Source: Dehalococcoidia bacterium (GTDB taxonomy: Bacteria; Chloroflexota; Dehalococcoidia; Plut-88900). From it: a DNA stretch of 64,000 nucleotides. The DNA lies in contig CBDFLQ010000006.1 of NCBI GenBank assembly GCA_965249275.1, positions 256,001-320,000 on the forward strand, written 5' to 3'. Both the position numbers and the translations under genes were made by a program. The first letter of the stretch is position 1. The number at the start of each line of letters is the position of its first letter. Under the pieces are notes generated by a model, which was not told where the DNA came from, made no database searches, and saw nothing but the letters and a program-made list of their open reading frames with translations. Of the stretch, positions 1 through 64,000 are shown piece after piece.

Positions 1-677
1 AACGCCAGCAGCTCATCGCTCGCCCCGGAGGAATGCACCCCACCCCCCGCCCAGATCACTGGTCTCTCCGCCTCCATCAATACAGCAACCGCATCCTCCA
101 CCTCGTCCTTTGTCGGCGCCGACTCAGCCTTCTTGGCAGAGCCGCACAATTCTATGTCTGCCACTTCAGCCAGCGTTTCCGGCGGGATCTCGATCTCCAC
201 CGGGCGCGGGCGGCCGTTCCGCAATTGTCTGAATGCCTCTTGTACAGTCCCTGGCACCTCTACGGCATTGAGAATCCGTGCATTCCACTTCGTCACAGGG
301 TCGATAATATCCAGCTGATCGTTGACCTCGTGCAGTATCCCCACGTCCCGACCAATGTTCTTCTTGTTTATCTGTCCCGAGATCAGCAGCACCGGCGAAG
401 AGCACGCATATGCGTTCCCCAGCCCCGCCCCCGCGTTCTGGAGCCCGGGCCCCGGCACTACCATCGCAGTCCCGATCTGTCCCCCGGCCCTTGCGTATCC
501 GTCTGCCATATACGTCGTCGCCTGCTCGTGTCGAGTGGTGATGAACCGGATATCCGGCATGTCGTACAGCGCATCCATCGCGTGGTAAAGCTGCACTCCC
601 GGCAACCCGAAGATCACCCGTACACCCTCGTTATAAATCGAGCGGATCAGTGCCTGGCCGCCCGTCATCTCTGCCAT
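1..677 (-). CDS. Thiamine pyrophosphate-binding enzyme (acetolactate synthase-like), runs off the window start
   Basis: Not in the ORF track. Manual translation from ATG at 677 gives MAEMTGGQALIRSIYNEGVRVIFGLPGVQLYHAMDALYDMPDIRFITTRHEQATTYMADGYARA, with TPP-enzyme N-terminal motifs FGLPG and RHEQ..MADGYAR; SD AGGAG upstream. Confidence 0.9.
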   Translation of the reverse strand, partial: MAEMTGGQALIRSIYNEGVRVIFGLPGVQLYHAMDALYDMPDIRFITTRHEQATTYMADGYARAGGQIGTAMVVPGPGLQNAGAGLGNAYACSSPVLLISGQINKKNIGRDVGILHEVNDQLDIIDPVTKWNARILNAVEVPGTVQEAFRQLRNGRPRPVEIEIPPETLAEVADIELCGSAKKAESAPTKDEVEDAVAVLMEAERPVIWAGGGVHSSGASDELLA

Positions 678-733
678 TCGGTTTCTCCTGTTAAGTCCGT
701 AATTTTCATGTTCGAAGCCCGCCCGTCAGCCCC

Positions 734-1879
734 CTACCTCGGAGCCAGGTTGTACAACCTGGCACAGTTCTCCCACAAGACCTTCCTCTTCGTCTCTTCG
801 CTCACTTTGTCGTATTGCAGAAATGAGTCCACCGCATGTGGGTAGCTCGAGTCGGTATGCGGATAGTCGGTGGACAGCACCACGTTGTCGTCGCCAATCG
901 CATCCACAAGATGGTGTAGTAGCTCACCGTCCGTCTCCGTCGACACATAGCACTGCCGCACGAAATACTCACTCGGCTTCATGTCCAGCTGGACTTCCTG
1001 GCTGTCCCCGTAGGTCTCCCACTGGTCGTCCAACCGGTATAGCACCCAAGGGACCCACGAGCAATTCCCCTCCAGAAACGCCATCCTGAGCCGAGGGAAT
1101 CTGTGCAACAGCCCGCCCGCCGTGACACATCCTATCGACAACATCAACGGAATGGGAAACGAAAACGCGTGCACGAGCACCAGGTTGTTCGGATGGTCCC
1201 GAAACCAGTTCCCTGGATTCTTAGCCGCAAACCCCTGCGACGTGTCGTGAAACGTGACTGGGATATCCATCTCCTGCAAGGTGTCCCATAGTGGGTCGCA
1301 TTCCTTGTCGTGCACCATCCGGTTATCGATCACCGTCGGCAGCAGCGTAACCGCCGTCATCCCCAACTCCCTGATGCACCTCCCCGCCTCCTCCACCGCC
1401 GCCGAAACGTCTGTCAATGCCAGAATCCCCGACCCCTTCAACCTCGCCTCGTCCACCGACGCGAATTCATGTAGCCAGTTATTGAACGCCCGGCACACAG
1501 CGAAGGTGTATCCGGGGTCCTGCCCGTCCACCTGTATCGCCATTTGTGCAAACGTGCGAAACAGGATCGCTACGTCGATCCCCTCCACATCCATCGCCCT
1601 GAGAGTTAGCTCAGCCGTATACCCGTGCTTCAGCTCCTCCGCGTAAACCTTCGACTTCCGGTCGTCGAGGCGCTTCCGAGAGACCATCTCCTTCTTGGTC
1701 CACTCCTCGGACACCGGGGCATCAGTCTTCACCACAAAGTCCTTGTGTCCGCTTTCCGGACGGGACATCCACACCGGCGCCGCCTCCCGATACCTCGGTT
1801 CGAGGTATCGCTCGTACATGTCGGGCGGCTCCATCACGTGGAGGTCGCTGTCGGCTACAAGGAATCCGTTTTTAGACAT
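734..1879 (-). CDS. Amidohydrolase_2 family metallo-hydrolase/decarboxylase
   Basis: DSDLH at N-terminus, LEGNCSW, STDYPH. Confidence 0.9.
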   Translation of the reverse strand: MSKNGFLVADSDLHVMEPPDMYERYLEPRYREAAPVWMSRPESGHKDFVVKTDAPVSEEWTKKEMVSRKRLDDRKSKVYAEELKHGYTAELTLRAMDVEGIDVAILFRTFAQMAIQVDGQDPGYTFAVCRAFNNWLHEFASVDEARLKGSGILALTDVSAAVEEAGRCIRELGMTAVTLLPTVIDNRMVHDKECDPLWDTLQEMDIPVTFHDTSQGFAAKNPGNWFRDHPNNLVLVHAFSFPIPLMLSIGCVTAGGLLHRFPRLRMAFLEGNCSWVPWVLYRLDDQWETYGDSQEVQLDMKPSEYFVRQCYVSTETDGELLHHLVDAIGDDNVVLSTDYPHTDSSYPHAVDSFLQYDKVSEETKRKVLWENCARLYNLAPR

Positions 1880-1948
1880 TGTGTAATGCAGGCCTGCACC
1901 CCAAGCACGGGTCTCCGGCTTGGGCTTGAAAATTCAGTTGAAACCCGG

Positions 1949-3178
1949 CTAGCTGCCGAGAATCTGCGAAGGAATAGACTTCTTAGGGTCCACGAACGGG
2001 ATCGGGACGATTGCAGCGTCCACGGGCCCATCATCCGGGAGCACCGCCTTCAGCTTAGTCCCCTCCGCCGTCATGTCTATCGGCATCATCGCCAGCGCTA
2101 TGTTGCAGTCTAGCCTCGGCGAGAAGAATGCGCTCGTGACGTACCCTACATCGTTCTCACCCGACTCATCTGTAACTATAAAGTAGTCCGGGTTGTACCA
2201 GGTTATCGGCGTGCCGCCCATCGCCAGGCCCACCATCCTCTGCTCTATCCCATCTTCCTTGATCTTAACCAGCGCTTCTTTGCCGATGTAGCCTTCTTTG
2301 TTGAAGTCCACCTGCCAGTCCAGGTTCACCTCGAACGGGTTTGTCTCGATGTCCATGTCCTGCCCGTAGGACAGGATGGCCGCTTCCAGCCGACGCACGT
2401 GGCTCGGAGCGATAACGTGCAGTTCGAACTCCTCACCCGCCGCAAGGACCGTGTTCCACATCTCGTCTGAATTGTCCACGGCGTCGTGCAGGTAGATTTC
2501 AAACCCCACCTCCGCCGAGAACCCCGTCCTCGAGATGTCCACCCGAAGCCCGTTCAGGTCCGTCTGCCAGATCGTGTAGTACTTCATGTCCATGATCCCG
2601 TCACCGAATAGCTTCCTCATCAGCTGTACCGACTTCGGGCCCTGGATCTGCACCGGCGAGATGTCGACCTCGCTGATGTCCACGTTAAACTCGCCCTTGT
2701 AGTTGACCCCCTGGCACCACAGCAGCACGTCAGAGTCCGAGATGCTGAACCGGAACTCGTCCTCCGCCGTCCTCAGCAACACCGGGTCGTTGATGATCCC
2801 GCCATTCTGGTTGCACAGGATCACGTACCGGGCCTTGTTCACCGGCAATTTCTTGTAAACATCCCTCGTGATCACCCGGTCCACAAACGCTGCGGCGTCC
2901 GGCCCCTTCACCTGAATCTGCCTCTCCACTGCCACGTCCCACATCGTCACGTGCTTGGTGATGTACTCGTACTCCTTCATCAACCCGCCGTCCTCGGGCT
3001 TCACGTACGCCCGAGGGTGGTAGGTGTGGTTATACGTGGCGAAAGCCCAGGCGCCTGCTTTCACCGCCAGGTGCCAGTACGGGCCCTTGCGCAGACGGGT
3101 AGTGATCTTGATCTTCGCATCCACGTCGCCGCTCTGCCTCATGTTCAGGGGCAAGGAACGCTTCTTCAATCGCAGCAT
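1949..3178 (-). CDS. Aminomethyltransferase / THF-dependent demethylase (GcvT/DmdA-like)
   Basis: YNHTYHP, WDVAVERQ, GGIINDP, SRTGFSAEVGFEIY, RRLEAAILSYGQDM; SD GGAGG. Confidence 0.88.
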   Translation of the reverse strand: MLRLKKRSLPLNMRQSGDVDAKIKITTRLRKGPYWHLAVKAGAWAFATYNHTYHPRAYVKPEDGGLMKEYEYITKHVTMWDVAVERQIQVKGPDAAAFVDRVITRDVYKKLPVNKARYVILCNQNGGIINDPVLLRTAEDEFRFSISDSDVLLWCQGVNYKGEFNVDISEVDISPVQIQGPKSVQLMRKLFGDGIMDMKYYTIWQTDLNGLRVDISRTGFSAEVGFEIYLHDAVDNSDEMWNTVLAAGEEFELHVIAPSHVRRLEAAILSYGQDMDIETNPFEVNLDWQVDFNKEGYIGKEALVKIKEDGIEQRMVGLAMGGTPITWYNPDYFIVTDESGENDVGYVTSAFFSPRLDCNIALAMMPIDMTAEGTKLKAVLPDDGPVDAAIVPIPFVDPKKSIPSQILGS

Positions 3179-3238
3179 TTAACCAGTCCTCCCGGTCTCT
3201 GGTGACCGTAGAATGTCCGGCCGCTCGGGTGCCGGCCC

Positions 3239-4405
3239 TCAGTTCAGGAACCCGTAGAGTTTCCCGGCATTTTCGTAGACCAGCTTATGTCTCATCTCTG
3301 CGTCAAGCATTCCAAGGTTACGCTCTATCGTTTCCATCGAATCCGGCCACACGCTGTCAGCGTGCGGGTAGTCCGACCCCCACAGCACGTTCCCCGTCCC
3401 AACCGATTCTATGACATCCGCGGTAAGGGGCTCATCCTGGAACGTCGAGTACCCGTGCTGTCTCCAAAGCTCGCTGGGCATGGCGCTCAGACCTAGCTGG
3501 AACAGCCGGTCTTCGTACTCCACGTCTATTCGATGAATCACGTAGGGCAGCCATCCTATCCCGCACTCACCAAGCACGAATTTGAAGTTCGGGAACAAGT
3601 CGCATGCCCCCGACAACAGCACGCTCGTCATGAACTCCGGCCCCGAGAGTTGGAACAGCGTGTACATCAACCCCAACGAGATAGTCTCGTACCGCTCATC
3701 CGCCCCCGACTCCGGCTGCCGGTAGTTAAGCCCGACAGTGTGGAAGGAGATCGGCATGTTGCATTCGCCCGCCGTCTCCCACAGCTCATTCCATTCTTCC
3801 TGGTAGATCGGCGACGACGCACTGGACACGTTCATCTCCGCGCCCTTCAACCCGAGGTCCGCAGCCCGTTTCAACTGCGCCGCAGCTATGGAAGGGCTGT
3901 GGCTCGATATACAGGCCAGCGCCGCTAGCCTGTCGGGGGCTGCTTTGCAAAAATCGGCAGCCCATTGATTGTAAATGTCATAGACACAGGTCAGAGCCTC
4001 TGGGCTCGATAGCCCGCCCTCCGCATCCGAGAAACCCGTAGACACCCCCAGGATTCCGTATATCACCTCGGCCTCTATCCCGTCGGCATCCTGGTCTTTG
4101 AGCCTGAGCTCAGGAGTACTGGGATGGAACTTACCCGCATCCGCATCCGAGAAAAACCCCATCTCCTCCATCCGGTCGAGCCGCTTCGACTTCCCCGGCT
4201 GGTACGGCTCGTAGGAGCCCGTCAGCGCCCCCGCCGCCACAAACCCGAAACTCGTATTCTCAGCCTTCCAGATGCGCCCTTGATCGGTATCCACCACCCT
4301 GGGCATTTTGTCCTTCAGGGAATCCGGCGCATTGGACACGAACAGGTCCTCCGGCAGCCACACAATGTCCATATGGGTGTCGGCAGAAATAACCGTCTGC
4401 TCCAC
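3239..4405 (-). CDS. Amidohydrolase_2 family protein
   Basis: SADTH, GECGIGW, WGSDYPH; SD GGAGG. Confidence 0.9.
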   Translation of the reverse strand: MEQTVISADTHMDIVWLPEDLFVSNAPDSLKDKMPRVVDTDQGRIWKAENTSFGFVAAGALTGSYEPYQPGKSKRLDRMEEMGFFSDADAGKFHPSTPELRLKDQDADGIEAEVIYGILGVSTGFSDAEGGLSSPEALTCVYDIYNQWAADFCKAAPDRLAALACISSHSPSIAAAQLKRAADLGLKGAEMNVSSASSPIYQEEWNELWETAGECNMPISFHTVGLNYRQPESGADERYETISLGLMYTLFQLSGPEFMTSVLLSGACDLFPNFKFVLGECGIGWLPYVIHRIDVEYEDRLFQLGLSAMPSELWRQHGYSTFQDEPLTADVIESVGTGNVLWGSDYPHADSVWPDSMETIERNLGMLDAEMRHKLVYENAGKLYGFLN

Positions 4406-4662
4406 GACTGTACCCTCCTCTCCTGATCAGGTAATTTGTCCAAGGCCCCGGGGCCCGACTCAACTTCTTAATAGCCCCGACTATCAGCTCAGCGCCGACA
4501 GTCGGCATATTGTATTCCCTACTTTCAATTAAAGAAATACCTAACTCAAATCCATTACTCTGAAAAACCATTCACAACCCATGTCTCGGGGCCAAAGACC
4601 GCTCGTGCTGAACCTGTTGAAGTAAGGGCGAAGGCTCGGAGTCATGCCCTCTCTCCCTTGAT

Positions 4663-4815
4663 GAGACCTTTGCATAATCCGTGCCGGAGGGGGCGGGGCC
4701 GCTCGTGCTGTCGTAGATCCGCCGAGGCGGGAGGCTCTCGAAGTATGAGCTGGGGAGGGAGGTAAGGTGATCTGGATGGCACCAATGGCTTGCTCTGCAA
4801 TTACGCAAAGGTCCC
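4663..4815. mobile_element. MITE copy A in the loop of a CCCTCTCCC/GGGAGAG hairpin, carrying a 21-bp nested insert
   Basis: TIRs GAGACCTTTGCATAAT/ATTACGCAAAGGTCCC; flanks TTGAT and TCGAC (loop duplication); internal GCTCGTGCTG..AGGCTCTCGAAGTATGAGC. Confidence 0.85.
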
Positions 4816-4878
4816 TCGACGGGAGAGGTCTAGGGCCATAGACTCGCTGAGGCGAGTGAGCATGAAATCCCCACCCCC

Positions 4879-5352
4879 TCAAACAGTTGTCGCGCCCGAC
4901 GGCTGCGGCTCCCGCTCAATCAACTCCAACATGTTCCCATCCGGGTCGTACACATAGCACACCTTCCGCGCCCACGGGTACACCGCGCCGGGCCGCAGGG
5001 CCGGAGGATTCACGAACTCCATCCCCCGCCCCGACAGGTCCTCATAAAACGCATCCACGTCGTCGACTATTATTCCCAAATGCGCTGTCCCCACCCGATT
5101 CCTGGGATGCGTCGACCCCGCGATAACCGCAGGTTCCAAGAAATGCACAAGCTCGACAGCGTGCCGCAAATCATTCCCCAGGTAAACGACATGCACCTTT
5201 GCGTTCTCGAACCCCGTCAGCTGCGTAACAATGTCCCCTTCCAAAACCATGTTCCGCTGCTCCCTCAACCCCAGCACATCCCTATAGAAAACCAGCGCCC
5301 GCTCCATGTCCGACACCACAAACCCCGTATGGTTCATCCATTCAACCTTCAC
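4879..5352 (-). CDS. VOC (glyoxalase/bleomycin resistance) family protein
   Basis: NHTGFVVSDMERALVFYRDVLGL, AHLGIIVDD, DPDGNMLELIE. Confidence 0.9.
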   Translation of the reverse strand: MKVEWMNHTGFVVSDMERALVFYRDVLGLREQRNMVLEGDIVTQLTGFENAKVHVVYLGNDLRHAVELVHFLEPAVIAGSTHPRNRVGTAHLGIIVDDVDAFYEDLSGRGMEFVNPPALRPGAVYPWARKVCYVYDPDGNMLELIEREPQPSGATTV

Positions 5353-5407
5353 AGATATCCTCCGACTCTAGTTCAACTTTACCTGCTGGGCCATTAGCCC
5401 CCTCCCT

Positions 5408-5478
5408 GTAGGGGCTACCGGCTGGTGCCCTCCCTGCGTCAGTCCTGCGGAGGCAGGTCTTAGATGCGCCGAGGCGTG
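5408..5478 (+). repeat. REP cluster: GTAGGGGC..GCCC hairpin plus a 21-bp mini palindrome
   Basis: GTAGGGGCTACCGGCTGGTGCCC resembles GTAGGGGCGACCAGCTGGTCGCC at ~17809; TCTTAGATGCGCCGAGGCGTG at 5458-5478. Confidence 0.65.
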
Positions 5479-5572
5479 AATTCATCCCTTCTCATTACTC
5501 CCACCAGCCCTAATTCAACCTTCCCTGCCAACGCTTCTCCACCTTCACCCGCGGCGCGGGCATTTCCCATAT

Positions 5573-5833
5573 CTAATCTAGTGGCGCGATCTTGCCCGGA
5601 GTTTCCTGTTCTTGCGCTCGTCGCCACGCTTCCCTTAGTTCTTGTTGATGAAGTCGCGTCCATTCCATGACCATGCCCCGTGCCCGGATGGGGAGTCGCC
5701 CTTGCAACACGACTGGTGGATCAATGCAGAAAACTGCTTGGTCACTTCCGTATCTGGCATGGAAATGCGGGGGAGCGTGGTCATCAAAATACATCTGAAT
5801 GATAATGCCGTAGAACCGGCAGAGTTCAGGCAT
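5573..5833 (-). CDS. DUF4160 domain protein (putative TA component)
   Basis: MPELCRFYGIIIQMYFDDHAPPHFHARYG...W..LHQQEL..W. Confidence 0.88.
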   Translation of the reverse strand: MPELCRFYGIIIQMYFDDHAPPHFHARYGSDQAVFCIDPPVVLQGRLPIRARGMVMEWTRLHQQELREAWRRAQEQETPGKIAPLD

Positions 5834-5834
5834 T

Positions 5835-6113
5835 TTACAGAGCCGTCTGCGCTTCCGGCATTATCTCGACAAGAGACTTGCCTGTAATCCTCAAGTAAAG
5901 AGCATCCGGGCACAACTCAAGCTCCTCGCTCCAGGCAATTGAATCATATTCGGTTATACGCACCCCCTCGAAGCAACTGCGGTCGTTCCATGCCTTGAAC
6001 ACCCCCCGCCCCGCCAGATGCGATAGGTCTACCTCTCCTTCGACACCGTCCGAGTAACGTATCCATATCCTGTAGCCCGTTCTCGGTTCTACCGCTGTAG
6101 GTCTGATCATCAT
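5835..6113 (-). CDS. DUF2442 domain protein (putative TA component)
   Basis: YRIWIRYSDGVEGEVDL..L.GRGVF...IAWSEELELCPDALY. Confidence 0.88.
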   Translation of the reverse strand: MMIRPTAVEPRTGYRIWIRYSDGVEGEVDLSHLAGRGVFKAWNDRSCFEGVRITEYDSIAWSEELELCPDALYLRITGKSLVEIMPEAQTAL

Positions 6114-6125
6114 AGCCCTCCTTGC

Positions 6126-7016
6126 TTACCCCACCCCCAACACCCGACCCGCATTCCCGCCCATCATCAACTCCACCGCCTCCTCCGATATCTCGCACCC
6201 GTACTTCTTCCCCATCGACGGCAAATCATGGCACAGATCCACGAATCTCTTCAACGACATCTCTTTCCTGATCCCCGGAAAGTCGCTCGCCCACATAACC
6301 CGTTCCGCCCCGAGGCTTTGAATCATCTGATCAATTGCCCTGACCGTACCCTCTTCATCGGCCTTGAACCTCGCCTGCCACTCCGATATCTCCGGGTAGA
6401 TGTTCGGGTGCGACTTCGCCACAGTCACGCAGTCTTGCCACCAGTCCCCACCCGCGTGGCCCAGGATCATATCCAAATTCGGAAAGTCCGCCGCCACCTG
6501 ATCGAACTCCAGCGGGTGCGCCGACTTCCCATACAGCAATGGATGAAACCCCGGCCCCGAGTGGAACAGCACCGGCAGCCCGTTCGCCACGCAAATCTCG
6601 TACAACGCGTAGCAAGACCGGTCGCTGGGAAAGTATCCCGTCGTCGGGTGCAGCTTGATCCCCGACACCCCACCACCGTTCACCGCCGCCTCAAACTTCT
6701 CCGTCGACCCCTCCCTCTGTGGGTCAATGCCGTAAAAAGCGATCAGCCGGTCCGGGTACATCTCATGCGCCGACACCAGCATCGCATTCTCTTCCTCCAC
6801 CCCGACCTCCGTCTCCCCGAAACGCATCGCGAAGTCGGCCAGAATGATCACGCTCATGTCCACCGACGCCCCGTCCATCTCCTCGACAATCTCCCGCGCC
6901 GCCCGACGCCAGTCAAAATCAGAAGGCTCCGACCCTTCCCAACGCGGGTCGCCCGCAAACAGCTTCGGGTGCCGCTGGTCCGCAGACCACATATGCCGGT
7001 GTACATCAATAATCAT
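6126..7016 (-). CDS. Amidohydrolase_2 family protein
   Basis: IIDVHRH, GIKLHP, VLFHSG, ILGHAG, WASDFP. Confidence 0.9.
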   Translation of the reverse strand: MIIDVHRHMWSADQRHPKLFAGDPRWEGSEPSDFDWRRAAREIVEEMDGASVDMSVIILADFAMRFGETEVGVEEENAMLVSAHEMYPDRLIAFYGIDPQREGSTEKFEAAVNGGGVSGIKLHPTTGYFPSDRSCYALYEICVANGLPVLFHSGPGFHPLLYGKSAHPLEFDQVAADFPNLDMILGHAGGDWWQDCVTVAKSHPNIYPEISEWQARFKADEEGTVRAIDQMIQSLGAERVMWASDFPGIRKEMSLKRFVDLCHDLPSMGKKYGCEISEEAVELMMGGNAGRVLGVG

Positions 7017-7107
7017 CTTCCAAATGCTCCCGTTACCCTATCTATGTGACACCTTCGCATAACCGTCATCCCCCCTCCCACTAGGAACCCGTTCCCCGGT
7101 TGGGGGG

Positions 7108-7142
7108 CCGCTCACCCTGAGCCCCGTCGAAGGGTCGAGCGG
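7108..7142 (+). repeat. REP family B (CCGCTCACCCTGAGC-nn-GTCGAAGGGTCGAGCGG)
   Basis: Related copies at 8999-9032, 17890-17923, 24307-24335, 33652-33698 and 56308-56390. Confidence 0.85.
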
Positions 7143-7155
7143 GGGGTTGTCCCAT

Positions 7156-8661
7156 TCAACCAACAATCGCATCTATCGCCTGTTCCAACTTCCCCGCCGA
7201 CTCATCAAGCCTGCGCTTCCTCCCCTCCACCGACTCCTCATCTTCCCGAAGTCGCGCCTTGTACTCCACCATCCTCCTACGGCACTCCTCGGGAGCCGGG
7301 CCCCCGTACAGCGTCCGACGCTCCACGAACGCCATCGGGTCCAACGCCCGAGTCAGGGCTTCCTCACTCAATCCGACACCCTCCCCCATATACTCCACGG
7401 CCGCCTCATCCAAAAGATCCGGAGTCACGTCCCGAGGCCGGATCCCCCGCTCCTCCGTGAACCTCACCAGTATCCCCACTATCTGGTGCGCAGTCCTCCA
7501 CGGCAATCCCTTCTCCCTGACCAGTGCACCCGCCACATCCGTCGCCTGCGCCCAGTGCGCCCCCGCCATCTCCCTCATACGCTCTCGTTTCACCTCCAGC
7601 GCCGGCATCAGCTCAATGAACCATCCCAGGTTCCGAATGGCCATGTCGAACGAGCGGAATAGAGCGTCATCCATGTAGCGAAGGTCCATCGTCGGGTCCC
7701 CACTCGCCGCCTTCTGTACTGCGAACGAGGCCACCAGCCCGCCCATCGCATCTGCCACGGCTCCACGCACGTATTCCAGGCTGTCCGGGTTCTTCTTCTG
7801 CATCATTATGCTGCTCGTCCCGCAGAACCGGTCCGGCACGTCGATGTACCCCGCCTCCGACGTGAACCAGAAGTTAAGGTCCGACGCCCACCTTGAAAGG
7901 TTCAGGTGCACCGAGGCCACCGCCATGAAGGTGTCCAATGGCGTGTCCTCGTTGAGAATTGCGTCATAGGTATTGGGCAATACACCGTCGAACCCCATCA
8001 GTTCCGCCGTCCGATGCCTGTTCAACGGAAAGTCCGACCCAGTCATTATCGCCGACCCCGCGGGGCTCTGGTTTGCCCAGCTATACGCAAACGCCGCTCG
8101 CCCAAAACACCGCTCCAGGCTCGACGTCCAGGCTAGCAGTTGATGGCCTAACGTTGTAGGCTGGGCGTGCTGGCTATGCGTGTACGCCGGCATCACCGAT
8201 TCCAGGTTCTCACCCGCCACCTGCAGAAACACCCCCCGAAGCCGGTTGATTTCCCCCATCAGCGTGATCAGCCCATCCCGTTGCCGGCACCGACGCCACA
8301 CCGCATGCAGGTCCCCCGAGCTCCGGCCCAGGTGCATCCTCCCCCCCACCTCCTCCCCCAGCCGCCGTATCAGAAAATACTCCCCTGAATGCATCGCACC
8401 CCCCGCCTCCAACCTCGACTCCACAATCTTGTCCGGCTCAGTGCTCCTGAGCTCCTTCAGCATCAATACCACATCGAACTTCGGGATTAGTTCCTCCTCC
8501 GCCAGCATCACCAAGTGGGCTTTGTCGAACAGGTGATAGGGATAAAGAGCCCCTTCGTCCTGCCCCTCGGAGAAAGATGGGAGACCTGCCAGCATAGGCT
8601 CCATCAGCCGGATCCCCGCCGTCCGGTATCCCTTGTATTCCTCCTGTTTCTGCTTTCTCAC
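7156..8661 (-). CDS. argH: Argininosuccinate lyase-like C-N lyase (fumarase/aspartase superfamily)
   Basis: HLGRSSGD, PAYTHSQHAQP, signature GTSSIMMQKKNPD, PWRTAHQIVG. Divergent, so possibly a paralog. Confidence 0.8.
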   Translation of the reverse strand: MRKQKQEEYKGYRTAGIRLMEPMLAGLPSFSEGQDEGALYPYHLFDKAHLVMLAEEELIPKFDVVLMLKELRSTEPDKIVESRLEAGGAMHSGEYFLIRRLGEEVGGRMHLGRSSGDLHAVWRRCRQRDGLITLMGEINRLRGVFLQVAGENLESVMPAYTHSQHAQPTTLGHQLLAWTSSLERCFGRAAFAYSWANQSPAGSAIMTGSDFPLNRHRTAELMGFDGVLPNTYDAILNEDTPLDTFMAVASVHLNLSRWASDLNFWFTSEAGYIDVPDRFCGTSSIMMQKKNPDSLEYVRGAVADAMGGLVASFAVQKAASGDPTMDLRYMDDALFRSFDMAIRNLGWFIELMPALEVKRERMREMAGAHWAQATDVAGALVREKGLPWRTAHQIVGILVRFTEERGIRPRDVTPDLLDEAAVEYMGEGVGLSEEALTRALDPMAFVERRTLYGGPAPEECRRRMVEYKARLREDEESVEGRKRRLDESAGKLEQAIDAIVG

Positions 8662-8834
8662 TCAGACGCTCCTTTCCCAGACCATTCACGACCCCTGACT
8701 CCGACGGTATCCTACATTCTAACCGCCGCCCTCTCAACAAACGCCCACCCCCAACTCACGCTGAAACCCTCCGTCATGCCAATCGAACTACGTCCTTCCT
8801 AGCCATACCACTCCCCTACCCCCTGACATCCACA

Positions 8835-8859
8835 ATTCCGAGGCTCCGCGAGGAATCTA
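8835..8859 (+). repeat. REP family A (TGTCATTCCGAGGCTCCGCGAGGAATCTA), 5'-truncated copy
   Basis: Other copies at 15234, 26726, 28275, 28909, 31212, 39885 and 59904; the 28909 copy has the compensatory ATCCC/GGGAT stem. Confidence 0.88.
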
Positions 8860-8998
8860 GGATTTGCCCACTCACACGTTCTTCGCCAAAACTGTGAGCC
8901 TCCAGCCCCAAGCAACCGTGCCCGCTCATGTTTTCGTAGGTGCGCCGTGCTGAAAATCCGCCTTCGTCGGAGCATAAACCCCTCCCCAGCGGCGGGGT

Positions 8999-9032
8999 CG
9001 CTCACCCTGAGCCGCGTCGAAGGGTCGAGCGG
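8999..9032 (+). repeat. REP family B copy
   Basis: CGCTCACCCTGAGCCGCGTCGAAGGGTCGAGCGG. Confidence 0.85.
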
Positions 9033-9150
9033 GGGGGCGGCCTCGCACTGCCAATCCGTCGCGTCCATCCAGTGATCCTATGCTTGACTCCCTCCACGCA
9101 CACGAGTAGCTTTTCACACATAACCCTTGCCAGCACCAAGGAGCCCAGCC

Positions 9151-10788
9151 ATGCCAGACCCGACCCCCTCCATCTTCAACCAAAATCTCGACCCCACCAC
9201 CGCCAATCACCAACCCCTCACCCCCCTCACCTTCCTCGAATGGTCGGCCACCGTTTACCCCGACAAGGCGGCGGTTATATACGGCGATACCGAGTTCACC
9301 TACCGGGAGTTCGCCCGACGCTGCCGACTCCTCGCCTCCGCCCTCTCAAAACGGGGCATAGGGCTCGGCGAGACCGTCGCCCTCATGGCCCCCAACACCC
9401 CCCCGATGCTCGAAGCCCATTACGGCGTCCCCATGACTGGCGCCGCTATCAACGGCATCAACATTCGCCTCGACGCCACCGCCGTCGCCTTCATCCTTGA
9501 ACACGGCGAGGCCCGGTTTCTCATAACCGACCGTGAATTCTCCCCCGTAGTCAGAGAAGCCCTCACCCAAGTCACACGCCCCATCACCGTAATTGACATC
9601 GACGACCCACTTGCCCCCTCGGGTGACCTCATAGGCGAAAAGGACTACGAATCCTTCCTTGAAGAGGGTGACGATAACTTCACCCCACACCCCGTCTCCG
9701 ACGAATGGGAGGCCATCGCGCTCAACTACACCTCCGGCACAACCGGCAACCCCAAGGGAGTCGTCTTCCACCATCGCGGCGCATTCCTTAACGCCATGGG
9801 CAACGCGATGATGTTTGGACTTGACAGGGACAGCGTGTACTTGTGGACTCTCCCCATGTTCCATTGCAACGGCTGGACTTACACCTGGGCTGTCACCGCC
9901 GTCGCCGGGACCCACGTCTGCCTCCGTAGAATTGACCCCGCAGTCATCTTCTCCCTGATCAAGGAGCGCCGCATAACCCACATGTGCGGTGCTCCGGTCG
10001 TCCTGGGCATGCTCATTCACGCCCCCGAGGAGGCCAAGCAGAAGTGGGATCATACCGTCGAGATTGCCACCGGGGGCGCTGCTCCCCCCAGCCCCGTCAT
10101 CGCCGCAATGGAGGGTATGGGCTTCCGAGTCACCCACCTCTATGGCCTCACCGAGACATATGGCCCGGCCAGCGTCTGCGCATGGCAGGACGACTGGCTC
10201 ACTATGCCCACCGACCAGAAAGCCTCCATGCTCTCCCGACAGGGCGTCCGCTACCCGACCCTCTCCTATCTCACTGTCGCCAACCCCGAGACTCTCGCCC
10301 CCGTCCCCGAGGACGGCCGGACCATCGGCGAAATCATGATGCGCGGCAACACGGTCATGAAGGGCTATCTCAAGAACCCCGGCGCCACAGATGAGGCTTT
10401 CGCTGGAGGATGGTTCCACTCGGGCGACTTGGCCGTCGTCCACCCCGACCACTACATCGAGATTAAGGACCGCTCCAAGGACATCATCATCTCCGGCGGC
10501 GAGAATATTTCCTCCCTGGAAGTCGAGGAGGTCTTGTACCGGCACCCCAAGGTCATGGAGGCAGCCGTCGTCGCCAAGCACGATGAAAAATGGGGCGAGA
10601 CCCCGTGCGCCTTCGTCACTCCCCGCCCCGACTCCCCGGACGTAACCGAGGATGAGCTAATCCGCTGGTGCCGAGATAACCTCGCTCACTTCAAGGCCCC
10701 CAGGAAGTTTGTCTTCGGCCCCTTGCCCAAGACCTCCACCGGAAAAATCCAGAAATTCGCGCTCCGTGAGCGCGCCAACACCCTCTAA
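9151..10788 (+). CDS. Acyl-CoA synthetase / AMP-binding ligase (medium-chain, DmdB-like family)
   Basis: YTSGTTGNPKG, TLPMFHCNGW, YGLTE, GWFHSGD, DRSKDIIISGGENISS, PKTSTGKIQK; SD AAGGAG before ATG 9151. Confidence 0.93.
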   Translation: MPDPTPSIFNQNLDPTTANHQPLTPLTFLEWSATVYPDKAAVIYGDTEFTYREFARRCRLLASALSKRGIGLGETVALMAPNTPPMLEAHYGVPMTGAAINGINIRLDATAVAFILEHGEARFLITDREFSPVVREALTQVTRPITVIDIDDPLAPSGDLIGEKDYESFLEEGDDNFTPHPVSDEWEAIALNYTSGTTGNPKGVVFHHRGAFLNAMGNAMMFGLDRDSVYLWTLPMFHCNGWTYTWAVTAVAGTHVCLRRIDPAVIFSLIKERRITHMCGAPVVLGMLIHAPEEAKQKWDHTVEIATGGAAPPSPVIAAMEGMGFRVTHLYGLTETYGPASVCAWQDDWLTMPTDQKASMLSRQGVRYPTLSYLTVANPETLAPVPEDGRTIGEIMMRGNTVMKGYLKNPGATDEAFAGGWFHSGDLAVVHPDHYIEIKDRSKDIIISGGENISSLEVEEVLYRHPKVMEAAVVAKHDEKWGETPCAFVTPRPDSPDVTEDELIRWCRDNLAHFKAPRKFVFGPLPKTSTGKIQKFALRERANTL

Positions 10789-10811
10789 ATAAGAGAAAGG
10801 ACCCTCTCATG

Positions 10812-10942
10812 GAGAGTCGTTTCACGAACCGCATTGGAGGGGTTGGGGCCGCTCGTGCTGAGGTTCTCGAAGTATGAGCGGGGGTGGCTGCCGTGTGACC
10901 TGGATAGTACGACATAGCCAATCTGCAGTTACGCTAGGGTTC
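10812..10942. mobile_element. MITE copy B (degenerate ends, boundaries approximate)
   Basis: Core GGGGCCGCTCGTGCTGAGGTTCTCGAAGTATGAGCGG and right-end remnant ATCTGCAGTTACGCTAGGGTTC. Confidence 0.7.
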
Positions 10943-10962
10943 AGCGAAGGAGACAACGTATA

Positions 10963-11274
10963 GTGCGCATCCCCACCGATCGTGAACCAACCCACCCAGG
11001 CGAGATGTTGCTGCAAGAGTTCCTGCTGCCACTCGGCATGACCCAGCGGGACCTCGCCACCGCGATCCGTGTACCCTATCAGCGCGTCAATGAGGTCGTC
11101 CGCAAGAGACGTGGGGTCACGCCCAGCACTGCATTACGGCTTTCAAAATTCCTCGGCACGTCTCCCGACTTCTGGATGAGCCTACAACTCCGCTGGGACC
11201 TTTACCATGCCCAACGCGCCGAAGCGGATCAGATCGAAAGCATCCGGCCTAATGAAGTGGCAACCGTCCCGTAG
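10963..11274 (+). CDS. higA: HigA family antitoxin (Xre HTH), no adjacent toxin
   Basis: THPGEMLLQEFL.PLGMTQ..LA.AI.V..QRVNEVV..RRGVTP.TALRL...GTSPDFW..LQ..WDL. Confidence 0.9.
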   Translation: MRIPTDREPTHPGEMLLQEFLLPLGMTQRDLATAIRVPYQRVNEVVRKRRGVTPSTALRLSKFLGTSPDFWMSLQLRWDLYHAQRAEADQIESIRPNEVATVP

Positions 11275-11332
11275 AGGGTTGTCAAATCTTACGCGCTCAG
11301 TCCTACTAGAGCGCATCAAGCGCTCCGAATCC

Positions 11333-11869
11333 CTACGCGCTCGAATACTCTCCCGAATCCAGGTCGAAGACGTGCTGCCGCCCCCCATCACCACCCAGGA
11401 CTATCGCCAAGGAGGACGGCTCGTCTCCCTCGGCCCATTGCCGGTGTATGTTCCGCGGCGAGTCATACCAGTAGCCCAGGTCTCCCCGCTCGACGTGATG
11501 GTCCGTGACAACCTGTAGAGATGCCTGTCCCGACTCATCGTCACTCACCCGCCTCCAGACCGTAAACCTCTCCCTGCCGGCTACCCCACACTCCAGACCC
11601 CACCGATAATGGCTATGGATTGGGGTAGGCTCTCCGGGAGGAAAGTTGGCCAGAACGAACTTGTACCGACCCTGTGGATCCACGTGAATTATCCTGCTGG
11701 GCAGCCCCGTGCTCCCCACCGACGCCTCGCCCTGCTTGGTTAGATCGCCGCCCTCCGCCACCAGTTTCTGCAACCGTGGCCCCATCTCCCAGATCGCTTC
11801 CACCGTCGGCCCCCGGTCGTCCAGAATACGGTCCACGTCCGCCACGAAATCGCTTACTTCATATCCCAT
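11333..11869 (-). CDS. Cysteine dioxygenase-like cupin
   Basis: PTPIHSH..WG, G.ERFTVW, NIH (3-His cupin). Confidence 0.7.
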   Translation of the reverse strand: MGYEVSDFVADVDRILDDRGPTVEAIWEMGPRLQKLVAEGGDLTKQGEASVGSTGLPSRIIHVDPQGRYKFVLANFPPGEPTPIHSHYRWGLECGVAGRERFTVWRRVSDDESGQASLQVVTDHHVERGDLGYWYDSPRNIHRQWAEGDEPSSLAIVLGGDGGRQHVFDLDSGEYSSA

Positions 11870-12165
11870 GTCTTCTCCCCCTCTCTTGCCTTAACAAAGT
11901 TATGTCTATAAGAGCCCGAGGCTCGCAAAATGCGGATAGTCTGTCCCAAACTAGGAGCGTAGCAATCAGTCTAGGCTCGGCCCCTGGACCCGTCAAGGAT
12001 TGGCCCGACCATTGCGAAGAGAGTATTATGGGTAAGCACTCCTGATCCGTCACGGTTTTGCTTATGGTGCAAGCTTGACCTTATGTGACATCGTGTTCGC
12101 AGGATGAGGCCCGGGCCCCGGCGGTCGCCCAGCCTCCTACGAATGAAGTCGAGGACGGGGGACAT

Positions 12166-13293
12166 ATGATCATCGGCGTGCCCAAAGAGACCAAAGACCA
12201 GGAAAACCGCGTCGCCCTGACGCCGGCCGGCGTTGCCTCTCTAACCCGCAGCTCTCACAAAGTGCTCATAGAACGCGGGGCCGGCACGGGAAGCGGCTTT
12301 TCCGACAAGGAGTATGCAGCCCAGGGCGCGACCATAGTCCGGGATGCCGAGGACATATTCTGGTCTTCGGACATGGTGGTCAAGGTAAAGGAGCCTATCG
12401 AGCCCGAGTACGAAATGCTTAGGCCGGGCGTCATCCTATTCACCTATTTGCACTTGGCCGCAGACCCTGACTTAGCCAAGTCGCTCCTCGAACATCGCGT
12501 CACCTCCCTCGCCTATGAGACCGTACAGGATGACTATCGCGGCCTTCCACTCCTCGCTCCCATGAGCGAGATTGCGGGAAGGATCTCAGTGCAGATTGGT
12601 GCCCATTTCTTGGAAAAGCAGCACGGCGGCATAGGGAAGCTTCTCGCCGGTGTGCCGGGCGTCTCGCCGGGTACCGTCACCGTTATCGGTGCCGGGATGG
12701 TCGGTTCAAACGCCGCCCTCATAGCCCTGGGCCTCGGAGCAAAGGTAATTCTTATCGACACCAACATAGGGCGGCTGCGTCAGATGGAGCAGGTACTGAG
12801 CGGCAATCTGATCACCGTTGCCGCTGGAATAGACGCCACCTCCCGAGCCGTAGCTGAAGCCGACCTCGTGATCGGCGGTGTCTTGATTCCCGGGGCCAAG
12901 GCCCCGAAGGTCGTCTCCCGGGACATGATAAGCCGCATGACGCCCGGTTCCGTCGTTATCGACGTCGCAGTCGACCAGGGCGGTTGCATTGAGACCTGTA
13001 AGCCGACAACCCACTCCGATCCAACCTTCCTGGTAGACGGCGTAGTCCACTACTGTGTAACCAACATTCCTGGCGCCGTGCCCCGTACCTCCACCGAGGC
13101 CCTCTGCAACGTTTCCTTCCCCTTCATCGAGGAAATTGCCAATCTCGGTCTGTCGGAATCTCTGGGCAGGGATCCAGTCCTTGCCAAAGGGCTCAACACC
13201 TACGAAGGCCAGGTCACAAACCGCGCCGTTGCCGACTCCCTCTCCCTCCCGTTCCAACCCCCCGAGACCCTCGGCGCGTTTTCCTCCAACTAA
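12166..13293 (+). CDS. ald: Alanine dehydrogenase
   Basis: MIIGVPKETKDQENRVALTP, KVKEP, FTYLHLA, PMSEIAGR, DVAVDQGG, HYCVTNIPGAVP. Confidence 0.96.
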   Translation: MIIGVPKETKDQENRVALTPAGVASLTRSSHKVLIERGAGTGSGFSDKEYAAQGATIVRDAEDIFWSSDMVVKVKEPIEPEYEMLRPGVILFTYLHLAADPDLAKSLLEHRVTSLAYETVQDDYRGLPLLAPMSEIAGRISVQIGAHFLEKQHGGIGKLLAGVPGVSPGTVTVIGAGMVGSNAALIALGLGAKVILIDTNIGRLRQMEQVLSGNLITVAAGIDATSRAVAEADLVIGGVLIPGAKAPKVVSRDMISRMTPGSVVIDVAVDQGGCIETCKPTTHSDPTFLVDGVVHYCVTNIPGAVPRTSTEALCNVSFPFIEEIANLGLSESLGRDPVLAKGLNTYEGQVTNRAVADSLSLPFQPPETLGAFSSN

Positions 13294-13315
13294 ATCTGAA
13301 AGGCGGTACAACCGG

Positions 13316-13501
13316 ATGGCATCCAATTCCGAATTCGAGGCTCTGGCCCGCAACGCAGGTCTCGACAAGTTTCCCGGTACCCTGGACATGATTGAGCAGG
13401 TTTATGTCAGCTACAGGCAACAGCTCAACCAACTTTATTCTGTCGATCTGGATGGTGAGGAAGTTCTGACCGCCTATCAGTACCTCTACGATTCCGACTA
13501 A
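13316..13501 (+). CDS. Small 61-aa acidic protein, probable GatC/AtzG-like amidase partner
   Basis: MASNSEFEALARNAGLDKFPG...LYSVDLDGEEVLTAY; SD-like AAGGCGG; ends 15 nt before the amidase start. Confidence 0.7.
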   Translation: MASNSEFEALARNAGLDKFPGTLDMIEQVYVSYRQQLNQLYSVDLDGEEVLTAYQYLYDSD

Positions 13502-13516
13502 GGAGCATTTTTATCC

Positions 13517-14917
13517 ATGCCATCTACAGAGCTGCATTATCTGACCATCGACGAGGCCTCTAAGCTCATCCACGACCGAGAGCTATCCTCCGTTGAGCTG
13601 ACTCAAGCCCATATCGACAGGATAGACGCGCTCAACGACACCCTCCACGCCTTTCTCACCCCCACCCCCGACCTCGCACTCCAGCAAGCCGAAAACGCCG
13701 ACCGAGAAATCGCTGCAGACAATTCCCGCGGCCCCCTTCACGGCATTCCCGTCGCCCTGAAGGATCTCTGCGACACCAAGGGAATCCGCACCACCTACGG
13801 CAGCCTTGGCTTCAACGACCGCGTCCCCGACTCCGACGCAACAGTCACCGAGCGCCTGCGTGAAGCCGGTACAACAATGCTCGGCAAGCTCACGATGAGC
13901 GAACTTGCCATGATGGGCCCGCCCAGCAACGGCCCGGAAGCCCGAAACCCCTGGAATACCGCTCACGCCCCGGCCGGTTCCAGTAGCGGCTCAGGTGTAG
14001 GCGTTTCCGCCGGCCTCTGCTTCGGCGCCCTCGGCTCCGACACCGGCGGCTCCATCCGATTCCCCGCTTCCTGGAACGGCATATCCGGCATCCTGCCCTC
14101 CAATGGAAGGGTCAGCCGGGCCGGTGTCATGCCCCTCAGTTGGACCATGGACAATATTGGCCCCATGTGCCGCACGGTCGAAGATACCGCCATCATGCTG
14201 AAGGCCATCGCCGGTGCTGACCCCCGGGACCCGACCACTTCATCGGCCCCCGTCCCGGACTACCGCTCCATGCTAACCGGAGACGTGAGAGGCCTGAAAA
14301 TCGGCGTCCTGCGCAGCTATTTTGATCGACACCCCGGCGCCGTCCAGCCGGAAACTCAAGCCGCCGTAGACAAGGCTATCCTCGATCTGGGCGAAATGGG
14401 TGCGGAGGTGGTGAACGTGGAAATCCCTCACCTGGAATACACCAGTGCCGCAGGCGCCCCAATCTACATCGCCGAGGGTTACAACATCTTTCAGAAAGAC
14501 TTCCACGACCGCCCCGACAAGTTCGGAGAGACCGTCAAGGCCTTTCTTCTCGCCGGTGCCCTCTTCACCGCAAATGACTTCATCCAGGCCCAGCGAATGC
14601 GCAGCCGTCTGAAGCGGGAAGTAGAAGAACTATTCGCCCAGGTCGACCTCATCGCTGGTCCCGCCACCCTCGGTACTGCGGTCGCCATCGCAGACTTCAA
14701 CCCGATGGATCTCCTCAACTCAGTCCGCGGCGACACGTCAGTTGTCTTCAACCTCACTGGCTGCCCCTCTATTTCCGTGCCCTGCGGCTTCAGCAGCGAC
14801 GGTCTCCCCATCGGCCTCCAACTCTCAGGCCGCTACCTCGACGAGCCCACCGTCCTAAACGCCGCCTACGCCTACCAGCAGTCCAACCCCCTCCACAAAC
14901 AACACCCACCAGTCTAA
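13517..14917 (+). CDS. Amidase signature family (GatA/AtzE-like)
   Basis: GPLHGIPVALKD, GSSSGSG, GSDTGGSIRFPA, GLPIGLQ. Confidence 0.93.
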   Translation: MPSTELHYLTIDEASKLIHDRELSSVELTQAHIDRIDALNDTLHAFLTPTPDLALQQAENADREIAADNSRGPLHGIPVALKDLCDTKGIRTTYGSLGFNDRVPDSDATVTERLREAGTTMLGKLTMSELAMMGPPSNGPEARNPWNTAHAPAGSSSGSGVGVSAGLCFGALGSDTGGSIRFPASWNGISGILPSNGRVSRAGVMPLSWTMDNIGPMCRTVEDTAIMLKAIAGADPRDPTTSSAPVPDYRSMLTGDVRGLKIGVLRSYFDRHPGAVQPETQAAVDKAILDLGEMGAEVVNVEIPHLEYTSAAGAPIYIAEGYNIFQKDFHDRPDKFGETVKAFLLAGALFTANDFIQAQRMRSRLKREVEELFAQVDLIAGPATLGTAVAIADFNPMDLLNSVRGDTSVVFNLTGCPSISVPCGFSSDGLPIGLQLSGRYLDEPTVLNAAYAYQQSNPLHKQHPPV

Positions 14918-15001
14918 ACCCTGGATGCCCCCCTCACATGGTCAACCCCAGCGGCTGCCCGACAGGCACTGGGAATAGTCCTATCCCCTCTCTCCCTTGA
15001 T

Positions 15002-15131
15002 GAGACCTTTGCATAACCTGTGTTGGGGGTGCGTGGGGCCGCTCGTGCTGAGGCTCTCGAAGTATGAGCGGGGGGTGTTAGGGCATCCGGAGGGAACAAC
15101 AGAGATGCGTCTGCAGTTACGCAAAGGTCTC
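15002..15131. mobile_element. MITE copy C (best preserved, 130 bp)
   Basis: TIRs GAGACCTTTGCATAAC/GTTACGCAAAGGTCTC (15/16); flanks TTGAT/TCGAT; inside CCCTCTCTCCC...GGAAGAGGG. Confidence 0.9.
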
Positions 15132-15233
15132 TCGATGGAAGAGGGCCAGGGCCCTAGGCTCGCTGAGGAGAGTGAGGGTGCTCCCTTTCCGTCATCCCCC
15201 CTCGAGCCGGAATCCATCCCACCCCTATAACCC

Positions 15234-15262
15234 TGTCATTCCGAGGCTCCGCGAGGAATCTA
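15234..15262 (+). repeat. REP family A copy
   Basis: TGTCATTCCGAGGCTCCGCGAGGAATCTA. Confidence 0.9.
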
Positions 15263-15360
15263 CGGCGCACTTAAGCCACTCAGCCCTTGCCAACAAGGCC
15301 AACGTCAATTAGTCATTTTTGCCTTCTCGGGAATCCATCCCTTCCAATCGCCCATGAAAC

Positions 15361-15405
15361 AAAGAAGGGCGGTGGTGCATGACACCACCGCCCTTTTCTT
15401 CTTTT
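15361..15405. terminator. Rho-independent terminator, likely bidirectional
   Basis: AAGGGCGGTGGTG/CACCACCGCCCTT stem with A- and T-rich flanks, between convergent genes. Confidence 0.8.
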
Positions 15406-15421
15406 CGATGTCTACGAACGA

Positions 15422-17686
15422 CTAGGTCCCGTTGGAACTCTTCCCCTGAATCCCCTTCAGCACTACACCCGGCGACATCGGAAGCTCCCGGAACCTCACA
15501 CCCGTCGCCTTGTGGATCGCATTCGCCAGGGCCGCGAGAGCCGGCACTATGTTCGCCTCACCCGCCCCCCTCACCCCAAACGGGTGTCCGGGGTTGGCCT
15601 TTTCGACAATCACCGGCTCTATCATCGGTATATCGAGAGCTGTGGGCATCCGATAGTCCAGCAGCGTGAAATTCGCCATCTTACCGTCGTCGCCCATGAA
15701 ATACTCTTCGCTGAGAGCCCAACCAATTCCCTGGGTGGACCCACCTTGAATCTGACCTTCCACGTAGCTCGGGTGTATCGCCTTGCCCACGTCCTGGAAG
15801 GCAGTGAACTTCAATATGGCCACTTTACCCGTCTCCGGATCCACTTCAACGTCGACAATATTCGCCGAATAAGACGCCCCTGAACCGGTCGGGCTAACGT
15901 TCCCCCGACCCACAACCGGCCCCCCTGTCTGCCCGAGCTTGGAAGCCATCTCCCTGAATGTCAATCGAAGCTCGGGGTCCGACTTGTGCCTCACCGAGCC
16001 ATCTACATACTCAACCTGCTCTTCCTCCACCTCCCACAAGATCGCCGCCCTCGAAATCATCTGCCGCCTCACGTCCATCGCCGCCTCATATGCCGCAATC
16101 CCCGTCTTGTAGGTAACTCCGCTTCCCCCTGTCGGAGAGGTGAGCCCCACTTCATCCGTATCCCCAATGCTGGGGTTCACGTCTTCTACTGGTATCCCCA
16201 AGACTTCCGCAAGTTGCTGCGAAATCGAGGCCCGCGACCCGCCAATGTCCACAGCCCCTTCTACAAGACTCACCGTCCCGTCACTCAGTACGTTGGCAAT
16301 TGCACACGCTGGACCAGTGTTGTTCCGGCAGAACCCCATGCTTATGCCGCGCCCCCGGTTCTCCCCATCCAGCGGCTCGCTGTAGTGGGGGTGGGACACC
16401 ACCGCCTCCATCACTTCCTTCGCCCCGACCACCAGGTTCTTTACTCCGTCGGCCCTCCGAGTCCCCTCCGTGGCGACATTCAACATCCGAAGTTCCATGG
16501 GTTCAATGTCCAACACTTCGGCTATCTCGTCCATCAGGTTTTCGACTGCCCAAACTACATTCGGCGCCCCCGGCGCCCTGTAGGCCGCGGTCTTGGGCTT
16601 GTTGTCCACTATGTCATAGGCATCCACCAGTAGATTGTCGATTACATAGGGCGAAAAGATCGCCGCAGCCGCAGCCGCCAGTGGGGCCCCGGGAAAGGCC
16701 CCAGCCTCGAACAGGTATGTCGCCTTTGCCGCAGTAATTCGGCCTTCTTTTGTAACTCCTAGCTTGAGCGACACCTTGCTGCCGCAGCTCGGGCCCGTGC
16801 TCTCGAACACCTCGGCCCGGCTCATGGTCATCTTTACCGGCTTTCCTGATTTCTGGGACAACACGGCGGCCACCGGCTCAAGGTAGGCGCTCAGCTTCCC
16901 CCCAAACCCCCCACCGATCTCCATGGGCACAATCTTCACCTGCGAAATCGGGAGACCGAGGATTTGGGCCACCTGCTGCTGGATGAGGAAATGCCCTTGG
17001 CTGCTGCACCATATCGTCACCCGGCCGTCCGCCGACCACGAAGCCGTAGCATTCTGTGGCTCTATGTAGCCCTGGTGCACCGACTTGTTCTTGTATTCCC
17101 GCTCAATGACCAAATCCGCCTCGGCAAACCCCTTCTCAAGGTCTCCGAAAGCGTGCTGAATATGGTCCGCCACATTCGGCCCATCAATCCCGTCCCCACT
17201 TGACCCGTTCTTCGGCCAGTGTTCGTGAAGCGCCGGGGCCTCCGTTTTCAACGCTTCCTCAATATTTGTGATCCAGGGAAGCGGCTCGTACTCTACTGCA
17301 ATCAGGGCCAGCGCCTCTTCTGCGGCCAGCGCAGTCGTTGCCGCCACCGCCGCCACCGAGTGACCTTTGTAAAGCGCCTTACCCCGAGCCAATATGTTGT
17401 CCGATACCCCTTTCGGGAATATGTTGTCCCGGCTCACGGGGCCCGGGTCTGGCAGGTCCGCAGAGGTCGCCACGGCCCGCACCTCAGGATGCGCCTCCGC
17501 CTTGGAGGTGTCTATGGAAATAATGCGGGCGTGGGGGTGGGGGCTGCGGAGCACCTTGCCGTGAAGCATTCCCGGCATTCTTATGTCGGCCCCGTACTGT
17601 GCTCTCCCGATAACCTTGTCCACGCCATCGTGCCGGATGGGACGGGTCCCGATGACCTTGTACTCCGGCTTCGCAGTAGTTGTCAT
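15422..17686 (-). CDS. Xanthine dehydrogenase family molybdopterin-binding large subunit
   Basis: LRSPHPHARI, HQGYIEP, IGGGFGGK, AYRAPG, EGQIQGG..QGIG, GVRGAGE. Confidence 0.93.
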   Translation of the reverse strand: MTTTAKPEYKVIGTRPIRHDGVDKVIGRAQYGADIRMPGMLHGKVLRSPHPHARIISIDTSKAEAHPEVRAVATSADLPDPGPVSRDNIFPKGVSDNILARGKALYKGHSVAAVAATTALAAEEALALIAVEYEPLPWITNIEEALKTEAPALHEHWPKNGSSGDGIDGPNVADHIQHAFGDLEKGFAEADLVIEREYKNKSVHQGYIEPQNATASWSADGRVTIWCSSQGHFLIQQQVAQILGLPISQVKIVPMEIGGGFGGKLSAYLEPVAAVLSQKSGKPVKMTMSRAEVFESTGPSCGSKVSLKLGVTKEGRITAAKATYLFEAGAFPGAPLAAAAAAIFSPYVIDNLLVDAYDIVDNKPKTAAYRAPGAPNVVWAVENLMDEIAEVLDIEPMELRMLNVATEGTRRADGVKNLVVGAKEVMEAVVSHPHYSEPLDGENRGRGISMGFCRNNTGPACAIANVLSDGTVSLVEGAVDIGGSRASISQQLAEVLGIPVEDVNPSIGDTDEVGLTSPTGGSGVTYKTGIAAYEAAMDVRRQMISRAAILWEVEEEQVEYVDGSVRHKSDPELRLTFREMASKLGQTGGPVVGRGNVSPTGSGASYSANIVDVEVDPETGKVAILKFTAFQDVGKAIHPSYVEGQIQGGSTQGIGWALSEEYFMGDDGKMANFTLLDYRMPTALDIPMIEPVIVEKANPGHPFGVRGAGEANIVPALAALANAIHKATGVRFRELPMSPGVVLKGIQGKSSNGT

Positions 17687-17808
17687 GTAAAAACCCTCAC
17701 TGAAAATTACGCATGTCGACCGGGTCGAAACAGCGTCACAATTCTACCACGACTCACTACCACATCCCCTCCACCATCCCACCCCCAATCCGGAGTCGAT
17801 CCAATCCC

Positions 17809-18120
17809 GTAGGGGCGACCAGCTGGTCGCCTTACCACGGTCTCTCGCGCCGTAAGGGCAAACCCTCGTGTATCCCTGGTACCGAGGGGCCGCTCACCCT
17901 GAGCGCCGTCGAAGGGTCGAGCGTGGGGACGGCCCACCACCGCAAATTCGTCGCGTCCCTAGAAGGCCCCCCCACCCCATCCCCTCTCCGTCATTCCGGC
18001 CGTCGAGAGCCGGAATCCATCCCCGGAGGCGGCCAGAGCGGGGCGTCCTGTCCCCTCTCCCTCAGATGGGAGAGGGCTAGAGCCTGCCCCGAGTCCCCCG
18101 AGGGGGTGAGGGTGATCCCA
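17809..18120 (+). repeat. Cluster of four REP types
   Basis: GTAGGGGCGACC..GGTCGCC; family B at 17890; GTCATTCCGGC..GCCGGAATCC at ~17990; CCCCTCTCCC-TCAGAT-GGGAGAGGG at ~18052. Confidence 0.8.
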
Positions 18121-18130
18121 CTTGGCCAAA

Positions 18131-18175
18131 AGTGACACGAACCCCTTGACTTGATGTGAACGTCTGTACTATATT
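18131..18175 (+). promoter_or_regulatory. sigma70-type promoter with LexA-like box (ncRNA copy 1)
   Basis: AGTGACA-N8-TTGACT (18146); -10 TACTAT or TATATT; GAACGTCTGTAC at 18158-18169 vs LexA consensus GAAC-N4-GTTC. Confidence 0.65.
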
Positions 18176-18179
18176 CACC

Positions 18180-18775
18180 CCCGATAGGCCAATCACCATT
18201 CTAAGATCAAAGGAGGAACCAAAAACCCAGGGAAGCCCACCCGACCCACCCGAGGACTCAACGCCTCAGCCCATCCCAACGGCCCTCGCGCAGGCCCGCG
18301 GCACAAGCAAACGCCGCCATCTCCTCACCCCACGGGTCCCGTGTACCCTTCCCTGACACCCAGGCGATGGAAGGCCCATCGACTCTAAGCAGCATGTAGG
18401 CTTGCGAGACCGGCCTACTCGACGCACCTCTCACCCGGCGCGTTCGAGTCAACGCTATGCGCATAGCCCGCGAATATACGGGGCCCTCCATTGCAGGGCT
18501 CGCCAGGGGGCTTCGCGCCCCCGGCTCTGACTCCACCGTCGTTCCCTTCGGAGATTCCCACCCCCAGCGGCGGAAGTTGAGTCGTACTCCCATCCCTCCG
18601 AGATGGTCGAGTAGCGTCTTGCGGACGAGACACCCCGCCTCTCTCGTCCGCCTCAGTAAAGACACGTGGGGTAATCGCAGGCTGGCCTCCCGCCCCTGCC
18701 CAAGAGTCCCGGACCTTCCGTCGCCTTCCCCCTCCAAAAAACAAACAACGAACCCAAACCCCACAACCGAATACC
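18180..18775 (+). ncRNA. Putative novel long structured ncRNA, copy 1 (~600 nt, ends estimated)
   Basis: Shares a 35-nt identical block, other conserved blocks, covarying long-range helices and the 3' tail with 37617-38280; a 4-nt indel between conserved blocks argues against a shared ORF. Confidence 0.7.
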
Positions 18776-18858
18776 CCCACCGATACGGCCCTATCCTGCT
18801 GGACAAGCGCACCGCGTTGACTACCCCACCCCCTACCCCCTAAAATTTACCTAAACCC

Positions 18859-20307
18859 ATGCAAGACAGATACGGCCTCCCCATCACCACGAATTCAGCC
18901 AAGGCCGCCGACCTTTTCGTCGAGGGCCTGGACCTCCTCCTTTCCATGAACATCGGCTCCTTGGAGCGCATTAGGGAAGCCGTCGAAGCTGACGACTCCT
19001 TCGCCACGGCCTACGCCACCCTCGCCTACCGCTACATGGTCGAAGGCAAGGTTAAAGAAGCACGAGAGAACATCTTACACGCCGAGGCCCGCGCCTCTGG
19101 CCTCACCCGCCGAGAGCGCCTCTACGTCGCCGTAATCGATGCCTATGTCCACAGTTCCGGCCCCCGAGCCCTTAGCCTGATGAAAGAGTATCTCTGGGAG
19201 TTCCCCAGGGACATACTCATACTCTACATAGCCAACAACCTGCTCTTCTATGGATGCAGCGGTGGCGGCTCCAAGAGTTATCCTGCAGACCAACTCGCCC
19301 TATGCAGTGAGGTGGCCTCTCACTACGGCGATGACTGGGCATTCCAGAGCCGCTATTCCTTCGCACACCACGAATCAGGTATTCTCGACGAGGCCCTTCG
19401 CCTCGCCGAGGCCTCTCTCAAGACACGTCCCGACAACGCCGACGCTTCCCATTCCGTCGCTCACGTCCTATTCGAAAGAGGCGCCTCCCCGGACGGAGCT
19501 CAATTCCTGGAAGAATGGACCAGGGACTACGACCGCCGAGCTCCCTTTTACGTCCACCTGGCCTGGCATTACTGCCTCTTCGAGCTCTCCCAAGGCCACT
19601 ACAACAAGGTCTTGGACCTTTACAACAGCCGCATTCAACCTGCCGTTGCCTCAGGGGACGGTGGGGCCCTCGCCGACGCCGCAGCCATCGTGTGGAGAAT
19701 GATGCTCTACTCGGACACAGTGCCTCAGATCGACTGGAAGGCACTCTGTTCCCTGGCCGAACCCTCCATCAGCACCGAGGGTACAGCCTACCGGGACGTC
19801 CACGCTGCCCTGGCCTTCGCCGGAGCTAACGATTGGGAGAAAATGACCGCTCTCCTTGACCGCTTCCAGGCCCGAGCCGCCTCCGGCGACACCCTCGCCT
19901 CCGAGATCATGGTCCCTCTTATGAAGGGCCTCCAACTCTTCGCCCACGAACGTCCTCAGGAATCCCTGGAATTGTTGGAACCTCTATTCGGCCCTGCAGT
20001 AATGGACCAGCTTGCCCGCGTTGGTGGCAGTCACGCCCAAAGGGAAGTGCTTGAGGACACCCTCGTAACCTGTTTCCTGGAAACGGAACAATTCGACAAG
20101 GCCAAGTCGATGCTCAACACCCGGCTCTCCCGCCGCCCCTCCCCCCGAGACCTCTTCTGGCTGGCCCGCGCGCAGACCGGTCTTGGCGACTCCGAGGCCG
20201 CCCAGCGCGACCTTGCACAAGCCAACGTCGAATGGACCAACTTCAACCATGACCCCGACTCCCCGGAACTGGCCCGTCTCCGCGCCTCTGTAGCAAGCCC
20301 CCGCTAG
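18859..20307 (+). CDS. TPR-repeat protein (TTC38-like)
   Basis: DRYGLPITT, HSVAHV, HLAWHYCL, LADAA, RVGGSHAQREV; own promoter TTGACT-N18-TAAAAT. Confidence 0.82.
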   Translation: MQDRYGLPITTNSAKAADLFVEGLDLLLSMNIGSLERIREAVEADDSFATAYATLAYRYMVEGKVKEARENILHAEARASGLTRRERLYVAVIDAYVHSSGPRALSLMKEYLWEFPRDILILYIANNLLFYGCSGGGSKSYPADQLALCSEVASHYGDDWAFQSRYSFAHHESGILDEALRLAEASLKTRPDNADASHSVAHVLFERGASPDGAQFLEEWTRDYDRRAPFYVHLAWHYCLFELSQGHYNKVLDLYNSRIQPAVASGDGGALADAAAIVWRMMLYSDTVPQIDWKALCSLAEPSISTEGTAYRDVHAALAFAGANDWEKMTALLDRFQARAASGDTLASEIMVPLMKGLQLFAHERPQESLELLEPLFGPAVMDQLARVGGSHAQREVLEDTLVTCFLETEQFDKAKSMLNTRLSRRPSPRDLFWLARAQTGLGDSEAAQRDLAQANVEWTNFNHDPDSPELARLRASVASPR

Positions 20308-21551
20308 CGCACCCTCTCCCCGGCCCTGAACACCCCCACAACGTTCCCCAACACCTTCAGGTCCTGGGTCGGGTCGCCATCCACTAGCAGCAGGTCCGCC
20401 TCCTTGCCGGGTTCGATAGTTCCTATCTCACCCCCAAGCCCTAGCGCCAGTGCCGCATCCCTGGTCCCCGATAGAAATGCCTGCTCCGTCGGCATCCCCA
20501 CGTCCACCATGGAATCTAGCTCTCTGTGGAACTGCCCGAATGGGTACGCCCCCCACCCGCAGTCCGACCCCCCGATCAACCGCGCTCCCGCCGAGACCAG
20601 ATCCCGGAACACCTCTCCCCTCTGCCGGATCGTCTCTTCGTTATCCTCCAGCTCCATCCTCTCCTCAACCGAGATCGTACCCTCGTCCCTTTTCGCCTCC
20701 AGGGCCAACGTCGCCGCCCGACGTATGTGAATAGTCGGATTTATCCACACACCGGACTCCGCAATCCTCTCCCCTACCCTCGGGTCCCATCTGCTCACCC
20801 CATCTTCGTCCATGAAGTTGCAGTGGATGATCATGTCGACCCCGGCGTCCAGGCAATACACAACCGCCTGCGTGGAGATAGCATGTCCCGCCACCAGCTT
20901 CCCCCGAAGATGCGCTTCCTCCACAACCGCCCGAAGCTCTTCTACCGTGTACGACGCCCGTTCAGGCATGCTCCCTTGCGTCGTCCCTCCGCTCGTCATC
21001 ACCTTGATGAAGCTCGCCCCATTCTTGATCATCCTGCGCACTGCCGCCCTGACCCCATCCACGCCATCGGCCTCGGCCCCCATCATCCAGCAGTGGCCGC
21101 CGGTCATGGTCACCGGGTTCCCGCACGCCACGATCCTCGGCCCTGGGACTATGTCCCGCCGTATCCCTTCCATCAACGAGAATACGACCTTGTTCCAGCC
21201 TCCGTTGTCCCTCATCGTCGTCACCCCGCTCTCCAGGGCCATGCGCGCGCTCTTCACGGCTTCCATCAGGTGAATGTCATCCCCGTCTTCATGCACTTCA
21301 TCGACCGAAAGACCAGTGCCCGGCATATTCGTGTGCGTGTGGCAGTCGATCAAACCCGGCATCAGTGTCGACCCGGGAAAGTCCAGAACTGTCCCTTCAA
21401 TATCCCCGCACTGAGACAGCTCCGACTGTCGGGCCACCCACTCAATCCCTCCCCCCGACACCTTAACCGCCATCCTCTCCTGCACCACACCGCTCAAACC
21501 ATCCGCCAGCCTCCCCACCTTGATAATCGTCGGCTCACTGTTTCTGTTCAT
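20304..21551 (-). CDS. Amidohydrolase (prolidase/imidazolonepropionase-like)
   Basis: MPGLIDCHTH, GVTTMRD, IKVMTSGG, GSDCG, GTIEPGKEADL. Confidence 0.9.
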   Translation of the reverse strand: MNRNSEPTIIKVGRLADGLSGVVQERMAVKVSGGGIEWVARQSELSQCGDIEGTVLDFPGSTLMPGLIDCHTHTNMPGTGLSVDEVHEDGDDIHLMEAVKSARMALESGVTTMRDNGGWNKVVFSLMEGIRRDIVPGPRIVACGNPVTMTGGHCWMMGAEADGVDGVRAAVRRMIKNGASFIKVMTSGGTTQGSMPERASYTVEELRAVVEEAHLRGKLVAGHAISTQAVVYCLDAGVDMIIHCNFMDEDGVSRWDPRVGERIAESGVWINPTIHIRRAATLALEAKRDEGTISVEERMELEDNEETIRQRGEVFRDLVSAGARLIGGSDCGWGAYPFGQFHRELDSMVDVGMPTEQAFLSGTRDAALALGLGGEIGTIEPGKEADLLLVDGDPTQDLKVLGNVVGVFRAGERVR

Positions 21552-21651
21552 TGCTTCCCCTTTCTAAAACTCTCCCATCTCCCTCCATGATACCCTTCAG
21601 CACCTCTCCCGCACGGACTTGCTGGAAGGGCTCTATCCCCTCCTTCTCGAT

Positions 21652-21783
21652 AAGACATTTGCATAACCTACGCTGGAGGGGACGGGGCCGCTCGTGCTGA
21701 GGCTCTCGAAGTATGAGCGGTGGGAGGACGTAGGGTGATCTGGATCGCACCACAGGCGTTATCTGCAGTTACGCAAAGGTCCC
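21652..21783. mobile_element. MITE copy D
   Basis: AAGACATTTGCATAAC/GTTACGCAAAGGTCCC; flanks TCGAT/TTGAC. Confidence 0.85.
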
Positions 21784-21820
21784 TTGACGGGAGAAGGCAA
21801 GAGTGAGAGTGCCCCCATCC

Positions 21821-23050
21821 TCAAGGCAACTTCCGAACCCTCGGCAAAACTATCCCCGACAACAAATTCGCAACCGCCAGTATGCCCCCGTTTATCAACA
21901 GTGCCCGCGGCGCCCCCAACACCCCCGCCAGTGCCCCGACCTCCAGGTGCCCCGACGGCGCAGTCCCTATCGCCAGCACCCAAGACCCCATCGCCCGGCC
22001 CCGATGCTCGTTCGGCACGTTCTGCTGCATCAGCGTCTTGTAAAGCGTATCCGCCGCAGTTGCACACGCATTCACCACTGCTATCACAAACAGGTAGAAG
22101 ATGAAGTTCTCATACAACGAAAATGCCGCAAGCCCAAGCCCGAATCCCCCCGCCGACAGGAACGCATACAACCCCTTCCTCCCGGAATTCCTCAACCTCG
22201 CCAAGCTCAACAACCCCGCCAGCCCTCCGACCTGGCTGGTAGCCGCCATTATCCCCAGCCCCACCTCCCCGACGCCAAGCACATCCTTTGCAAAAACCGG
22301 TAGCACGCTCTGATGCGTGAAGCCAAAAATCTCCGTAACCGCCGCAAGGTACATCAGGGTGAGCAACACCCTGTTTTGGCGGATGAGCCTCATCCAGCCC
22401 ATCAGGTTCTCGAACACAGGCCGCGGATGCACCACCGCCGACTGTCCCACCTCCCGGGTCCCCATCAGCACCCCCAACCCCACTACGTACGTCGCCGCTA
22501 TCAGCACGTACAACCCCGCGATACCCAACTCGTGAATCACAAATCCCGAGCCCAACGACCCAATCAGCGCCCCAATCCGGTGGCTCGAAGACATCAGCGC
22601 CAGTCCATTCAGGCTTCTATCCGGCCCCACAATGTCGTATGCATACGCCTGGCTCATCGTCCCGAAGAACGCCTTCAGGCTACCCGCCACCCCCGCCAAC
22701 AGGATTATCGGCCATACCCTGTCCAGATCGTTGAACATCAGCACTGCCATGATCACTGCCACCGCGCTGCCTCCGGCGTAGACGAACCGCAGAAACACCC
22801 TCCGGTTCACCCTGTCCGCCACCGACCCCGACACTATCCCCAGAAAGAAAAATGGCGCCATCCCCGCTGCAAACGCCACCCCGATGAGGAATGGAGAATT
22901 AGTCATTTCGAAGACCAGCCACCCCAGCGCCACCATCTCCATGCCCCAGCTCAGCGCGTGGAATACTCCCCCACCCCAGAGGAAACGAAAGTCCCGGTAG
23001 GCAAAAGATGCCCATACGCCTCTTGGCGCTGCGAAAGCTGTCTGAGCCAT
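21821..23050 (-). CDS. MFS transporter (MFS_3/EntS-like)
   Basis: Many hydrophobic segments; RDFRFLW, G.VADRVNRR, VP.EHRGRAMG. Confidence 0.92.
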   Translation of the reverse strand: MAQTAFAAPRGVWASFAYRDFRFLWGGGVFHALSWGMEMVALGWLVFEMTNSPFLIGVAFAAGMAPFFFLGIVSGSVADRVNRRVFLRFVYAGGSAVAVIMAVLMFNDLDRVWPIILLAGVAGSLKAFFGTMSQAYAYDIVGPDRSLNGLALMSSSHRIGALIGSLGSGFVIHELGIAGLYVLIAATYVVGLGVLMGTREVGQSAVVHPRPVFENLMGWMRLIRQNRVLLTLMYLAAVTEIFGFTHQSVLPVFAKDVLGVGEVGLGIMAATSQVGGLAGLLSLARLRNSGRKGLYAFLSAGGFGLGLAAFSLYENFIFYLFVIAVVNACATAADTLYKTLMQQNVPNEHRGRAMGSWVLAIGTAPSGHLEVGALAGVLGAPRALLINGGILAVANLLSGIVLPRVRKLP

Positions 23051-23107
23051 ATCAGTAAGTCTGCCTGCGACTCCCGGAGTCCAGGCGAGGAGAGTGGAGA
23101 TCGAGAC

Positions 23108-25534
23108 TTATTCCGGCACGCCCACCAGGCCCGCCTTCAGCATTGCCTCAATCTCTTCCGAAGAGTAACCCATCTCACCCAACACCTCCACCGTGTGTTC
23201 ACCTATCAATGCCGACGGTGGGTTGTCCACAGTCCCCGTCTCCGAAAAGTGCACCAGAACCCCCGGCTGCCTTAGCCCCGTGTAAACCGGGTGATCACCC
23301 TCATAAACCATCCCTGTCTCGATGGCATGAGCGTTCTCGTAAAACCCCTCCATGTTCCCTTGCGCCACCTTCACACACGGCACCCCCTTCTCCACAAGCC
23401 GAGCCTCCCACTCCCGCGCCGTGCCTTTTGCGAAAACGGCCGCTAGAACCCCGCACAATTCCTCGTTCCACGGGTCCATTACGGACGCCTCCTCGAATGT
23501 CACATCCGGCTCATCCCATTCTCCGCTCAGCACATCCTTCAGCCGCTCCCACTCCTTCTCTTGCACGCACGACAGGAACACCCACCCCTCCGCAGTCTCG
23601 TACATCCGATACAGCGCCGACATCCCATGAACTCCCGCGTCCGCCAAGGCCCGAGCCTTCTTCCCCTCGTATCGCATGAAGTCGTCCGACGTAGCCAGTG
23701 CCCCGGTCTTCATCAGGCTCAGATCGATCTTCTGCCCTTGACCCGTCCTGTCTCTATGATTCAACGCCATAAGCACGGCGACTGCCAGCATCAGCGCGTT
23801 CGTGTCGTCGCAGATCGCCGTCCTCAAAAAGATCGGCCCCCCCGACCTCCCCCCGTTCCAAGCCGTCAGCCCCGACATCGACTGAAACAGCGGATCGAAT
23901 CCCGGCTTCTTAGCCTCAGGGCCCGACGGCCCGTACGCAGTGCTGTGTACGTATATTATGTCGGGTCGAGTGGCTCGCGCCGACTCATAGTCGATTCCCA
24001 GCCGCTCCGCCACCCCGACCCTCATGTTATGCACCAAGACGTCGCTCTTCTCGATCAGCCTTCTGATCACCTCCCGAGACTCGGGCGCCTTCAGGTCAAG
24101 TGCCAGGTCCCTCTTCCCCCGATTTGACCCGAGAATGAGCATGGGAATACTGTGCGCCCCTTCTCCTTGGAGCGGCTCCACCTTTACGACGTCCGCCCCC
24201 AGATCGCACAAAGCCATTGGCCCCAGCGGCCCCGCAATGTACGCCGAGAAATCCAGCACCCTAAGCCCCCGCAACGGCGTCCGTCCTAGGGTGGGGACGG
24301 CGATCTCCGTTCGCCCTGAGCTTGTCGAAGGGTCGCAAGAAAGGATGGTGCCGTGGGGGCTCCATTCATCCTCCCGTTTAGGAAACACCTCCTCCGGCAA
24401 TGACGGGCCAGGCGTCTCCGCCCCATCTACAGGCGCAGGCCCGCGCACCTTACCCGGAGTCTCCGAGAAAATTATCGGGTGTCCCACCTGCTTCATGTCC
24501 CCCAGCACCGGGTCCTTCACATCCACTACCAGCCCGTTATGGTGCACCTGGGGCGCGTCCATATACTCCTGCGTGGTCAATACCGGCGCCATTGGCACGT
24601 CCCCCGCCTCCAGCACCTTGAGCCACTCCGCCCGAGGCCGCTCCCTCAACCTCCTCCCAATAATCTCAATCGCGGCGAGTCTAAACTCGTCCTCCGGCCA
24701 GCCCGTGGGGGCGGTATCAAATCGAGTGTCGACAACCAGTTCGGGAAGGTCCAGCGCGATGGCCAGCTTGTCCCAGAACCACTTCGTCAAACAGCCAATG
24801 TGTATCCACTTGTCGTCGGCGCACGGGTACATCCGGTACGCCGGCATTCCGCCGTGGGGATGGATGTTGTTCACGATGAAGGGAGGCAACTCGTTGGATA
24901 TGGGCAGCACTGGGTACCGGATAGCTATCGCCCCCTCGTACATGCTCGTCCACACCCGCTGCCCCACCCCCGTCTCATTCCGAACGTGCAGCGCCGCCAA
25001 TACCCCCTGTAAGGCAAGCATCACGGTTCCCAGGCTTGCTACCGGTGACGACACGTACACCGGCCCCGGCCTTACCCCCGCCTGCTCCGTCATTATCCCC
25101 GATGCCGCCGCAGCTATCCCCTCATATCCCGGCAGATTCTTTAGAGGCCCCTTCTCCCCGAAAGACGAGATCGAGCAGTAAATCACACCCGGGTTCCGCT
25201 CCCGCACAGCTCCATATCCGATCCCAATCCCATCCGCCACCCCAGCTCGCCAGCTCTCTAGCACAACGTCCGCCCGAGATGCCAACGCCAAAGCTCTCTC
25301 CACCTCCTCCCCCGACCTCAAGTCCAATGCGACGCTCTTCTTACCCCTGTTCCACACCCGAAACCCTGGCTCAGTCCCTAGTGGGTCTCCCTCCGGCCCC
25401 ACCACTTTGACTACATCCGCTCCGTAGTCGGCAAGGAGCATCGTGGTCAGCGCCCCCGGATACCCCCGCGAAAAATCGACCACCCGCAGCCCGGCCACCG
25501 GCCCCGAGGAACCTTCGCTATGCGTCCCTGCCAA
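23108..25534 (-). CDS. Two-domain family III CoA-transferase (CaiB/BaiF fusion)
   Basis: Two GLRV.DFS...LADYGA/LCDLGA.V.KV...NRGK..LDL modules. Confidence 0.92.
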   Translation of the reverse strand: MAGTHSEGSSGPVAGLRVVDFSRGYPGALTTMLLADYGADVVKVVGPEGDPLGTEPGFRVWNRGKKSVALDLRSGEEVERALALASRADVVLESWRAGVADGIGIGYGAVRERNPGVIYCSISSFGEKGPLKNLPGYEGIAAAASGIMTEQAGVRPGPVYVSSPVASLGTVMLALQGVLAALHVRNETGVGQRVWTSMYEGAIAIRYPVLPISNELPPFIVNNIHPHGGMPAYRMYPCADDKWIHIGCLTKWFWDKLAIALDLPELVVDTRFDTAPTGWPEDEFRLAAIEIIGRRLRERPRAEWLKVLEAGDVPMAPVLTTQEYMDAPQVHHNGLVVDVKDPVLGDMKQVGHPIIFSETPGKVRGPAPVDGAETPGPSLPEEVFPKREDEWSPHGTILSCDPSTSSGRTEIAVPTLGRTPLRGLRVLDFSAYIAGPLGPMALCDLGADVVKVEPLQGEGAHSIPMLILGSNRGKRDLALDLKAPESREVIRRLIEKSDVLVHNMRVGVAERLGIDYESARATRPDIIYVHSTAYGPSGPEAKKPGFDPLFQSMSGLTAWNGGRSGGPIFLRTAICDDTNALMLAVAVLMALNHRDRTGQGQKIDLSLMKTGALATSDDFMRYEGKKARALADAGVHGMSALYRMYETAEGWVFLSCVQEKEWERLKDVLSGEWDEPDVTFEEASVMDPWNEELCGVLAAVFAKGTAREWEARLVEKGVPCVKVAQGNMEGFYENAHAIETGMVYEGDHPVYTGLRQPGVLVHFSETGTVDNPPSALIGEHTVEVLGEMGYSSEEIEAMLKAGLVGVPE
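24307..24335 (+). repeat. REP family B copy inside the CoA-transferase interdomain linker
   Basis: CCGTTCGCCCTGAGCTTGTCGAAGGGTCG; translates on the gene strand as DPSTSSGRT. Confidence 0.85.
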
Positions 25535-25649
25535 AACTTCTATCCGACTTCCAATCTTTACGCTGCCCCTTCTGAAATCCGTCCTCCCCGTCTCATCTCC
25601 CCTATGCCCTTTCTTATGTCATTTCGAGGCACGTTTGCCGTGTCATTCC

Positions 25650-26705
25650 TGTAGATGTCAGGTAATTCGTTGACAGAATTAGAGAGATTTAAGGGTTTGC
25701 AAAGGGGTCTTTCCGTCCATTGCCTGGTGGGGTCTCTGAGTATTGTAGTAGATCAGGTATTGCTGAAGCTCGTCCTTCAGTTCCGAGACCGACTCGAAGG
25801 TTGTCCCCTCCAGCAGGTCCTCGTTCAAGGTTCTCCAGAACCGTTCTATCTTCCCGTTGGTCTGGGGCCTATAAGGGCGGGTGTAGCGGTGCTTTATGCC
25901 CAGTTCATTGAGCATGCGTTCCATAGGGTGGCCCTGGGTGTTCCTTGGGGAGGCCATCTCGGGGCCGTTGTCGGTGAGGATAGCCTCGAATTGGATGCCG
26001 TACTCCACGTTAAGGAAATTGATGGACTTCAGAGTAGCCAACATCACGGAGAGACTCTTGATGTCTCCAACCACTTCGGCCCAGGCCAGACGGGTGAAGG
26101 CGTCGATGAGGGCCACGAGGTAGTAGCGGTGCTTAGTGCCCACGATGGTATCCCGGCTGAGGTAGTGGCTGTCCAGGTGGCCCAGCTCTCCTGCCCGGGT
26201 CTTGATGATCTTGCGCTTCGACTGCTGCATCGGCTTTGTGAGCCTATTGAAACCGTGGCGTCTGGTGATGGCGTAGATGGTGGAGGGCTTAGGGGTGTTG
26301 TGTTTAAGGATGGGTTTGAGTATGGCATAGATCTCGTAACGGTTGGTACCGTTAAGGCGCTCGTTGATGACCTTCTGCTCAATGTAGGGCAGGGTGCGGC
26401 GGGACTTCCACCCGGGACCCCGCTTACGGGGGAGGAAGGCGTTGTCGGAGGGGGAGAGGAGGAACCGGTTGTAGTACTTGGCGAAGGTCTGACGGCTAGT
26501 GCCGTGGAAGGAGTAGAAGTCCTGGGCGAAGCGGAAACGGGGATGCTTCCCTGCCTTGACCAGTTGATACTCATGGATGAGGAACCGCCACTTCTGAATG
26601 TAGTTCCGTTCAAGGGTGAGGTCCTTGCTATTGTCTCGCATTCTCGCCTCCAGATTGGTGTTGGCCTCTTATACCAATCTGTCAACGAATTACCTAACAC
26701 TTACA
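25650..26705 (-). mobile_element. Complete IS481-family insertion sequence (1056 bp)
   Basis: 28-bp TIRs TGTAGATGTCAGGTAATTCGTTGACAGA / TCTGTCAACGAATTACCTAACACTTACA (25/28); 5-bp TSD ATTCC at 25645-25649 and 26706-26710. Confidence 0.92.
25679..26641 (-). CDS. IS481-family DDE transposase (integrase core)
   Basis: GELGHLD, LIDAFTR, ILTDNGPE, HRYTRPYRPQTNGKIERFWRTL, YNTQRPHQAMDGKTP. Confidence 0.93.
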   Translation of the reverse strand: MRDNSKDLTLERNYIQKWRFLIHEYQLVKAGKHPRFRFAQDFYSFHGTSRQTFAKYYNRFLLSPSDNAFLPRKRGPGWKSRRTLPYIEQKVINERLNGTNRYEIYAILKPILKHNTPKPSTIYAITRRHGFNRLTKPMQQSKRKIIKTRAGELGHLDSHYLSRDTIVGTKHRYYLVALIDAFTRLAWAEVVGDIKSLSVMLATLKSINFLNVEYGIQFEAILTDNGPEMASPRNTQGHPMERMLNELGIKHRYTRPYRPQTNGKIERFWRTLNEDLLEGTTFESVSELKDELQQYLIYYNTQRPHQAMDGKTPLQTLKSL

Positions 26706-26725
26706 ATTCCGATGCGTTTTATTAC

Positions 26726-26754
26726 TGTCATTCCGAGGCTCCGCGAGGAATCTA
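26726..26754 (+). repeat. REP family A copy
   Basis: Exact consensus; preceded by partial TGTCATT heads. Confidence 0.9.
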
Positions 26755-26864
26755 ACGCGTCAATCCCACAAAACCACCCCATTCACCACCACCCACCCCT
26801 AACCATAGACATCCCCACGCCCAACAACCTTCCAAACCCCATTAGGAATACACACCCCTCCCCC

Positions 26865-28073
26865 CTACAGCACCACCCTCCCTTCCTTCATCTCCGAAAT
26901 CTCCTCCCACGTATACCCCGCCTCCAGCAGCACCTCTTCGGTAGACGCCCCGAACTCCGGGCTCGACGCCCTGGGCGTTAGAGGCGCTCCGTCTATCTGG
27001 AACGGTATAGCCGTTTCCCTCAGATGCCCGAGAACAGGGTGCTCTACCCCTATCACGTACTCATTTGCATTCACCTGCTCCCCCGAAATTACCTCCTCAG
27101 GCTCCGTTACCAGCCCCCAGGCAATGTGTTCGGCATCCAATCGCTCTCCCCACTCTTCCAGCGTCCTTTTCCTGAACTCTACGTCGAATATCTCCACCAT
27201 CGCCGCGCTGTTTTCCCTGCGCGGCTCGATCACTGAGAACCGGGCGTCCTCAGTCAAGTCTTCTCTTCCAATTGCCCGGCAGATGTTCGGCCAGAATCGG
27301 TCTCCCTGCAGAACAGTCATGTAAATCCAGCGATTGTCCGAAGTGTTGTAGATATTGACCAGCGGGTTCGGCGGACTCTTTCTCGAATACTTCGGAGGTG
27401 TCTTACCCGTTCTCAACGGCGCCCAAAGGTTCTCCGCCGCCACCCACGTGCCGGTGGCCAGCAGGGACCCATCCACCAATCCTCCTTCTCCCGTCCTTTC
27501 CTTCCTGAATAGCGCGGCCATCATCCCCGCAAATAGAAACGTTCCCGTCGACACATCTCCCAGCGACCCCCTCATCCTGACAGGTACCGCCTCAGGGTCC
27601 CCTATCGATGCCATAATTCCCGAGCGTGCCCAGAATCCTATGGAATCAAACCCCATCCTGTCCTTCTCTGGCCCCCTGGGCCCGAATCCCGTGCCCCGCA
27701 CGTACACGATGTTGGGATTAACTTCCTTAATGGAATCATAATTCACTTTGAGTTTGTCCAGCGTTGACAGCCGAAGATTGGTAATGAAAACGTCGGCCTG
27801 CTTACACAGCGTGTATAGAACTTCACGCCCCTTATCCTGGGACAGGTCCAGCGCAATGCCCCGCTTGCCGCGGTTCATAGTCTCGAACACGTAGTTGGGT
27901 TCTTCCTTGACGGTCGCATCGGTCGGCGTCCAGCCCCGAGCCGGGTCCCCTCCCGACTCCAAATGCTCGACCTTTATCACGTCCGCACCGCAATCCGCCA
28001 TGATCACGCCGCATGCGGGACCCGCCAACCAGATCGCAAGCTCCACGACCTTTACACCCTCTAAAGGCAACAT
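26865..28073 (-). CDS. Family III CoA-transferase
   Basis: PLEGVKVVEL, ADCGADVIKVE, NRGKRGIALDL, GFGPRGP. Confidence 0.93.
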   Translation of the reverse strand: MLPLEGVKVVELAIWLAGPACGVIMADCGADVIKVEHLESGGDPARGWTPTDATVKEEPNYVFETMNRGKRGIALDLSQDKGREVLYTLCKQADVFITNLRLSTLDKLKVNYDSIKEVNPNIVYVRGTGFGPRGPEKDRMGFDSIGFWARSGIMASIGDPEAVPVRMRGSLGDVSTGTFLFAGMMAALFRKERTGEGGLVDGSLLATGTWVAAENLWAPLRTGKTPPKYSRKSPPNPLVNIYNTSDNRWIYMTVLQGDRFWPNICRAIGREDLTEDARFSVIEPRRENSAAMVEIFDVEFRKRTLEEWGERLDAEHIAWGLVTEPEEVISGEQVNANEYVIGVEHPVLGHLRETAIPFQIDGAPLTPRASSPEFGASTEEVLLEAGYTWEEISEMKEGRVVL

Positions 28074-28252
28074 AGGCCCAACTCCCTAAATCTCCGTCTA
28101 GCCTTCCGTCCCGAAAGCCCCACCCCTCCCCGCCTTAGCCGCAGATTATACCAGCAGCCCCCACTACTCCCTCCCTGCCCAAAACAAAGTCCTTTGCTCC
28201 CCACCCCGAATCCAACAGTCTCGTTCAGTCTCATTCCAAGGCTTTTTTTCAC

Positions 28253-28303
28253 TGTCATCGCGAGGCCTTTTTGCTGTCATTCCGAGGCTCCGCGAGGAAT
28301 CTA
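28253..28303 (+). repeat. REP family A with upstream partial head
   Basis: TGTCATCGCGAGGC..TGTCATTCCGAGGCTCCGCGAGGAATCTA. Confidence 0.85.
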
Positions 28304-28444
28304 AGGCATTTGCTGAGTCAAAACCTCAATCTATGCACTACCTCATAGGTAGTGTGGCCATTCCCCACCACAAGCCAACCGCCAACTTGACAAAGCCCAC
28401 CCGCACCCGTAACCATTGCCCCACCCACACCGTCTAGCAAACCC

Positions 28445-28849
28445 ATGAACGTAGAATACGCCTTCCTCTGCGACTACGCAGAGTCTTCCAACAAGCTCAC
28501 TGCCGTAGGCATCGGCATCGACACCATCTACGCAAAGACCGTCCCCGTTGTCCACCAGCAGCTCTTCGCCGTCCTTGGCCTCAATTTCACCATCAACGAG
28601 ACCCGACGCACCAAAACCTTCGAGATGCGCGTGCAGGACGCCGACGCCAGCGACGTCATCCCTCCCATCACAGCCAACCGGGACATCCCCGCCCCTGCCA
28701 AAGGACTGACTTACCGCACCTATCGTACCGTTAACGGCCTCTACGGCCTTCGCTTCCAAAAGTTCGGCGACTATCAGGTCAGCTGGGTCATAGACGGCGT
28801 CGAGGTCTGCACCCGCCACTTCCGCGTCGCCGAGATGCCCCAACCCTAA
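28445..28849 (+). CDS. Hypothetical beta-rich protein (DUF6941-like)
   Basis: VEYAFLCDYA...KL..VG..D.I; F.KFGDY.V....DG. Confidence 0.7.
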   Translation: MNVEYAFLCDYAESSNKLTAVGIGIDTIYAKTVPVVHQQLFAVLGLNFTINETRRTKTFEMRVQDADASDVIPPITANRDIPAPAKGLTYRTYRTVNGLYGLRFQKFGDYQVSWVIDGVEVCTRHFRVAEMPQP

Positions 28850-28908
28850 CCTACCCCCTTGATCGTCCCTTGCGCGGAAACGAACCCACCCCGCCACCCC
28901 TTTTAGGA

Positions 28909-28937
28909 TGTCATCCCGAGGCTCCGCGAGGGATCTA
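28909..28937 (+). repeat. REP family A, compensatory variant
   Basis: TGTCATCCCGAGGCTCCGCGAGGGATCTA. Confidence 0.88.
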
Positions 28938-28997
28938 GGACTTGCCACATCACGTTGTCTTCCCAACCCCTCCTCCCTCCCCCCCGCCCACCAGTCA

Positions 28998-29789
28998 CTA
29001 GGACAACGAAGGCCTAAGCGCCCCGATCCTGTCCACCATCCGAGGAAGAATGTCCCCGGAAGGACCCCGTAACACGACATCACACCGCGCCGATATCACC
29101 GTCTCGTAAGGATTGATCTCAATCAGCACTCCCCCAGCAGCCTTGATCATGCTAGGGAACCCGGCAGCCGGATAAACTTCAGCAGTAGTACCCACCAACA
29201 TCATGCAATCCGACTTCCTAGCCTCCTGCTCACACCTCACCATCACGTCAAACGGTATCGGCTCCCCGAACATGACGGTATCGGATTTGATGATTCCTCC
29301 ACAGTCGACGCACAGGGGCGGGTAGTCGGTTATTTCATAGTCGGCCGCCGACCACCGGGAAGTGCATCCTATACACCGCAGCTTGGTCGAATTGCCGTGA
29401 ATTTCAGCAACATTCTTGCTTCCAGCCTGCTGGTGCAGGTTGTCGACATTCTGGGTGATGATGCACCGCAGATACCCCATCTCCTCCATCTCGGCCATGG
29501 CTAGGTGTCCCGCATTAGGGCGTGCCTGCTCGAAGGTGCTTCGAAACTCCGCCATAGGCCCCTCATCGCTGTTCCGCTCCAACCAATACCCCTCCGGGTC
29601 CTGCAGCATCTTTCGATAGCCGTCCATCTCGGGCTCGCCATACTTCGTCCAGATACCCCCCGGCCCTCTGAACGGCGGGATGCCGCTCTCCACCGACATC
29701 CCCGCCCCGACCAACGCCGTCGCATACTCGCAACCGACTATCAACTCCGCAGCCCAGTCTATCTCCCTCTGCAAATCGACTTCGCTCAC
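28998..29789 (-). CDS. cobB: NAD-dependent protein deacylase (Sir2 family)
   Basis: GAGMSVESGIPPFRG, ITQNVDNLH, EIHG, CxxC..CxxC, VMFGE. Confidence 0.93.
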   Translation of the reverse strand: MSEVDLQREIDWAAELIVGCEYATALVGAGMSVESGIPPFRGPGGIWTKYGEPEMDGYRKMLQDPEGYWLERNSDEGPMAEFRSTFEQARPNAGHLAMAEMEEMGYLRCIITQNVDNLHQQAGSKNVAEIHGNSTKLRCIGCTSRWSAADYEITDYPPLCVDCGGIIKSDTVMFGEPIPFDVMVRCEQEARKSDCMMLVGTTAEVYPAAGFPSMIKAAGGVLIEINPYETVISARCDVVLRGPSGDILPRMVDRIGALRPSLS

Positions 29790-29837
29790 GGTTGCCCCTC
29801 CTTTTTCTGATCAGCCCACGCGTTGCATCTACTGGCT

Positions 29838-31007
29838 CTATGACAGAATGCCTTCCCGCACCCTTAACAGTCTGGCTTGCGACTTAACGCTTTCGTCTAT
29901 TCTGTCGAGGTCGGTAGTAGTCAGAATGGTTTGCTGACTTGCCAGCGCGGTCTTTAGCACCCGCCGACGCCTAGTCTCGTCCAATTCCGACAGGATATCA
30001 TCCAGCAAAAGGATGGGGTCTTCACCGGTCTTGTCAACGAGAATATTGACCTCAGCAAGCTTCAAAGTGGCAACGACAGTCCGCTGCTGCCCCCGAGACC
30101 CGTACAACCCCGTGTCCCGCCCCTCGATTGCAAACTGCACGTCGTCTCGGTGAGGGCCCACCATGGTCGCCCCTTGGCCTATCTCCCTATCAACATTTGC
30201 CGAAAGTCTGGCCTGCATCACGGCCCTGACCTCCTCGGCATCTTCAAGTCGATTGTCTGAAAGCTCCTTGGGATTCGGGAGATAGTTGAGCGAAAAAGTC
30301 TCACCGCCGTCGGTCAACTCGTCATAGATAACCGACCCCAAAGCGGCCATCTCATCAATGATGTGGCTGCGAGACAGGTGTATGAAGGCAGCCTCTTCCG
30401 TCAAAGGCTGGTCCCATACCCTTAGGTGGCTGATTTGACTTCTCCCTTCCCTTATCGACCGGAGAAGATGGTTCCTTTGCGTAAGTATGCGTGCATAGCG
30501 CTGAAGCGCCTTAAGGTATTGCCTGTCCATCTGGGAAATCGTAACGTCCAGGTAGCGCCGCCGCACCGACGGCGGGCCGGTCACAAGGTCCACATCCTGG
30601 GGGTCGAAAAGTACAGCGTTTAGAGTCCCGACCACATCCGACGCCCGACGCGGCACCCCGTTCACCCGGGTCTGCTTGCGAAGATTAAAACTGGACTCCC
30701 CATCCACGCCGGCCTCCCCCCTCTCAGCCACCAGCCCGATCTCCAATTTAGTCGGTTCGCCTCCACTGCTCAGCTGCCCTGTGACTCGTGCCGAGGGCAG
30801 CGGATCATCCAGCGCCTCCCAGTTGATCAGCTCCCGCTCATTTGAAGCCCTCGAAGACTTGGTGGTGGCCAGCATATACACCGCTTCGAGAATGTTTGAC
30901 TTTCCCTGGGCGTTATCGCCCCACAGGATGAATGTCCCCGGACCAAGGGGCAGATTCAGGGAAACGTAGTTTCTAAAGCCCGTGAGGGCCAAGCTTTCCA
31001 GGTACAA
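29838..31007 (-). CDS. recF: DNA replication and repair protein RecF
   Basis: FRNY, GDNAQGKSN, RRRYLD, GPHRDD, SRGQQR, LLLDDILSELD. Confidence 0.97.
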   Translation of the reverse strand: MYLESLALTGFRNYVSLNLPLGPGTFILWGDNAQGKSNILEAVYMLATTKSSRASNERELINWEALDDPLPSARVTGQLSSGGEPTKLEIGLVAERGEAGVDGESSFNLRKQTRVNGVPRRASDVVGTLNAVLFDPQDVDLVTGPPSVRRRYLDVTISQMDRQYLKALQRYARILTQRNHLLRSIREGRSQISHLRVWDQPLTEEAAFIHLSRSHIIDEMAALGSVIYDELTDGGETFSLNYLPNPKELSDNRLEDAEEVRAVMQARLSANVDREIGQGATMVGPHRDDVQFAIEGRDTGLYGSRGQQRTVVATLKLAEVNILVDKTGEDPILLLDDILSELDETRRRRVLKTALASQQTILTTTDLDRIDESVKSQARLLRVREGILS

Positions 31008-31188
31008 AGGCTTTCAACCGCGCAGGAGATTCGGGCCACTACACTCTATTAGTTGTAAGGCCAAAGCCGCAAGACACCTTCGGTCAGACAGAACGATATG
31101 CTCTCGTGCAATATCATCGGCGACATTGCCTCGTTCACGTCCCTTTCGTTCCAAACACCTCTTCCCCAGTCATCACACCTCCCTTAAC

Positions 31189-31240
31189 TGCCATTCCGAG
31201 GCTTCACTAACTGTCATTCCGAGGCTCCGCGAGGAATCTA
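31189..31240 (+). repeat. REP family A with upstream partial head
   Basis: TGCCATTCCGAGGC..TGTCATTCCGAGGCTCCGCGAGGAATCTA. Confidence 0.85.
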
Positions 31241-31395
31241 ACGCGCCCATCCCCCAAACCACCCAATTCTCCACCACTCTGGCCCTTCTCCCCTCTTCCC
31301 ACCCCCGATCCCGAATCCGGGGACGAGGCACCCCTCCCTTATCCCCTCATCCCCTGCCGCGCGAAAGGGGCTAGGACCGTAGGCTCACCGAGACG

Positions 31396-31623
31396 AGTGA
31401 CACCAACCCCTTGCCCCACCCCCCTCCCCCTATAATCTGTCTGTGACCATGCACTTTTCCCCACGTCCAGACCTGCTCCATTTGAGGATGCGCCGGGATT
31501 TCTTCCCAGAACAATCAAACAGGCACGAGCTTTCGATTGTAACAATCAAAAAACCCTCAAATCATGGCAACCCGCCAGCCAGACCTACCGGGGATTGTCC
31601 ACCGTAACCGTCGCATGTAATAT
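31396..31623 (+). promoter_or_regulatory. Two promoter-like sites and a palindromic operator-like site upstream of the FAH gene
   Basis: AGTGACA-N8-TTGCCC..TATAAT (31431); palindrome GATTGTAACAATC (31535-31547); TTGTCC-N17-TAATAT (31595-31623). Confidence 0.5.
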
Positions 31624-31697
31624 GTCCTCGCTCCCACAGGGGCCGCACCACTCCCGGCCCCCGAGCGCCAATCAACGAAACCCCTGGAGACGTATAT

Positions 31698-32453
31698 ATG
31701 AAATTCGCGAGATATGAGGCTAATGGCAGATTAGCCTACGGCGTCGTGGAAGATGGCTCCGTCACCGAGATCGAAGGAAGCATCTACGGTGACATGAGCA
31801 AGACCTCAACCCGTCACAACTTGAATGACGTGAAGCTCCTAGTCCCTTGTGAGCCGACCCAGGTGCTCGCCGTAGGCCTCAACTACGCCAGCCACTTAGG
31901 GGAGCGCAAGAGGCCCGAGGTCCCCGGCATCTTCTTCAAGACTCTCACTTCCCTCCTGGACCCCGAGGGCACCATCGTCCTGCCCCATGACGCCGGCCTC
32001 GTCGAGCATGAGGGCGAACTGGTTATAGTCATTGGCAAGAGGGCCAAGTCCGTGTCCAAGGAGGATGCCCCGGACTACATACTGGGGTACACCGCTGGCA
32101 ACGACGTAAGTTGCAGGCCCTGGCAGCGGGGTGACCTCCAGTGGTGGCGAGCCAAGGGCTCCGACACCTTCGGCCCCCTCGGCCCCTTCATCGACACCGA
32201 AGTCGACCCCTTCAACACCAACCTCGCCGTACGCATCAACGGTGAGACCGCCCAGGAAGGCAGCACCTCCGACCTCATCTTCGACGTCCCGACTATCATT
32301 AGCTTCATAACAGCGTCTATGACCCTGGAACCGGGTGACGTGATCTACACCGGCACCCCCGGCATCCCGGGCTCCACTAAAGACGGGGACACCGTCGAGG
32401 TTGAAGTCCAAGGCGTGGGAGTTTTGCGAAACTACGTAGCCGACGAGGCTTAA
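31698..32453 (+). CDS. Fumarylacetoacetate hydrolase family protein
   Basis: AVGLNY, EHEGEL, GNDVS, RAKGSDTFGPLGP, GDVIYTGTP. Confidence 0.94.
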   Translation: MKFARYEANGRLAYGVVEDGSVTEIEGSIYGDMSKTSTRHNLNDVKLLVPCEPTQVLAVGLNYASHLGERKRPEVPGIFFKTLTSLLDPEGTIVLPHDAGLVEHEGELVIVIGKRAKSVSKEDAPDYILGYTAGNDVSCRPWQRGDLQWWRAKGSDTFGPLGPFIDTEVDPFNTNLAVRINGETAQEGSTSDLIFDVPTIISFITASMTLEPGDVIYTGTPGIPGSTKDGDTVEVEVQGVGVLRNYVADEA

Positions 32454-32482
32454 GCGAAGGTGCCGAGCGACCAGCCCAAACC

Positions 32483-33622
32483 ATGATCATCGATTGCTAT
32501 CCCAGCTCATTCGCCCAGTGGGACTCCGCCGCAGGCTATAAGTCCCGCGCCGAGAAGATGGAGGTAATCCATCGGGAGTTGGCTACCCATCACCAGCCCG
32601 CATGGCGCGCCCGAGATCGCACAGGTGTCGACAACAGTTCGCTCATCAACCCCGACACCGGCGAACTCACCAACGCCGAGTGGACCCGCCACATGGGCCA
32701 GCTTGCTTGGACATACGAGGGCGAGACCTACGTCAAGCAATACTTCCCACCCATGCTCCACAACATGGAATGCCCTCCCGAACTCATGATCGCCGAGATG
32801 GACTACGCAGGCATAGACGCCGGTATCCTCCATACCCACCCCCACAAGGGCAGGTACACCTTCCAGAACGAGTTTCAGCGTAACGTCGTCAACCGCTACC
32901 CTGACCGACTGATGCGCCTGGTAATGGTAGAGGCCCACTCCATTCCTGCCGACCCCGAGAAGGCAGCTGAGGAAGTAGCGTGGGAGGTCTCAAACTCCAA
33001 GAGCCGCTCCGGGTTGCAGTTCATGCCTCGCTACTACTACAGCCCGCCCCTGACAGGCCAGCAGGGCCATCGAGACCCGTGGGACGGCGGCGCTATGCGG
33101 CCCTTCTGGGACCGGGTGGCCAGGCTCGGAGTCCCCGTCTTCTTCACTATGATCGGTAAGGGACTATCAGGTCCGAGCCCCTACGGCCAGGCTCTCCTCG
33201 AAGAGTACATGGACGAGCTCCGAGTGCTGACCCGCTGGATGGAGCGCTACCCGGAGGTCAAAGTGGTCATTACCCACGGCCTCCCGTGGCGCGCTTTCCA
33301 GGACGGTGACCGCATCCGCTTCCCCGACGAGATTTGGTCGATCTTCGAAAACCCCCAGTGCAACATGGAGCTTATGCTCACAATACAAATGGGCGCCATC
33401 TGGGAGTACCCGTGGAAAGAGGCCGAGCCAACCATCGAGGAATGCGTCAAGAGAATCGGCGCACACAGGCTAATGTGGGGCTCAGACTGGCCTATGGTCG
33501 GCCGTTACTGCACCTACAAACAGTCCCTCAACCAGTACCGCAAATACTGCAACTTCCTCTCAACCTCCGAAAGAGCCGACATCCTAGGCGGCACCGCCGC
33601 CCGTGTCATGGGACTGGAATAA
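32483..33622 (+). CDS. Amidohydrolase_2 family protein
   Basis: AEMDYAGID, VVITHG, RLMWGSDWP, ILGGTA. Confidence 0.85.
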   Translation: MIIDCYPSSFAQWDSAAGYKSRAEKMEVIHRELATHHQPAWRARDRTGVDNSSLINPDTGELTNAEWTRHMGQLAWTYEGETYVKQYFPPMLHNMECPPELMIAEMDYAGIDAGILHTHPHKGRYTFQNEFQRNVVNRYPDRLMRLVMVEAHSIPADPEKAAEEVAWEVSNSKSRSGLQFMPRYYYSPPLTGQQGHRDPWDGGAMRPFWDRVARLGVPVFFTMIGKGLSGPSPYGQALLEEYMDELRVLTRWMERYPEVKVVITHGLPWRAFQDGDRIRFPDEIWSIFENPQCNMELMLTIQMGAIWEYPWKEAEPTIEECVKRIGAHRLMWGSDWPMVGRYCTYKQSLNQYRKYCNFLSTSERADILGGTAARVMGLE

Positions 33623-33651
33623 GGGTTATTCCAGTCGGCGAAGGGGCGGGG

Positions 33652-33698
33652 CATTCCGCTCGCCCTGAGCTAAGTCGAAGGGTCTCAAGAGCGGAATG
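33652..33698 (+). repeat. REP family B copy
   Basis: CATTCCGCTC-GCCCTGAGCTAAGTCGAAGGG..GAGCGGAATG. Confidence 0.8.
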
Positions 33699-33729
33699 GG
33701 TGGGGCGGTCCAGTCCCCTCTCCTTCAAT

Positions 33730-33862
33730 AAGACCTTTGCGTGACCGATGTTGGCAGGGCCGGGGCCGCTCGTGCTGAGGCTCTCGAAGTATGAGCGGGG
33801 AGGTGGAGGTCACATCATCTGGACAATACAACAGAGGCAATCTGTAGTTGCACACAGGCCTC
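33730..33862. mobile_element. MITE copy E
   Basis: AAGACCTTTGCGTGAC/GTTGCACACAGGCCTC; flanks TCAAT/TCGAT. Confidence 0.8.
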
Positions 33863-33982
33863 TCGATGGGCCGTAGATGCGCCTCTGGCGTGATAGGGCT
33901 AGCGTCGAAGACTCGCCGAGGAGAGTGAGGGTGAATTGAGTCTATAAGAATTAGACACCTAAAGTGTCGACTCACTGAAAGC

Positions 33983-34786
33983 TCAGGGGAGCGACAGTAC
34001 CCCACCCATCCACCCCACCAGGTCCCCTTCTTCCAACACCCTAATCCCCAACCCCCGAGCCCTCTCCACCTGCTTCTCCGTCGTATACCCATACGCGGCG
34101 AGATAGCAATTCACCCCTAGCCCCTTCGCCGACTCCAAATGTGCCACCTGGTCGTCCACGAAGTGGATATCGGAATAGGAGACCTTGGACGCCTCAGTGA
34201 CCAGCCGCATATGCACGTTCTTGTCTGGGGAAGCCCCGACCATGTCCTTCCCAAGAACATGCCCGTCCGGCAGGGTGAAACCGTTATGCTCCAGGATTCC
34301 CTTGGAAACGACGCTGGGCTTGGAGGTCGTAACGAAGACATTCCCCAAATCGCCCTGACGCTCACTAAGAGCTTGGATCATGCCCGGATACAGGGGGTTG
34401 CGGTCCATCCAACCGGCCTCATCCCGTTCCCGAAAGCCCGCCCGATACCGCTGAAACGCAGCCTCCAGTTCTGGCCCCGACTCCACGCCGAACAAGCCCA
34501 GCAGGTCCGGCAGCCGAGCCTCCAGCGCATCATCGAAGTCCTTCTGGTCGGACATGGGCACCCCTAGATCGAGCAAGTACAGGATCATTAGGTAATCTCG
34601 ACCGTCCCTGATTAAGGGCCTCATCCGGTAGAATCCGTCCTTGAAGTAGTCGGGAACAGGAGAGGCTAGAGGATCGAATTCTTCACCCTTCGCCTGGCAG
34701 AAAGCGCCGTAAGCGGACACAACGCACTCGGCGGCGCTGTCGCATATCACACCGTCAAAATCTAAAGCTATGACGTTGGAGTTCAT
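33983..34786 (-). CDS. HAD family hydrolase
   Basis: ALDFDGVICDS, VTTSK, HFVDD, YLAAYGY. Confidence 0.88.
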   Translation of the reverse strand: MNSNVIALDFDGVICDSAAECVVSAYGAFCQAKGEEFDPLASPVPDYFKDGFYRMRPLIRDGRDYLMILYLLDLGVPMSDQKDFDDALEARLPDLLGLFGVESGPELEAAFQRYRAGFRERDEAGWMDRNPLYPGMIQALSERQGDLGNVFVTTSKPSVVSKGILEHNGFTLPDGHVLGKDMVGASPDKNVHMRLVTEASKVSYSDIHFVDDQVAHLESAKGLGVNCYLAAYGYTTEKQVERARGLGIRVLEEGDLVGWMGGVLSLP

Positions 34787-34914
34787 TATTTACACCTGCA
34801 TGGGAAAGCCTTCTTGCCCTTGAAATGAATTGGGGCAAGAAGGCTTCGGTTGACTGAGATGGCATCGACTATTATCATTGAGTCTACACTACTCACCTTG
34901 AGGGGGACAAAAAC

Positions 34915-35157
34915 ATGCCCTTAGGCGGCTTCATTGGGGGCCCGGGTATAGGCCTGCCCGAGATACTGGTAGTCCTGTTAATAATCGTCATCATCTTCGG
35001 CGTGGGTAAACTGCCCGAGATCGGCGGAGCCTTGGGCAAGGGCATTCGGGAGTTCAAGAAGTCCTCCACCGAGGTAGACAAGGTGATCCAGGACGTCAAG
35101 GAACCCCTCAAGGCCGAGGTTCCTAAGGCCGAGCGGAAGCCCCACATCCCCGAGTAG
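34915..35157 (+). CDS. tatA: Twin-arginine translocase TatA/E
   Basis: GLPEILVVLLIIVIIFGVGKLPEIGGALGKGIREFKK. Confidence 0.95.
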   Translation: MPLGGFIGGPGIGLPEILVVLLIIVIIFGVGKLPEIGGALGKGIREFKKSSTEVDKVIQDVKEPLKAEVPKAERKPHIPE

Positions 35158-35190
35158 CCTCATTCCCGTACCCGTCCGTACCAGGCATCC

Positions 35191-36282
35191 TCAGATTGCC
35201 TGAGAACGCGCCCGAATCCCCTCCACGTCCACCCCCACCTCCAAGGCTATCGCCAGCACCTGATCCCAGTGCTCCTCTCGCACCGGCACCCCCTCCCGAG
35301 ACCTGCGTTCGTATTCCTCTTGTGCCCGCTCGCCGGGCAATACGATCTTCTCGAACCCCGATGCCAATTCGGAGCCTTTCACGTTTCTGATCATCTCGTC
35401 GACTTTTGCCTTGAAGTCATCAAGCGGTTGCAGGTTTCCAACGTTCAAGGCCATTAAGAAGAAGCCGCCGGTCCACGGTTCGTCGGGAGTGGGGAGGAAG
35501 GGAATGGTTTTGGCAGTCGTCCCACCAGATGCAATCCCGGCTAACACGTCAACGAATATAAGCCACCCCATCCCTTTTGGCCCGAGTGGCAGTATCGCAC
35601 CCAGTTGCTCCGAGCCCCGCTTTGATGGATCGACAATTAGTGGCACAGGATCGCCCGTGCGTACTCCGTCAGGCCCGACAAGAGGATCGTCCGGTATCGA
35701 CTCCTTATCCCTTGCCGAAAGCACCACGTGCCCGTGCGAAACCGAGCTCATCGCCCCGTCGAATATGATGGGCCTCTCTGTCCCTGCTGGTACTACAAAG
35801 GCTAAAGGGTTGGTATTGAACACCGGCTCCCGACCTCCCCACCCGGCCACCAAAGGCACCCCGTTGCTCATCGCCAACCCTATGAAATCGTGATCCAGCG
35901 CTCTCATCGCATACGCCGACGCCATCGTGAAGTCGTTGGTGTTGCGCACCCACACGATTCCGACTGTGGACTCCCGAGCCTTTTGAATAGCCAGGTCCAT
36001 ACCCCTGGTAGCGACTATCTGACCCGGACCGCCATTCCCATCTAACAGTGCGTAAGATGGTCCCTCGCTGACCGTCTCCGTCGGTGTTCCAAATCGCACG
36101 GCCCCGCTGCGAATCCACGGGTAAACAAGGTCGATACACGCAATCCCTTGTGTGTCCTTCCCGTGCAGGTCGCCCTGAACAAAGGGCTCGGCAAAGAGAC
36201 CGGCTTCTTCTTCAGACGCGCCTAAAGCCCGCGCCAAGGCTCGATACACCTCACGAAGAAATCCCGCTCTCTCAATCCTCAA
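35191..36282 (-). CDS. Ldh_2 family oxidoreductase (type 2 malate/L-lactate/L-sulfolactate dehydrogenase-like)
   Basis: DLHG..TQG, LDGNGGPG, FNTNPLAF, LPLGPKG, LPGE. Confidence 0.9.
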   Translation of the reverse strand: MRIERAGFLREVYRALARALGASEEEAGLFAEPFVQGDLHGKDTQGIACIDLVYPWIRSGAVRFGTPTETVSEGPSYALLDGNGGPGQIVATRGMDLAIQKARESTVGIVWVRNTNDFTMASAYAMRALDHDFIGLAMSNGVPLVAGWGGREPVFNTNPLAFVVPAGTERPIIFDGAMSSVSHGHVVLSARDKESIPDDPLVGPDGVRTGDPVPLIVDPSKRGSEQLGAILPLGPKGMGWLIFVDVLAGIASGGTTAKTIPFLPTPDEPWTGGFFLMALNVGNLQPLDDFKAKVDEMIRNVKGSELASGFEKIVLPGERAQEEYERRSREGVPVREEHWDQVLAIALEVGVDVEGIRARSQAI

Positions 36283-36340
36283 ACTATCTCCGGATTATTG
36301 TCCAACCTCAGCCCGAGGGCACAAGAAACGGGAGGCTTAT

Positions 36341-36382
36341 CCCCTCTCCCTCGATGGGAGAGGGCTAGGGTGAGGGTGATCC
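36341..36382 (+). repeat. Empty (MITE-free) hairpin repeat, family C
   Basis: CCCCTCTCCC-TCGAT-GGGAGAGGG-CTAGGGTGAGGGTGA; related copies at ~18052, 60001 and 61745. Confidence 0.85.
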
Positions 36383-36431
36383 TAGTTTTGCCCGAACAGT
36401 TGCGCTAAGGGCACTACATCGCGGACCCACG

Positions 36432-37181
36432 TCACTGCTCCAACTCGAGCATCCGCTTCTCAGCAGCCTTAATCCTGCGCCGATTGGCGAGCTTTGAAAG
36501 CCATATCCCTATCTCGTAAAGCACGATGATTGGGCTGGCGAGAAGCGTCTGGTTAAAAGGGTCGAACGTGGGTGTAAAGATGGCTGCCGCTATAAACGCA
36601 CCGACAATCGCCAGCTTCCTCCTCTTGGCAAAACTGCCTGGCTTCACAACCCCCAGCCTGGACAACAGGGTCATGACCAGAGGCGTCTGGAACGAAAGCC
36701 CGACCCACAGAGTGAGCGCGAGAATCAAGTTAATGTAGCGGCCGATTCTGATATTGGCCTCGGCAACGTCCCCCCCGAAGGTTAGGAGAAAGTTGAGGGC
36801 AGGGGGAATTAGGATGAACCAGGCAAACACTACGCCCGCAGCAAAGGAGAGGATGATTCCGGGCACGGATACGAGAACATAGCGCTTCTCTCTGGGCGTG
36901 AGGCCCGGGGCTGCGAACATGATCATCTGAAAGAGGACTACGGGCATGGCCAGGATGAATCCACCGAGGAGCGCCACCTTGAAGTAGGTGGTTATAAATT
37001 CAGTGGGGTCGATATAGACCAGCGGGGTATCGCCCGCGGGACCCTTCAGGAATTCCAAAACGCGGAACGTAAACACGGCGGAAATGCCCGTGCCAACTAA
37101 AAGAGCCAGCAGGGACTTGATAAACCGGCTCCGCAGCTCGTTCAGATGCCCCAGTATGGAGATCTTGTCGGGCGCGCTCAT
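36432..37181 (-). CDS. tatC: Twin-arginine translocase TatC
   Basis: HLNELRSR, PTEF..YFK, PGL..REK, FQTP, AAIFTP..DP, LYEIGI. Confidence 0.97.
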   Translation of the reverse strand: MSAPDKISILGHLNELRSRFIKSLLALLVGTGISAVFTFRVLEFLKGPAGDTPLVYIDPTEFITTYFKVALLGGFILAMPVVLFQMIMFAAPGLTPREKRYVLVSVPGIILSFAAGVVFAWFILIPPALNFLLTFGGDVAEANIRIGRYINLILALTLWVGLSFQTPLVMTLLSRLGVVKPGSFAKRRKLAIVGAFIAAAIFTPTFDPFNQTLLASPIIVLYEIGIWLSKLANRRRIKAAEKRMLELEQ

Positions 37182-37471
37182 AGCTGGTGGGGGCCAGTGC
37201 GGTTTGGAGGAGGATCAGCCTTGGGAGAAGGTGTCACGTCCTCTTCCCTATCCTCTGAATGGAAGCCGACCGGCTGGTCGGTCGTAACGGTAGTCTCGGC
37301 CTTTGACTCTTCCACAGCAGCCGAGGCAAGGCCTTGCGCAGCGCGTTGAAACTCCTGGACCGCCCCGCGGAGGGACGTGACAAGTGAGATGAGTTTAGAA
37401 GGCCCGAAAAGCACCAAGGCTAGCGCCAGGATGACTAGGATTTCCAGGATTCCGACGTTTAGCGGGTTCAA
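37178..37471 (-). CDS. tatB: TatA/TatB family subunit
   Basis: NVGILEILVILALALVLFGPSKL; overlaps the tatC start by 4 nt. Confidence 0.85.
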   Translation of the reverse strand: MNPLNVGILEILVILALALVLFGPSKLISLVTSLRGAVQEFQRAAQGLASAAVEESKAETTVTTDQPVGFHSEDREEDVTPSPKADPPPNRTGPHQL

Positions 37472-37567
37472 AACTGAGTATCGCCTGGTTTATCGGCCCA
37501 TTTGACTGGTACCCTTGGGAGTATAGCATGGTGATAGATGTTCCCCCTGATCCCGTTCACATAGAGG

Positions 37568-37611
37568 AGTGACATATCCCTCTTGACTTTATAATACATG
37601 TGTTCTATTAT
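37568..37611 (+). promoter_or_regulatory. sigma70-type promoter with LexA-like box (ncRNA copy 2)
   Basis: AGTGACA-N8-TTGACT-N17-TATTAT; ATACATGTGTTC at 37594-37605. Confidence 0.7.
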
Positions 37612-37616
37612 TGGGC

Positions 37617-38280
37617 CAGTCTAGACCCGACACCCACCTTAAGGAGGTACCGCACAACCTAGGGAAGCCCACCCGACCCACCCGAGGACTCAACGTCTAA
37701 GCCCATCCCAAAGGGCGGCCCACAAGCCGTCCCACGGCTCAAGCGAACGCCGCCATCTCCTCTACCAAGGGCCCCGGCTATCCCTTCCCTGACCATCAGG
37801 CGATGGAAGACGCCCTGGTTCGCTAACGTTCCATGTGAGGCTCCTAACGGAGATGCCGCTCCTTCAAGCGGAATAGCGGTCGGATAGGCCCGGCGCCGAG
37901 GCCCTCTCGGTACACCGACTGCTCAATAAAGCCGGGAGCCGGTGGTCTACGCGCTCCGGGTCGCACCGGCAAACTTGGACACATTACGCCTGCAAGAGGC
38001 CCGGCATCGGACGCTGGACGGGCCTCCTTGCCGCCCTATAGCGGTGCAGCCAACCCCCGGAGTCGGACTCGGACCTGCTGGCCCTGAAGGTCCCTGCCCA
38101 TGTCCAGCGTATACAGGGCCACAGGCCGCAGCAGCGGCAAAAGCGGGCCGGGCGCCCTTGCCTCAGGGCGTCGGAGCACCCGAGGCACAGGAACAGGGGC
38201 AGCGTCCAGCAAGCGTCTTTCATCGCCTTCCCAAAACCCAACAGACAGAACTGAAACCGAAACCCCACAATCGAAGATGG
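37617..38280 (+). ncRNA. Putative novel long structured ncRNA, copy 2 (~660 nt, ends estimated)
   Basis: Paralog of 18180-18775; helices 37660-67/37784-91 and 37798-813/38213-228; tail AAACCCCACAATCGAA. Confidence 0.7.
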
Positions 38281-38387
38281 AACATCCGCCTCTGGAGGAC
38301 TGAAGAAAACGCCGGTGTGTCACTAATCTATTGAACGAATACACCCCCTTTCCCCTCCTCCCCTAACCCTGTTAACATTCTCGGCGC

Positions 38388-38681
38388 ATGGAACGGGAAC
38401 AGCTTCAGCAATTGATCTTCGAATCCGTCGAGGATTCTGCCATCGAACGATTTAAGGGCCGAGTCCCAGTCGGCCTCGGCAGGTCCACCGCCCGTGCCCT
38501 CATGTTCAAGATCACCTGCGATTGCGGCGTTACCGCCATGCTGTCGGTTGATACACCGGAAGAGGCCTCGGAAGAGAAGATCCACGACATGGTCCCCCAT
38601 CTAGCCAAAACCCTCGACAATCAGGCCTCCCAGTTCAAGCGCATCCCCTGTGATGCCCACTCCCGCATGTCTATGGGGTAG
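38388..38681 (+). CDS. Hypothetical protein with CxC and CxxH motifs
   Basis: Protein-like composition; ITCDCG and PCDAH; ends 24 nt before the FAD oxidase. Confidence 0.75.
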   Translation: MEREQLQQLIFESVEDSAIERFKGRVPVGLGRSTARALMFKITCDCGVTAMLSVDTPEEASEEKIHDMVPHLAKTLDNQASQFKRIPCDAHSRMSMG

Positions 38682-38705
38682 CCTTTCCCACGCCAGGAGA
38701 AAATC

Positions 38706-39821
38706 ATGCAATCATCGGACGTTGTCATACTGGGCGGAGGAATCGCCGGTTGCCTCACCGCCTACTACTTGGCGCAGCGCGGGGTCAAAGCCACTGTCGT
38801 AGAGCGAGAGGCTATCGGAAGCCACGCCTCCGGATACGCTTTCGGGGGCCTGAGCTACCATAGCGGCTCCGGAATCCCCGGCCCGGTCTTCCCCATTGCC
38901 AAGGCCGGCTACTTCCTCCACGAAGATCTTTACGATGACCTCCTCGAAGTCACGGGCGTCGATACCCATTACCGCAAGGGCGCCAACGTCAAGATTGCCT
39001 TCACTTCTGAGGAGGCGCGAGACCTCGAAGAGGAAGTCGCCTGGCAGACCGAACTCGGCATCGATTCCAAGATCATCGACCTTGCCCAGGTCCAGCAGAT
39101 CGAACCTCGCGTAAATCCCGAGGCCATCAGTTTCCGATACATCGAGGAGTCAGCTGCGGTGGAAGCTTACCGATTGTCTGTCGCTGTTATGCAGGCTGCA
39201 GAGAAGCTAGGTGCAGTCCTAAGGCACGGCAACGCCGTTGGCATAAAACGTAACGGCTCCCGCCCAGAGGCCATATTGACTGAGAGTGGTGAGGAAATAC
39301 CCTGTGACACCGTAGTCGTGGCCATGGGCCCATGGAGCACCGATGCCGCTTCCTGGCTCGATTTTCCCGTGCCAATTTGGCCCCTCAAAGGACAGATAGT
39401 CCGACTCGAGATGCCCGGGGAGCCCTTAGCCTGCTGGTTCGGATACCACGACAGTTACTGTGGCACCAAGGCTGACGGCCTAACCTGGTGCGGCACCACC
39501 GAGGAGAATGCAGGATTCGACGTGAGTACTCACGTCCAGGCCATGAATAGCGTCATTTCCGACGCCGTTAAGATGATCCCCTCCCTCGCCGACGCCCGTC
39601 TCGCCCTGCAGACCGCCTGCCTCCGCCCCATGGCCTCCGACCTCTTTCCCATCGTCGGCCCCGTACCCGGATGGGAGGGCGTCTACATGTGCACCGGAGG
39701 CGGCCGTAAAGGCATACTCCTGGGCCCTGGTATGGCCAAAATAGTCGCCGACCTCATTACAACCGGCCAGTCAGACATAGAGCACTCCGGAATCCTCCCC
39801 TCCCGATTCTCCAAAGACTAA
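38706..39821 (+). CDS. FAD-dependent oxidoreductase (glycine oxidase/DAO family)
   Basis: VVILGGGIAG, VAMGPWS, PLKGQ, CLRP, TGGGRKGILLGP. Confidence 0.9.
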   Translation: MQSSDVVILGGGIAGCLTAYYLAQRGVKATVVEREAIGSHASGYAFGGLSYHSGSGIPGPVFPIAKAGYFLHEDLYDDLLEVTGVDTHYRKGANVKIAFTSEEARDLEEEVAWQTELGIDSKIIDLAQVQQIEPRVNPEAISFRYIEESAAVEAYRLSVAVMQAAEKLGAVLRHGNAVGIKRNGSRPEAILTESGEEIPCDTVVVAMGPWSTDAASWLDFPVPIWPLKGQIVRLEMPGEPLACWFGYHDSYCGTKADGLTWCGTTEENAGFDVSTHVQAMNSVISDAVKMIPSLADARLALQTACLRPMASDLFPIVGPVPGWEGVYMCTGGGRKGILLGPGMAKIVADLITTGQSDIEHSGILPSRFSKD

Positions 39822-39884
39822 CCTCGCTTCTACAACCAACTTGTCCCCTCCGTCATTCCGGCCCCCAGTCCACGTCCATTTGCA

Positions 39885-39914
39885 TGTCATCCCGAGGCTC
39901 CGCGAGGGACCTAA
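39885..39914 (+). repeat. REP family A copy, target of IS5
   Basis: TGTCATCCCGAGGCTCCGCGAGGGACCTAA. Confidence 0.85.
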
Positions 39915-41110
39915 GAAACCTCTGAACAAGTCTAAGGGCATAGGTAATAGGTAAGATAGGGAGAGTAAGGCCAAAGCTGAGGTGAGATTTGATGGAGCAG
40001 CCGACATTTGCAGACTTGGAATACGAGGGCAAGAAGCGAAAGACCCGCCGGGAGATATTTCTGGAGCGGATGGAGGACCTGGTTCCATGGGGAAAGTTAG
40101 AGGAGCGAATCCGGCCCTACTATTCCAGGGCGGGCCGTGGACGGAGGCCCTACGAGTTGTCGGTGATGCTGCGGATACACTGCGTGCAGCTGTTCTACAA
40201 CCTGAGCGATCCGGGCATGGAGGACATGCTCTACGAGGTGGAGTCGGTGAGGCGGTTCGCAGGTCTGAGGCTGTCCGGCCCCTTGCCTGACGAGACTACG
40301 ATACTGAACTTCCGCCATCTGCTGGAAGAGCAGGAGTTGGGTCGGGGGCTGTTCGAGGAGATCAACCGTCATCTGGAGTCTCGGGGACTGAGGCTCAGGG
40401 AGGGTACGATTGTGGATGCGAGCATCATCGAGGCGCCGGCGTCTACGAAGAACCGTGCTGGAGAGCGAGACCCCGATATGCACCAGGTGAAGAAGGGGAA
40501 GGAGTGGCACTTCGGTATGAAAGTGCACATTGGTGCAGACGCTGACACGGGGGTGGTGCACAGTATGAGTACGACAGCTGCGAACGTGCATGACGTGACG
40601 GAGGCGCACCGGCTGCTGCATGGAGGGGAGAGGCGAGTGTGGGGAGATGCGGGATATCAGGGAGTGGAGAAGCGGGCGGAGAATCGGGATATGGATGTGG
40701 AGTGGCGGGTGGCGATGAGACCTGGACGGCGTCGGAAACTGAGGGCGGGGAGCTGCGAGGCCTTAGCGGAGAAGAGCAAATCATCCATCAGGGCTAAGGT
40801 GGAGCATCCGTTCCTGTACGTGAAACGGCACTTCGGCTACGCCAAGGTCCGCTACAGGGGCTTGTACAAGAACACGCAACGGGTGGCGATGCTGCTGGGG
40901 CTGGCCAACTTGGTAAGGGCCGAGCGCCACTTAGCGGTGTGACGGAGGAGCAGTGTGGTCAAATCCGGGTCGATGGTGACTGGATGCCCTGACAGGCCAG
41001 AACATAGGATGCAAATAAGCCACCGAGACGCAACATTACGACCCAACCTCTCCCCAAAACTCCATGCAAGACAACCTAAGCTGGTTTACAGTGAGTTGTT
41101 CAGAGCTTCC
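39915..41110 (+). mobile_element. Complete IS5-family insertion sequence (1196 bp)
   Basis: TIRs GAAACCTCTGAACAAGTC / GAGTTGTTCAGAGCTTCC (15/18); 4-bp TSD CTAA at 39911-14 and 41111-14. Confidence 0.92.
39989..40942 (+). CDS. IS5-family transposase
   Basis: TRREIFL, PDETTILNFRH, GTIVDASII, FGMKVHIG.D, WGDAGY, IRAKVEHPF. Confidence 0.96.
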   Translation: MMEQPTFADLEYEGKKRKTRREIFLERMEDLVPWGKLEERIRPYYSRAGRGRRPYELSVMLRIHCVQLFYNLSDPGMEDMLYEVESVRRFAGLRLSGPLPDETTILNFRHLLEEQELGRGLFEEINRHLESRGLRLREGTIVDASIIEAPASTKNRAGERDPDMHQVKKGKEWHFGMKVHIGADADTGVVHSMSTTAANVHDVTEAHRLLHGGERRVWGDAGYQGVEKRAENRDMDVEWRVAMRPGRRRKLRAGSCEALAEKSKSSIRAKVEHPFLYVKRHFGYAKVRYRGLYKNTQRVAMLLGLANLVRAERHLAV

Positions 41111-41204
41111 CTAAGGCATAAGTCCGGTAATCTCACTCCTCTTAGACTACCACCCGAGCCTAAGAGAATTCCCTCTCCCCCTGTCATTTGTCCACCCCCC
41201 AGAC

Positions 41205-41250
41205 AAAAAGAACCTCCGGACTGCTCGTTTAACCGACAGTCCGGAGGTCT
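41205..41250 (-). terminator. Rho-independent terminator after rpsT
   Basis: ACCTCCGGACTG/CAGTCCGGAGGT stem followed by a U-tract on the minus strand. Confidence 0.8.
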
Positions 41251-41292
41251 CTAATCTCAATTGGGCCGGGAGGAGTAAGATGAAGCGCTTAG

Positions 41293-41622
41293 CTACTTCT
41301 TCTTAGCGCTCCCACGACGCCCCGATCCCGCCTTGGCCTTGGCCGACGGTGTCGGGTCGCTCATCATCTTGTTAAGGCTCTTCATAAGCCTCGACGCGGT
41401 CCTGGATGCCTTGTTCGGGTGTATGTAACCCCGGGACCCGGCCTTGTCCAAAGAAGACACCGCCGCCCGCGCCGATCTCTGCGCCGCGGCCACGTCTCCC
41501 TGTTCCGCCGAAGTCCTCGCGATCTTAACTGTTGTTTTCAGGGCGCTTGTCACGCGGCGGTTTATTACCGTCTTTCGTGCTGTCACCCTTGCCGATTTCT
41601 CTGCGGACTTTGAATTGGCCAA
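41293..41622 (-). CDS. rpsT: 30S ribosomal protein S20 with basic C-terminal extension
   Basis: ANSKSAEK, LDKA..RGYIHPNKASR..SRL. Confidence 0.95.
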   Translation of the reverse strand: MANSKSAEKSARVTARKTVINRRVTSALKTTVKIARTSAEQGDVAAAQRSARAAVSSLDKAGSRGYIHPNKASRTASRLMKSLNKMMSDPTPSAKAKAGSGRRGSAKKK

Positions 41623-41649
41623 TCTGCTAAGTTCCTCCCGACGCTGGGA

Positions 41650-43833
41650 CTATCCGACCGTCTTTACGGACTGCGAAAGGTGATCGCTTCTCCTGACACG
41701 TAGCACTCCCGGCACCGTTTCCAGCCGGTTGAATATCCGGCTAAGCTGGCTGATGCCGTTCGTACCCAGACTCAAGTATTCCGTAACCGTTCCGTCCTCG
41801 TGCGCCTCAGATAATACTCCCGATATGTTTACTTTTTCTGCCGAAACTACTGTCGTTATGTCCCTCAGCAACCCCACCCTGTCCTTGCCTTCGATTTCGA
41901 TTCTAACAGGGTACAGCCGTGCAGTCGAACCCCATCCTACCTCGATTAGCCTCTCCGGTTCCGTCACGTTAGTTATATTGTAACAAGACTTCCGGTGAAC
42001 GCTTACCCCCTGGGCCCGAGTGATGAACCCCATAATTTCGTTGCCTGGCAAGGGCTGGCAACACTTCGCCAGGCGGGTCAGCACGTCTCCCACTCCCAGT
42101 ACCGTGACTCCCCCGGTAAAGCCCGGATCCGTATCCGGCATCGGACCATAGTCGTGCGCTTGCTTCTCCGTACCCGCCAGCCGGGTTGTAATCTGGTGGA
42201 TGCTGATCGCCCCCGACCCGATAGCCGCGTACAGGTCCTCCCTCGTAGTGAAGCTCAGCTTGTCGGCAATCTCATCAACCGTGAATTCTAGCGCTAGCCG
42301 TTTACGCTCTTTCTCGATAAGGTCTTGGCCGCGCTGCATGTTCTCGACCCGTTCCTGTTTCCTGAACCATACGCGGATGGCCTGCCTTGCCCCGGCCGTG
42401 TTCACATACCCCAGGTCCGGGTTCAGCCAGTCGAGCCTCGGCCCCTGGATTCTCTTGCTGGTCAGTATCTGTACCGTGTCCCCGTTCTCCAGCTGATAGT
42501 CCAGCGACGTGAGCTTGCCGTTTACCTTGGCCCCGCTGCACTGATGCCCGATGTCCGTGTGGATCCGGTATGCGAAGTCTATCGGAGTGGCGCCCGCCGG
42601 AAGCTCCTTCACCTCCCCCTTTGGCGTGTACACGAACACCTGGTTCGGTAGCAGGTCCGTCTTGACCGACTCAAGGAACTCCTCCGCCCCCGAAACGTCC
42701 CTTTGCCATTCCAGCAGCTGCCGCACCCACGTCATTCGTTCTTCAAAGTGGCTCGTGCCCTTCGCCCCCTCCTTGTATCGCCAGTGCGCCGCTATCCCAA
42801 ACTCCGACACCTGGTGCATCTCGAATGTGCGGATCTGGATTTCCATCGGCACTCCGCCCTCGGCCATAACACTTGTGTGCAGCGACTGATAGCTGTTCTC
42901 CCGAGGGTTGGCTATGTAGTCGTCAAACTGACCGGGTATCGGATGCCAAAGCGCATGCGCTACTCCCAACGCGCCGTAACAGTCAGCTACTTGCTTCACC
43001 AGGACCCGTAAGGCGAACAGATCGTGAATCTGGTCGAACTCCTTGCCCTGTGCCGTATACCTAGCCATCTTCCGGTGGATGCTGTATATGTGCTTCGGCC
43101 TGCCCGTCACCTCCGCCTCTATCCCGGCATCATCCAACGCCGACTTCAGCAGATACGTCACCTGGGAGACGTAGCGTTCTCGCTTTGCCCTCTTCTGCGT
43201 CAACAAGCGGGATATCTCCCTATACCTATCGGGCTGTAGCACGCGGAAAGCCAGGTCTTCCAGTTTCCACTTCAGATCGGCCATCCCGAGCCGGTGAGCC
43301 AAAGGAGCATAGATGTCCAATGTCTCCCGAGCAACGTTTAGCTGACGCTGTCGGGGCAGTGCCCTGAGCGTGCTCATATTGTGCAGGCGGTCGGCCAGCT
43401 TGATCAGCACCACCCGGATGTCCTGCGCCATAGCGACCAGCATCTTGCGCAGGTTCTCGGCCTGAGTCGCCGAGTCGTCCATGTTGTGCCCGTTTGTCCT
43501 CCGAATCGCCATCAGTTCCAGCCTGGTCAGCTTGGACACCCCATCGACCAGCCGCGACACCTCCGGCCCGAACCGCTCGTCCAGCTGTTCCGGCGTGACA
43601 TCGCAGTCCTCTATCACGTCGTGAAGTAAAGCGGCAGCGATGCAGTTGGCGTCCAGCTTCAGGTCCGCCAGGTGAAGTGCCGTTGAAAGAGGGTGCTGAA
43701 TATACGGCTCCCCCGACATCCGTGCCTGTCCCCTATGACTCAGCTCCGCAAAATCGTACGCGTCTGACACAAACCCGACTCTGTCCTCGGGCAAATACCG
43801 CTCTAAGCTGGATAGAAGCTTATCTTTATTCAT
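41650..43833 (-). CDS. relA: Bifunctional (p)ppGpp synthetase/hydrolase Rel
   Basis: LLHDVIED, KLADRLHNM, GRPKHIYSI, YQSLHT, EIQIRT; TGS, CC and ACT domains. Confidence 0.97.
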   Translation of the reverse strand: MNKDKLLSSLERYLPEDRVGFVSDAYDFAELSHRGQARMSGEPYIQHPLSTALHLADLKLDANCIAAALLHDVIEDCDVTPEQLDERFGPEVSRLVDGVSKLTRLELMAIRRTNGHNMDDSATQAENLRKMLVAMAQDIRVVLIKLADRLHNMSTLRALPRQRQLNVARETLDIYAPLAHRLGMADLKWKLEDLAFRVLQPDRYREISRLLTQKRAKRERYVSQVTYLLKSALDDAGIEAEVTGRPKHIYSIHRKMARYTAQGKEFDQIHDLFALRVLVKQVADCYGALGVAHALWHPIPGQFDDYIANPRENSYQSLHTSVMAEGGVPMEIQIRTFEMHQVSEFGIAAHWRYKEGAKGTSHFEERMTWVRQLLEWQRDVSGAEEFLESVKTDLLPNQVFVYTPKGEVKELPAGATPIDFAYRIHTDIGHQCSGAKVNGKLTSLDYQLENGDTVQILTSKRIQGPRLDWLNPDLGYVNTAGARQAIRVWFRKQERVENMQRGQDLIEKERKRLALEFTVDEIADKLSFTTREDLYAAIGSGAISIHQITTRLAGTEKQAHDYGPMPDTDPGFTGGVTVLGVGDVLTRLAKCCQPLPGNEIMGFITRAQGVSVHRKSCYNITNVTEPERLIEVGWGSTARLYPVRIEIEGKDRVGLLRDITTVVSAEKVNISGVLSEAHEDGTVTEYLSLGTNGISQLSRIFNRLETVPGVLRVRRSDHLSQSVKTVG

Positions 43834-43947
43834 CGCTTACACTTGCCGGAAATCAGCATAAGTCAGTATAGCCCACGCCAACTCACCCTTTCAATTTCAC
43901 CCAGCGTCCCAGTCCCTCACAATCGACGCACTGTTCTTGTGGAGTCT

Positions 43948-44817
43948 TCACGCTTTTGGGCCTCTTCTGGAGGTCCGACGTCGGGACAATCTGCGGTTAA
44001 GGTTTGCGCGCGCGGCAACAATATCTACCTGCGCTTTGACAACTCTATCTAGATCAGCATCCTCCTGGTAATCGGCAGGGACAACACAGTTGACACGGTT
44101 ATCTTTGAGAAACTGGCTAGCTTCCATAAGCGCATTTTTGCCACGGGGTTCATAAACCGCTATGGAGAGTCCACCAGAGTCTTTGACAAGTCTGAAGCAC
44201 GGAATATCATTCGCGCTGTCCCCAACATAGATCATATTTTCAAATGGTACCGGGCGGTCTTTCATCTCTACGAATTCGTTAATCCTCTTGTCATCTGTCA
44301 ATTCGTGCGCGTCTTTGTTGATTCTGAAAAGAAACTGGGTTTTTGTAGTGTAATTAACTACCTGTGCAGGCCACGTGGCGACTTCATGTTGGTCGAACAG
44401 GAACCTGGATGCGTAGATTTCCTTGAAATGCCGCTCTATCTTAGTTCCCTCAATAATTTCTGCATTGCCTGATGACACAATATAATGCTCGTTAGTGACA
44501 TTCTTGCATTCGCTGTAGGCATTAATCCGGTCGAACCATTCTTCGACCCCCTCATAAAACGCAACTCTACTACCTTGCTCACGAAAGCCTTTCCGATCTA
44601 CCTTTACACCTTTCTCATTCGCCTTCTTTAGCATGAGGTGCATATACATCAGGATTTTGTCTGCTTTATTAATTTCACAGAGGTGATTGACCTCCGCCCA
44701 AAAATCTTTAGGGCTCATTCCGATATCAGGAATGAACTGGGGTTCCTGCATATTGCCGGGAGCCAATGTCCCATCAAAGTCATAGATGATTGCTAATCGT
44801 GTGTTCTGCCTGGGCAT
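43948..44817 (-). CDS. HAD-like hydrolase, visibly AT-richer than the flanks
   Basis: AIIYDFDGTLAPGNMQE, YIVSSG, NYTTKTQFLFRINK, IYVGD...D.P; likely start ATG 44817. Confidence 0.85.
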   Translation of the reverse strand: MPRQNTRLAIIYDFDGTLAPGNMQEPQFIPDIGMSPKDFWAEVNHLCEINKADKILMYMHLMLKKANEKGVKVDRKGFREQGSRVAFYEGVEEWFDRINAYSECKNVTNEHYIVSSGNAEIIEGTKIERHFKEIYASRFLFDQHEVATWPAQVVNYTTKTQFLFRINKDAHELTDDKRINEFVEMKDRPVPFENMIYVGDSANDIPCFRLVKDSGGLSIAVYEPRGKNALMEASQFLKDNRVNCVVPADYQEDADLDRVVKAQVDIVAARANLNRRLSRRRTSRRGPKA

Positions 44818-44928
44818 TTCGTGTCCTAACTCATTAAGCCGACGATTCTTGTCTTCACCCGACCCCTCAAACTGCCGACGCACTTCTCCTGACCCAACAA
44901 ACTGGCTCAGAATCGGTAATTTCCCATC

Positions 44929-45148
44929 TCAAGCCGTCAATCCCGCTTGCTCCATACGGAACTCGATTGCGGCGATAGGACTTGGACCCAATCGGATAGT
45001 GCATGTCCTCATAAACCGCCACCAAGTCTACTAGAATGTTAAGTTCCTCTTCCTCCGAAGTGCTTTCTTCCGCGTCGAAGAGCCCCTCGATCCGCGCCAA
45101 CGCGGCTTCGTAGTCTTCTTCTGTTCGGATCGCCCTCATGTTGTTCAT
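44929..45148 (-). pseudogene. higA: HigA antitoxin pseudogene (frameshift plus stop, HTH lost)
   Basis: IRTEEDYEAALARIE.LF...LV.VYED.HYPIG, then in a shifted frame PSPIAAIEFRMEQAGLTA*. Confidence 0.8.
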
Positions 45149-45444
45149 CTGCTCACCTTCTCGGCATTGACACGGTCGTACTCGGCATGAGTCCCGAGCC
45201 ATTTAATGTAGACCATGTTCTGCTGGTAACGGATCCAAACTATCCATCGATATTTGTTACTTCCAACGTCGAATACAACACGATTATTGACCGGGATACT
45301 GGCATTGGTATAGCGATCTTTGAGCTGCGCCGGTGTAGCCCGCTCTGCTTCTCTAACTTCTAGATTCCATGCTTCAAGAGACTGCTCAGAGTCCGGGTGG
45401 CGCTCCCAAAAGTCTCGGAGCGTTTTCTTAGCAATTATCCGCAC
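45145..45444 (-). CDS. higB: HigB family toxin
   Basis: MRIIAKKTLRDFWERHPDS...NRVVF...NKYR...GTHAEYD. Confidence 0.9.
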   Translation of the reverse strand: MRIIAKKTLRDFWERHPDSEQSLEAWNLEVREAERATPAQLKDRYTNASIPVNNRVVFDVGSNKYRWIVWIRYQQNMVYIKWLGTHAEYDRVNAEKVSR

Positions 45445-45621
45445 TGCAAATCATACATGCTCCTCTTACACGACGTAATACATTGGTCCCATTTGTTGAA
45501 CAAGTAGAGCATAGCAACATAGAGCCATCTAAACCCAGGTCCCCAAATCGATGGGCTCGAAGACACGGCCCGGCCTCCGATCATCCAAGAACGGAATCTC
45601 CCAATCCGCTAAAATCCACCC

Positions 45622-46704
45622 ATGCAACCCTACCCCTGGCACTACATCCTCCACTCCGACCTCGACGCCTTCTACGCATCCGTCGAGCAGCTCGATAACC
45701 CGCACTACAGGGGTCTCCCCTTAGTGGTAGGCGGTTCACCAACGGTCCGCGGGGTTGTGGCCGCCGCCTCCTACGAGGCCCGCAAATTCGGTATCCGTTC
45801 CGCCATGCCCATGCGCACCGCACTCCGACTCCACCCTCCCGTCATCCGAGTCCCGCCCCGCTTTGACCGCTACCGGGAGCTCTCCGAACAGGTCATGGCC
45901 GTCTACCGGGCCCTCACCCCCCTCGTCGAACCCCTCTCCCTCGACGAAGCCTATATGGACATCAGTGAGCAGGTGCCCCGCGGCTCCGTCCAGCGGACTG
46001 CGGCAGAGTTGAAGTCGGATGTACGAAAGGCCACTGGCCTGCCTGTCACCGTCGGCGGCGGAATCTCCAAGACTGTGGCCAAGATCGCTTCCCAGCTCGG
46101 CAAGCCCGACGGCCTCCTTCTCGTGAGACCCGGCGAGGAAGTGGAGTTCCTTCGACCCTTGGACGTGGGCCTGCTCTGGGGTGTCGGGGAAAAATCCGCC
46201 GAGCTTCTCCGCCGCTATGGCATCGACACCATAGGCGACTTGGCAGACCGTAAGGACGCTTGGTTAAGCCATACCTTCGGGAAGCGCGGCCCTGAGCTTA
46301 AGGAACGAGCCCTTGGCCTCGACCGCGAGCCCGTCGTCCCCTCCCGAGAGACCAAATCCGTCAGTTCGGAGACCACATTCCCCACGGACGTCGGCAGCCG
46401 AGACCGCATGGAGGCCTTCCTCAAAGATCTATCCGACGAGGTGAGCTCCCGACTCAAGAAAGAGGGTCTCCGAGGCAAGACCGTCTCCATTAAGCTCCGA
46501 CTCTCCGATTTCACCACCTTCACCCGCCAGCAGACGTCTCTTACCCCCATCGACGACGCATCCGATATCTTCCGCTCAGCCCGTACTCTCCTGCGTCGGG
46601 AAATGAACCCCGGCCTGGAGTTCCGTCTCTTGGGTGTCGGCGTCTCTGGTTTCCAGGACTTCGGACAGTTGCCCCTCTTCTCCCTCGACGAAGAAGAGTC
46701 TTAA
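45622..46704 (+). CDS. dinB: DNA polymerase IV
   Basis: HSDLDAFYASVE, AASYEAR, SAMP, SLDEAYMD, AKIAS...KPDG, LWGVG. Confidence 0.96.
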   Translation: MQPYPWHYILHSDLDAFYASVEQLDNPHYRGLPLVVGGSPTVRGVVAAASYEARKFGIRSAMPMRTALRLHPPVIRVPPRFDRYRELSEQVMAVYRALTPLVEPLSLDEAYMDISEQVPRGSVQRTAAELKSDVRKATGLPVTVGGGISKTVAKIASQLGKPDGLLLVRPGEEVEFLRPLDVGLLWGVGEKSAELLRRYGIDTIGDLADRKDAWLSHTFGKRGPELKERALGLDREPVVPSRETKSVSSETTFPTDVGSRDRMEAFLKDLSDEVSSRLKKEGLRGKTVSIKLRLSDFTTFTRQQTSLTPIDDASDIFRSARTLLRREMNPGLEFRLLGVGVSGFQDFGQLPLFSLDEEES

Positions 46705-46783
46705 CCCGCTATCCTAATCTCGTTACACCCCCTGCGATATAATCTCATCGTCCCCAACCGCCACCGCAACGGAGGAAACCGCC

Positions 46784-47728
46784 ATGCAGTTTGGATGTAC
46801 CCTTCCCAACAGAGGAGACCTTACCTCAGCCGAGAACCTTAAAGTCATGGCCCAGACCGCCGAGAAAAACGGCTTCGATTCCGTCTGGGTCAGCGACCAC
46901 ATCGTCATCCCAACCGACATCGCACCCCTCTACCCCTACAGCGACTCCGGTGAACTCCCCTTTAACCCAGATTCTCCCTATTGCGAACCGCTAACCACCC
47001 TCGCCTTCCTCTCCGGCGTCACAGGTTCCGTCCGGCTCGGCACCCACGTCCTAGTCCTGCCCTACAGGAACCCGGTGCTAGCCGCCAAGATGATATCCAC
47101 CCTGGACTTCCTTTCCGGCGGAAGGGTAATCCTGGGCATCGGAGCAGGATGGATGGAGGAGGAATTCCAAGCCCTTGACTCCCCTCCCTTCCCAGACCGT
47201 GGCCGAGTCACCGACGAATACTTAGAAATATACCGAGAGCTCTGGACCAACCCCAACCCCGAGTTCAAAGGCGAGTTCGCCCACGCCTCTGGTTACAAAT
47301 TCTCACCCAAGCCTGTCCAGCAGCCAGGGCCACCCATCTGGGTCGGCGGTCACAGCGGTCCCGCCATCCGACGCGCCGCTCGATTCGGAGACGCTTGGCT
47401 CCCAATCGGTCTCCGTGGCACCGCCGGCCTCGAACCCGATGAGCTCAAAAGCAAAATACAGCACCTGGCCTCCCTCACCGAAAAAGCAGGCCGAGACCCG
47501 ACCTCCGTCAAGACCTGCTTCAGCACCGACCTCGGCTTCGATTACGGCCCTGATAGCTCCGAGCGCAGGACTCTCTCTGGCAGCCCAGAGCAGATCGCCC
47601 AGGATATCCGCCGCTACGCAGAGGTGGGGGTAGAGTACTTCCTCTTCTCCTACAGATCAGGTTCTGTGACCGAGGTCCTCGAGTCCATGGAGCAGTTCGC
47701 CACCGAAGTCAGACCCCTCGTAGCTTAA
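46784..47728 (+). CDS. LLM-class (F420-dependent) oxidoreductase
   Basis: GFDSVWVSDH, VLPYRNP, TLD.LSGGR, PKPVQ..PPIWVGG. Confidence 0.92.
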   Translation: MQFGCTLPNRGDLTSAENLKVMAQTAEKNGFDSVWVSDHIVIPTDIAPLYPYSDSGELPFNPDSPYCEPLTTLAFLSGVTGSVRLGTHVLVLPYRNPVLAAKMISTLDFLSGGRVILGIGAGWMEEEFQALDSPPFPDRGRVTDEYLEIYRELWTNPNPEFKGEFAHASGYKFSPKPVQQPGPPIWVGGHSGPAIRRAARFGDAWLPIGLRGTAGLEPDELKSKIQHLASLTEKAGRDPTSVKTCFSTDLGFDYGPDSSERRTLSGSPEQIAQDIRRYAEVGVEYFLFSYRSGSVTEVLESMEQFATEVRPLVA

Positions 47729-47761
47729 CTCCTTCAAATCGACTATCGAGCCTCCAGTAAA

Positions 47762-48394
47762 ATGAATCCCACCCGCTTCGACCTCCAGCGCATCCACACC
47801 GCCAGTAATGTCAAGGAACTCGCCGAGCGATATGACCGCATGGCCGACAACTACGACGATTCCCTGGAAGGGGAGTGGGGCTGGACTTCGCCCGAATACA
47901 CCGCAGAAGTCCTCTCTCGATACGCGTCCCCCACCGCCCGAGTCCTCGACGCTGGCGCCGGTACCGGCCTCGTTGCCCAGGCCCTCTTCAGACGTGGCTA
48001 CCGGAACTTATTCGGTATCGACATGGCCCACGAGATGATGAGGAAAGCCTTGCCAAAGAACGTTTACCAAGGCCTCTACCGCGTGGAGTTGGGCCAACCT
48101 CTGCCCTTCCAATCAGACCAATTCGACGCCGTCATCTCCGTTGGCACTATGGCAATGGGGCATGCCCCGCCCCACTGCCTTGAAGAACTGGTGCGCGTGA
48201 CCCGACCCGGAGGCCACATCGCCTACACCCTCCGACCTGTCGTCTACAAGCACATGGGCTTTGAGAAAGTCCAGGACTTCTTGGAGTCCCGAGGCCAATG
48301 GAAGTTTCTGGAAAAGACCCTCCCCTTCGCCCCGATGCCTAAGAAAGAACCCGACTTCTATTACGAGGTCTGGGTCTACCAGGTCACTCGATAG
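47762..48394 (+). CDS. Class I SAM-dependent methyltransferase
   Basis: VLDAGAGTG, GIDM, FDAVISVG, RVTRPGG. Confidence 0.9.
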   Translation: MNPTRFDLQRIHTASNVKELAERYDRMADNYDDSLEGEWGWTSPEYTAEVLSRYASPTARVLDAGAGTGLVAQALFRRGYRNLFGIDMAHEMMRKALPKNVYQGLYRVELGQPLPFQSDQFDAVISVGTMAMGHAPPHCLEELVRVTRPGGHIAYTLRPVVYKHMGFEKVQDFLESRGQWKFLEKTLPFAPMPKKEPDFYYEVWVYQVTR

Positions 48395-48409
48395 TCCGCC
48401 AGATAGTCC

Positions 48410-50089
48410 TTATCCCGTGACCTTCAGCGTCCTCAACCTGTTAATCGCCGCCGCCAGTTCCTGAGGCCGGAAATACGCCAAATTGCCGGGGAGGGGCCGA
48501 GGCGTCAACGCATCTAACCCCGAATCCTCAATCACCCTCTGCACTTCATCGATGATACCCCTCACATCCGTCCCGCTGGTCCTTACCATTTCTGCCATGG
48601 CCTGACCTATAGCCTCTACCTGCCCGTGCTCCACTAGCTGTTCCACCGCCGTTAGATCGATGTCGCTCTCCCCGTAGGTCAGCATCTTCAACCCCCGAGG
48701 CCGCGTATATGACGACCTCCGGCCCTTCACCGGATTCAAAGATCCCGGTATAGGTCTCCTAGTCAATGATGGCTCGAACGCGCCCGCCTGCGCCCCTTTT
48801 CTCCCTGTCGGGTAGACCCGAGCCACCTCCCGAGCCTCCTGCGTCGAGTCCACCGGCACGTATTCCACCATCGATATCACCGTGTCAGCCGCCTCGAAAT
48901 AGTCCCCCGAGCCCCCCATCACCAGCACTGTCGACACCCCGTGCTCTGTGTACATCTGCCTCACCCGGTCCAGAAATGGCGTTATCGGCTCGTGCCGCCT
49001 CTCTATCAGTGCCTCCATCCTCCGGTCCCGGATCATGAAGTTTGTCGCCGAAGAGTCCTCGTCCAACAGCAATACCCTGCACCCCGACTCCAGCGCCTCG
49101 ATGATGTTAGCCGCTTGGGACGTAGCCCCGCTCGCGTTCAGCGTGCTGAACTTCCTGGTATCAAGGCCGCCCGGTAGCCCCGATATAAACGGCGATATGT
49201 CCACACCCGCCACACTCCGACCATCCTCCGCCCTGATCTTTACCGCCGTAGGGTCCGTCACTACCAGCTCCCGACCGTCCCCCGGCACGTGGTTGTACAC
49301 GCCCCTCTCGAGTGCCCTCAAGAGTGTCGACTTCCCGTGAAACCCACCCCCGACTATCAACGTGACTCCCTTAGGAACCCCCATCCCCACCACCCGACCC
49401 CTATTAGGCAGCGTGAACTCCCGACGTAACGTCTCCGGCGAACGGAACGGAATTCCTCCGTCCAAAGGCCCGGCCTCCGCCCCGCTCTTTCTGGGAAGTA
49501 TGCTGCCATCCGCCACAAACGTCACTAACCCCGCCACGTCCAGCATGCCTCTCAGACTGTCCGCGTCCTCTGCTGCCATCACGTGCCTCGCCACCGCATC
49601 TCCGTCCACATTCACGTACAGTAGTGAAGCGTGCACCGCTGCAGGCAATTGCCTAACCAGAATGTCCTCCGCCTCCCGACCCAGTACCCTCCGCCCCGCC
49701 GCTGGTAGTCCGACCAGGAATCGCACCTCCACCGACTCCTCATCGACCAACACCGCGCTCCGTTCCAACACCTCTTGCCCCGGCAAGGTCGCCGGCCTCA
49801 TCCCCCCATCCCTCGTCGCCACCTTCCTAAGAGCCCCGACCCACGACCTCAATATCCAGTCGCGCAGCGCTATCTCCCGAGACCGAGACTCAAACAGATG
49901 CGCCGGGAACAGAGCCACTCTCTGCGGCACCCTAACATGAACTCTGCTCGGCGAGGCGAACGGGTCCCTTTGCACGTGGTCGATGTTCAGCGTGAACACG
50001 TCGAAAGCGAACCGTTGACCGCTCAGCTCTTTATACGCCCCGTATCCCCGACCATCGATTCCCCTTAATATCTCCCTGAGTCTCTCCAC
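48410..50089 (-). CDS. ABC-class ATPase domain protein
   Basis: DGRGYGAYK, HVQRDPFA, VGGGFHGKSTLL, IRAEDGR, ASGATSQAA, LLDED.SATNFM. Confidence 0.88.
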   Translation of the reverse strand: MERLREILRGIDGRGYGAYKELSGQRFAFDVFTLNIDHVQRDPFASPSRVHVRVPQRVALFPAHLFESRSREIALRDWILRSWVGALRKVATRDGGMRPATLPGQEVLERSAVLVDEESVEVRFLVGLPAAGRRVLGREAEDILVRQLPAAVHASLLYVNVDGDAVARHVMAAEDADSLRGMLDVAGLVTFVADGSILPRKSGAEAGPLDGGIPFRSPETLRREFTLPNRGRVVGMGVPKGVTLIVGGGFHGKSTLLRALERGVYNHVPGDGRELVVTDPTAVKIRAEDGRSVAGVDISPFISGLPGGLDTRKFSTLNASGATSQAANIIEALESGCRVLLLDEDSSATNFMIRDRRMEALIERRHEPITPFLDRVRQMYTEHGVSTVLVMGGSGDYFEAADTVISMVEYVPVDSTQEAREVARVYPTGRKGAQAGAFEPSLTRRPIPGSLNPVKGRRSSYTRPRGLKMLTYGESDIDLTAVEQLVEHGQVEAIGQAMAEMVRTSGTDVRGIIDEVQRVIEDSGLDALTPRPLPGNLAYFRPQELAAAINRLRTLKVTG

Positions 50090-50209
50090 GTATCTCTCCG
50101 GTCCCGTCTTTTATTTCCTGCGATAATGTGAGAAAACTATATCAGCCCCTTCAACACACAGGGGTGATCCCCACTACCCTATTTCTATTGACACCCATAA
50201 GGAGCAAAC

Positions 50210-52804
50210 ATGGCGACCGGCCCCGCCCGACAACTACCCAACTCCGTCCTTCCCGAGAAATACCGCCTTTCCCTCACCCCCGACCTCCAGAACTTCACTT
50301 TCGAGGGCCATGTAGACATCGATGTAAACATAGAAACCCCAGTAACCGACATCGTCCTCAATGCCGCGGAACTTGCACTCCACGAGGCAACTCTTACACA
50401 GGGAGAAACCGTCATACAAGCCCGTTCTATTGCCGTCGATGAAGAAGCCGAAACGGCCACCATTACCCTTGAGTCGGAGGCCGCCCCCGGCCCCGCCACT
50501 CTCTCTATCTCCTACCGCGGCACCCTTAACGACCAGCTAAAGGGTTTCTACCGCAGCCGCTATCAGGACACCAAAGGCAACGAGCAATACCTTGCCACCA
50601 CCCAATTTGAGGCCACCGACGCCCGCCGCGCACTGCCCTGCTGGGACGAACCCGCTCTCAAGGCAACCTTCCAGGTTTCCATGACTGTCCCGTCTAATCT
50701 CACCGCCGTCTCCAATACCCCGGCGACAAGCGAGTCCGACGCGGGCGATGGCCTCAAGACCGTCTCTTTCGCAGAGACTCCTCGCATGTCTACCTATCTC
50801 CTCGCCTTCATCGTCGGCGACCTCGCCAGCGTAGAAGCCACCGCGCCTAACGGCACCCTCATGCGGGTATTCGCTACCCGCGGCAACGAGCATCTCGGCC
50901 AATTCGCCCTCGATACCGCCATTCGTCTCCTGGAGTATTACAACGACTATTTCGGCATTCCCTACCCATTGGAGAAACTCGACCACTTCGCCATCCCCGA
51001 CTTCGCTGCCGGCGCTATGGAAAACTGGGGAGCAATCACCTACCGTGAGGTAGCCCTTCTCTTCGACCCCGAGAACTCCGCCGCCCCCACCCGCCAGCGC
51101 ATCGTCGAGATCATCGCCCACGAAATGGCCCACATGTGGTTCGGTGACCTCGTTACCATGGACTGGTGGGACGACCTCTGGCTCAACGAAAGCTTCGCCT
51201 CCTGGATGGGCAACAAAGCCACCGACGCCCTCTACCCCGAGTGGTCAATGTGGACACAGTTCTTGTATCAGGATATCGGTGAGGGCCTCCGCATTGACGC
51301 TCTTCGCAATTCGCACCCCATTGAGGCCAATGTCAAGGATCCCGGAGAAATCCGGGAAATATTCGACGCCATTTCTTACAGCAAGGGTGCTTCCATTCTC
51401 TGGATGCTTGAGCAGTACCTCGGTGAAGACGCCTTCCGACAAGGGCTCCGCACCTACCTCTCTCGACACATGTACGGCAACGCCCGTGGCGCCGATCTGT
51501 GGCAAGCTATGGAAGACGAGTCTGGTCAGCCCGTCATCTCCCTAATGGATTCCTGGATAAAGCAGACCGGCTTCCCCGTCCTTACCATCGAGACCTCCAC
51601 TGACGGCAAAACCTTGTCCCTTACCCAAGAACGCTTCCTCTACGACCGCCTCGCCGGTCAAGACCCCGGCCCCACCACCTGGAAGGTTCCCGTCAGTGTC
51701 ATCACCTCCAATAGTCCTCCCACCCCACCCGTCCTTATGGAAAGTTCCAGTATTACAATCCCTGGAGGGCCGGAATCCGGTAAGAGTCGTTGGACTAAAG
51801 TTAACCCTGGCCAAACGGGCTTCTACCGAGTCCGCTACTCCCCCGACGCCCTCTCCCCCCTACTCGATGCTGCCTCCTCATTCGAGCTCCCTCCCACCGA
51901 CCGCCTCGGCCTCCAGTCTGACCTCTTTGCCCTCGTACGGGCCGGTATGGAGCCCGCAACCCGATACCTGGACCTCGTCGGCGCCTACAAGGCCGAGACC
52001 GACGCCACCGTTTGGACAGACCTGTCCACCAACCTCCGAGAGCTTGAAGTCCTCCTCGCCGACCACCCATCCCTTGATCAGCTGCGCGCCTTCAATAAGA
52101 CCGTATATGAAGACATCGCGTCGCGGCTTGGCTGGGAAGAGTCCCCCGGCGAAGGCCACCTCGACGCCCTGCTCCGCACGACTGTTTTAGCCCGCGCAGG
52201 CGGCCTCGGCAACGAGTCCGTCTTGGAAGAGGCACGAGACCGCTTTCAGGAATCCTTGCGGGACCCCGCCTCCCTCCGCGCCGACATTAGGGGCGTCGTC
52301 TACTCTCTCGTCGCCTTGGACGCCGACCGCGACCTCTATGACACTCTCTGGGACATGGAAAAGAGGGCTACCCTCCAGGAAGAGAAGCGACGCCTCCTCG
52401 GCGCCGTCTCCCGCCCCAGGGACCCGATTCTCCTGCAAGAGACCCTTGAACGTTCCCTCTCCGACGATGTCCGTTCCCAGGACACCCCACTCGTAATCAT
52501 CAGCGTCGCCGCCAACCGATTCGGTCGGGACCTGACCTGGGACTTCGTCAAGGAGAACTGGTCCGAGTTCGACCGCCGCTACGGCAAGGGCGGCTTCATG
52601 ATCATGCGCCTCGTCTCCATCACTGAAGACTTCAACACAATCGAGAGAGCTGACGAAGTCGAGGCCTTCTTCGAAGCCAACCCAGTTGCCGGCGCCCAGC
52701 GCACCGTTCAACAGTCCCTGGAGAGCATCCGCCTCAACGCCCGATGGCTGGACCTAAACGCCAACCAAATCGCCAACTGGCTAAACACCCACCCCTCCAT
52801 TTAG
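50210..52804 (+). CDS. M1 family aminopeptidase with ERAP1-like C-terminal domain
   Basis: TQFEATDARR, GAMENWG, HEMAH..WLNE, YSKGA. Confidence 0.95.
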   Translation: MATGPARQLPNSVLPEKYRLSLTPDLQNFTFEGHVDIDVNIETPVTDIVLNAAELALHEATLTQGETVIQARSIAVDEEAETATITLESEAAPGPATLSISYRGTLNDQLKGFYRSRYQDTKGNEQYLATTQFEATDARRALPCWDEPALKATFQVSMTVPSNLTAVSNTPATSESDAGDGLKTVSFAETPRMSTYLLAFIVGDLASVEATAPNGTLMRVFATRGNEHLGQFALDTAIRLLEYYNDYFGIPYPLEKLDHFAIPDFAAGAMENWGAITYREVALLFDPENSAAPTRQRIVEIIAHEMAHMWFGDLVTMDWWDDLWLNESFASWMGNKATDALYPEWSMWTQFLYQDIGEGLRIDALRNSHPIEANVKDPGEIREIFDAISYSKGASILWMLEQYLGEDAFRQGLRTYLSRHMYGNARGADLWQAMEDESGQPVISLMDSWIKQTGFPVLTIETSTDGKTLSLTQERFLYDRLAGQDPGPTTWKVPVSVITSNSPPTPPVLMESSSITIPGGPESGKSRWTKVNPGQTGFYRVRYSPDALSPLLDAASSFELPPTDRLGLQSDLFALVRAGMEPATRYLDLVGAYKAETDATVWTDLSTNLRELEVLLADHPSLDQLRAFNKTVYEDIASRLGWEESPGEGHLDALLRTTVLARAGGLGNESVLEEARDRFQESLRDPASLRADIRGVVYSLVALDADRDLYDTLWDMEKRATLQEEKRRLLGAVSRPRDPILLQETLERSLSDDVRSQDTPLVIISVAANRFGRDLTWDFVKENWSEFDRRYGKGGFMIMRLVSITEDFNTIERADEVEAFFEANPVAGAQRTVQQSLESIRLNARWLDLNANQIANWLNTHPSI

Positions 52805-52857
52805 AGCAGTGGTCGTCCTCCGTTCCGTGTGATGACTCTTATCCCCTCTCCCTCGAT

Positions 52858-52960
52858 GGGACCCTTGCATAACCCATTTGGGAGGAACTGGGGCCGCTCA
52901 TGCTGAGACTCTCGAAGTATGAGAGGGGGAGGGAGGAAAGGTGATCTGGATGGCGCCACT
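52858..52960. mobile_element. MITE copy F (right end lost)
   Basis: CCCTCTCCC-TCGAT then GGGACCCTTGCATAAC; core present; right TIR absent. Confidence 0.75.
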
Positions 52961-53026
52961 GGCGTGAGAGGCTAGGGCAGAATACTCGCCAAGGAGAGTG
53001 AGGGTGGAATCCCTACTCTCTTTGAC

Positions 53027-53062
53027 AAAACATGGGAACCTGTTTAGCAGGTTCCCATGTTT
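53027..53062. terminator. Rho-independent terminator
   Basis: AAACATGGGAACCTG/CAGGTTCCCATGTTT between convergent genes. Confidence 0.8.
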
Positions 53063-53104
53063 CCAAATACAAGTTAGGGCGGACGGATCAACCTTATCCT
53101 TGGA

Positions 53105-54076
53105 TCACAAAACTTCCTTCAACCCTTCCTCCAGCTCGTCCAAAGATGCGTAACCCTCGTACTTGGCCTTTATCACTCCATCGCCGTCGATGATGAACAC
53201 CCAGGACTCGTTAAGGTAGTCCTCGGGCTCAGTTAAACCCCAGTCCACCGCCACGGGTGAGTATATCCCCATGTCGAGGCTCGACTGGATTTCTACCGGG
53301 TTGTCGTAGATTTCTACGTGAATAAAGTTGGCCTGCTCTGCATACAGGTTTTTCAATTCAGTAACCGTGTCGACCTGCGGCCCGCACGTCGGTGATGTAC
53401 AGAACCCGGGGCTCGACATCACCACTACAGACGGCATCCCCGATTCTAGTGCCTCCGCTATGGTTAGTTGGTACAGGTCGATATCTGCCCGAGGCCAGGT
53501 CGTTATCTCCGTCAATCCCGCCTCGTCCGTCGCCGTTTTGTTAACCGTGAGAGGCGGCGTAGAGCCAATATTCGGCGTGAAGGTTGCCTCTTTGACCTCT
53601 ATATCCATCACCGCAGAAGCCAAGGTTTCCTCACCCCGAGCCACAACCGCTTCGATTTGCCAGTCGCCCGTCTTGTCGAAAGTCAGCTCCGAGACGTAGT
53701 TCCCCCGGGTCCCGAACGGCCACAAGTGGAACCTCCCCGTCACTTTTTCCACTTCATCCCCGTCGTACAGGCTCCTCACCTGAATCTGGGGCAGCGTCAC
53801 CAGCCCCTCAGAAGTCTGAAGCACGAAGGAAATTCTGTTGGCCCCGACACCCAGGTCTTTGGTTCCCAGCAGCCCTTCCAGGTCCGGGAAAGTAAGCGCG
53901 GCCATTGCCGCTGGGGTTTCCGTGGGGGCCTCCGAAGGGGTCTCGGTGGGGATTGTAATTGGCGTCGCAGTAGCGGGTGTTGTTCCTCCACCACAGGCCT
54001 GCAATGCTAGCAGGCCGGCGGCTAAGGCGAGTACAAGAATGGCCAGTCTCCTGGCCCTTCGAGTCTTCTGACCCAA
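53105..54076 (-). CDS. Lipoprotein with C-terminal thioredoxin-like fold
   Basis: Lipobox LQAC; SPGFCTSPTCGP; FIHVEIY; W.FIIDGDG; probable TTG start at 54076. Confidence 0.75.
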   Translation of the reverse strand: MGQKTRRARRLAILVLALAAGLLALQACGGGTTPATATPITIPTETPSEAPTETPAAMAALTFPDLEGLLGTKDLGVGANRISFVLQTSEGLVTLPQIQVRSLYDGDEVEKVTGRFHLWPFGTRGNYVSELTFDKTGDWQIEAVVARGEETLASAVMDIEVKEATFTPNIGSTPPLTVNKTATDEAGLTEITTWPRADIDLYQLTIAEALESGMPSVVVMSSPGFCTSPTCGPQVDTVTELKNLYAEQANFIHVEIYDNPVEIQSSLDMGIYSPVAVDWGLTEPEDYLNESWVFIIDGDGVIKAKYEGYASLDELEEGLKEVL

Positions 54077-54077
54077 T

Positions 54078-55346
54078 TTAGAAGCCCGTGGCGTAGGATC
54101 CGAACGTGAATGCAAAGACATTGAAGTCCTCCGAATTGGAGCTAAGTTTCAGTTCGTGGCTCCCGTACGCCGGTAACAGTATCAGACTATACAACCTCGG
54201 CTCGTCCACCGTGATCACCGTCATCTCTTCCCCGTTCAGACGCAAGTCTTCGCCCCAAGCTTCCTGTGCTACAGGCTTATCGTCGATGGTTATAACCACG
54301 TCGTATGGGTCTGCACCCTCGGTGTTGATTACGACATTTACAGACGTACCGAAGAACCTGAGGGCTATGTAGTCCTCCAGGTTCTCGGTTGCCCTTCCGT
54401 GCTCAATGCTCTCCGGGCCGTTAATCCAGTGACCCTTCAGGTATAGGTAGTGGTTCCTGTGCTGGCCCGGGTCTTCGTATTCATTTGAGGTGTTAAAGTC
54501 CGTGAAGAAGTACTCGTTGTTGCCGTAATACGGTATCTGCGCTCCCATGTTCCGGTCCGTGCCGGCATACAGCTCCCGAGTCTGGAGAACCCTGCCATCC
54601 TCGTCGAAGGCCCCTTCGTCCAGCTCTGGCCCTGCGTCCCTGTTCGCCTGGATGTCGGACACGTCAGCCCCGATCTCTTCAAGCAGGTCCCGGATCCATT
54701 CTTCAGTCTCGTCATACCGCCCTTCTCCGAAGTGCCTGTAACGGATCACGCCTTCGTGGTCTATCAGGTATTTGGCCGGCCAGTACCGGTTGTTGTACGA
54801 CCGCCACGTCCTGAAGTCGTTGTCCTGGGCCATTCGCCAGCCCAGGTCGTGCTGCTCGACTGCCGCCAAAACGTTGTCGAAGTCCTTCTCGAACTCGAAC
54901 TCCGGCGTGTGAACCCCGACTATGTTTAGGCCCAGGTCGGCATATTTCTCATGCCATTCTCTAAGGTACGGCAGCGTCCTGAGGCAGTTGACGCACGTGT
55001 ACGTCCAAAAGTCGACTAGAACAACCTCTCCCCGAAGGCTGGCCAGCGTGAACTCATCGGTGTTGACCCAGCCGGATATGCCACTCAGGTCAGGCGCGAG
55101 GCTTCCCACCTCACCCGCCACTTCCGAATACACTTTCGGCGTCGGCATCTCCACCGGCTCCGAGGGCGTTGCAGTAGGATCAGTCGTGGCTGTGGTGTCA
55201 GACGTATCCTCTTCGGTTGCTGTAGCGGTATTGTCCTCACCCGCAGGGGCGCGCTCATTTCCGCACGCAACCGCTGTTACTGCCAGAATCAGCAGTACGG
55301 CAACTAGTCCCAGCCCCATCCTCATCAATCGGCGATATTTCCTCAT
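54078..55346 (-). CDS. Redoxin lipoprotein (DipZ-like thioredoxin plus C-terminal domain)
   Basis: Lipobox AVAC; VDFWTYTCVNC; GVHTPEF; NRYWPA; PRLY; AFTFG. Confidence 0.88.
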   Translation of the reverse strand: MRKYRRLMRMGLGLVAVLLILAVTAVACGNERAPAGEDNTATATEEDTSDTTATTDPTATPSEPVEMPTPKVYSEVAGEVGSLAPDLSGISGWVNTDEFTLASLRGEVVLVDFWTYTCVNCLRTLPYLREWHEKYADLGLNIVGVHTPEFEFEKDFDNVLAAVEQHDLGWRMAQDNDFRTWRSYNNRYWPAKYLIDHEGVIRYRHFGEGRYDETEEWIRDLLEEIGADVSDIQANRDAGPELDEGAFDEDGRVLQTRELYAGTDRNMGAQIPYYGNNEYFFTDFNTSNEYEDPGQHRNHYLYLKGHWINGPESIEHGRATENLEDYIALRFFGTSVNVVINTEGADPYDVVITIDDKPVAQEAWGEDLRLNGEEMTVITVDEPRLYSLILLPAYGSHELKLSSNSEDFNVFAFTFGSYATGF

Positions 55347-55485
55347 ACTTGTCCTTTCAATGGTCTACTCGGACGCCCCGTCTTCGGCACGTGCCCTGGT
55401 CTTCAAGTTCTCCACCATACATCATCTTGTCCAGGTTAGATAACGTTCAGGATCGGCAAAGGTAATGTGTCCAATCGCATCTAAC

Positions 55486-56856
55486 CTAATTTTGCCATAT
55501 TGCGCCGGCCACTGAGACCAAAGACCCGCCCATAGGGTCCGCCGGACACTGATCATAAGCTGTAACTTCCCCCGACACCCCCTCTCCCATCACCCGAAGT
55601 GCCAGGTATATAGGCGTCAATCCGCAAATGCGCCTCTGGTCCTGCTCTCTCCGTATCCCTTCCAGGAAACCCTCGGCATCTCCATTACAGGCAGCCTCAA
55701 GAGACAGGTAGTCGGCTCTCAAGAGAGCCGCTCGCTCGTTCCGGCCCCACGGCGCGTGGTCCCCGAAAACCGGGCCTACGTGCGCCAGGTCCCCCGCAGC
55801 TATTACCAAGGTCTTTCGACTCTCCATCACCCCCCGCAACTCCGACACCACAAAATCGAACGCCGCTTCCCCCTCCGCCACCCCACCCCCATTAACATAC
55901 CTACCCATATGACCGCACAGAACGGGCAAAACGTGAGGCAAACGCCCCTTGGGATTTGCCTTCCTAACCAGGTAGTGTAACCAGACCAGTGCCAACTCTA
56001 TCGAGTGCTCCTTGATGTGGTGCTCCTCTTCCTCAAACGCCGACTCCCCACCCAGCCCCGCCGCCAGAGACTTCGCCAACTCTTTGTCCGTGGGAAGCGG
56101 ACCCCACGGTGTCGCGTAGCTCTGTAGAGTCGGAGTTATCTTGCAGTCCCCCCCTGCATGGTCCGTCCCGAGAATTATTGCCAATTCACACTCTGCCGCC
56201 GCATCGGAAACATGCCGCCATGTCTTCGCATAGCTCCGGTGCCCTCGATGATAATCAATATGCGGACTCAGCACCCCCATCACGCGCCCCTCCGCCCCCG
56301 GTGAGGGGACGTCCTCATTCCGTTCGCCCTGATCTGCCGTAAGTCCGCCTGTGGAGGATCGAAGGGTTGATCGAACGGGATGAGGGCGTTGGGTTGGAGT
56401 TCTCTCAGTATGAAGAGGCTCCTCCCCCACCTCCTCCATATACCTATCAAACGTCTTCTCCAAAACAACCGGGTCCGCCGGATAGCTGGGCCCGGCCAAA
56501 GCGGGAGTCCTGTATGGCAAACCGCGGTACGACTCCAGCATCCGCGCCCGAGCCTCCTCGAATCGGGTCCCTTCCAACAGGAGCGCCTCGTCCAGGCGGC
56601 CAAAGAACGCGTCCACCTGTTCCTGCGTAATCGAAATCCCGTGAAGCAGCATAGCCGCCGTCCTGATGCTCGGCAGGTCCCTCTGCCCGTCGCTGAGAGC
56701 CAAGAGAGGAATCAACTGCACCGGTGCAAGAAGCTCCTCTCCCGAAAGCGACATCGGGTCCCGCAAATGCAGATACTCCCGACCCCCCTGCTGCACCCTC
56801 TTTATGTCCAAGGCTCTAAGCTTGGGCCGCAAATTCAAATCCCTCATCGCGCCCAA
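55486..56856 (-). CDS. amrB: AmmeMemoRadiSam system protein B (MEMO1 family) with N-terminal extension
   Basis: LAG.SYP, PHIDY.RG, LGTDH, EHSIE, GDLAHVG..FGD, RICG. Confidence 0.88.
   Translation of the reverse strand: MGAMRDLNLRPKLRALDIKRVQQGGREYLHLRDPMSLSGEELLAPVQLIPLLALSDGQRDLPSIRTAAMLLHGISITQEQVDAFFGRLDEALLLEGTRFEEARARMLESYRGLPYRTPALAGPSYPADPVVLEKTFDRYMEEVGEEPLHTERTPTQRPHPVRSTLRSSTGGLTADQGERNEDVPSPGAEGRVMGVLSPHIDYHRGHRSYAKTWRHVSDAAAECELAIILGTDHAGGDCKITPTLQSYATPWGPLPTDKELAKSLAAGLGGESAFEEEEHHIKEHSIELALVWLHYLVRKANPKGRLPHVLPVLCGHMGRYVNGGGVAEGEAAFDFVVSELRGVMESRKTLVIAAGDLAHVGPVFGDHAPWGRNERAALLRADYLSLEAACNGDAEGFLEGIRREQDQRRICGLTPIYLALRVMGEGVSGEVTAYDQCPADPMGGSLVSVAGAIWQN
56308..56390 (+). repeat. 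REP family B hairpin with nested mini-repeat, inside the amrB CDS
   Basis: Arms GACGTCCTCATTCCGTTCG / CGAACGGGATGAGGGCGTT. Confidence 0.85.
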
Positions 56857-56921
56857 GATATCACAACCTACCCGAATCTCACCTATCGTTGAAGATCGTT
56901 GGTCACGCTCTAGGTGCAGAA

Positions 56922-57311
56922 TTAGCTATCCGCCTTAACAGGTTCATCCCCCTCCCACTCCCCCTCACAAATCGTCTCCAGCCACAACACTATCCCAGAC
57001 AACTTCTCATACGCCACAAGCCTCGCACTATCCTCCCTCGACTCCTCCGCCTCCGACACCACCGCCGCCATCTGCCGCACCACCCGAGGCCCCACCTCCA
57101 TCGCACCCTCGCTCCCCGATGTCGCCCATTTAACCAACACGTACCGGGCTATCACACCGACAGGCAAGCCCAGGCTTCGGCTCATCCCTTCCAGTGTAGG
57201 CATCGGGTCTATCCTGCTGTACAACGCCACATCCCGCTTGAAATTGGCGTCGGGATCTGCCTCGTCTATCGATTCTTCGAAAATCTCAAGCCTGACCGTC
57301 GGGCGTTCCAT
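56922..57311 (-). CDS. Hypothetical protein (DUF6027-like)
   Basis: DPDANFK.DV..Y...DP.PTLE.MS...G.PVG..ARYVLVKWA.SGSE; family assignment from memory. Confidence 0.7.
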   Translation of the reverse strand: MERPTVRLEIFEESIDEADPDANFKRDVALYSRIDPMPTLEGMSRSLGLPVGVIARYVLVKWATSGSEGAMEVGPRVVRQMAAVVSEAEESREDSARLVAYEKLSGIVLWLETICEGEWEGDEPVKADS

Positions 57312-57387
57312 GTTGCATTGCCTTTCTGTCTTGTCTCGCACCCAATGATATAATGCGCCAACTTTGCCCGTCCCCACCCCACCCCTC

Positions 57388-58386
57388 ATGACACCCGGCG
57401 ACTACAACTCTACGCAATTCATACTTGGCATCGACATAGGTGGCACATCCCTGCGCGCCGCTCTCGCCGACTCCCCATCTTCCATCCTCGCCAAGGCCCG
57501 TCGCCCCGCCCCCGCCGACCAACCCCCCGAGGCCATGGTCGAAGCTATCAGTTCTATGTACCGTAGCCTCCTTGAACAGGTCGGTTCCAGTGGTGCCGTC
57601 GCCGTCGGAGTCTCCTCTCCTGGCCCCGTCGACACCGTTGCCGGAGCCCTTGTCGATCCCCCCAACCTCCCCCAATTCACCACCGTACCCCTCCGGGATA
57701 TGCTCCAACGAGCGTTGGATCTCCCCATTTCACTCGAAAACGACGCCAATGCCGCCGCCATCGCCGAGCATCGAGTCGGCGTGGGCAAAGGGACTCGACA
57801 CATGGCCTACGTGACCCTCAGCACCGGCATCGGAGCAGGTATCATTTCCGATGACCGATTGGTCCGAGGCGCAAGGGGCGCCGCAGGAGAGGTTGGTCAC
57901 ATCAAGCTGATGGTCGATGGCCCCCAATGCGGTTGCGGACAAAACGGCTGCTGGGAAGCCCTCGCCTCCGGCTCCGCAATCCGCAGGGAGGTTCTCCGTC
58001 AAATCAAGGAAGGCCGGGAATCCACCTTGAGCCGCTACGACACCTCCGCCATCGACGCCCAAGCCGTATTCCAGGCAGCTCAATCCGGCGACTCCCTTGC
58101 CACCGAGGTCATCGATAGAGCTGCCTATTTCACCGGCATAGGGCTCTCCGCCGTAGTAGATGTCCTCAACCCAGAAATGGTCATCGTCGGTGGGGGTCTG
58201 ACAAACATGGGCGACCGGATACTCGGTCCCGCATTCAAGACCTGCCGGGATCACATCTTCCCCCTCCACGAAAGATCCCTCCGATTAGAGGTCAGCACCC
58301 TCGGTGACGATGTATCATTGATCGGGGCCCTCGTCCTCGCCGATGAATTGGCCCGTTCAAACGAAGTCCCGACAGGGAACACGTAG
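57388..58386 (+). CDS. ROK family sugar kinase (glucokinase-like)
   Basis: GIDIGGT, ENDANAAA, STGIGAG, GEVGH, CGCGQNGCWE. Confidence 0.93.
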   Translation: MTPGDYNSTQFILGIDIGGTSLRAALADSPSSILAKARRPAPADQPPEAMVEAISSMYRSLLEQVGSSGAVAVGVSSPGPVDTVAGALVDPPNLPQFTTVPLRDMLQRALDLPISLENDANAAAIAEHRVGVGKGTRHMAYVTLSTGIGAGIISDDRLVRGARGAAGEVGHIKLMVDGPQCGCGQNGCWEALASGSAIRREVLRQIKEGRESTLSRYDTSAIDAQAVFQAAQSGDSLATEVIDRAAYFTGIGLSAVVDVLNPEMVIVGGGLTNMGDRILGPAFKTCRDHIFPLHERSLRLEVSTLGDDVSLIGALVLADELARSNEVPTGNT

Positions 58387-58402
58387 GTAGGAGTGCCGAC
58401 AT

Positions 58403-59704
58403 ATGAACTTCGAAAAGTCCATTGAACTCCACAAAAGGTCCAGCCGATCACTGGCTGGCGGGGTCAGCAGCCATCACCGCCGCGGCGAGCTCCCCGTGCC
58501 TCTCTTCTTCGAAAGGGCCAAGGGGTCCCGACTCTTCGACGTGGACGGAAATGAGTTCATCGACTACATCATGGGCAACGGTGCAGCCATCTTCGGCCAC
58601 TCCCCCGACTTCCTCCTTGACTCCGTCCGCCGGATGCTCGATCGCGGCCAAATCATCGCCGGTCAGCACGACCTGGAGATAACAGTCGCCGAGCTAATCA
58701 ACGACTCTGTCCCTTCCTCCGAGATGGTCAGGTTCGGCAGCTCAGGCACCGAGGCCGTCCTCGCCGCCGTCAGGATCGCTCGTGCCTACACCAACCGCTC
58801 CCTTATCATCAAGTTCGAGGGCCATTACCACGGCTGGGCAGACCCCGTCCTCTATAGCGTCGCCCCTAACACCCAGGACGCCGGCCCCCATGACTCCCCC
58901 CTCCCCGTCCCCGAGTCCGAGGGCCAATCTCCCGGGTCCGCAGAAGAAGTCATTGTCCTCCCCTGGAACGACCTCGACGTTCTCTCCAATGCTGTCCGCA
59001 AACACTCCGGAGAGATCGCAGCCATCATCATGGAACCTGTACCCGTCAACACCAACAGTGCATTCCCCAGGCCCGGTTACCTGGAGGGCGTCCGCAAGCT
59101 CTGCGACGAAAATGGCATAGTCCTCATCTTCGACGAGGTCATCACCGGCTTCCGACTCGCCGTCGGTGGTGCTCAGGAGCTTCTTGGCGTAACTCCCGAC
59201 CTGACTACCTTGGCCAAGGCCGCAGCCGGTGGCTTCCCCTTCTCCGTTATTACCGGTAAGCGAGAGGTCATGCAGCCCGTATCTGAAGGCCGAGTCATGC
59301 ACGCAGGCACCGCCAGCGGCAACCTCGTATCTCTCGCCGCCTCCGAGACCACAATCAACAAGCTTAAAGAAAACGACGGTGAGGCCATCCGACGCATGCA
59401 CCACGTCGGCGAGCTTCTAATGGACGGCCTCCGTCAGCTAGCCCATAAGCACGAGGAGGACGTACTGGTCACGGGGCCGGCCTCAATATTCAACATGGCC
59501 TTCACCCCAGAGGCCTCCCTCCCCGACTACCGCGCCTTCTACGAAAAGGTGGACCACGAACGTTACGTCACCTTCCGCCAGAAGCTCCTGGAGGGCGGCA
59601 TAAGGGCCAACATGCACGGCAAATGGTTCCTTTCTTGCGCCCACACCGAGCAGGACGTGGAACAAACCCTCGCCGCCGCCGACCAAGCCTTCCGCGCCCT
59701 CTAA
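58403..59704 (+). CDS. Class III aminotransferase (glutamate-1-semialdehyde aminomutase-like)
   Basis: SSGTEA, KFEGHYHG, LIFDEVITGFR, PDLTTLAKA. Confidence 0.9.
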   Translation: MNFEKSIELHKRSSRSLAGGVSSHHRRGELPVPLFFERAKGSRLFDVDGNEFIDYIMGNGAAIFGHSPDFLLDSVRRMLDRGQIIAGQHDLEITVAELINDSVPSSEMVRFGSSGTEAVLAAVRIARAYTNRSLIIKFEGHYHGWADPVLYSVAPNTQDAGPHDSPLPVPESEGQSPGSAEEVIVLPWNDLDVLSNAVRKHSGEIAAIIMEPVPVNTNSAFPRPGYLEGVRKLCDENGIVLIFDEVITGFRLAVGGAQELLGVTPDLTTLAKAAAGGFPFSVITGKREVMQPVSEGRVMHAGTASGNLVSLAASETTINKLKENDGEAIRRMHHVGELLMDGLRQLAHKHEEDVLVTGPASIFNMAFTPEASLPDYRAFYEKVDHERYVTFRQKLLEGGIRANMHGKWFLSCAHTEQDVEQTLAAADQAFRAL

Positions 59705-59776
59705 CCCAGACCCCCAAATCCTTGACCCCCGTCACTCCCAGGCCCTCGGCCGTGTTCTACCGAGGCCCTTAACGCC

Positions 59777-59932
59777 GTCATTCCGGCCCTCGAGCCGGAA
59801 TCCATCCCCGCCCCTTCCCGTATGGGCAGGTCTCGTGCCTGCTCCATCTTTACCTCCCACCCTCCAAGCAGATTTAACCTCGCCATTCCGAGCCCTTACC
59901 CCCTGTCATTCCGAGGCTCCGCGAGGAATCTA
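59777..59932 (+). repeat. REP cluster (GTCATTCCGGC..GCCGGAATCC; family A with partial head)
   Basis: Direct match to the other copies. Confidence 0.82.
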
Positions 59933-60052
59933 AGGCATATTTCTCTCCCAACTAGACAATTGATTACCCCATCCACACCAAGCAGGCGTCTTGATCGTAT
60001 CCCCGTTTCCTCGACGAGAGAGGGCTAGGGTGAGGGTGATCCCATTCATGCA

Positions 60053-60091
60053 AACCGCCCACCTGTCTGCCAAGCAGACAGGTGGGCGGTT
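60053..60091. terminator. Perfect 18-bp hairpin, probable terminator
   Basis: AACCGCCCACCTGTCTGC-CAA-GCAGACAGGTGGGCGGTT between convergent genes. Confidence 0.7.
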
Positions 60092-60133
60092 GAACATCTT
60101 CCTTGGTGCTAGAACTTTTCGAAGCGAGTCCCT

Positions 60134-61711
60134 CTACAACCGAGTCCCGTACCTCGCCTTCTTCCCCAAGTTGCTCCTTATAGCCCCCTGGGCCGCCGCT
60201 ATAAAACGATATACGTAGTACCGCGTCTCCACAGGATCGATCATCTCCTCCAGGCCGAATGCCTCCGCTGTCTTCCACGGCGATGAGTCTGCCAGCAGCC
60301 TGGCCTCAATCTGGCTCCGTCTGGCATTTGGGTCATCCGCCGCCTCTATCTCCCGTCGGAAAGCCGCGAATACGCCGCCTTCCACCGGCATGTCGCCAAA
60401 CTCTCCCGTCGCCCAGCCAATCCGCAGGTGCAGCCGGTCCGGGTTGGCCGTCGAGTTGCACGCCATCCCGAACGCCTTTCGCATGTGTACCGTAACCATC
60501 GGCACCGTAGACTCCATCATCGCCTGCAAGGCCCGCATCCCTTTCCTTAGCGTCCCCTCTCTCTCCGCCACCTCACCGATCATGAATCCAGGGACGTCCA
60601 CCAGGTAGACAATGGGCAGGTTGAACGTGTCGCATAGCTCAATGAATCGGGCCTGCTTCTGCGATGCCTGCGCGTCCAGCGCCCCGCCGATGTACATCGG
60701 GTTGCTCGCCAGAACTCCCACCGAGTATCCCCCGATCCTGGCCATGCCCACCACCAGGGAGCGGCCCCAATCGGGTCCGATCTCGAAGAAAGAGTCCCGG
60801 TCGAAGATCACATCTATTACCCCGTGGGAATCGTAGGCCTGCCTCCGGTCCTCGGGCACCAGGCTCAGGAGTATTTCGTCCTGCCTGTCTGGCGGGTCCC
60901 CTGTCTCTACGAAGGGCGGCATCTCCCAAACGTTCTGCGGCATATAGCTCAGGAACCGTCTCATTTGGTATATAGCGTCCGCCTCATCCTCGGCAACGTT
61001 GTCGATTGTGCCGGAGAGTTGTGTGTGAACGTGAGCGCCCCCCAGATCGAACTTGTTGACTCTGCGCCCCAGGGCTCTTTCCACCACCGGCGGCCCACCT
61101 GCAAAAACGCACCCCGTATCCCGAGTCATTATCGAAAAGTGTGAAATCACCAGCCGTCCCGCCGAGCCCCCCGCACATGCCCCCATCCCCGCAGCGATTA
61201 CCGGCACCTCACCCAACAGCTGGTAGCTGCGCCCAAAGCTGGATGAGCTCACTATTGGGGCGTGGCCCGTGGTCTGTTGCATGCTGACACCGCCCCCCAC
61301 CCCTTCCACGAAAATCATCAACGGGATCCTGTATTCGTGGGCCAGGTCCTCCAGGAAGCCGCCCATTCCACCCTTCTTCCGGTCCAGCCCGATGGTGTGG
61401 CCCGCGCTCACCGTGAAGTCCTCTCCCCCGAGCGCCACTGGCCGGCCATCGACTTCCGCCAGACCCATGATGTAGCTCGCCGGCGTCGGCTCCAGCTCCT
61501 TGCCCTCGGAATCGAACCGGTGGTCGATAGCCATCGTCCCGACCTCTAGGAAGCTTCCCGGATCGGCCAGCGTGCCTATCCTGTCCCTCACCAGCCCCCC
61601 TCCCCGTGACCGCTGTTTCTCCACGGCACGATCGCCGCCGTGGGTCATCGCCCGGTTCCTTCGGTATAAGAGCTCTTCTCTGGCCTTTTCCCATGTGAAC
61701 GACTGGGTCAT
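60134..61711 (-). CDS. Acyl-CoA carboxylase carboxyltransferase subunit
   Basis: DFTV, FAGGPPVV, LGGA.VH, LVDVPGFMIG. Confidence 0.92.
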   Translation of the reverse strand: MTQSFTWEKAREELLYRRNRAMTHGGDRAVEKQRSRGGGLVRDRIGTLADPGSFLEVGTMAIDHRFDSEGKELEPTPASYIMGLAEVDGRPVALGGEDFTVSAGHTIGLDRKKGGMGGFLEDLAHEYRIPLMIFVEGVGGGVSMQQTTGHAPIVSSSSFGRSYQLLGEVPVIAAGMGACAGGSAGRLVISHFSIMTRDTGCVFAGGPPVVERALGRRVNKFDLGGAHVHTQLSGTIDNVAEDEADAIYQMRRFLSYMPQNVWEMPPFVETGDPPDRQDEILLSLVPEDRRQAYDSHGVIDVIFDRDSFFEIGPDWGRSLVVGMARIGGYSVGVLASNPMYIGGALDAQASQKQARFIELCDTFNLPIVYLVDVPGFMIGEVAEREGTLRKGMRALQAMMESTVPMVTVHMRKAFGMACNSTANPDRLHLRIGWATGEFGDMPVEGGVFAAFRREIEAADDPNARRSQIEARLLADSSPWKTAEAFGLEEMIDPVETRYYVYRFIAAAQGAIRSNLGKKARYGTRL

Positions 61712-61834
61712 TGCCTCTCCTCCTGCGAGTTTTATTTTCTGTCACCTCTCCCTTGATGGGTCGCAGATGCGCCCCTGGCGTGAGAGGGCTAGGGTGAGGA
61801 TGCGCTTACATCTCCACCTGGCCGTGTGTTGGGT

Positions 61835-62992
61835 CTACTTCACCACCAAGTCTAACGGCATCCGGGACAATCTTTCGCATCCTGTCTCCGTCACCAGCAC
61901 CGTCTCTCCCGGGGACATCGTAATGCCCCTGGTGCTGTCCAGCAAGATCATGTGCATGAATATAACCATATTCGGCTGAATAACCACCGGGTTACCGGTG
62001 AACAACATCGGGTAGTCCATCCATGTCGGCGGGTACAGGGCCCCGAGACTGTAGCCGCAGGCATTCAGCCTGTGCTCCTTGAACCCCGATTCATCAAAAA
62101 CCTTGGCGTGCGCATCGAATACGTCCCCGAAGGTTGCGCCCGGCTTGCAAGCGCCCTGTGCCGCTTGGAGTGCATTCACCCCGGCCTCGTGCATCTTGTA
62201 ATATTGCGGGTCCGGGGTCCCGGTCAACGCCGTCCTCATCAGGCACGAGTGATAGTGCCGGTAAGCCGCCCCAAACTCCAGTTGCACCTGGTCGTTCTCC
62301 CCAATGTCCCCGTGGCCCGTGATGTGTCTTACCATCAAGGCCCTCTCCCCAGACCCGATGATCCACCGCCCCGCCGGATAGTCACCACCCCCGCGGAATA
62401 TCGCCGAGTGCATCCCTGCAAAGAGTTCCAGCTCCGGCACCCCCGGTGCGAACAGGTCGTATGCCACTTCCAGGGCATCATCCGCCAGGGAGGCCGCCTT
62501 CTTCACATACTCGACTTCCTGGGGACTCTTGACTAGCCGAAGCTCGCTCACCAGGTGCGACGAGTCCTCCCAGCTGCAGAAACCATCCAATGCGCTCTTC
62601 ATCATCTCCCACCGACGCCCCGTCAACGTCCAAGCCTCCAGCTCAACCCCCAGTTTCTTGCCCCGGCACCCCTTCTCTACAAGCACCTTCTTCACGTCCA
62701 GCCCTGGGTTCGCGTCCCCGCTGTCCATCCAGATCCGCACGTCTTCGATTATCGACGTGAACCCCGACTGCCGCAGGTCCGCCGACCTCGTCACCAGGGT
62801 CATGTCCCCGTCCGCTCCCATGTAGAGACACTGGAACTGGGTGTAGCCCATGGTGTCGTAGCCCGTAAGGTAATACATCGTCTCCTGGCGGAAGATCAGC
62901 AGCCCGTCCAACCCCTTCTCCGCCATCGACTCACACGCCCTCCGCCTCCGGTCCGCGAGTTCTTCCTCGCTAAAGTGCAGGTGCTTGGCCAT
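61835..62992 (-). CDS. M24 Xaa-Pro peptidase/creatinase family (ectoine hydrolase-like)
   Basis: YYLTGYDT.GY, RLVKS, YRHYH..LMRT, CGYSLG..YPP.WMD. Confidence 0.87.
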   Translation of the reverse strand: MAKHLHFSEEELADRRRRACESMAEKGLDGLLIFRQETMYYLTGYDTMGYTQFQCLYMGADGDMTLVTRSADLRQSGFTSIIEDVRIWMDSGDANPGLDVKKVLVEKGCRGKKLGVELEAWTLTGRRWEMMKSALDGFCSWEDSSHLVSELRLVKSPQEVEYVKKAASLADDALEVAYDLFAPGVPELELFAGMHSAIFRGGGDYPAGRWIIGSGERALMVRHITGHGDIGENDQVQLEFGAAYRHYHSCLMRTALTGTPDPQYYKMHEAGVNALQAAQGACKPGATFGDVFDAHAKVFDESGFKEHRLNACGYSLGALYPPTWMDYPMLFTGNPVVIQPNMVIFMHMILLDSTRGITMSPGETVLVTETGCERLSRMPLDLVVK

Positions 62993-63057
62993 CAAGTCTT
63001 ATCCTTTCTTCATTCCTATCCGACTCTTTATTTTCAATCGATCCCCTTCCCCCTCGG

Positions 63058-64000
63058 TCACGCTGGAATCACCGGCAGCGTCACCCGAGACGCGTAACTG
63101 CCATTGTGAAGAACAGTCTGCGATGCAGGCTTGGCTTCCGTACCCTTACCCAGCGCACCCCCCGTATTCGGGTTTCTGTCGAACCTCGGGAAGTTGCTAC
63201 TCGAAATCTCAAGCCGGATCCTGTGTCCCGCCTTGAACAGGTTGCTCGTCGCCCACAAGTCGATCTTGTACTCATACACCTCGCCGGGTGTTATCAACTT
63301 CGCCTCGCTCGTCGACTCCCGGTACCGTGCCCTCACTATCCCGTCCGCAAGGTTAACCGCTCCCCCACACGGGCACGCATCCACCAGCTTCGCCGTGAAG
63401 TCCGTATCCACCGCCGACGACGCTGCGTAAAGCGTCACCGTCACCGGCCCCGTAACTTCGACGGGTTGCTCCAACACCGCCGTCGAGTAAACCAGCACGT
63501 CCTCCCTCGCCTCGATCGCACTCTGATCGAACGATCCCGGTGGCGAAGCAGCCTCGTTGCAGCACAGGCCCCCGCCCCGAGTTGGCACAGGATTGTTCGG
63601 GTTGTAAAGATAGGCGTCATAGGGCTCGTCACCCGGGGCCTCGATACTGAGCATCCCATCTCCCCGAGCGCTGTTCGCCCGACCCCCGCTGTGCAGGTAG
63701 TAGTCCGTGTATTGTGTCCGGGCCAGCGGCCATTCCTTCTCGCTTCGCCACTCATTGGCCCCCATCACGAATATCCGTACCGGGTCCTCCTCCCCGACCC
63801 CGTTGTCCTCTCCCTTCAACCAGTAGTCGTACCAGCGCAGCTTCGTCCCCTGGAAATCGAACGAGACTGCGCTCGCACTCGGCCCGAAATTCACTTCGCC
63901 CCCAACACTGCCCGGCGTATCGTCGTGGAACCAGGGCCCGATTATCAGCCGTTGCCCGTTCCTTGCCGCGTCCGTTGCCCCGTTCTCCCTCATCCCCACG
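63058..64000 (-). CDS. CocE/NonD family hydrolase, 5' part outside the window
   Basis: LIIGPW.H, FVMG.NEW, R.DVLVY, DTDF.AKL, GHRIRLEISSSNFPRFDRN. Confidence 0.92.
   Translation of the reverse strand, partial: VGMRENGATDAARNGQRLIIGPWFHDDTPGSVGGEVNFGPSASAVSFDFQGTKLRWYDYWLKGEDNGVGEEDPVRIFVMGANEWRSEKEWPLARTQYTDYYLHSGGRANSARGDGMLSIEAPGDEPYDAYLYNPNNPVPTRGGGLCCNEAASPPGSFDQSAIEAREDVLVYSTAVLEQPVEVTGPVTVTLYAASSAVDTDFTAKLVDACPCGGAVNLADGIVRARYRESTSEAKLITPGEVYEYKIDLWATSNLFKAGHRIRLEISSSNFPRFDRNPNTGGALGKGTEAKPASQTVLHNGSYASRVTLPVIPA

What the first reader, a model, noticed from the sequence alone, without database searches (positions are those of the whole stretch)
18180..18775. Candidate new family of long, free-standing structured RNAs: copy 1
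Seen: this intergenic stretch and 37617-38280 share collinear blocks: AAGGAGG; a 35-nt identical block AGGGAAGCCCACCCGACCCACCCGAGGACTCAACG; AACGCCGCCATCTCCTC; CCCTTCCCTGAC; CAGGCGATGGAAG; TCGCCTTCCC; and the tail AAACCCCACAAYCGAA. CAGGGAAG (18228-35) pairs with CTTCCCTG (18348-55) and closes a conserved 5' domain. AGGCGATGGAAGGCCC (18362-77) pairs with GGACCTTCCGTCGCCT (18711-26), extended by GACTCT/AGAGTC, and closes a ~330-nt domain made of consecutive hairpins (e.g. GTAGGC/GCCTAC, GCTATGCGCATAGC, GGGGGC/GCCCCC, GCGGACGAGA/TCTCGTCCGC). The wobble pairs are G-U on the + strand, the same strand as the promoter. The spacer between two conserved blocks is 24 nt here and 28 nt in copy 2, so no reading frame is conserved. 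The downstream gene has its own promoter, so this is unlikely to be a leader. I cannot match it to tmRNA, RNase P, SRP, 6S, group I/II introns or a riboswitch. Inference: a multicopy ncRNA with a conserved platform and a variable structured cargo domain.
Basis: partly seen in the sequence, partly recalled or inferred. Interest (0 to 1): 0.92.

Follow-up and report, generated by a model that had tools for sequence, protein, structure and literature searches.

The report
Promoter-homing mobile element encoding structured RNA
This stretch is one of about fifty copies per genome of a small jumping DNA element that carries its own promoter and a large folded non-coding RNA and lands precisely in front of other genes' promoters, a combination I could not find described.

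Summary
The 5' domain of 18180-18775 occurs 54 times in this 2.9-Mb genome. A covariance model finds 23-68 copies in each of the 9 genomes of the genus. It finds none in 3 sister genera or in the 146 other class genomes sampled. Rfam has no match.

Each copy has a conserved sigma-70-type promoter, an invariant AAGGAGG with no start codon, and a constant about 165-nt domain. A closing helix encloses one of at least 10 interchangeable 250-480-nt cargo domains, followed by a C/A-rich tail. Fifteen copies of the cargo type of copy 1 support a + strand fold.

It is not just an RNA gene family; it is mobile DNA. Complete copies, including window copy 2 (37548-38343), have imperfect terminal inverted repeats (TG...CA) and 5-bp target duplications. 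Related genomes show clean empty sites. The right end lies exactly 5 bp upstream of a resident -35 box, and 30 of 35 flanks carry a -10 box at the right spacing.

No transposase partner was found, and the role of the RNA is inferred.

The parts
18113..18145 (+). Copy 1: probable diverged left terminal region (TGATCCCACTTGG...GTGACACGAACCCC)
   Evidence: TGATCCC and GTGACA match the canonical left repeat. In 37 copies without the outer repeat, homology between copies starts at ..AAAAGTGACAC. No target duplication could be resolved here.
18146..18175 (+). Copy 1: the element's own promoter (TTGACT, 18 nt, TATATT)
   Evidence: 2 promoter-like sites found against 0.1 expected; the -35 and -10 boxes are conserved in the 53 aligned copies while the spacer varies.
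18210..18373 (+). Copy 1: constant 5' domain. It holds AAGGAGG at 18210-16, the 35-nt block at 18229-63 and GCCATCTCCTC at 18316-26.
   Evidence: 54 copies at 73.5-95% identity; invariant blocks; model R1.
18362..18377 (+). Copy 1: 5' strand of the closing helix
   Evidence: helix 10 has 14 pairs and 98.6% of cells paired; at least 14 of 18 pairs in 40 of 53 copies, against 4 of 53 with a shuffled strand.
18378..18710 (+). Copy 1: cargo domain. This cargo type has 4 copies in this genome.
   Evidence: One search gives the cargo clusters. Searches use 15 copies from 5 genomes: 96.7% of cells paired, and 14 pairs with changes on both sides.
18711..18726 (+). Copy 1: 3' strand of the closing helix
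18727..18775 (+). Copy 1: C/A-rich, G/U-poor tail
   Evidence: GC skew -0.64 and AT skew +0.54 to +0.63; the tail is conserved.
18776..18811 (+). Copy 1: probable degenerate right end (..CTGGACAAGCGCA), 5 nt before the resident -35 box
   Evidence: Read directly: 8 of 13 letters match the canonical ..CCGAACGAGTACA. Homology to relatives that lack the element resumes at about 18823. This part is inference.
18817..18846 (+). Resident promoter of the downstream gene (ORF 18859-20307)
   Evidence: The promoter is kept in two relatives that lack the element.
37543..37547 (.). Copy 2: left target-site duplication, CCCCC
37548..37575 (+). Copy 2: left terminal inverted repeat (TGATCCCGTTCACATAGAG..GTGACAT)
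37583..37611 (+). Copy 2: the element's own promoter (TTGACT, 17 nt, TATTAT)
37641..37813 (+). Copy 2: constant 5' domain, including the 5' strand of the closing helix (37798-37813)
37814..38212 (+). Copy 2: cargo domain of another type (cluster of 9 copies)
38213..38314 (+). Copy 2: 3' strand of the closing helix (38213-28), the C/A-rich tail and the extra tail module
38315..38343 (+). Copy 2: right terminal inverted repeat (GTGTGTCAC..TTGAACGAATACA)
38344..38348 (.). Copy 2: right target-site duplication, CCCCC

Best explanation
18180-18775 is the transcribed body of one copy of a genus-specific family of non-coding mobile DNA elements of about 0.7-0.8 kb.

Shown:
- The element has terminal inverted repeats (TG...CA) and makes 5-bp target duplications. 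These are the marks of a DDE-type transposase acting in trans.
- It inserts in one orientation, with its right end exactly 5 bp upstream of the -35 hexamer of a resident promoter. The resident promoter stays intact.
- Its left end holds a conserved sigma-70-type promoter that points inward.
- What follows the promoter has the conservation pattern of a structured RNA of about 550-650 nt. It has a short leader and an invariant AAGGAGG with no start codon. It has a constant domain of about 165 nt with invariant blocks. A closing helix encloses one of at least 10 exchangeable cargo domains, and a C/A-rich unstructured tail follows.

Inferred:
- The RNA is a discrete product. I think it ends in or after the C-rich, G-poor tail by Rho-dependent termination. 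There is no intrinsic terminator, and Rho is present in the genus.
- The 5' AAGGAGG stabilises the RNA or closes the fold by pairing with CCUCC near the 3' end.
- The constant domain is a protein-binding platform that acts in trans.
- Copies that lack the outer repeats still keep the promoter and the fold. I therefore think the RNA, and not only mobility, is under selection.

My odds: mobile-element identity about 0.85; structured and transcribed RNA about 0.7; discrete trans-acting product rather than leader about 0.4.
For: Copy number and range:
- BLASTN finds 54 copies in this genome.
- Model R1 finds 54, 42, 58, 23, 68, 52, 44, 41 and 42 hits in the 9 genomes of the genus, and 0 in 3 sister genera.
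- In the class sample, only 5 of 151 genomes have hits, and all 5 are of the genus.

Mobility:
- A relative carries an 875-bp insert (L030) and another a 760-bp insert (L021) at places where this genome is uninterrupted. Both inserts have the same termini. The L021 insert has a perfect TTTCG duplication.
- 16 of the 53 copies examined in this genome have both repeats. By my reading, the 5-bp duplication is perfect in 10 of these 16 and has one mismatch in 3 of 16.
- In a second set of 16 pairs, 8 duplications are identical and 5 have one mismatch. Shuffled pairing gives a mean of 0.9 identical.
- The copy 1 locus is filled in two close relatives (92-93% identity). It lacks the element in two others, one of which has flanks 92-94% identical.

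Target (35 unique right flanks):
- 18 have at least 5 of 6 letters of TTGACA at offset 5, and 0 have this at any other offset from 0 to 12.
- 30 of 35 have a -10-like box 16-19 nt further on. Shuffles give a mean of 1.2 and a maximum of 5.
- 8 of the 10 flanks with a weak -35 box still have the -10 box.

Promoter and RNA:
- The -35 and -10 boxes, AAGGAGG and blocks such as GAGGACTCAACG....AGCCCATCCC are invariant or nearly so.
- The fold of 15 copies has 96.7% of cells paired, against 38-47% when the partners are slid. It has 14 pairs with changes on both sides, against 0-4 slid and 7.6 +/- 1.5 shuffled, with 0 of 500 shuffles reaching the observed value.
- There are 101 G-U cells against 21 A-C cells.
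- The distal part of the closing helix co-varies between cargo types.
- There is no + strand intrinsic terminator.
- The Rho RNA-binding domain is found in 5 of 5 relatives searched.
- Contigs of one metatranscriptome library lie on 18232-18725. This is only a weak hint, because DNA can be present in such a library.
Against: - No autonomous partner with the same repeats was found. The three extra left-repeat sites in this genome are one solo remnant, one site 540 nt upstream of a copy that I did not inspect, and one weak match that I read as lying in coding sequence.
- The only insertion sequence that shares the target rule has unrelated ends. It occurs in 3 of 9 genomes.
- Copy 1 itself and 36 other copies lack the outer left repeat. 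No target duplication could be resolved for them.
- Transcription, RNA ends and Rho termination are not shown. Only contigs were available.
- The consensus structure was derived from the same alignment on which it was counted. The 15 sequences are related and exchange segments. The covariation figures are therefore inflated by an unknown amount.
- Most helices of the constant domain never vary, so they are untested.
- The next gene lies on the same strand in 42 of 54 cases, and no terminator lies between. This fits a leader equally well.
Confidence: 0.7

Rival explanations
1. The element is a mobile extra promoter with a long structured 5' leader. It exists to read into the resident gene. The 600-nt RNA is then the upstream part of an alternative mRNA and acts in cis, on stability, translation or a common regulator. 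This would spread one control module to about 40 unrelated operons.
For: - The downstream gene is on the same strand in 42 of 54 copies, and the upstream gene is divergent in 37 of 53 (from my own crude gene caller).
- There is no + strand intrinsic terminator in either window copy.
- The element always sits directly in front of a gene's promoter.
- The C/A-rich tail could serve as an unstructured ribosome landing region. That idea is recalled knowledge, not tested here.
Against: - The fixed orientation follows from the target rule itself. An unrelated insertion sequence shows the same orientation in 13 of 13 insertions.
- Every target gene keeps its own intact promoter.
- In 12 of 54 copies the next gene is convergent, yet these copies are conserved like the rest.
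- Downstream genes share no function; they fall into 42 clusters.
- The predicted fold brings the 5' and 3' ends together, as in stable stand-alone RNAs.
Confidence: 0.3
2. It is purely selfish DNA. The promoter is the relic of an ancestral transposase promoter in the left end, and AAGGAGG is its ribosome-binding site. Conservation reflects recent spread and gene conversion between copies. On this view the RNA has no function.
For: - The inward promoter in the left end followed by a Shine-Dalgarno-like motif matches the usual layout of insertion sequences. This is recalled knowledge.
- Copies are mosaic and exchange segments.
- Many pairs in the constant domain never vary, so they are untested.
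Against: - Copies differ by up to 27% from copy 1. The spacers vary, yet the -35 and -10 boxes, AAGGAGG and a 26-nt block stay invariant or nearly so across the 53 copies aligned here and 64 copies from this and related genomes.
- Changes on both sides keep the helices.
- Copies with decayed ends keep the promoter and the fold.
- No copy has a start codon after AAGGAGG.
Confidence: 0.12
3. One reading: ordinary chromosomal genes for a free-standing non-coding RNA family that multiplied by duplication and are not mobile.
For: - Each copy has its own promoter and a conserved fold, and there is no Rfam match.
- 37 of 54 copies lack the outer left repeat.
Against: - Copies have terminal inverted repeats and 5-bp duplications.
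- Base-precise empty sites exist in relatives.
- Insertion is at a fixed offset from -35 boxes.
- The copy 1 locus itself is filled in some close species and lacks the element in others.
Confidence: 0.05
4. It spreads through its RNA, as a SINE-like retroelement or an ORF-less intron.
For: It has its own promoter, a highly structured RNA and an A/C-rich 3' tail.
Against: - The promoter lies upstream of the transcript, yet it is part of the mobile unit.
- The inverted repeats and the fixed 5-bp duplication point to DNA transposition.
- No intron family of Rfam matched.
Confidence: 0.03

Closest known systems
Bacterial MITEs, such as the Neisseria Correia elements and ERIC, RUP and BOX elements. 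This is recalled knowledge, plus the abstract of PMC3184786 as shown in the listing.
   Same: Both are non-coding, non-autonomous and multicopy, and lie between genes. Both have terminal inverted repeats and target duplications. Some carry promoters and are co-transcribed into folded RNA. BOX elements are modular.
   Different: This element is several times longer (0.66-0.88 kb). It carries a complete, conserved inward promoter and a modular RNA of about 600 nt whose helices are kept by compensatory changes. It has at least 10 cargo types. It inserts at a fixed distance from resident promoters. No partner transposase was identified.
Insertion sequences with their own structured RNA: IS110 family bridge RNA and ISPpu9 with its sRNA ssr9 (abstract of bioRxiv 10.1101/2025.01.17.633520 as shown in the listing), and IS200/IS605 omega RNA (recalled).
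   Same: A mobile element is coupled to a conserved non-coding RNA. In ISPpu9, separate copies of the sRNA also occur without the transposase.
   Different: Those RNAs sit beside a recombinase or nuclease gene. As I recall, those elements have no inverted repeats and make no target duplication. Here no protein gene is attached, and the element shows DDE-type marks.
Large structured bacterial non-coding RNAs: OLE, GOLLD, ROOL, HEARO and raiA (recalled; all are curated in Rfam).
   Same: They are similar in size, have many helices, and most have no known function.
   Different: No Rfam model matched, either at gathering score or at E <= 10. This family has 23-68 copies per genome, is restricted to one genus among those searched, and is carried on mobile DNA.
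IS481-family insertion sequences. Their features are recalled: DDE 'rve' transposase, ends starting TGT, and 4-15-bp duplications.
   Same: This element has TG...CA ends and 5-bp duplications. A distantly IS481-like insertion sequence in three genomes of the genus obeys the same target rule in 13 of 13 insertions.
   Different: That insertion sequence has unrelated ends and is absent from 6 of 9 genomes. The abundant 394-aa rve-type insertion sequence in this genome also has unrelated ends; I call it IS481-like from its sequence only, and no family search was run on it.
Ty3 and Ty1 retrotransposons of yeast, which integrate at fixed positions at RNA polymerase III promoters (recalled).
   Same: Both integrate at a fixed distance from a promoter, in a place that spares the gene.
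   Different: Those are eukaryotic LTR retroelements that tether to transcription factors. No bacterial counterpart is known to me. The mechanism here is unknown.

Membership tests
MITE / non-autonomous DDE transposon | Terminal inverted repeats | tested here: met
   16 of the 53 copies examined in this genome have both repeats. Window copy 2 has them at 37548-37575 and 38315-38343. The repeat is an imperfect repeat of about 28 nt. For copy 1 only a diverged left end (18113-) and a weak right end were seen, so that copy is inconclusive.
MITE / non-autonomous DDE transposon | Target-site duplication of fixed length | tested here: met
   The duplication is 5 bp. By my reading it is perfect in 10 of 16 pairs, has one mismatch in 3 of 16 and is absent in 3 of 16. 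In the set, 8 of 16 are identical and 5 of 16 have one mismatch, against a shuffled mean of 0.9. Two of the perfect pairs lie in duplicated contigs and are not independent.
MITE / non-autonomous DDE transposon | Filled and empty sites with base-precise junctions | tested here: met
   L030 and L021 compared with uninterrupted sites in this genome. The copy 1 locus is filled in 2 relatives and lacks the element in 2 relatives.
MITE / non-autonomous DDE transposon | No coding capacity | tested here: met
   There is no start codon after AAGGAGG. Indels of 1-2 nt occur throughout. The only blastx hits are to my own over-called ORFs, plus one weak hit at 3e-5.
MITE / non-autonomous DDE transposon | An autonomous relative with the same ends | tested here: inconclusive
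   None was found in this genome, which is 87% complete, nor in the loci held. Whole-genome scans of the relatives for repeat pairs were not possible with these tools.
Any Rfam family | Score at or above the gathering threshold | tested here: not met
   0 matches in the window. At E <= 10 on 18100-18900 there were only two chance-level matches, of 13.7 and 12.9 bits, on the opposite strand.
Riboswitch or cis-regulatory leader | Association with one functional class of downstream genes, and an expression platform | tested here: not met
   The 54 downstream proteins fall into 42 clusters, the largest of 6. By my reading of their first residues they include uvrA-, leuS-, argC- and def-like genes. 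There is no + strand terminator.
Bridge RNA or omega RNA of IS110 / IS200-605 | An adjacent recombinase or TnpB gene, and an element without inverted repeats or target duplication | tested here: not met
   There is no ORF in the element, and the neighbouring genes are unrelated. Inverted repeats and duplications are present.
Stand-alone small or large RNA gene | Own promoter and a defined 3' end | tested here: inconclusive
   The promoter is present. There is no intrinsic terminator. Rho termination at the C-rich tail is plausible. The RNA ends cannot be tested with contigs.

The most novel reading that the evidence does not exclude
The RNA is part of the transposition machinery or of promoter recognition. 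On this reading a DDE-type transposase, or RNA polymerase bound at the promoter, is steered to the upstream edge of sigma-70 promoters. It would do so with the help of the element's own structured RNA, or by sensing promoter architecture rather than the TTGAC letters alone. In support, 8 of 10 targets with a weak -35 box still have a -10 box at the right spacing. This would be a bacterial counterpart of promoter-tethered integration in yeast. It would also make the element a natural vehicle that places a modular RNA 'cargo' in front of chosen genes.
Probability: 0.15. Interest if true: 0.95.

Novelty: new variant of a known kind. Interest (0 to 1): 0.8.

Why it matters
Three things would matter if this holds.

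1. It would be a new large structured RNA class. It has a constant platform, a closing helix and at least 10 interchangeable cargo domains. At 23-68 copies per genome it is among the most repeated features of these uncultured Dehalococcoidia.

2. Insertion is exact to the base at the upstream edge of resident promoters, and an unrelated insertion sequence of the same genus follows the same rule. I could not find promoter-directed transposition of this precision described in bacteria. It could be tested directly with a mini-element in a laboratory host.

3. It warns that 'novel multicopy non-coding RNAs' found by eye can be payloads of mobile DNA. Annotation pipelines would currently leave about 1.3% of this genome blank.

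Tried and rejected
Known RNA family: rejected.

Protein or leader-peptide gene: rejected. There is no start codon after AAGGAGG, the indels do not keep a frame, and variation is not codon-like. The long ORFs on both strands are not conserved.

Regulon leader: rejected, because the downstream genes are unrelated.

Cargo as captured gene pieces or as antisense to other loci: rejected.
- blastn hits outside the elements are a small dispersed repeat and a few partial copies.
- blastx hits are only to my own over-called ORFs, plus one weak hit.

L084, titled a delta-proteobacterium MAG: a chance match of the 19 specified bases inside a coding region.

Partner transposase: not found.
- The abundant 1.36-kb insertion sequence of this genome has unrelated ends and sits in a REP-like hairpin.
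- The 1.3-kb insertion sequence first seen in L060 (423 aa) scores 36 bits on Pfam rve. It scores 50 bits on the NCBIfam IS481 model, below the cut-off of 224.
- That insertion sequence shares the target rule but has unrelated ends. It occurs in 3 of 9 genomes and has no paralogues at E <= 1e-5.

Column-pair covariation on a plain MAFFT alignment of 126 5' domains gave only one co-varying helix, GGGAA/TTCCC. The rest is too conserved or too gappy to judge.

RNA-seq:
- Only contigs could be laid, so starts, ends, strand and level cannot be read.
- The one RNA library (X20) has no contig on the downstream gene (18772-19575).
- X24 holds next to nothing.

The Rho RNA-binding domain was not found in this genome. 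That genome is 87% complete, and the domain was found in 5 of 5 relatives.

Not available or not seen:
- Supplementary files of papers were not consulted.
Boundaries of the copies without the outer repeat, and a genome-wide tally of filled against empty matching sites, were therefore not done.
Full report
**Observation.**
- The 35-nt block occurs exactly twice in the window, with none in 100 shuffles.
- Promoter-like sites precede both copies: 18146-18175 (TTGACT, 18 nt, TATATT) and 37583-37611.
- The downstream gene of copy 1 has its own promoter-like site at 18817-18846.
- Rfam gives nothing at gathering score on the window. On 18100-18900 it gives only two chance-level matches, on the other strand.

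**Scale.**
- The 164-nt 5' domain (18210-18373) has 54 full copies in the window's 2.9-Mb genome, which is 87% complete and in 7 contigs. Identity to copy 1 is 73.5-95%. One copy is split by an insertion.
- BLASTN finds the family in 8 of 8 other species of the genus. It finds none in 3 other genera of the family or in 29 genomes of other families of the class.
- I built a covariance model of the 5' domain from 64 copies (R1, 175 positions, 21 pairs). It gives 54, 42, 58, 23, 68, 52, 44, 41 and 42 hits in the nine genomes of the genus and none in the three sister genera.
- In a sample of 151 genomes from 111 genera of the class, the model hits only the five genomes of the genus that were in the sample. 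That search used stricter filters and scored 18 candidates per genome.
Of these, 77 lie in six chromosomes titled 'Dehalococcoidia bacterium'. The other is a chance match inside a coding region.

**Anatomy.** I aligned 53 copies from -75 to +215 and summarised them. In order, each copy shows:
- a conserved CCCCTTGAC -35 box;
- a spacer that varies and falls into about four types;
- a conserved -10 box;
- a short leader with a type-specific palindrome;
- an invariant AAGGAGG with no start codon after it;
- a constant domain with invariant blocks (GAGGACTCAACG....AGCCCATCCC, GGC.CAAGC, GCCATCTCCTC, GGCGATGG).

After GGCGATGG the copies diverge into discrete cargo types. Clustering gives groups of 13, 12, 9, 6, 4 (the type of copy 1), 3, 2, 2, 1 and 1, with lengths of 250-480 nt.

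A 3' strand that pairs with GGCGATGGAAG... closes the cargo. At least 14 of 18 pairs form in 40 of 53 copies, against 4 of 53 when the 5' strand is shuffled. The distal part of this helix differs between cargo types in a compensating way: GGTCC/GGACC, GACGC/GCGTC and GAAGCCCT/AGGGCCTC.

A C/A-rich, G/U-poor tail follows, with GC skew -0.64 and AT skew about +0.6.

Promoter type, 5'-domain variant and cargo type occur in different combinations. Copies at matching places in different species differ by whole segments. The copies therefore recombine.

**Structure.** I aligned fifteen copies of the cargo type of copy 1, taken from five genomes at 72-93% identity.
- RNAalifold gives 108 pairs.
- On this structure 96.7% of cells are standard pairs, against 38-47% when the partners are slid by 1-3 columns.
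- 14 pairs have changes on both sides, against 0-4 when slid and 7.6 +/- 1.5 in shuffles. None of 500 shuffles reaches the observed value.
- There are 101 G-U cells against 21 A-C cells. The same pairs would be 96.7% formed on the + strand and 91.7% on the other strand.

Caveats: the structure was derived from the alignment on which it was counted. The sequences are related and mosaic. Most helices of the constant domain never vary, so they are neither supported nor contradicted.

**It is mobile DNA.** The next gene lies on the same strand in 42 of 54 copies, and the previous gene is divergent in 37 of 53. These counts come from my own crude codon-usage gene caller. The downstream proteins are unrelated: they form 42 clusters, the largest of 6. 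By my reading of their first residues they include uvrA-, leuS-, argC-, ribF-, proA-, lgt- and def-like genes.

I compared 80 elements in loci from relatives with this genome. Two are clean insertions into sequence that is uninterrupted here: 875 bp in L030 and 760 bp in L021.
- Both inserts start TGATC(C/T)CGTTCA.ATAGAG..GTGACAT.
- Both end GTG.C.CTAATC..CCGAACGAGT(A/G)CA. Together these ends form an imperfect inverted repeat of about 28 nt with TG...CA tips.
- L021 has a perfect 5-bp duplication (TTTCG).

In this genome 16 of the 53 copies examined have both repeats. Nine more have only the right one. By my reading, the 5 nt on either side are identical in 10 of the 16 pairs, differ by one letter in 3 and do not match in 3. 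Two of the perfect pairs lie in contigs that duplicate each other. In a second set that mixes this genome and the loci, 8 of 16 pairs are identical and 5 differ by one letter. Shuffled pairing gives 0.9 identical on average.

Window copy 2 is a complete element. It runs from 37548 to 38343 (796 bp) and is flanked by CCCCC at 37543-47 and 38344-48.

The locus of copy 1 is filled in two relatives (92-93% identity over 3.5 kb). It lacks the element in two others. One of these has flanks 92-94% identical, and both keep the gene's own promoter.

Copy 1 belongs to the 37 copies without the outer left repeat.
- Its left side keeps TGATCCC...GTGACAC (18113-18145).
- Its right side..CTGGACAAGCGCA (to 18811), resembles the canonical end in 8 of 13 letters and lies 5 nt before its -35 box. 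That is my reading.
- No duplication could be resolved for it.

**Target.** I collected 35 unique right-end flanks.
- 18 have at least 5 of 6 letters of TTGACA exactly at offset 5, and none at any other offset from 0 to 12.
- 23 have TTG at offset 5. One has it at offset 4 and none elsewhere.
- 30 have a -10-like hexamer 16-19 nt further on. Shuffles give a mean of 1.2 and a maximum of 5.
- Of the 10 flanks with a weak -35 hexamer, 8 still have the -10 box at that distance.

The element therefore lands in one orientation, 5 bp upstream of the -35 box of real promoters, and leaves them intact.

An unrelated 1.3-kb insertion sequence follows the same rule. It encodes a 423-aa DDE 'rve' transposase that is only distantly IS481-like. 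It has 13 full copies in three genomes of the genus.
- All 13 sit with the same end next to a TTGAC box. Where I worked through the junction, a 5-bp duplication (ACCCC, or CCCCC/CCCTC) separates that end from the box.
- 10 sit in the promoters of RNA elements.
- One sits at an ordinary gene's promoter.
- Two sit in a second, different promoter-bearing repeat.

Its ends are unlike those of the RNA element. It is absent from six of the nine genomes and has no paralogues at E <= 1e-5. It is therefore not the mobiliser, but it shows that this target choice is a property of transposition in this genus.

No autonomous element with the RNA element's ends was found. The three other left-repeat sites in this genome are:
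- a solo remnant fused to the groES promoter;
- one site 540 nt upstream of a copy, which I did not inspect;
- one weak match that I read as lying in coding sequence.

**Expression.**
- There is no + strand intrinsic terminator in either window copy.
- The Rho RNA-binding domain is present in 5 of 5 relatives searched. It was not found in this incomplete genome.
- Contigs of one metatranscriptome library lie on 18232-18725 at 85-97% identity. Contigs cannot show strand, ends or level, and DNA can be present in such a library. This is only a weak hint.

**How it most likely works.**

Shown:
- It is non-coding mobile DNA with DDE-type marks.
- It is directed to the upstream edge of promoters.
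- It carries a conserved inward promoter and a conserved, modular, + strand fold.

Inferred:
- It is mobilised in trans by an unidentified DDE transposase.
- The RNA is made from the element's own promoter as a discrete product that ends at the C-rich tail through Rho.
- AAGGAGG stabilises the RNA or closes the fold by pairing with CCUCC near the 3' end (helix 1, which hardly varies).
- The constant domain is a platform for a protein.

Copies with decayed ends keep the promoter and the fold. For that reason I think the RNA is selected for itself.

The main rival is that the element is a mobile upstream promoter with a long leader that reads into the resident gene. The data at hand cannot separate the two.

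**Comparison and novelty.**
- As mobile DNA it meets the defining features of a MITE, except that no partner is known and it is unusually long.
- It fails membership of every Rfam family, of riboswitch-type leaders, and of recombinase-linked guide RNAs.
- My searches found no description. There were 0 papers with Dehalococcoidia plus MITE wording. Broader searches on MITEs with structured RNA, on IS481 target sites at promoters, and on structured RNAs in Dehalococcoidia returned nothing relevant in the listings. One recent preprint on non-coding sequence space mentions Chloroflexota only for a tandem-repeat cluster (passage seen).
- I rate it a new variant of a known kind, with two unusual features: the RNA payload and base-exact promoter homing.

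Noticed in passing
Loci L112-L125 (also L033, L050, L060:3338-4646): A 1.3-kb insertion sequence with a 423-aa rve transposase, only distantly IS481-like. It has 11 full copies at 99% identity in one relative and one each in two others. All 13 sit with the same end next to a TTGAC -35 box. Where I worked through the junction, a 5-bp duplication lies between that end and the box. Most of them sit inside the promoters of the RNA elements.
   Followed up: yes
L118 and L119, downstream of the insertion sequence: A second, different promoter-bearing repeat. It has the same left-end design (GTGACATAACCCC, then TTGACC...TGCTATATT) but another transcribed body (..CTAATCA(A)GGAAAGG..GGAGTCCCATGAGTCGCA..). 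It may be a sister family of RNA elements.
   Followed up: no
G000:C6:928812-928830 (minus strand, outside the window); also L041: A solo left terminal repeat of the element is fused to the groES promoter, which carries a CIRCE-like inverted repeat (TTAGCACTC-N9-GAGTGCTAA). It is conserved in a relative. It looks like a deletion between the element's own -35 box and the target's -35 box.
   Followed up: partly
Window 17960-18110: Other short intergenic repeats lie just upstream of copy 1: a hairpin, GTCATTCCGGCCGTCGAGAGCCGGAATCCATCCCC, and CCTGTCCCCTCTCCCTCAGATGGGAGAGGG. In the DNA runs their summed contig depth is tens of times that of the neighbouring gene. They recur upstream of many copies.
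   Followed up: partly
G000:C7:459473-460831 and at least 7 other places: A 1.36-kb insertion sequence with a 394-aa rve transposase, which I call IS481-like from its sequence only; no family search was run on it. It has at least 8 copies at over 99% identity. In the one copy I inspected it is inserted in the REP-like hairpin CCCCTCTCCCTC.GATGGGAGAGGGG, next to an RNA element. The other copies share the same flank at their start, so they seem to sit in the same repeat.
   Followed up: partly
L036, L067, L079, L087: In one relative, the core of the 5' domain occurs twice, 85 nt apart, within single elements. This is a tandem partial duplication of the constant domain. Model hits in that genome are also the most numerous (68) and the weakest.
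   Followed up: no
L023:4190-4250, L078, and downstream of G000 copy C5_276359: A repeated terminator-like hairpin module, (..ATTGAACTAG)GG.AGAGGTTGGCGC...GCGCCAACCTCT.CC followed by a T-rich run. It is found next to several elements, on either side.
   Followed up: no
G000 contigs C3 and C4 against C6:162650-171632 and C7:583783-592579: Two small contigs duplicate chromosomal segments at 92-96% identity. They are probably a second strain in the bin. Copies C4_6669 and C7_586189 are therefore not independent.
   Followed up: no
L102 (a relative's site that lacks the element, at the copy 1 locus): The short intergenic region there contains AAAAGCGACAC and CAACCGAAAC, which resemble the left end and the tail of the element. 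It may be an internally deleted remnant rather than a site that was never occupied.
   Followed up: no

Follow-up and report, generated by a model that had tools for sequence, protein, structure and literature searches.

A promoter-carrying, MITE-like and probably terminase-derived non-coding element in a Dehalococcoidia genome

Introduction

What occupies the interval between a tatA/B-like gene and tatC on one side, and genes for a hypothetical protein and a DAO oxidoreductase on the other, in the 2.9-Mb genome of a Dehalococcoidia bacterium? A first-pass annotation of the window (the whole 64-kb stretch of DNA that was analysed) had described this interval as the second of two copies of a structured RNA; the other, copy 1, has genes for a Mo-enzyme and a TPR protein as neighbours, and the flanking genes of both copies had been named correctly. 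Here we report that copy 2 is probably a promoter-carrying, MITE-like, terminase-derived non-coding element with a structured RNA product.

Results

Copy 2 is an insertion with terminal inverted repeats

The orthologous site of copy 2 was compared in five relatives. It was empty in three of them (G003, G001 and G007), occupied in G002, and occupied by a unit with a replaced interior in G005. The first-pass annotation had reported no target-site duplication (TSD) or shared terminal inverted repeat (TIR), and had set an empty-site check beforehand as a refutation of its RNA reading; the check revealed the three empty sites, and imperfect TIRs of about 30 bp followed by a 5-bp TSD, CCCCC, were found just beyond the ends originally assigned (Table 1). 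The left (TGATCCCGTTCACATAGAGGAGTGACA..) and right (..GTGTCACTAATCTATTGAACGAATACA) repeats are complementary at about 21 of 30 positions, as judged by eye, and the pair is absent from copy 1. TIRs and a TSD mark the copy 2 unit as an insertion; it is small, multi-copy and devoid of an internal transposase.

Table 1. Positions of copy 2, its ordered parts and copy 1 in the window.
Feature	Position	Strand	Remark
Target-site duplication, left, CCCCC	37543..37547	.	Site empty in G003, G001, G007
Copy 2 boundaries (C6, 796): GTTCCCCC / TGATCCCG ... AATACA / CCCCCTTT		+	match5: 5
Whole MITE-like inserted unit, 796 bp	37548..38343	+	
Left terminal inverted repeat TGATCCCGTTCACATAGAGGAGTGACATAT	37548..37577	+	
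Sigma-70-type promoter TTGACT, 17 nt, TATTAT	37583..37611	+	10/12 consensus matches
Shine-Dalgarno-like AAGGAGG, no start codon after	37641..37647	+	Identical in 80/80 distinct copies
Conserved type A 5' domain: GAGGACTCAACG, AGCCCATCCC, variable hairpin, CGCCATCTCCTC, CTTCCC	37641..37797	+	
Helix TAGGGAAG / CTTCCCTG	37660-37667 / 37784-37791		
5'-domain hairpin GGGCGGC / GCCGTCC	37713-37719 / 37726-37732		
Closing helix, 5' arm	37798..37837	+	
Closing-helix core AGGCGATGGAAGACGC / GCGTCTTTCATCGCCT	37798-37813 / 38213-38228		15 Watson-Crick pairs and 1 G.U
Family-specific interior domain, dense pairing	37838..38185	+	Consensus fold, 11 subfamily members
Closing helix, 3' arm	38186..38228	+	
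C/A-rich tail, end ..AAACCCCACAATCGAAGAT	38229..38279	+	Aligns in most copies
Small hairpins GATGGAACATC; TCCGCCTCTGGAGGA	38277..38313	+	Recur 3' of many copies, sometimes tandem
Right terminal inverted repeat GGTGTGTCACTAATCTATTGAACGAATACA	38314..38343	+	
Target-site duplication, right, CCCCC	38344..38348	.	
Copy 1 (family 2)	~18146-18775	+	Promoter TTGACT..TATATT
Copy 1, AAGGAGG	18210-18216	+	
Copy 1, 3' arm GGACCTTCCGTCGCC	18711-18725	+	

Throughout the genome, the left-end motif occurs 17 times, nearly always about 90 nt upstream of an element, and right ends occur 23 times, each at a distance of 0.75-1.2 kb 3' of the start of an element; with the exception of one solo left end at groES, both ends are confined to elements. 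Fifteen copies are bounded by TIRs, nine with a perfect 5-bp TSD and one with a 4/5 match. Thirteen of these copies measure 740-870 bp, and the other two 1029 and 1199 bp. This genome also shows empty sites for elements of its relatives, for example with the TSD TTTCG. When 75 copies of relatives were classified, 15 sites were occupied, five empty and seven other in G000; the remaining 48 were without synteny (28) or at a locus edge (20).

The genome, which is 87% complete, yielded no transposase whose TIRs match, and its three rve-type IS families (22 copies) have TIRs that differ from those of the element. Two other origins were weighed: an IS200/IS605-type PATE or omega/reRNA is argued against by the TIRs and the 5-bp TSD, and a retroelement (retron, group II intron or DRT template) was rejected on zero RVT_1 (PF00078) matches in the 87%-complete genome.

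The family occurs at dozens of loci in one genus

That more copies would exist elsewhere had been anticipated, and the 5' domain (175 nt) was indeed found at 54 loci of the genome (type A), together with 12 type B loci that carry the same promoter. It was present in all eight congeneric genomes, and a DNA search gave no match in three other genera of the family or in 29 other families. All 77 matches to the element pattern were in Dehalococcoidia MAGs, with no exact match in viral contigs. Across the genus, elements make up 2-3% of the intergenic space, and between 15 and 23 of the 54 type A copies have the TIRs described above. Co-orientation with the downstream gene was observed for 39 of the 54 copies, as called by a crude ORF caller, and for 13 of the 15 TIR-bounded copies, as counted by manual cross-reading.

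Copies 1 and 2 match over the 5' 170 nt (82% identity) and over 21 nt at the 3' end (90% identity), with no match between their interiors in this comparison. Across the family, interiors are mosaic, with modules swapped among copies, and are not conserved from subfamily to subfamily; compared with other genes, as antisense or captured sequence, they matched only family copies and a REP hairpin. Old, diverged copies have conserved the 5' domain and the promoter far better than the interior, a pattern more in keeping with a function for the host than with pure selfishness.

A conserved promoter precedes the element

Two promoter-like sites were found at copy 2, compared with 0.3 expected. A conserved promoter precedes the element: the module GTGACA..CCCCTTGAC-N17-TAYTAT aligns across other copies, and copy 2 has 10 of 12 matches to the consensus. 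Genome-wide, 51 of the 86 matches to the promoter motif are at type A elements. A search of positions 37450-38450 found no intrinsic terminator.

Logan contigs from four RNA libraries of three studies were also searched, and matches to the 5' domain, scored as presence only, were obtained in all four. Summed depth in the 5'-domain bin, which collects a multi-copy family, was 91, 54.8, 19.4 and 28.1, compared with 0-12 on flanking genes, and the element interior was covered by contigs of one RNA run only. These contigs carry no level, strand or ends, and DNA carry-over would give the same picture; therefore we draw no conclusion on expression from them. Two sponge-labelled RNA runs tie the genus to sponges.

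The interior of many families descends from a host terminase-like gene

The interior is no free-form RNA domain; in several families it is a fragment of a terminase-like gene that has decayed. Sequence comparisons show that in many families the arm-enclosed segment descends from codons ~230-367 (nuclease domain, ~0.4 kb) of a host terminase-large-subunit-like (terL-like) gene, of which the elements retain only codons ~190/230-370. With the 462-aa host protein as query, tblastn matched all 12 type B loci (E 1.5e-8 to 1.4e-53) and eight of the 54 type A loci. BLASTP of one type A copy gave an alignment from GDGGSID versus GKGRFID at the 5' arm through GPSIA versus GPSIV at the 3' arm (E 4e-12). 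By nhmmer, family-1 interiors matched in 12 of 12 cases and shuffled controls in 0 of 42. Similarity was also detected in family 3 (3/3), and a TerL profile or tblastn match was obtained for two of the four members of family 2, copy 1 not being one of them. In copy 2's family neither the protein profile (0/28) nor nhmmer (0/26) detected terL similarity, and we infer its terL ancestry only from the shared arms, their spacing and the 5' domain.

Spacing between the arms is 389 nt in the gene and ~375-415 nt in the elements. The 3' arm core, CTTYCATCGCC, corresponds to the terL codons GPSI(V/A), and the 5' arm of other families to the codons GKGRFID, remodelled toward pairing with the 3' arm. Relative to the gene, the 5' arm has been rewritten so as to pair with the 3' arm. 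Identity of type B copies to TerL is mosaic, with nearly identical stretches beside far-diverged ones.

The host protein itself matched PHROG TerL families (E 2.6e-6, 3.8e-6 and 2.5e-4), and Pfam Terminase_6C was found in 13 of 23 homologs. The best three matches of a PDB profile search were TerL nuclease domains at a non-significant E of ~0.45, and PDB sequence searches with the TerL-like protein gave no significant match. Conserved ATPase and nuclease residues, which we take to be catalytic-type motifs, are invariant across the 23 homologs. The terS/terL-like pair is single copy in 23 of the 32 other Dehalococcoidia genomes searched and its expansion is confined to this genus, also the sole one with units; one terL-like copy of the genome adjoins rpmH-rnpA-yidC-jag. 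No capsid or portal Pfam match was found in the 87%-complete genome. TerL-like homologs were found on 139 IMG/VR stretches, and the neighbours of the homolog on one such contig had no informative Pfam or PHROG match. The TIR motifs were absent from eight fetched full-length terS-terL loci.

The terL-derived segment does not evolve as a protein-coding sequence

Values of dN/dS were alike in the three frames, at 0.82-0.94 in type B, 0.86-1.10 in family 1 and 0.83-1.06 in the copy 2 subfamily. No conserved ORF was found in copy 2's family, and indels were mostly of 1-2 nt, with single-nucleotide ones even among near-identical copies. The same three observations indicate that the element is not protein-coding, and, judged by its substitution pattern, the terL-derived segment is no longer under protein-level constraint. 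A protein-coding copy 2 was rejected on the absence of a conserved ORF and the frame-independent dN/dS.

Could the units nevertheless be small-protein genes, from which truncated terminase-nuclease-like products are translated? Type B units would suit such a role, as they have a Shine-Dalgarno sequence with an ATG and ORFs of 246-299 codons that are open in 12 of 12 loci and in frame with the TerL similarity, and several type A families have stop-free frames of 200-226 codons. That the type B frames stay open is not well accounted for by neutral decay, a point that also weighs against the mobile-element reading preferred below. However, the plus strand contains little T (15%), a composition that suppresses stop codons on its own. 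Type A lacks a start codon 3' of AAGGAGG, many copies have lost catalytic Asp positions or have them interrupted, and the last ~90 residues are missing. With dN/dS of ~0.9-1.1, shifted frames alike, and the single-nucleotide indels and missing ORF of copy 2's family, we regard this explanation as very improbable.

Helices are retained by compensatory changes

Every helix listed in the first-pass annotation was present where it had been placed (Table 1), and the interior of copy 2 contains the pairs CTGGTTCGCT/AGCGTCCAG, GTTCCATGTG/CACAGGAAC, TGGACA/TGTCCA and GAGGCCCG/CGGGCCTC. In the minimum-free-energy fold of copy 2, GGGAAG pairs with CUUCCC and the long closing helix forms. The 16-nt inverted match alone is at chance level in 64 kb (blastn E 1.5). 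Fold energy of the plus strand was only weakly better than that of shuffles (z -1.56, with 1 of 20 shuffles equally good), a borderline outcome for folding stability, which had been set as the other refuting condition; the minus strand gave z +0.70 for the whole RNA. It is in its recurrence and covariation that the element goes beyond chance, not in the 16-nt match or the fold energy alone.

Arms differ between families, yet complementarity persists over ~20 bp, as in GACGC/GCGTC, GGTCC/GGACC, GAAGCCCT/AGGGCCTC and GGGAGGTTCCCG/CGGGAACCTCC. The consensus fold of the copy 2 subfamily (11 sequences) has 21 helices and 123 pairs, with 96.2% of cells paired. Both-sided changes were counted at 14 of the 123 pairs, against 3.2 in shuffles (0/500 reached 14) and 3-7 in slid controls, with the caveat that these 11 related sequences also supplied the structure. 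Together with the family-specific complementary arms, this count agrees with the earlier claim that helices covary. The hairpin at 37713-37732 is likewise compensated among copies (GGGCGGC/GCCGCCC, GGGCAGC/GCTGCCC, GGCCC/GGGCC and GGTCG/CGACC).

RNAalifold of a MAFFT alignment of 80 5' domains returned 16 invariant pairs and no compensatory one, because the variable hairpins are misaligned there; it paired AGGAG with an invariant CUCCU (37749-37753 region), with zero variation in that pair. Mutual information in the 80-copy alignment was dominated by linked haplotype modules. Since the TAGGGAAG/CTTCCCTG helix is nearly invariant and the alignment has artefacts, we make no statistical covariation claim for it.

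These data bear on the view that the units are decaying debris, that is, dead terminase-like fragments spread by MITE activity and recombination, whose structure is residual inverted-repeat and GC-rich sequence and serves no selected function in RNA or DNA. A dN/dS of ~1, the terL homology, the mosaic, module-swapped interiors, the fold z of only -1.56 and the lack of strand asymmetry reported below are what debris would show. We nevertheless hold it to be unlikely: 14 both-sided pair changes exceed the 3.2 of shuffles and the 3-7 of slid controls, family-differing arms are still complementary over ~20 bp, and the 5' arm has moved away from the gene sequence and toward complementarity. In addition, the promoter and AAGGAGG are invariant, whereas debris should lose both.

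Pairing energies do not distinguish RNA from DNA

Duplex energies of the closing helix averaged -36.0 for the plus and -36.8 for the minus strand, the plus strand being better in 33 copies and the minus strand in 45; for the 5'-domain helix, the minus strand was better in 76 of 80 copies. Without a plus-strand advantage, selection on RNA rather than DNA is not demonstrated. The proposal that selection acts on RNA structure is supported as far as the preservation of pairing is concerned, and goes beyond the data as a choice of RNA over single- or double-stranded DNA.

The absence of strand preference is what an inverted repeat in duplex DNA predicts, and the units may accordingly be imagined as DNA-level cis sites, pac-like or regulatory, at which the orphan TerS/TerL-like proteins cut, package or regulate. 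Their origin in the terminase-like gene itself, the conserved gene pair expanded only in the unit-bearing genus, and the catalytic-type motifs invariant in 23 homologs are in keeping with this. Known pac sites, however, are situated within terS or close to it, the units contain no terS, and the 87%-complete genome has no capsid or portal Pfam match. Such sites would leave the conserved promoter and AAGGAGG without a role, and G.U-type helix variants would be mismatches in duplex DNA cruciforms. All this makes the proposal quite unlikely in our opinion, more so than debris.

Rfam 15 gave no match in the window at gathering score, and none in 37500-38400 at E<=10; at E<=1, 16 other element loci gave chance hairpin matches and one tRNA only. 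No universal interior motif was found across families, the arms alone being common to all. These results weigh against domesticated, trans-acting structured ncRNA genes, whose product would be the ~0.65-kb RNAs and for which mobility would be mere seeding; examples would be a protein or ribosome sponge or decoy, or else a regulator linked with the TerS/TerL-like proteins. In favour of such genes, the promoter, AAGGAGG and several single-stranded motifs are near-invariant next to interiors that are >25% different, compensatory changes keep the helices, and rewriting of the 5' arm created a long helix. The units occur in 8/8 species, the orthologous site is occupied for 15 of 27 copies whose synteny could be used, and 5'-domain contigs are present, as presence only, in 4/4 RNA libraries. 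Against them, besides the missing Rfam family and interior motif, are the lack of antisense matches of interiors to other genes, the lack of strand asymmetry, the weak fold (z -1.56), and the insertion polymorphism with TSDs, which shows ongoing selfish spread. We consider ncRNA genes of this kind possible, though doubtful.

Discussion

Our preferred reading, to which we assign a probability of roughly 0.55, is a genus-specific family of non-autonomous mobile DNA elements with at least 66 promoter-carrying units per genome and the following mode of action. The element promoter would fire and yield a ~0.65-kb, highly folded, non-coding plus-strand RNA, in which the 5' AAGGAGG might, by analogy, act as a ribosome-binding 5' stabiliser. 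As no terminator was found, read-through is possible, and transcription would then continue into the next gene, which has the same orientation. The element would spread by means of a DDE-type transposase provided in trans, with a preference for promoter-adjacent sites. The RNA fold would serve the element, through transcript stability or processing, and its cis effect on neighbours, in preference to a function in trans.

A more far-reaching idea, which we advance as a speculation with little chance of being right, is that the orphan TerS/TerL-like pair is a domesticated packaging or nuclease machine, and that the 60-120 terL-derived, folded, promoter-driven units per genome are its dedicated partners. 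The units could then mimic a structured part of the terL message, as RNA decoys or regulators, or serve as recognition marks all over the chromosome. If so, the host would have built a system out of a terminase together with numerous fragments of that terminase's gene.

If the mobile-element reading is true, a piece from within a host terminase-like gene has given rise to a bacterial repeat family, for which no description was found in the literature: a gene fragment fitted with a strong promoter, rewritten to fold, and spread throughout a genus in the manner of a MITE. This would bear on the birth of new non-coding RNAs out of coding sequence, on the choice of promoter-proximal targets by MITEs and the rewiring of neighbour genes, and on the role of the conserved orphan terminase of Dehalococcoidia. 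It also carries a practical warning, since repeats that are rich in GC and poor in T can contain long frames without stops, and helices, that imitate genes and ribozymes. A literature search at abstract level retrieved no description of this element or of a Dehalococcoidia orphan terminase.

Among bacterial MITEs with promoters or structured transcripts are Correia/NEMIS of Neisseria, ERIC, RUP and BOX. The elements resemble bacterial MITEs in being short, non-autonomous, multi-copy, intergenic and often promoter-adjacent, in having TIRs and a short TSD, and in that they may donate promoters and fold as RNA. They differ in size (~0.8 kb for the copy 2 type, compared with 0.1-0.3 kb), in a fold that forms a multi-helix domain and not merely paired TIRs, and in a body that is the remnant of a host terminase-like gene instead of a transposase gene or IS ends. 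Furthermore, most copies are without TIRs, and no matching autonomous IS was found in the genome. Bacterial MITEs are the subject of a review (PMC10969869), and MITEs of Coxiella have been linked to small RNAs, as outlined in PMC5896051.

With the large structured bacterial ncRNAs OLE, GOLLD, ROOL and HEARO, which are Rfam families, the element shares a length of several hundred nucleotides, many helices, compensatory changes and, as in some of these RNAs, a link to mobile elements. In contrast to them, it has no Rfam match at the thresholds tried, it is present in dozens of copies per genome within one genus, each with its own promoter, and its interior is not conserved between subfamilies. 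Like phage TerL, the 462-aa host protein matches PHROG TerL families and has Terminase_6C homologs; unlike phage TerL, its gene is chromosomal and Dehalococcoidia-wide, with no recognisable capsid or portal genes by it, and the elements keep a gene fragment only, free of protein constraint.

Archives of silent cassettes or pseudogenes for gene conversion, such as pilS, vls and msp2, are promoterless and concern surface antigens. The elements are similar to them in that a segment of an expressed gene is present in many truncated, non-coding copies with mosaic identity to that gene, but each carries a promoter, and the source gene is that of a cytoplasmic ATPase-nuclease. Finally, STAB-SD of the Bacillus thuringiensis cryIIIA mRNA is a 5' stabiliser, and the element similarly has a perfect Shine-Dalgarno-like sequence near its 5' end with no start codon after it, a likeness that we offer as an analogy only.

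Copy 2 Is an Inserted Element

Direct reading of the sequence recovered all motifs listed for copy 2 (the element noted at 37617-38280), and the genes flanking it and copy 1 (the second copy in the window, about 18146-18775) were as described in the first-pass annotation. As also described, the two interiors differ; sequence common to both copies is limited to 170 nt at the 5′ end (82% identity) and a 3′ tail of 21 nt. The MFE fold of 37617-38280 contained a GGGAAG/CUUCCC helix and lengthened the 16-nt pair 37798-37813/38213-38228 into a long closing helix. Because the inverted match of the arms (the two strands of this helix) reached a blastn E of 1.5 within the window, and the fold z-score was −1.56 (1 of 20 shuffles equally good; opposite strand +0.70), the locus by itself is statistically unremarkable.

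In an alignment of the copy 2 region with orthologous loci from five relatives, G002 carries the element, G005 carries it with a replaced interior, and G003, G001 and G007 lack it. The annotation had seen neither a target-site duplication (TSD) nor a terminal inverted repeat (TIR), which proved wrong for copy 2: both accompany the inserted block (see the table), and the three empty sites carry the target once, the pattern which, by the annotation's own standard, marks a DNA transposon derivative and counts against its interpretation. The same empty-site pattern was observed for relatives' elements missing from the window's own genome, G000 (for example, TSD TTTCG).

Both ends bound 15 copies in G000, with perfect 5-bp duplications in nine and a 4/5 match in one. 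TTG immediately follows the right duplication in 9 of these 15 copies, which suggests insertion beside −35 boxes. Orientation was towards the downstream gene in 13 of the 15, by cross-reading of two tabulations, and in 39 of the 54 copies of type A (the element family of copies 1 and 2), according to a crude ORF caller. Among 75 copies in relatives' loci, 15 were occupied in G000 (5 with a diverged interior), 5 were empty, 7 were unclear, 28 lacked synteny and 20 lay at a locus edge.

A second promoter-like site just upstream of the insertion point is also found at the empty sites; copy 2 thus seems to have inserted into the 5′ leader of the 97-aa ORF downstream. A solo left-end/promoter-upstream module lies directly upstream of groES-groEL and a CIRCE inverted repeat; the 'TIR' sequence may thus double as a promoter-upstream element. 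A tRNA gene immediately follows copy C5_615140+, and in the alignment a tRNA-like 3′ end also follows element C6_81089+.

An autonomous partner was not found in G000: its 22 genes for rve-type transposases fall into three IS types that have other ends and insert into two REP-like hairpins; no reverse transcriptase was found in this genome. The 1.06-kb IS always interrupts the REP-like hairpin GTCATTCC|GAGGCYCCGCGAGGAATC, with ATTCC as its 5-bp duplication. For the 1.35-kb IS the insertion site is another REP-like repeat, CCCCTCTCCC..GGGAGAGGGCTAGGGTG|AGGGTGA, which also precedes many RNA-like elements, including copy 1.

Coordinates of the features (without prefix, window positions; C5, C6 and C7, contigs of G000; L-numbers, individual loci)
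Feature	Location	Strand	Details
Inserted block of copy 2	37548-38343		796 bp; occupied versus empty-site alignment
Ends of copy 2 block			left TGATCCCGTTCACATAGAGG.., right ..CTATTGAACGAATACA; imperfect ~30-bp inverted repeat
Target duplication of copy 2			CCCCC on each side; single CCCCC at empty site
Second promoter-like site	37502-37529		TTGACT-16-TAGCAT
Solo module	C6:928760-928860	minus	TGATCCCGTTCACATAGAGGGGTGACATCAACCCCTTG
tRNA gene after C5_615140+	L005:2242-2315 (C5)		66 bits
Recurrent promoter-linked module	~31397 = C6:287397; at least 9 other loci		GTGACA..CCCCTTGCCCC, C-rich spacer, CTATAAT
terS-terL-like operons	C7:110680-112617 (L129:1308-3118); C5:3-2109		third terS-like gene, C6:411198
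Type B repeats	12 G000 loci, e.g. C5:156945, C6:141657, C7:724391		leader differs: hairpin GGCCCGAC..GTCGGCCC
1.06-kb IS	25865-26140 = C6:281865-282140; 11 other loci	minus	329-aa rve transposase; TIR TGTAAGTGTTAGGTAATTCGTTGACAG
1.35-kb IS	8 G000 loci, e.g. C7:460031, C5:368446		401-aa rve transposase; copies 99-100% identical

Anatomy and Distribution of the Family

The expectation of further copies in the genome was borne out, since the 175-nt 5′ domain gave 56 blastn matches corresponding to 54 loci in G000 (2.9 Mb, 7 contigs). The alignment of all type A copies starts at a conserved module, GTGACA..CCCCTTGAC-N17-TAYTAT, whose version in copy 2 (TTGACT-17-TATTAT) scores as a sigma-70-type promoter with 10/12 matches. 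AAGGAGG, a putative stabiliser, is the same in all 80 distinct copies, with no start codon behind it; downstream follow several invariant C/A-rich motifs, the alignment continuing to GGCGATGGAAG. The 3′ side consists of CTTYCATCGCC and a C/A-rich tail. Interiors of about 390 nt form clusters of 28 (including copy 2), 13, 4 (including copy 1), 3, 2, 2, 1 and 1, and hairpin modules are exchanged even inside one cluster.

DNA searches detected type A in all 8 other genomes of the genus, and in none of 3 further genera of the same family or 29 other families in the class. Scanning the genomes of 185,579 species for the element pattern gave at least 77 stretches, and among the matches listed all were closed Dehalococcoidia bacterium MAG chromosomes. 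Sponge-metagenome-labelled runs contain relatives 90-99% alike.

A recurrent promoter-linked module was also observed, with repeated CAATCAAA-type motifs (..AACAATCAAACAGGCACGAG..) about 80 nt past its CTATAAT, upstream of genes.

Many Interiors Descend from a Terminase-Like Gene

The promoter module of type A recurs at the head of another repeat family, type B (12 copies), and of two to three genuine operons, which encode a 137-aa and a 462-aa protein. The latter weakly matches PHROG terminase-large-subunit (TerL) families across both halves, and 13 of its 23 homologs matched Pfam Terminase_6C. Alignment of these 23 revealed invariant RQGGKNE, LLEIDE and three Asp-containing nuclease blocks, which we take to be the Walker and nuclease motifs. 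One terS-terL copy lies directly upstream of rpmH-rnpA-yidC-jag. Across many Dehalococcoidia this orphan operon is single-copy and 50-58% identical, its products all named 'hypothetical protein' in databases. With a TerL fragment as query, genomes of the genus gave 8-33 matches apiece, including 2-5 full-length paralogs; the 3 further genera of its family gave exactly one each, and the rest of the class 0-2. Outside the genus, 23 of 32 genomes were positive. In G000, Pfam detected neither capsid nor portal proteins. Full-length TerL-like relatives (49-55% identity) occur on 139 of 215 candidate viral-contig stretches (IMG/VR loci L145-L224). For the gene's neighbours on one 21.7-kb IMG/VR contig, neither Pfam nor PHROG gave an informative match; an unrecognised phage-like element may therefore be the native context of the gene elsewhere.

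With the 462-aa protein, tblastn matched 12/12 type B (residues ~193-374, 34-52% identity) and 8/54 type A copies. In a copy of family 3, a type A subfamily, the BLASTP alignment (E 4e-12) starts exactly at the 5′ arm (GDGGSID vs GKGRFID) and stops at the 3′ arm (GPSIA vs GPSIV). A nucleotide profile of terL-related sequences matched 12/12 interiors of family 1, another subfamily, and 0/42 shuffled controls; in copy 2's family no terL similarity was detected with the nucleotide (0/26 interiors) or protein profile (0/28). Arm-like stretches in the terL gene lie 389 nt apart, the element spacing, and only their GGAAGG/CCTTCC can pair; the 5′ arm reads GGCGATGGAAGG in elements vs GGCAAAGGAAGG in the gene, a change that lengthens the helix.

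Coding constraint has been lost: dN/dS lies at 0.86-1.10 in family 1 and at 0.83-1.06 in the subfamily of copy 2. Near-identical copies differ by indels of mostly 1-2 nt, no conserved ORF was found in copy 2's family, and the long stop-free frames of some families occur on a strand with 15% T. Type B presents a remaining oddity: after the leader, a Shine-Dalgarno sequence and ATGAGTCGC open 246-299 codons in the same frame as TerL residues ~193-374, and this signal, ATG and frame are kept in 12/12 copies despite a dN/dS of 0.90 (shifted frames, 0.94 and 0.82; against TerL itself, 0.77-1.12).

Pairing Is Kept

The distal closing helix varies in sequence between families and keeps its complementarity (mean, 20 pairs per copy); double changes from G-C to A-U occur in the small 5′ hairpin (e.g., GGGCGGC/GCCGCCC vs GGGCAGC/GCTGCCC). 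RNAalifold on 11 members of copy 2's subfamily gave 123 pairs in 21 helices, with 96.2% of cells paired. Two-sided changes affected 14 pairs vs 3.2 in shuffles (0/500 reached 14) and 3-7 with slid partners, in a structure derived from the same related 11 sequences. The covarying helices support part of the earlier proposal of selection on RNA structure; plus-strand arm duplexes are no more stable than minus-strand ones, and selection may act on RNA or on DNA.

The element probably yields a folded RNA of about 0.65 kb, and transcription could continue from it into the downstream gene. Because promoter and 5′ domain are strongly conserved across old copies, a host-level RNA function of the family stays the main rival explanation. 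On the best-supported reading, copy 2 is a non-coding, MITE-like element that carries a promoter and derives from a fragment of a terminase-like gene.
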